From contig CAZRND010000135.1 in the NCBI GenBank assembly GCA_964601345.1, positions 1-13,160 on the forward strand: DNA of 13,160 bases, read 5' to 3'. Shown here one piece after another: positions 1-13,160 of this stretch (positions are counted from its first letter, which is position 1; each line of letters opens with the position of its first letter). A program made the position numbers and the translations under genes. The notes under the pieces were generated by a model, which saw only the letters and a program-made list of their open reading frames with translations, did no database searches and was not told where the DNA came from. Origin of the DNA: an uncultured Acidobacteriota bacterium. Its GTDB lineage: Bacteria; Acidobacteriota; Terriglobia; JAJPHL01.

Positions 1-3
1 CCC

Positions 4-93
4 GGCTATGTGATCGCCGTCGGCGCATGTGGAGGCGAACAGGCTATGGCAAAGTTCGACTCCATGTGCCGAATAGCTTGTAAGGGCTATGGC
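4..93. repeat. Three direct copies of GGCTATG(G/T)(G/C): GGCTATGTG 4-12, GGCTATGGC 42-50, GGCTATGGC 85-93
   Basis: Two exact 9-mers and one 8/9 copy occur within 90 bp upstream of the winged-helix gene. Spacing is 38 and 43 bp. Confidence 0.4.
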
Positions 94-106
94 CCTGCCT
101 TGCTGA

Positions 107-445
107 AGGCTACTGGATTCTCCGCTTCAGCGTGTTCGAGCTAGCCCTGCACGCTGGCGAACTGCGCAGAAACTCAGGGTCCGACTAGAACAGCAATCAT
201 TCCGCGTGCTGGCGGCTCTCTTGCTTAGGCCGGGAGAACTCGTCACACGCGACGAACTCAGGCAGACTCTCTGGTCTTCGGGCACCAATGTCGACTTTGA
301 ACATGGCGTCAACCGGGCCATGAACAAACTGCGTGTAATTCTGGGAGATTCATATGCTGCGCCAAGGTTCATCGAGACGCTGTGGGGGCGCGGCTATCGT
401 TTCATCGCTCCCGTAAGCGCCTCTAACTTTCCTTATGTCAAATGA
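107..445 (+). CDS. CadC/OmpR-type winged-helix DNA-binding domain protein (trans_reg_C-like), standalone ~110 aa; apparently frameshifted and possibly a pseudogene
   Basis: Frame-2 translation 107-445 reads VRLEQQSFRVLAALLLRPGELVTRDELRQTLW...NRAMNKLRVILGD...PRFIETLWGRGYRFIAPV. This is the characteristic wing and recognition-helix signature of OmpR/CadC-family winged helices. The expected N-terminal strand (YWILRFSVFELALHAGELRRNSG) is encoded in a different frame (84-185, ending at TAG 186-188) and has no ATG/GTG/TTG start. The two frames would be joined by inserting one G in the GGG run at 177-179. The track ORF 206..445 (GTG start) is the only piece with a start codon. Confidence 0.6.
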   Translation, partial: RLLDSPLQRVRASPARWRTAQKLRVRLEQQSFRVLAALLLRPGELVTRDELRQTLWSSGTNVDFEHGVNRAMNKLRVILGDSYAAPRFIETLWGRGYRFIAPVSASNFPYVK

Positions 446-849
446 TGAACGTGCAGGCCCTTGATCTTTCCAAAGTGCCGGATGTTTGCGGTGGCCACCG
501 AAAAACCTAAGTCCAAGGCGACAGCGCCGATCCACAGGTCTGCGGTTGGGATGGTCACGCCTCGAGATCTGAGGCTAGCGTCTATCTGCGCGGTAATTCG
601 GGCCGCCGGCAGCGTCAGAGGACAGACAGGAATGCGCGCCAGGATTTCTTCCACGAATTCCTCCCGCCGCGCGCGGACCTCAGGCTTTGTTGCTCGCCAA
701 ACTCCATGCAGAAGTTCAGCAGCGGTCACCGAGGCGATGGCCAATTCCGGATCGCGAAAGGCGGCTGAGACTCGCTTCAGGATCTCGGGCAGGGTTTGGC
801 CGCGACGCTCGCCCCCAATGAAGACGGTGGAATCGAGGATCAGTCCCAC
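433..849 (-). CDS. vapC: Type II toxin VapC (PIN-domain ribonuclease)
   Basis: 138 aa. N-terminus MGLILDSTVFIGGERRG resembles the PIN-domain opener (ILDTNVLI) with acidic residues spaced as in VapC. Its start overlaps the stop of the upstream antitoxin gene by 10 nt. Confidence 0.8.
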   Translation of the reverse strand: MGLILDSTVFIGGERRGQTLPEILKRVSAAFRDPELAIASVTAAELLHGVWRATKPEVRARREEFVEEILARIPVCPLTLPAARITAQIDASLRSRGVTIPTADLWIGAVALDLGFSVATANIRHFGKIKGLHVHHLT

Positions 850-1115
850 GAAGGAGGTTTGTCAGCCGGGTTCCCGCGAATGATCTTTTCCAAATCGCGC
901 GCAAACCCCGGATCGGGAGCAACAGACGGGCGCGCCAGCTTGATCGCCAGGCACTCCGAAGCGCGGCGCGGCGCGAAGGGAGCCGGCCCAATCACGGCAA
1001 CTGGACGCGATCGCCGCACGATCACGGCTTCCAGCCCTGCCTCTACCTTGTCCAGGAGCCGGGAGAAGTCGCGGGCAGCCGCAGTGGCCGAAACCTTGGA
1101 AATCCGATTTCGCAT
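840..1115 (-). CDS. vapB: Type II antitoxin, Phd/YefM/VapB-like
   Basis: 91 aa, MRNRISKVSATAAARDFSRLLDKVEAGLEAVIVRRSRPVAVIGP. This is the typical antitoxin N-terminal fold signature. It sits immediately upstream of and overlapping the PIN toxin. A TATGAT -10-like hexamer lies 6 nt upstream of its ATG on the minus strand. Confidence 0.75.
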   Translation of the reverse strand: MRNRISKVSATAAARDFSRLLDKVEAGLEAVIVRRSRPVAVIGPAPFAPRRASECLAIKLARPSVAPDPGFARDLEKIIRGNPADKPPSWD

Positions 1116-1141
1116 ACGATAATCATATCACGCACCGGTTC

Positions 1142-2950
1142 CTACGACGAACCCTTGCCCCCATCGGACTGCAGCATCTTGACGAGGAGCAGGTTCACTA
1201 AGCTGCCCGCGTCGGCGCCGCCGCCGGCGACAATGTCGGGCACCAGCTTGACCTTGTTCGACGCCAGGGCCTGCGCGATCTGCACCGTGGCGTAGTTGCC
1301 GGCCTCCATCGAGCGGATTTTTTCCTGCGCCACCTGGGCCTCGGCCGATCCCACGGCCTTGACCTTCGCCGCCTCGGCGTTGCCGACTACGAGCGTCACA
1401 TTCGCGTCCGCCTCGGCGTTGATCTTCTTGGACTGCGCCTCGCCCTCCGCCTGCTTCACGCGCGCCTGCGCCTCGAATTCCTTGATCTCGACCGTGCGCT
1501 GCGCGGTGACCACGCCCGATTGCGTCGCCGCCATGGCCCTCGCCTGTTCCAGCTCCTTCCGCGTCTCCTCGGCCATTTGTTGCGTCTGGTAGGTCACCTT
1601 CTCCTGCTCGGCGATCTTCCGGTCGGTCAGCGTCTTCATCAGCGCTTCGGGAGGCGTGATGTCGCCGATCAGCGTATCGATCGCAACCACGTTGTACACT
1701 TCGAGGGCCTTCTTGATCGACTCTTTCGCCTGCTCCTGCCGTTCGCTGCGCTTCTTCAGGAACTCGATCACGTCGGAAGTCTGCGCAGCGTTGCGAAAGT
1801 AGTTGCCGATGGTCGGCTCGAGGACTTGGGTCACGAGATTGACCATCGTTCCGAATCGCGCGATTACCTTCGGCGCCTCGTTTCGAGGGACGTGGATGAT
1901 CTGGCTCACATCCAGATTGAATGTGAAGCCGTCCGAGGACCGCACCGTGATCGTCGAGAGGCGTTCGTCCAGTTTGTGCGCTTCCGTCTTGCCGGTGGCC
2001 CAGTTCAGAACGATGTTCGCGGTCGGAACGACCTCGACCCGGTGCGTCAGAGGGTTGATGGGATATTTTCCGGGATCGAGCGGCTCGACCCACACGCCCT
2101 TCTGCCCCTTTTTGACGAGATTGCCGTGCTGGAACGCCTCGCCCGTCTGATCGACGCCTTCTTCCCCGACAAAAGCGATGACGACGCCGACATTGGCGAT
2201 CGGCACTTCCGTCATGTCCACCGCCTCGACGGTCGCGAACCGCGGGTTGATGAAATAGCGCCCCGCCAGGATGACTTGTTCCTGCAGGCCCTTGTTGCCG
2301 CCGTTGTCAATGAACGTCTCGGCATCCTGGAACATGTTGTGGCCGGAAATAACCCCGCCGGCGATTTCGCCCGGAGGAAGCGGCGCGCCGTCTTTGGTCG
2401 TGACAATGCCGACCGTGTTGTCGGGCACTTCGAGCACGTCGCTGAGGAGCACGGAGAACAACTCGGTGTTGATGCGATAGCTGCCCGGCGGAACGATCGA
2501 GATTTGCGGGCCGCGCTCTCCGCCATTCATCAGAAACGCGCGGGCATCCTGGAACGAATTGCAGAGCACCGTTTTAGCGAGCACGCGGCCACCCGAGAGC
2601 GGCTTGCCGTCGCGCGCTTCGACAATGCCGATTTTGCCCTTTTCGATCACGGTGAACGGAACCAGCTTGACGGCATATTGCCACGCCCACAGCCCGAAGT
2701 GAATTCCCGGCGCTAGCGTGTCGGCTTGCAGGCCGGCCTCTCCATGCAGCGCGACAATCGCGCCGCCTGGCAAGGTCTTGTTCTTGCCGAGGAGAACCCA
2801 TTTCTTGATGACGATTCCCACTTGATCCTTGCCGACGATGACCGTGCCGAAGAACACGCGCAGGATCACCTTGTATAAGGCTCCAATGACGGCAAGGATA
2901 AACAGCGCCAGCAAGACCTTGCCGAACGTTCCGCTGAGTATGTCCATCAC
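1142..2950 (-). CDS. Flotillin / SPFH (band-7) family membrane protein, YqiK-like, with a triplicated N-terminal module
   Basis: 602 aa. It has an N-terminal TM helix (VLLALFILAVIGALY) and an SPFH core (VRSSDGFTFNLDVSQIIHV...NYFRNAAQTSDVIEFL). A long Ala/Glu/Gln-rich coiled-coil flotillin tail follows (EQEKVTYQTQQMAEETRKELEQARA...). An AAGGAGGG SD at 2954-2961 (minus) sits 7 nt before the ATG at 2947; the track start at 2950 is GTG, so ATG 2947 is the more likely true start. Confidence 0.9.
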   Translation of the reverse strand: MMDILSGTFGKVLLALFILAVIGALYKVILRVFFGTVIVGKDQVGIVIKKWVLLGKNKTLPGGAIVALHGEAGLQADTLAPGIHFGLWAWQYAVKLVPFTVIEKGKIGIVEARDGKPLSGGRVLAKTVLCNSFQDARAFLMNGGERGPQISIVPPGSYRINTELFSVLLSDVLEVPDNTVGIVTTKDGAPLPPGEIAGGVISGHNMFQDAETFIDNGGNKGLQEQVILAGRYFINPRFATVEAVDMTEVPIANVGVVIAFVGEEGVDQTGEAFQHGNLVKKGQKGVWVEPLDPGKYPINPLTHRVEVVPTANIVLNWATGKTEAHKLDERLSTITVRSSDGFTFNLDVSQIIHVPRNEAPKVIARFGTMVNLVTQVLEPTIGNYFRNAAQTSDVIEFLKKRSERQEQAKESIKKALEVYNVVAIDTLIGDITPPEALMKTLTDRKIAEQEKVTYQTQQMAEETRKELEQARAMAATQSGVVTAQRTVEIKEFEAQARVKQAEGEAQSKKINAEADANVTLVVGNAEAAKVKAVGSAEAQVAQEKIRSMEAGNYATVQIAQALASNKVKLVPDIVAGGGADAGSLVNLLLVKMLQSDGGKGSS

Positions 2951-2953
2951 GCT

Positions 2954-2961
2954 CCCTCCTT
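2954..2961 (-). promoter_or_regulatory. Shine-Dalgarno (AAGGAGGG) for the flotillin gene
   Basis: Reverse complement of ccctcctt at 2954-2961 gives AAGGAGGG. It lies 7 nt upstream of ATG (2947-2945) and 4 nt upstream of GTG (2950-2948). Confidence 0.55.
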
Positions 2962-3027
2962 ATATATGAGAGCAACCAGCCAGAAGATTAGCATGGGAGA
3001 GTATTATGCGCCGCCCATCGAAAACAA

Positions 3028-3828
3028 GTGAAGTATTCTTTACGAATGAAGTTCCGCATCGCGCTCGCGAATCTCCGCTATCCCGCCGCGCCGGAGGAGT
3101 CGGTGGCCCTCGCGACGCGTACCCTTTGGGAAGCCGCGTCGCAAGGAGTGCGCATCGTGTGTTTTCCCGAGTGCTACGTGCCCGGATACCGCGGACTCGG
3201 CAAGCGGCCGCCGCCGCCCGACTCGGCGTTCCTTGAACGCGCCTGGACCGCAATCGCCGATGCCGCGGGAAAGGCCAAGGTCGCCGTCGTTCTTGGAACG
3301 GAACGCCTCTCCGCAGGCAAGCTGCACGCCACTGCGCTCGTCATCAACGCCGACGGATCGCGCGCCGGATTCCAGGACAAGGTCCAGGTCGATCCATCGG
3401 AAGATGAAACCTACACGCCGGGCGAAGGTCGCCGCGTCTTTCAGGCGGGGGAGCTTACCTTCGGCGTGTCGATCTGCCACGAAGGATGGCGCTATCCCGA
3501 AACCGTACGTTACGCCGCGCGGCACGGCGCGCAGGTCGTTTTTCATCCGCACTATCACCCGCCCGAGCCCGGCTCGCACCAGCCGGCGATGTTCGCCGAT
3601 CCCGCGAACACGTTTCACGAGAAGGCCATGTTCTGCCGCGCCGCGGAGAACACAATCTACTTCGCATCCGTCAATTACGCTTGCGGCCTGTCACCGACCA
3701 CGTCGGCGGTGGCGCGACCGGACGGAACTTTGCTCTCTCATCAGCCCTACGGCTCGGAAGGTCTGCTCGTCGCTGACCTTGATCTGTCCGCGGCGACCGG
3801 CCTACTCGCCTCACGTTTAAGGAGTTAG
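3028..3828 (+). CDS. Carbon-nitrogen hydrolase (nitrilase superfamily) protein
   Basis: 266 aa (start GTG 3028, or ATG 3046 giving MKFRIALANL). It has the Glu-Lys-Cys triad context typical of the superfamily: VCFPECYVPGY (Glu), GFQDKVQ (Lys), FGVSICHEGWRYPE (Cys). AQVVFHPH follows. No SD precedes either start. Confidence 0.85.
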   Translation: MKYSLRMKFRIALANLRYPAAPEESVALATRTLWEAASQGVRIVCFPECYVPGYRGLGKRPPPPDSAFLERAWTAIADAAGKAKVAVVLGTERLSAGKLHATALVINADGSRAGFQDKVQVDPSEDETYTPGEGRRVFQAGELTFGVSICHEGWRYPETVRYAARHGAQVVFHPHYHPPEPGSHQPAMFADPANTFHEKAMFCRAAENTIYFASVNYACGLSPTTSAVARPDGTLLSHQPYGSEGLLVADLDLSAATGLLASRLRS

Positions 3829-3874
3829 CTCGGCGCGGGTCTTTTCCCAGGATCACTCGTATAACCTAACGGCA

Positions 3875-4417
3875 ATGGACGAGATCGCGCGGCTGCGACG
3901 TGGCGACCCGGAAGCATTGACCGCAGTCCTGTCGCGAAATCAGCAGCGCCTCTACCGATTTCTGGTGCGGCTGGTGCGCGACCGGGCCCTGGCCGACGAT
4001 CTCTTCCAGCAGACCTGGCTGCGCGTGATGGAAAAAATCGGCCAATACGATTCCGCTCATCGATTCGAGACCTGGCTCTTCACGATCGCGCATCACTTGA
4101 CGATCGATCATCTGCGCCGGAAGAGCGGAACGAGCCTCGACGTACCGGACGAGTCAGGCGTCACCGGCGCCGAGCGGCTGCGCTCGGGCGGTCGCGATCC
4201 TCTGGAAGGACTCCTCGAATCGGAGCGCGGCGCGATCCTTTCGGCTGCGATCCAGGAATTGCCGGACATCCATCGCGAGGTTCTGGCGCTGCGCTTTGAA
4301 GAAGGAATGAAGCTCGAAGAGATTGCCGAAGTCGTTGACGTCCCGCTCTCGACGGTGAAGAGCCGGTTGATGCGGGCGCTGGTGAGTTTGCGGGAACGAG
4401 TGGAGCAGCGAATATGA
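3875..4417 (+). CDS. ECF (group IV, sigma-70 family) RNA polymerase sigma factor
   Basis: 180 aa. Region 2 reads LFQQTWLRVMEKIGQYDSAHRFETWLFTIAHHLTIDHLRRK. Region 4 HTH reads EVLALRFEEGMKLEEIAEVVDVPLSTVKSRLMRALVSLRE. Its stop TGA (4415-4417) overlaps the ATG (4414-4416) of the next gene. Confidence 0.9.
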   Translation: MDEIARLRRGDPEALTAVLSRNQQRLYRFLVRLVRDRALADDLFQQTWLRVMEKIGQYDSAHRFETWLFTIAHHLTIDHLRRKSGTSLDVPDESGVTGAERLRSGGRDPLEGLLESERGAILSAAIQELPDIHREVLALRFEEGMKLEEIAEVVDVPLSTVKSRLMRALVSLRERVEQRI

Positions 4418-4884
4418 CGGAACACGAAACCATTCAGGCAATGCTGACTCTCGCCGCCGCCGGAGCGCTCGATCCGGCGGAGTTGGCGCAGGTCCAGCGT
4501 CACGCCGAGACGTGCGAGGCATGCCGCAAGGAACTGGCGGTATGGGGCTCGTTCACGCGCGGACTCGCGGCGTTACCGCAGCCCATCCTGCCCCCGGCTC
4601 TCATGGAGCGCACTCGGGCGCGCGTGCTCGAACAGAAAGAAGCGTCCGCCAACACGCGACTCGAGGCATTCGTGCTGGCGGGACTCGCGGTATTCGGATG
4701 GCTGGTCGGCACGGCGGCGTGGTCGTTCGTGCGGATTCTCTTCGCCGGATCGCTTCCGGTGATGGGCATGGATCTCGCCAAAGGCTGGCATTGGTTTCTC
4801 TTTACGACCGTGCTGGCGTGGATGACCGCGGCGTCGGCCGCGGCGGTACTTGGAAAACGCAACGAGACAGAGAGGACTCTATGA
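4414..4884 (+). CDS. Anti-sigma factor, ZAS-type (HxxxCxxC) with two TM helices and no extracytoplasmic sensor domain
   Basis: 156 aa. The N-terminal ~50 aa carry RHAETCEACRKEL (H-x3-C-x2-C, the zinc anti-sigma signature). Two hydrophobic helices follow (AFVLAGLAVFGWLVGTAAW and WHWFLFTTVLAWMTAASAAAVLG), separated by ~18 aa. The gene is coupled to the sigma gene by ATGA at 4414-4417 and to the next gene by ATGA at 4881-4884. Confidence 0.75.
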   Translation: MTEHETIQAMLTLAAAGALDPAELAQVQRHAETCEACRKELAVWGSFTRGLAALPQPILPPALMERTRARVLEQKEASANTRLEAFVLAGLAVFGWLVGTAAWSFVRILFAGSLPVMGMDLAKGWHWFLFTTVLAWMTAASAAAVLGKRNETERTL

Positions 4885-5357
4885 ATCAGAATTCGGAAAC
4901 GAATGTAATCCCGCTCCCAGCATGGCTGACCGCGGCGGTGCTCGGCGGCGGGCTCGCCGTCTTTCTGCTCACGGTGGCGATGCCGAAGAGCAACTGGCCC
5001 GAGCCCTTCCAGGTGTGCTTCTCCATCTGCATGGGGTTGGTCCTGGGCGGCTACGTGCTGCTCATCGGCTACGTCAATGGAGACGCCCAGCGGCGCGGGA
5101 TGCGGCACGTGATGTGGACGCTGTTGAGCATCTTCATCCCCAACGGCATCGGCATCATTCTGTACTTCATCCTGCGCGAACCGCTGCCCCGCAAGTGCCC
5201 CCAGTGCGGCGCGTCGGTCAGCAACAAAGGCGGCGCCTATTGCCCGGCGTGCGGCGGGGCGATGGTCAACACCTGCCCGGCGTGTCATGCGGTGGTGGAT
5301 CCAAATTGGTCTCATTGCGTACAGTGCGGAAAAATCTTGAAGGGAGAAAACTCATGA
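4881..5357 (+). CDS. Membrane protein with 3 predicted TM helices and a C-terminal double zinc-ribbon (4x CxxC)
   Basis: The true start is ATG 4881 rather than the track start 4512. It is preceded by GAGAGGA 5 nt upstream and shares the ATGA overlap with the anti-sigma stop. The 4512-4880 stretch lies antisense-frame inside the anti-sigma gene and is Arg/Gly junk. The 158 aa have helices at ~15-33, 45-65 and 79-98. The tail is CPQCG...YCPACG...CPACH...CVQCG. Confidence 0.7.
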   Translation: MNQNSETNVIPLPAWLTAAVLGGGLAVFLLTVAMPKSNWPEPFQVCFSICMGLVLGGYVLLIGYVNGDAQRRGMRHVMWTLLSIFIPNGIGIILYFILREPLPRKCPQCGASVSNKGGAYCPACGGAMVNTCPACHAVVDPNWSHCVQCGKILKGENS

Positions 5358-6046
5358 AGACACGTCTTGTGATCTTGTTCGCGATTCTGAGCGCCTCGGC
5401 ATTTGCACAACAAGCCCACTGGGAGGGCACGCTCCAAATGCCGAACCGCGAAATGCAACTCACGGTGGACCTGGCGAAGAAAGCCGGCGGAGAGTGGATC
5501 GGCTCGCTTCACCTTCCGGACGCCGGATTGAACGACGTTCCGCTGGCGCGGATTTCCGTGAAAGAGAAAGACGTCCGGTTCGTGATCTCCGGACTTCCGA
5601 TGCCGCCTACGTTCGAAGCCAAGCTCTCGGACGACGGCAACACGCTCGCGGGCATGGCCAAGTCAAACCGTGGCGATGCGGCCTTCGAGCTGAAGCGCAA
5701 GGGTGACGCCAACGTAAAGCTGCCGCCCGCCAGCACGGCGCTCGCGAAGGAGTTCGAGGGCACGTGGCAGGGAACCCTGGATGTTCCCAACGGGCGCAAG
5801 CTGCGCGCCATCGTGAAGCTGGCGCGCGGCGCGGACGGCGTCGCCCAGGGCTCGCTCGTCAGCGTCGACGAGGACAATCAGGAATTTCCGCTGACGACGA
5901 TCGCGCAGAAGGAGAAACAATTGCAGTTCGAGATCCTGGTGATCCGGTCGAAATTCACGGGGACGCTCGCCGAGGGCGGCGCGGAGATCGCCGGCGAATA
6001 TGTCGTGCAGGGCCTGAAGCTGCCGCTGATCCTCAAGAAGCAGTAA
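5354..6046 (+). CDS. Secreted or periplasmic protein with two tandem ~100-aa beta-rich (lipocalin/calycin-like?) domains
   Basis: True start is ATG 5354, preceded by AAGGGAG, with an ATGA overlap with the upstream stop at 5354-5357. It has a signal peptide, MKTRLVILFAILSASAFA|QQ. Repeat 1 (HWEGTLQMPNREMQLTVDLAKKAGGEWIGSL...RFVISGL...FELKRK) and repeat 2 (TWQGTLDVPNGRKLRAIVKLARGADGVAQGSL...LQFEILV...LPLILKKQ) align along their whole length. Confidence 0.7.
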   Translation: MKTRLVILFAILSASAFAQQAHWEGTLQMPNREMQLTVDLAKKAGGEWIGSLHLPDAGLNDVPLARISVKEKDVRFVISGLPMPPTFEAKLSDDGNTLAGMAKSNRGDAAFELKRKGDANVKLPPASTALAKEFEGTWQGTLDVPNGRKLRAIVKLARGADGVAQGSLVSVDEDNQEFPLTTIAQKEKQLQFEILVIRSKFTGTLAEGGAEIAGEYVVQGLKLPLILKKQ

Positions 6047-8524
6047 TCATTCGTACCGCAGGGCGCGCATCGGGTGGATGCGCGATGCGCGCCAGGCGGG
6101 CACGAAGGCCGCGAGAGCGGCCGCCGCGAACAGCACGACGACGCTCGCGACAAACGCGGTCACGTCCGAGGCACCCACTCCGAACAACTGGCTTTCGACA
6201 TAGCGTCCCGAGAGAATGCCCGCCACAACGCCTGCAGCCAGTCCGAAGATCACGATCGTCATCATCTCCATCACCACCAGGCGAATCACGTTGCCGCGGC
6301 GCGCGCCGAGCGCCATCCGGATGCCGATTTCGCGAGTGCGGCGCGCCACCACGAACGCCAGCACACCGTAGAGTCCCACCACAGCGAGGAGCGTCGCCAG
6401 CAAAGCAAATCCCGTGGAGAGGAACGCCAGCATGCGCTCCTGGCCCAGCCGATTGTTGAGCTGGTCGTCGAGCAGCCGCATGTCGTAGACAACCAGGCTG
6501 GAGTCGACGCGCTTCACCGTCTCGCGGAATTGGTTGAACAATTGCCGCGGATCGCGTTCCGTGCGCGCATACACCTGGATGCTGTTGAAGTTCTTGGCAT
6601 ACGTCCCGGCCAGCGTCACAAAGGTTTGGCGCGGAATCTTCCCGCGCACGTTGTCATAGCGCGCGTTGGCAAAGACGCCGATGATCTCCACGTTCGGCGT
6701 GACTTCCCGACCCTGGCCGATCATCTTTCCCACCGGATTCTCTCCGCTCAGATACTCCTTGACCAGCGCGTCATTCACCAGGCAGCGGGCTTGCTCGGAG
6801 CCCCAATCGTTCCAGGTGAAATCCCGCCCGTTGCGGATGGGGATGCCGAGCGCCGCAAAGTATCCCGGACTCACGGCGTTGAAGTAGCTCCACGGGGTGC
6901 GGCTGTCCTGTGACTTGGCGCCGACCATCGAAATCTGGCTGTCCCAACGTCCGCCCATCAGCAGGCGCGTGGTGTTCGCGCCAACGGCCTTCACGCCGGG
7001 GATGGCCGACAGATTCTCGATCACCGTGCGGAAGGTTTGCAGCTTTCGCGGAGGATCGTACGGCGTGGCGGGCGTGATGCCGAACATCACGACGCTCTCG
7101 GTCTTAAAACCGAGGTCCACATTCTTGAGGTTTTGCAGCGTACGGACGAAGAGTCCCGCCCCGGCGAGCAACATGGTGGAGAGTCCCACTTGCAGGGCCA
7201 CGAGAAATTTGCGCAGGCGCACATGGCTGCGCCCTCCGGCCACCGATCCAGCCTCTTCGCGCAGCGTCATCGCCGCCGGCACGCGCGAGCCCTGCAGTGC
7301 CGGGACGATGCCGAAGATCAGGGCGGTGAGCAGCGTGACCGCGGTCGCGAATGCCAGAATCCGCAAGTCGGGCGTGGCCGAAAGCGTCATGTTCGCTGGA
7401 TCGTAAGGCAGCAGGCTCAATAGTCCGCGCGCCAGCCAGAAGCTGCAGAACAATCCGGCGACGCCTCCCGCTGCTGCCAGCACAAGGCTCTCGACCAGGA
7501 ACTGCCGGGCAAGCCGCGCGCGCGTCGCGCCGAGCGCGGCGCGAACCGCGATTTCCTTCTGTCGCGACGCTGCCCGCGCCAGCAACAGGTTCGCTACGTT
7601 CGCGCAGGCGATCAGCAAGACCAGGCCGACCAGCCATTCGAGGACGATCAGCGGTTGCTCGAAGCGTTCGCGGACTTGCGATTGTCCACGCGACGCGGGG
7701 ATGAGCTTGAAGGTCTGCCGGAGGAACGGCTCGCGCGTATCGGGAAATTTCTGGAAGAACTGGCCGTGAAGCTCGTCTTCCTGTCGCTGGCGATAGACCA
7801 CTTTCATCGCCGTCTCGGCCTGCTCCCTTGTCGTCCCAGGCTTCAGACGCGCGAAGAGATAGAACCAGGAGGTCCGCTCGTTGTCCAGGTCCTCCGGCGA
7901 TGGGTACATCGCGATCGGGACCCAGACGTTGGTGGGGAGTCCGGTGTCGGTGCCTTCGAAATCGGCGGCCGCAACGCCGATCACGGTATACGCCGCGCCG
8001 CGCAGCCGAATCTTGGAACCGACAATCTCCTTTTTCCCGGCAAAGCGCGACATCCAGTAGTTGTATTGCAGCACGACGACGGGATGCCCTCCGCGAGACT
8101 TGTCATCGTCGGGAGTGAGCAGGCGTCCGACATGCGGGCGAACGCCGAGGACGTCGAAGTAGTTGCCGGCGACGAATCCCGCGCCGACCAGTTCGCTGCG
8201 ATCGTCGGCAGTCATGCTGAGGCGGCTTGGATATTGGCCGGTTAGCCCGGAAAAGACCGTATTGTGATCGCGGAAATAAACGTAGAGCGGGTAGGAGAAC
8301 GTGTGAACCCCGTCGCCGTTCTGGCTGCCGAAGCGGCCGCCCTCCATCCGCAACTGCACCAGTTCCTGCGGCTTCTCGACGGGCAGCAGCCGCAGCAGCA
8401 CCTGGTCCACCAGCGTGAACATAGCGGTGTTCGCGCCGATGCCCAAGGCGATCGAGACGATCGCCACCAGGGCCAGAACCGGCGACTTTCGCAGGGACCG
8501 CAAGGCAAGGCGCAGATCCATCAT
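6047..8524 (-). CDS. ABC-type permease with duplicated MacB/FtsX domains and no cognate ATPase (acidobacterial duplicated orphan permease, ADOP-like)
   Basis: 825 aa. The N-terminus MMDLRLALRSLRKSPVLALVAIVSIALGIGANTAMFTLVDQVLLRLLP and the C-terminus RIHPMRALRYE are the stereotyped ends of this family. There are two FtsX-like four-helix modules, each following a large periplasmic domain. No ABC ATPase gene lies nearby. Confidence 0.9.
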   Translation of the reverse strand: MMDLRLALRSLRKSPVLALVAIVSIALGIGANTAMFTLVDQVLLRLLPVEKPQELVQLRMEGGRFGSQNGDGVHTFSYPLYVYFRDHNTVFSGLTGQYPSRLSMTADDRSELVGAGFVAGNYFDVLGVRPHVGRLLTPDDDKSRGGHPVVVLQYNYWMSRFAGKKEIVGSKIRLRGAAYTVIGVAAADFEGTDTGLPTNVWVPIAMYPSPEDLDNERTSWFYLFARLKPGTTREQAETAMKVVYRQRQEDELHGQFFQKFPDTREPFLRQTFKLIPASRGQSQVRERFEQPLIVLEWLVGLVLLIACANVANLLLARAASRQKEIAVRAALGATRARLARQFLVESLVLAAAGGVAGLFCSFWLARGLLSLLPYDPANMTLSATPDLRILAFATAVTLLTALIFGIVPALQGSRVPAAMTLREEAGSVAGGRSHVRLRKFLVALQVGLSTMLLAGAGLFVRTLQNLKNVDLGFKTESVVMFGITPATPYDPPRKLQTFRTVIENLSAIPGVKAVGANTTRLLMGGRWDSQISMVGAKSQDSRTPWSYFNAVSPGYFAALGIPIRNGRDFTWNDWGSEQARCLVNDALVKEYLSGENPVGKMIGQGREVTPNVEIIGVFANARYDNVRGKIPRQTFVTLAGTYAKNFNSIQVYARTERDPRQLFNQFRETVKRVDSSLVVYDMRLLDDQLNNRLGQERMLAFLSTGFALLATLLAVVGLYGVLAFVVARRTREIGIRMALGARRGNVIRLVVMEMMTIVIFGLAAGVVAGILSGRYVESQLFGVGASDVTAFVASVVVLFAAAALAAFVPAWRASRIHPMRALRYE

Positions 8525-8584
8525 GCAGCCTTAGACGACGGATCACGCCCGTGGTAACTCGAAATGTGCCGGTTTTTTCGTCCG

Positions 8585-8953
8585 CTACTTCTCGCGCTTG
8601 GCCGTGGCTTCGCTCGATCCGAAATCGCCGACCTTGCGCGTGAACTTGATCTCGTCGCCGCTCACCTTGCCGGTGTACTCGATGCGAATCTGGTTCCCCT
8701 GGACGTCGAGGATCTCGACGAACGAGATGGTGTCGCCCGAGACCTTGCCTTCCTTGATCTCCTGCGCTCCGCGCGGCGAGGTCGCCGTACCGGTGAGTTT
8801 GTCGCCCGCGGCCTTCAGGTCAAAGGTGTACTTCTGCGGCCCGCGCTGCGTGGTGAACTCCGCGGACCATTTCCCGGTGACATCGGCGGCCGCGGCGGAG
8901 AGCGCGCAGCCCAGAATCAATGCGGCGAGAATCGTGATTTTACGATAAGACAT
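8585..8953 (-). CDS. Small secreted protein with a single copy of the same beta-rich domain found in 5354..6046
   Basis: 122 aa with a signal peptide, MSYRKITILAALILGCALSAAAA|DV. The mature part (GKWSAEFTTQRGPQKYTFDLKAAGDKLTGTAT...DTISFVEIL...IKFTRKV) follows the W-x-G/A...L-x-L...G-x-L...F-x-I...K/R pattern of the tandem repeats. A GAGGAGG SD lies 4 nt before the ATG and a TATAAT lies upstream. Confidence 0.7.
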   Translation of the reverse strand: MSYRKITILAALILGCALSAAAADVTGKWSAEFTTQRGPQKYTFDLKAAGDKLTGTATSPRGAQEIKEGKVSGDTISFVEILDVQGNQIRIEYTGKVSGDEIKFTRKVGDFGSSEATAKREK

Positions 8954-8957
8954 AGAG

Positions 8958-8974
8958 CCTCCTCGGGGATTATA
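8958..8974 (-). promoter_or_regulatory. SD (GAGGAGG) plus perfect -10 hexamer (TATAAT) for the small secreted-protein gene; the TATAAT overlaps the npdG stop codon
   Basis: Minus strand reads ccgggcTATAATccccGAGGAGGctctATG. No good -35 was found, so a -10-only or internal promoter is possible. Confidence 0.4.
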
Positions 8975-9617
8975 GCCCGGTAATGCGCAATCCCGCGGTG
9001 TGGACCTTGTGCTTGATGTTCAGCGTGATGAGCAGCGCGGTGATCTGCTCGACGATGCGGGCGTTCTCGAGGCGGCCGCCGTTCAGCGCGCGGACGCCGG
9101 GGATCAATTGCGCGAGCTCGCTCGCCGCCTGGCGGGCGCGCTCGTCGTCGGAGCAGACAATCACGTCGCCGTCCACGGGACCTTCGCCCTGCAGCAACTC
9201 GGCGGAAAGATTTTGAAACGCCGCCGCCACCGCCACGCCCTTCGGCGCAAGCTCGGCCGCCTGCTGCGCAGCCGATCCTTGCCAGACGCCGAGCGTGCGC
9301 GTCGCTTGCCCGCCGACGGCGGGCGCGAGCGGAACAGTCGCGTCGATCAGGATCGCATCGGGCTTGAAAGCGGGCTTTAGCGCCTTGATTGTCGCGGCGT
9401 GCCCCGCGAAGGGGATCGTCAGCACCACGATGCCGGCCGCTGCTACGGCAGCAGCGTTCTCCATACCGCGGGCGCTGCCAAGCGACGCGGCGGCCTCCTC
9501 GGCGCGCTTCGAGTCGCGCGAGCCGATGATGACGTCTTGTCCCGCGCGCACCCATCGCCGCGCGAGCCCCAATCCTTCCGGGCCCGTTCCTCCCACGACC
9601 GCGATTGTCCCTGGCAT
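8970..9617 (-). CDS. npdG: F420-dependent NADP(H) oxidoreductase (Fno/NpdG family)
   Basis: 216 aa from ATG 9617. The track ORF extends to 10022, but only as Arg/Gly junk antisense to the flavin reductase gene. MPGTIAVVGGTGPEGLGLARRWVRAGQDVIIGSRDSKRAEEAA has the Rossmann GGTGxxG motif. The protein is collinear with archaeal Fno along its whole length, including the C-terminal ...LNIKHK...GLRI. Confidence 0.8.
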   Translation of the reverse strand: MPGTIAVVGGTGPEGLGLARRWVRAGQDVIIGSRDSKRAEEAAASLGSARGMENAAAVAAAGIVVLTIPFAGHAATIKALKPAFKPDAILIDATVPLAPAVGGQATRTLGVWQGSAAQQAAELAPKGVAVAAAFQNLSAELLQGEGPVDGDVIVCSDDERARQAASELAQLIPGVRALNGGRLENARIVEQITALLITLNIKHKVHTAGLRITGL

Positions 9618-9633
9618 GGGGCTATAGTATATT
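9605..9633 (+). promoter_or_regulatory. Candidate plus-strand promoter for the flavin reductase gene: -35 TTGTCC, 17-bp spacer, -10 TATATT. It overlaps the npdG -10 face to face.
   Basis: TTGTCCctggcatggggctatagTATATTttttcccaTTG. The -10 ends 8 nt before TTG 9642. Confidence 0.3.
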
Positions 9634-9654
9634 TTTTCCCATTGCAGCGGCCAA
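9626..9654 (-). promoter_or_regulatory. Sigma70-like promoter for npdG: -35 TTGGCC, 17-bp spacer, -10 TATACT. The -10 ends 8 nt before the ATG, so the transcript would be leaderless.
   Basis: Minus strand reads TTGGCCgctgcaatgggaaaaaaTATACTatagccccATG. There is no SD. Confidence 0.4.
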
Positions 9655-10121
9655 CCCAACAGGAATTCCGCGCGGCCATGGGGCGCTTCGCCACCGGCGT
9701 CACGGTCGTCACCGTGGCGCGGGGCCCGGAACAGGTCCACGGCATGACCGCCAACTCGTTCACGTCCGTGTCGCTCGATCCGATGCTGATCCTGGTCTGC
9801 GTCGGGCGCAACGCGCTGGCGCTCACACTGCTGCGGGCGCAGAAGCGCTTCGGCGTGAACATCCTTGCCGAAGATCAGCGATCGCTCTCCGAATACTTTG
9901 CTCGCACCGAGCAGAACGGCGACGTGCCCTTCGAGCGCACGGCGCAGGGAACGCCACTGCTGAAGACCTGCCTGGCGCGCCTGGAATGCCAGGTGATCGC
10001 GGCGCACGAAGCGGGGGATCACACCATCTTCCTCGGGCAGGTGGAGACGCTGGAAACGCGCGACGGTCGGCCGCTACTCTTCTATAGCGGCGAATACCGC
10101 CAGCTCGACTCAGACAAATAA
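9642..10121 (+). CDS. Flavin reductase-domain protein (FMN-binding split-barrel, HpaC/NADH:flavin oxidoreductase-like)
   Basis: Start TTG 9642 (159 aa) is preferred over ATG 9678. The conserved N-terminal motif QEFRAAMGRFATGVTVVT begins upstream of the ATG. SVSLDPMLILVCV...NILAEDQ...FER is typical of the family. Confidence 0.75.
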   Translation: MQRPTQQEFRAAMGRFATGVTVVTVARGPEQVHGMTANSFTSVSLDPMLILVCVGRNALALTLLRAQKRFGVNILAEDQRSLSEYFARTEQNGDVPFERTAQGTPLLKTCLARLECQVIAAHEAGDHTIFLGQVETLETRDGRPLLFYSGEYRQLDSDK

Positions 10122-10982
10122 ATCTTCGAAACTCTCGACCACGCGCGCGCCGGCCCGGCGCAAGCGATCGACCTTGCCCTGATAGCCGCCGCGACCCGCT
10201 TCGATCATCGCTCCGGCGTGGGAATATCGCGTGCCGCCCGCCGCGGAGCGTCCGCCGATGTAGGCCGTGAGCGGCTTTGTGACCTCGCCGCTTTCGAGCA
10301 ACTCGGCGACCTGTTCCTCCTGCGACGTGCCGATCTCGCCCAGGATCATGATGCTGCCGGTCTCGGGATCGGCTTGGAAGCGGCGCACGCAATCGGCGAG
10401 CGGCATGCCCACGATCATGTCGCCGCCGACGTGCACAATGCTGCTGACGCCGCGTCCCGCGCGGCAGGCGTAGTAGCCCGCCGAAGCGGCGAGTCCGCCG
10501 CTTCGCGACGCGATGCCGACGTCGCCGGGACGGAACCAGGCGCGAGCCGACGCCGCCGATCCGCCCATCATTCCCACGACGGCCTTCCCGGGACTGATCA
10601 CGCCGAGCGTGTTCGGCCCGATGAAGCGGGCGCCCGCCTTGCGGACGGCCGCGTCGATCGCCAGCACGTCGTAGAGCGGAACACGATCGGCGATAAGCGC
10701 CAGGAGCGGAATGCCGGCGGCGATCGCTTCGAGCGCCGCGGGCTTGGCCTGCGGCGCGGGCACGAAGATCGCGCTGACATCGATGGGACCGAGCGCGGCG
10801 ACGGCCTCGCGCGCGTTTTCGAAGACAGGCAGTCCGTGCACGGACTGCCCGCCGCGTCCGGGCGACGAGCCGCCCACGATCCGCGTGCCGTAGTCGAGCA
10901 TCAGCCGCGCGCGCGCCGAGCCCTCGCGTCCCGTGATTCCCTGCACGAGAACTTTCTTCGTCCCGTCAATCAAAATGGACAT
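10110..10982 (-). CDS. sucD: Succinyl-CoA synthetase alpha-subunit-like (CoA-binding, ADP-forming acyl-CoA ligase alpha)
   Basis: 290 aa. MSILIDGTKKVLVQGITGREGS...IVGGSSPGRGG...GLPVF...IFVPAP...GPNTLGVISPG...SRSG...YSHAGAMIEA tracks SucD motif by motif, including the phosphohistidine loop SHAGA. The 3' end overlaps the convergent flavin reductase gene by 12 nt. Confidence 0.85.
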   Translation of the reverse strand: MSILIDGTKKVLVQGITGREGSARARLMLDYGTRIVGGSSPGRGGQSVHGLPVFENAREAVAALGPIDVSAIFVPAPQAKPAALEAIAAGIPLLALIADRVPLYDVLAIDAAVRKAGARFIGPNTLGVISPGKAVVGMMGGSAASARAWFRPGDVGIASRSGGLAASAGYYACRAGRGVSSIVHVGGDMIVGMPLADCVRRFQADPETGSIMILGEIGTSQEEQVAELLESGEVTKPLTAYIGGRSAAGGTRYSHAGAMIEAGRGGYQGKVDRLRRAGARVVESFEDLFV

Positions 10983-11220
10983 GGAGATCGATGCGCGCTC
11001 CTCCGCGGCCTTGATACCAACACTCCACTTCGCACGCCAGGCATTCGATGCAGCGCCCGCGCGCCGCTTCTTCTCGCGTGATGTTCAACACGGGCAGGCC
11101 GTCCTTCGCGCTGAGAATCTGCGGGACGCATTCGGTGATGCAGGCCTTCGATTCACAATCGCGGCAAACGTCGTGATCGAAGGTGATCGTTCCCGTCCGC
11201 GTTCGAAAGAAATAGATCAT
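10966..11220 (-). CDS. Small ferredoxin-like protein with two [4Fe-4S]-type Cys clusters
   Basis: 84 aa from ATG 11220. The track ORF extends upstream as Arg-rich junk. The clusters are CRDCESKACITEC (CxxCx4Cx3C) and CIECLACEVEC (CxxCxxCx3C). The start overlaps the sucC-like stop as ATGA. The 3' end overlaps the sucD-like start by 17 nt. Confidence 0.6.
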   Translation of the reverse strand: MIYFFRTRTGTITFDHDVCRDCESKACITECVPQILSAKDGLPVLNITREEAARGRCIECLACEVECWYQGRGGARIDLHVHFD

Positions 11221-12353
11221 CCGATCAACTCCCGCAGGCGGCGGGCGCAGAATTCTGCCGTCGCGTCGGCGCCATAAGCCTCGACCGGCACGGGCGCCTC
11301 CGCCGCATAACGGCGCATCACGGCGATCGCGCGCTCCTCGCCGTTTCCACCCAGTCGCACGACGGCCGGAACCGTGAGCGGCGCTTCTCGAAAAGCTTTC
11401 ACCAGACCACGAGCGTGATGGAATTGCTCCTGGCTGGCGACTCCCGCGCCGGAGAGAAAATATCCGCGTAGGCCGGGCTGCGCCAAAATGATCCGCGCGG
11501 CGCGATAAACCTTCGAGGCCGGCGGATTCCCGCTCGTATCGGCGAAGTTCGCCGGGCTGAGGCCTTCGGCTACGGCGGCGTCGAGGCTGGCCATCGATCC
11601 GCCGCCGCCCAATCCATGAAAGCCGATACGGATGCCCGGCGCGGGATTCGCCGTCTCGACGAAATAGAAGGTCCCGCGATAGTCGTCCTTCTCGACGTCC
11701 CAGGCGATGCGCTCGAGCGCGGTGGGCGGATGGCCGAGTTCCCGCGCCACGTCGATTCCCAACTCCGGATGCCGGAAAACGGCGTAGTCGTCGACGCGCA
11801 TGCGGCAGTCGAGGGCCACCCAACGTCCGTCCTCGGTGAGCGCGAGCGGATTGATCTCGGCGGTGTGCGCCTCGCAGGCGCGCGCCGCGCGAGCCAGCTT
11901 TTCGAGCACATCGGCGGCGCCGGCGGGTACCGCGGCTGGCGTTCCTTTCAGCGCCTCGGCCAGGTCGCCGATCGCCAGACGCGTGATCGAGTCCGCGCGA
12001 TCTTCGATGCCGCTGCCTCCCGCGCGACTGAAGAGCAGCACGGGGCCGCGCGCGCGATCGTCCACCATGTATCCCGCGTAGTATTCGTGAACGATCGGCA
12101 AACGCTCTTCGACCAACACGGGACCGTCCGTCTCGAGGAAAGCATCTTCTGGAGAATTCGCAAAGCGAATCAGTCCGGCGCCGGCGCGATTCGTCGTCGC
12201 CACTTGCGCTTTCACGACGACGGGCAGTCTCAAAGTCCGGGCAGCTTCGCGGGATTCATCGCGGTTGCGGCAGAGCACTCCCTTGGGCACGGCGATGCCG
12301 TGATCCCGCAGGATTTGCTTGCCCTGATATTCGGTCAGGCTAGCCACGGACAA
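11217..12353 (-). CDS. sucC: Succinyl-CoA synthetase beta-subunit-like (ATP-grasp) protein, divergent
   Basis: 378 aa. The start is TTG 12353, or GTG 12347 giving MASLTEYQGKQ. LTEYQGKQILRDHGIAVP and VVKAQV...EINPL...GGNGEE are collinear with SucC. The canonical KAQVHAGGRGKAGGV loop is replaced by KAQVATTNRAGAGLI. A GGAG lies 4-10 nt upstream, inside the mfd 3' end. Confidence 0.8.
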   Translation of the reverse strand: MSVASLTEYQGKQILRDHGIAVPKGVLCRNRDESREAARTLRLPVVVKAQVATTNRAGAGLIRFANSPEDAFLETDGPVLVEERLPIVHEYYAGYMVDDRARGPVLLFSRAGGSGIEDRADSITRLAIGDLAEALKGTPAAVPAGAADVLEKLARAARACEAHTAEINPLALTEDGRWVALDCRMRVDDYAVFRHPELGIDVARELGHPPTALERIAWDVEKDDYRGTFYFVETANPAPGIRIGFHGLGGGGSMASLDAAVAEGLSPANFADTSGNPPASKVYRAARIILAQPGLRGYFLSGAGVASQEQFHHARGLVKAFREAPLTVPAVVRLGGNGEERAIAVMRRYAAEAPVPVEAYGADATAEFCARRLRELIG

Positions 12354-13160
12354 AATTCTCCAGCACGGATCGCACCTCCATCAAAATGCCGGGGCCTGAA
12401 CTCTCGGCGATGGGAACGCTGAGCACACCGGCGGGCGAGAACTGCGATCCCTCGCGGCGGCCGAGAAAATCCATCAGCCGCTTCGGATCGGCCGGAGCGT
12501 CCTGGTGAAACTCCACGTGCAGCATGCCGCGCCGCCGCTCGATCTTGCGGATGGCGAGTCTCGTCGCCACGGCGCGCAAGCCCGCGTAGTCGAGCAGTTG
12601 AAGCACCGAGGGAGGCGGCGGGCCGTAGCGGTCTTCGAGCTCCTTCTCCATCGCCGCGCGATCCTCGGCCCCGGCAATCTGCTTGTAGATGCGCAGGCGC
12701 TGCCTCTCGTCGGGGACGTAATCGTCGGGGATGCGCAGGTTCACGCCCAGGTTGATCACGGTCGAGACTTCCGGCGCGACGTCCTCGCCCTTCAGCTCGC
12801 GGACGGTTCGTTCGAGCATGGTGCAATAGAGATCGAAGCCGATGGCGTGGATGTGTCCATGCTGCTCCCCGCCGAGCACGTTGCCCGCGCCGCGCAACTC
12901 GAGCTCGAGCGCCGCGATTTTGATTCCCGCGCCGTGGTCGCTGAATGCCTTGAGCGCGCTGAGCCGGCGTCGCGCCAGCGGCGTCAGCTCGCCTTCCGTG
13001 GGCACCAGCAAGTATGCGTACGCGCGACGGTTCGACCGTCCCACGCGCCCGCGCAATTGATACAGCTCGGAAAGGCCCATGCGGTCGGCGCGATTGACCA
13101 GGATCGTGTTGCAGAGCGGAATGTCGAGCCCGTTCTCGATGATCGTGGTGGCGACGAGAA
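12340..13160 (-). CDS. mfd: Transcription-repair coupling factor Mfd, C-terminal portion (5' end lies beyond the window)
   Basis: Helicase motif VI (QLRGRVGRS) is followed by the TRCF C-terminal domain. The frame stays open to 13160, and the residues encoded after 13080 (...LVATTIIENGLDIPLCNTILVNRAD) are helicase-C region. Stop is TAG at 12340-12342. Confidence 0.9.
   Translation of the reverse strand, partial: LVATTIIENGLDIPLCNTILVNRADRMGLSELYQLRGRVGRSNRRAYAYLLVPTEGELTPLARRRLSALKAFSDHGAGIKIAALELELRGAGNVLGGEQHGHIHAIGFDLYCTMLERTVRELKGEDVAPEVSTVINLGVNLRIPDDYVPDERQRLRIYKQIAGAEDRAAMEKELEDRYGPPPPSVLQLLDYAGLRAVATRLAIRKIERRRGMLHVEFHQDAPADPKRLMDFLGRREGSQFSPAGVLSVPIAESSGPGILMEVRSVLENFVRG

Follow-up and report, generated by a model that had tools for sequence, protein, structure and literature searches.

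The ECF sigma factors are a major route of bacterial signalling, and for most groups of them the signal and the means of sensing it are unknown. In Acidobacteriota, which are abundant in soil, ECF signalling has scarcely been studied. A 13,160-nucleotide stretch of DNA from an uncultured Acidobacteriota bacterium (contig CAZRND010000135.1, referred to here in its entirety as the window) contains four genes, g1 to g4, which lie on the + strand and span positions 3875-6046; the nearest relatives of the locus are found in Bryobacteraceae MAGs. The initial annotation read the four genes as a four-component module in which a secreted protein could signal through a separate membrane protein to an anti-sigma factor. 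The locus therefore raises the question of which genes make up the conserved signalling unit, and which of their products perceives the cue.

In this paper we compare the locus with related loci and examine each of its products by profile search, hydropathy and structure prediction. What appeared to be a single four-gene curiosity is resolved into a clear-cut triad, found in each related locus that was examined, and the third member of that triad, a protein without a described function, holds the most conserved stretch of the system.

Gene layout and translational coupling

The first gene, g1 (3875-4417, +), encodes an ECF (group 4) sigma factor of 180 aa and is followed by g2 (4414-4884, +), which encodes a class I zinc-binding (ZAS) anti-sigma factor of 156 aa. 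The third gene, g3 (4881-5357, +), encodes a conserved component of 158 aa with three hydrophobic helices and a double zinc ribbon, and g4 (5354-6046, +) is a lineage-specific gene for a predicted secreted protein of 230 aa with two tandem eight-stranded up-and-down beta-barrels of avidin/calycin-like type. Profile searches, hydropathy and AF2 models bear out the domain calls made initially for all four genes. Read directly from the sequence, the three junctions are ATGA stop/start overlaps at 4414-4417, 4881-4884 and 5354-5357, exactly where they had been annotated, and the two Shine-Dalgarno-like sites of the initial annotation were likewise found: GAGAGGA at 4870-4876 (+), 4 nt 5' of the g3 ATG, and AAGGGAG at 5340-5346 (+), 7 nt 5' of the g4 ATG. 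A GGAG at 4402-4405 precedes g2.

The -4 overlap between sigma and anti-sigma genes is kept in 49 of 60 junctions of related loci, and that between the anti-sigma gene and g3 in 65 of 73. Given this conservation, the g1/g2 and g2/g3 overlaps are more than chance, which supports reading the genes as a single, tightly coupled unit. Only the window has an overlap at g3/g4; in the other loci bearing g4 the two genes are separated by gaps of 16 to approximately 130 nt.

The sigma factor and its putative promoter

The g1 product scores above the cut-offs of the ECF (group 4) sigma-70 profiles (Sigma70_r2, 68.6 bits; Sigma70_r4, 56 bits; TIGR02937, 101.1 bits with a cut-off of 42.9). Its closest solved relative is SigW (4.5e-23), and ECF factors of the RpoE/AlgU type are also near. 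None of the NCBIfam equivalog cut-offs is reached: g1 scores 156.8 against PRK12513 (cut-off 206), 121.7 and 98.5 against the two SigW equivalogs (cut-offs 209 and 243), 99.3 against SigY (cut-off 194) and 86.1 against RpoE (cut-off 236). Upstream alignments indicate that many homologues apparently carry an N-terminal extension of approximately 20 aa (MILAAAVNPE...) that g1 lacks.

Immediately upstream lies a putative ECF-type autoregulatory promoter (3837-3863, +), made up of a -35-like element, GGGTCTTTT (3837-3845), a spacer of 12 nt and a -10-like element, TCGTATA (3857-3863). Across loci the consensus upstream of the sigma gene is GGGTCTTTY-N12/13-TCGTATA. The pattern GTCTTTY-N13-CGTAT occurs as a single copy per locus, always immediately 5' of the sigma gene, with a spacer of N12 in the window and in one other locus (L095). 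A stricter form of the motif matched 36 fetched loci as well as the window, where 0.04 occurrences are expected by chance. No second credible promoter site was found in the matched loci or the window, and no further copy of the motif lies before g4 or near g4 homologues elsewhere. From its conservation and position we infer that the motif at 3837-3863 is the sigma factor's own promoter, as in ECF autoregulation. Only 11 nt separate the -10-like element from the g1 ATG, so the sigma transcript is probably leaderless or nearly so. The conserved motif can be used both to build a reporter and to probe the regulon.

The anti-sigma factor

The g2 product has the sequence features of a class I ZAS protein, namely an N-terminal domain with an HxxxCxxC motif and a gene that overlaps an ECF sigma gene by 4 nt. 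It matches zf-HC2 with 33.5 bits (cut-off 22.2). Among 56 homologues the motif, H30-x3-C34-x2-C37, is invariant and H4 is kept in at least 95%, making H4, H30, C34 and C37 the candidate zinc ligands of the N-terminal domain. The only match to a solved structure is a weak one to ChrR (E ~0.1). The zinc ligand set of ChrR contains two cysteines. Hydropathy places two TM helices at approximately 85-109 and 128-146, and the positions of these segments leave an outer loop of approximately 18 aa and no room for a further domain. The initial description of g2 as a minimal ZAS protein that has two TM helices but lacks a sensor domain thus agrees with the profile match, the motif and the hydropathy.

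The third component

Hydropathy gives hydrophobic helices in g3 at residues 16-34, 45-63 and 80-98, and the AF2 model (mean pLDDT 86) gives helices at 12-33, 41-72 and 75-99. Four CxxC motifs follow, at 106, 121, 132 and 146. The protein matches DZR (PF12773) with 42 bits (gathering cut-off 27.3), and all eight Cys of the C-terminal double zinc ribbon are invariant in 22 homologues. The stretch that joins helix 2 through a turn to helix 3 is near-invariant (LLIGYVxGDARRRGMRYVMWTLLAIFIPNxIGIILYFILRDP) and is the most conserved part of the module, above any part of the anti-sigma factor. This block is PLDc_N-like: residues 65-99 match PLDc_N (PF13396), the N-terminal membrane element of cardiolipin synthases, with 19 bits (gathering cut-off 23.3), and 17 of 22 aligned members match at E <= 1, with a best E-value among them of 0.0013. 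The match is consistent but weak, and membership of PLDc_N is not established because every score falls below the gathering cut-off; g3 also lacks the phospholipase D catalytic domain. The g3 family comprises 1277 clusters at E <= 1e-3 and 91 representatives at E <= 1e-30.

The initial annotation took the zinc ribbon to be extracytoplasmic. In some relatives of g3 a single TM helix lies between the ribbon and a TonB_C or DUF4825 domain, which places the ribbon in the cytoplasm, and judged by these architectures a cytoplasmic ribbon is more likely than an extracytoplasmic one. The counts of K+R are nearly equal for the two sides of the membrane. Relatives with tandem modules fit a cytoplasmic ribbon poorly, as does P0325, in which HxxxCxxC stands ahead of two g3-like modules, if that protein is a fusion with an anti-sigma domain; we considered the evidence for such a fusion too weak, as zf-HC2 is matched only at E = 0.02 and the g2 HMM misses the protein. 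A second candidate fusion, P0286 (802 aa), has stretches resembling sigma, anti-sigma and g3 separated by garbled sequence and is read as frameshifted read-through. A re-entrant, non-spanning helix 3 might reconcile the topology clues; we do not assert it, as AF2 gives a straight helix of 25 residues.

Conservation of the triad

Of the related loci, 62 extend more than 500 nt upstream of g3, and every one of these has the anti-sigma gene; 43 extend more than 1100 nt, and every one has the sigma gene too, in the same order. In the reverse direction, the four anti-sigma homologues sampled (38-49% identity) all have a sigma gene upstream and a gene for a DZR protein downstream. The conserved unit is thus a triad of an ECF sigma factor, a sensor-less ZAS anti-sigma factor with two TM helices, and g3, always together and in this order. 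A second membrane protein conserved beside the anti-sigma gene across a group is the mark of three-component ECF modules, and here that protein is g3. Clustering of flanking ORFs yielded no family common to more than 8 triad loci beyond the triad itself, and a conserved fourth gene or nearby protease was rejected on this ground.

The initial annotation was therefore right to include a separate membrane protein in the module and wrong about the number of components. Absence of g3 and g4 from related sigma/anti-sigma loci had been named as evidence against it; g4 is absent from most such loci and g3 is not.

The triad is widely conserved in Acidobacteriota and apparently uncharacterised. Literature searches on double zinc ribbons with anti-sigma factors, on PLDc_N and on the ECF systems of Acidobacteria returned no description of it; for PLDc_N the only hits were Leishmania papers on other subjects. 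The main text of the 2021 ECF reclassification mentions a double zinc ribbon solely for a phage sigma factor (Casas-Pastor 2021), and the triad may already stand as a catalogued ECF group in that work or in the ECF Hub.

The fourth gene

The g4 product begins with a hydrophobic leader ending in AFA|QQ, which on visual inspection we take for a type I signal peptide. Over 79 aa its two halves share 38% identity (E = 1e-12), and the AF2 model (mean pLDDT 91.7) contains two eight-stranded beta domains, at 21-118 and 136-229. The predicted fold is that of the eight-stranded up-and-down barrels of the calycin/avidin type, to which g4 is alike in fold without belonging to a sequence family: Pfam and NCBIfam gave no match at E < 0.1, and Pfam domains are absent from all 60 clusters of g4 homologues. 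Elsewhere in the window, a 122-aa ORF (8585-8953, -) aligns with the g4 barrel at an hhalign probability of 51%.

A g4 homologue follows g3 in only 8 loci including the window, all from a narrow Bryobacteraceae-like clade, in which it stays 3' of g3 among proteins only 54-64% identical. Outside this clade the gene at +3 is one for a glyoxalase, tautomerase or SpoU methylase (identities confirmed by Pfam) or some other gene, or the position is empty; the glyoxalase and SpoU methylase genes begin 11-34 nt past the g3 stop and the tautomerase genes approximately 60-110 nt past it. Conversely, of the 24 species genomes in which a g4 homologue was found, 22 lack any homologue of this sigma gene within 6 kb of it. 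In GCA_020073345.1 (WGS set JAIQFI01) contig 24 carries the triad, with a glyoxalase gene after it, and contig 1 carries a g4 homologue. Other g4 homologues occur in a cbb3-oxidase cluster or beside an ABC transporter, and barrels of this type are also fused as N-terminal modules to secreted hydrolases of the S9/S33 type. Because of this narrow clade, the variable +3 position and the homologues in unrelated contexts, g4 is more likely a local add-on, co-transcribed as an output, than a sensor. A lineage-specific regulatory role might still be assigned to g4, since it is coupled to g3 in the window and kept downstream of it at 54-64% identity, and this counts against the explanation that we prefer.

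A proposed mechanism and its alternatives

We interpret the locus as an ECF sigma module of three components that regulates itself, joined by one passenger gene, and put the probability that it works as follows at roughly 55%. With its cytoplasmic zinc-binding domain, the anti-sigma factor would tether the sigma factor to the membrane. As g2 alone would be unable to sense outside the cell, it would act as a complex with g3, in the manner of YhdL with YhdK (sigma-M) or YxlC with YxlD (sigma-Y). The subunit that perceives the cue would be g3, either through the near-invariant Arg-rich helix 2-turn-helix 3 block at the membrane surface, which would suit a lipid or membrane signal, or through its eight-cysteine zinc ribbon, which would suit a thiol, redox or metal signal. 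The cue would alter the g2/g3 complex so that the sigma factor is released, or g2 degraded, and free sigma factor would transcribe its own operon. In the Bryobacteraceae-like lineage the operon would have gained g4, whose secreted tandem beta-barrel is a probable binder of small ligands, made as an output.

The four-component model of the initial annotation, a split sensor in which secreted g4 binds a periplasmic ligand and reports via g3 to the anti-sigma factor, draws on the three ATGA overlaps in the window and on the retention of g4 3' of g3 in all 8 close-clade loci. We consider it improbable, because most triad loci lack g4 and have unrelated genes in its place, and the g3/g4 overlap is lost even among the loci that do bear g4. 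The genomes in which a g4 homologue has no such sigma gene nearby, the assembly in which triad and homologue are on different contigs, and the use of g4-type barrels as modules of secreted hydrolases argue in the same direction. Equally hard to credit, if not slightly more so, is a model in which the anti-sigma factor is itself the sensor, responding to cytoplasmic thiol or redox state through its zinc site (as RsrA does) or undergoing regulated intramembrane proteolysis, with g3 merely stabilising or shielding it. The HxxxCxxC motif is indeed invariant, and SigW, the closest solved sigma factor, has a ZAS partner, RsiW, that is removed by proteolysis (PMC5358783); yet the candidate ligand set of g2 is ChrR-like in having two cysteines only (in sequence the two proteins match weakly), the surroundings of the triad contain no conserved protease gene, and the stronger conservation of g3 than of g2 is left unexplained.

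The role of g3 could also be that of an effector. The sigma and anti-sigma factors would then form a two-component pair, and g3, a membrane-protective or lipid-handling protein, would be their conserved output and the sigma factor's reason to exist. Constant co-occurrence and coupling would be equally expected if g3 were a fixed output rather than a regulator. No locus was found to have a promoter motif other than the one that drives the operon itself, which makes g3 the one gene always under the sigma factor's control; g3 is conserved above the anti-sigma factor, as expected of a constrained effector; and it bears its weak likeness to the PLDc_N element of cardiolipin synthases. Against this, the 4-nt overlap with the anti-sigma gene in 65 of 73 loci suggests a fixed g2:g3 stoichiometry, and the anti-sigma factor, having no sensor domain, needs input from elsewhere. 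Relatives of g3 in which a zinc ribbon and one TM helix are joined to an extracytoplasmic TonB_C or DUF4825 domain have a sensor-like architecture, and third membrane subunits have precedents in ECF31 and sigma-M (PMC7826278, PMC11081497). On balance we regard an output role for g3 as unlikely, and retain the three-component module as the preferred reading.

A broader proposal, which we make tentatively and hold to be possible rather than probable, is that g3 is the subunit that perceives the signal in a class of three-component ECF regulators not described before and so far near-exclusive to Acidobacteriota. Through the Arg-rich turn or the eight-cysteine ribbon, g3 would detect a cue of the membrane-lipid or thiol/metal kind, and it would exert allosteric control over the sensor-less ZAS anti-sigma factor. 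The outputs, added downstream, would be secreted or detoxifying proteins that differ between lineages (g4 barrels, glyoxalase-family enzymes, tautomerases). The locus also offers a first, if weak, clue to the function of two unannotated families, that of g3 and that of the g4 tandem barrels.

Comparison with known systems

The sigma/anti-sigma pair resembles SigW/RsiW and ChrR-type systems, whose ZAS anti-sigma factors are membrane-bound or soluble, in that g1 is nearest SigW and g2 carries HxxxCxxC. It differs from them in that g2 has two TM helices and neither an extracytoplasmic nor a C-terminal sensor domain, and in that g1 does not reach the SigW equivalog cut-offs. As a whole the triad is like the B. 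subtilis operon sigM-yhdL-yhdK, in which three genes encode a sigma factor, an anti-sigma factor and, as a partner of the anti-sigma factor, another integral membrane protein. The YhdL-YhdK complex is reported to sense its cue inside the membrane, freeing SigM when the lipid carrier undecaprenyl-phosphate is depleted, and is thought to act allosterically and not through proteolysis (PMC11081497). The triad is unlike that operon in the double zinc ribbon and PLDc_N-like block of g3, and in belonging to Acidobacteriota rather than Firmicutes.

[quoted passage not shown] The triad shares this layout with a third component of a different kind, and g1 is not an orthologue of SigY, as its score of approximately 99 bits is well below the equivalog cut-off of 194. 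If YxlE, encoded downstream in the sigY operon, is a protein of the PLDc_N type, the triad and the sigY operon would be closer parallels. Multi-protein anti-sigma complexes so far form a small set, of which sigma-M/YhdLK and sigma-Y/YxlCD are the representatives, and g3, should it prove to be the sensor, would bring a partner of a new kind into that set.

Organization of the gene cluster

The four genes lie on the forward strand and encode an ECF sigma factor (g1, 3875-4417, 180 aa), a zinc-binding (ZAS) anti-sigma factor (g2, 4414-4884, 156 aa), a membrane protein with a double zinc ribbon (DZR) (g3, 4881-5357, 158 aa) and a secreted tandem-barrel protein (g4, 5354-6046, 230 aa). The ATGA stop/start overlaps claimed for all three junctions in the initial annotation match the sequence exactly, its Shine-Dalgarno-like sites are found at 4870-4876 (GAGAGGA) and 5340-5346 (AAGGGAG), and its domain assignments for all four proteins were borne out by profile matches, hydrophobic segments, CxxC motifs and AF2 models. 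In related loci the 4-nt overlap is present at the g1/g2 junction in 49 of 60 and at the g2/g3 junction in 65 of 73. Among loci carrying g4, the g3/g4 overlap occurs in the window only; the others have a gap of 16-41 nt, or ~130 nt in L035.

Convergent with g4, and separated from it by zero intergenic bases (the g4 stop ends at 6046, the permease ORF at 6047), is an 825-aa ADOP-family duplicated MacB/FtsX-type permease (6047-8524, reverse strand; TIGR03434, 888 bits), and in both L005 and L010 a similar convergent permease (MacB_PCD + FtsX) is the next gene after the g4 homologue. ADOP-type permeases are a highly paralogous family in Acidobacteria, and the adjacency to g4 may be due to chance. 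A 122-aa ORF (8585-8953, reverse strand) with a hydrophobic, signal-like N-terminus matches no Pfam family and aligns weakly with one g4-type barrel (hhalign probability 51%, E = 1.6e-4). Also on the reverse strand are a PIN-domain toxin and Phd/YefM-like antitoxin (433-1115; the antitoxin is under the Pfam cut-off) and a 602-aa SPFH/Band-7 protein (1142-2950), and farther along are F420-type oxidoreductase, flavin reductase, succinyl-CoA-ligase-like and Mfd (TRCF) genes; in the window no link was seen between any of these and the sigma module.

The sigma factor and its putative promoter

The sigma factor contains Sigma70_r2 and Sigma70_r4 domains and also matches the ECF superfamily model; its nearest solved structures are SigW and RpoE/AlgU-type factors, and it reaches none of the NCBIfam equivalog cut-offs. 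Alignment of upstream DNA revealed a conserved motif, GGGTCTTTY-N13-(T)CGTAT(A), 5' of the sigma genes, and a pattern search found exactly one per locus, always directly 5' of sigma, the sole extra match (L045) having its spacing off. In the window this ECF-type motif lies at 3837-3863 on the forward strand with a 12-nt spacer (chance expectation 0.04 in the window). Because the -10-like element ends 11 nt 5' of the ATG at 3875 and g1 lacks a Shine-Dalgarno sequence, its mRNA is probably leaderless or almost so. Many homologues have a conserved ATG at a similar distance which opens a ~20-aa N-terminal extension (MILAAAVNPE...), absent from the window sigma when its upstream region is aligned with those of L001, L005, L029 and others; the start codon is ~11-12 nt past the -10-like element in both forms, which again suggests leaderless translation. 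Between 3600 and 6500 no sigma-70-type promoter was found, and all terminator-like hairpins are within coding sequence.

The anti-sigma factor and the zinc-ribbon protein

The anti-sigma factor consists of a zf-HC2 domain with H30-x3-C34-x2-C37 and a pair of hydrophobic segments (about 85-109 and 128-146) flanking a ~18-aa loop, with no further part. Among 56 homologues, H4, H30, C34 and C37 are each kept in 95% or more, a two-His, two-Cys set which we take to be a zinc site of the ChrR type, as opposed to the RsrA type, which is rich in cysteine. Direct sequence comparison with ChrR gives only a weak match (E ~0.1); g2 diverges fast, and a homologue search returned 40 clusters only.

The g3 protein combines three hydrophobic helices with four CxxC knuckles (AF2 mean pLDDT 86), and its score exceeds the cut-off of the DZR profile. 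Its family is large: at E <= 1e-3 it comprises 1277 clusters, almost all 150-175 aa long, and a 50%-identity library has 91 representatives at E <= 1e-30. Within g3 lies the best-conserved segment of the whole module, LLIGYVxGDARRRGMRYVMWTLLAIFIPNxIGIILYFILRDP, which weakly matches PLDc_N, the N-terminal membrane element of cardiolipin synthases, in 17 of 22 aligned members (best E 0.0013; g3 itself is under the cut-off).

The charge distribution of g3 is a near-tie (K+R of 6.5 for the N-terminus and Arg-rich turn vs 7.3 for loop 1 and the C-terminal tail). In seven family representatives (P0294, P0296, P0300, P0312, P0319, P0321 and P0326) a PLDc_N-like hairpin and the DZR are followed by one more TM helix and then a C-terminal domain that is TonB_C, DUF4825 or unassigned; it is TonB_C in P0326 (39.6 bits) and DUF4825 in P0296. 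This architecture would make the ribbon cytoplasmic and leave the Arg-rich turn outside, and the character of Cys4 zinc sites points the same way. Relatives with tandem modules, and a single weak candidate for an anti-sigma-domain fusion, agree less well; we put a cytoplasmic ribbon at about two in three. The tandem-module variants P0310, P0316, P0323 and P0324 end in a CarboxypepD_reg domain.

Conservation of the module and distribution of g4

A g3-based survey covered the 80 best metagenome loci, L001, L005 and the window. The anti-sigma gene was present in all 62 loci with >500 nt upstream of g3, and the sigma gene in all 43 with >1100 nt, always in the order sigma, anti-sigma, g3. Conversely, four of four anti-sigma homologues examined (38-49% identity) had a sigma gene upstream and a DZR protein downstream, and no further flanking gene family was common to >8 loci. 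The inclusion of g3 in the module by the initial annotation therefore stands, and the triad of g1, g2 and g3 would be an ECF module that includes an accessory subunit in the membrane.

The position after g3 differs between clades. It is occupied by g4 in 8 loci, window included, by a 268-aa glyoxalase-family protein with an N-terminus like a twin-arginine signal in 7 loci and L111, by a 65-aa tautomerase in 7 loci, and in some others by a SpoU methylase, a lysine/alanine-rich, histone-like-looking protein or a probable Ser/Thr kinase; 18 of the 66 loci with >=300 nt downstream have no same-strand ORF <=250 nt past the g3 stop. In L033, a close relative, ~370 nt past g3 (1040-1410) contain apparent repeats in which alternative-frame ORFs give recurring peptide strings, and a convergent 705-aa membrane protein occupies the place of g4.

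By eye, g4 begins with a signal peptide, a leader that is hydrophobic and ends in AFA|QQ. Its halves are 38% identical (E = 1e-12) and are modelled (AF2 mean pLDDT 91.7) as two eight-stranded beta domains, each opened by G-x-W, with a basic residue close to the C-terminus. The family is small (60 clusters, 143-350 aa, none with a Pfam domain), and when one genome per species was scanned, homologues turned up in 24, every one of them from Acidobacteriota. Sigma, anti-sigma and DZR genes lie upstream of the g4 homologue only in the two closest (54% identity, Bryobacteraceae, and 58%); the remaining 22 lack a g1 homologue within 6 kb. The clearest single example is JAIQFI01 (GCA_020073345.1, Terriglobia bacterium SRVP_5 MAG), in which the triad, with a glyoxalase gene next, is on contig 24 and a g4 homologue (48% identity) is on contig 1, where no sigma gene is near it.

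Elsewhere g4 homologues lie beside a GntR and ABC-transporter pair, or beside a P-type ATPase, FixS and CcoNOP cluster. In one subclade (L002 at 3647-9570, L003, L012 and L014; ~42-43% identity) a 99-aa protein and the ATPase are 5' and FixS-CcoN-CcoO-CcoP 3', and cytochrome bc and ResB/CcsA genes flank the four-gene cluster of L001. These neighbours could hint that the barrel protein acts in respiratory-complex assembly or metal handling. In Pyrinomonadaceae, S9/S33-type alpha/beta-hydrolases occur whose N-terminal part is made of two g4-type barrels. Such fusion ORFs, predicted to be secreted, come from Pyrinomonadaceae and Blastocatellia MAGs and are ~547-549 aa in L017, L019 and L021 and shorter in L022-L026 and L028; the L019 fusion has two barrels and weaker matches apparently one.

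Possible mechanism and comparison with known systems

From the order, coupling, co-occurrence, promoter motif and domain content observed, we infer a mechanism in which the sensor-less g2 would act in a membrane complex with g3, g3 would perceive either a membrane-borne cue via its Arg-rich turn or a thiol or metal via its ribbon, and the freed sigma factor would transcribe its own operon, with g4 as an output in the lineage of the window. Alternatively, g3 might be a constant output and no regulator, or the ZAS domain of g2, with its conserved zinc ligands, might itself be the sensor. The four-component sensor of the initial annotation, in which g4 takes part, draws on the coupled junctions of the window, but of all the rivals, each of which keeps some probability, it fits the distribution of g4 least, and that architecture dissolves. 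What is left is a triad that is widespread, sharply defined and open to experiment.

NCBI gives the g2 and g3 partners no names beyond 'zf-HC2 domain-containing protein' and 'zinc ribbon domain-containing protein'; neither g3 nor g4 is covered by an NCBIfam family model, and Pfam matches g3 through the zinc ribbon only and g4 not at all. A full-text literature search found no paper that connects an anti-sigma factor with a protein of the double zinc ribbon or PLDc_N type, and the triad may already be catalogued as an ECF group. Our working analogy for a g2-g3 membrane complex is sigma-M/YhdL/YhdK, in which YhdL and YhdK form a two-protein membrane complex and SigM is reportedly released on undecaprenyl-phosphate depletion, without regulated proteolysis (PMC11081497). 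A second analogy is sigma-Y/YxlC/YxlD, a system which needs both the +1 and the +2 proteins (PMC7826278).
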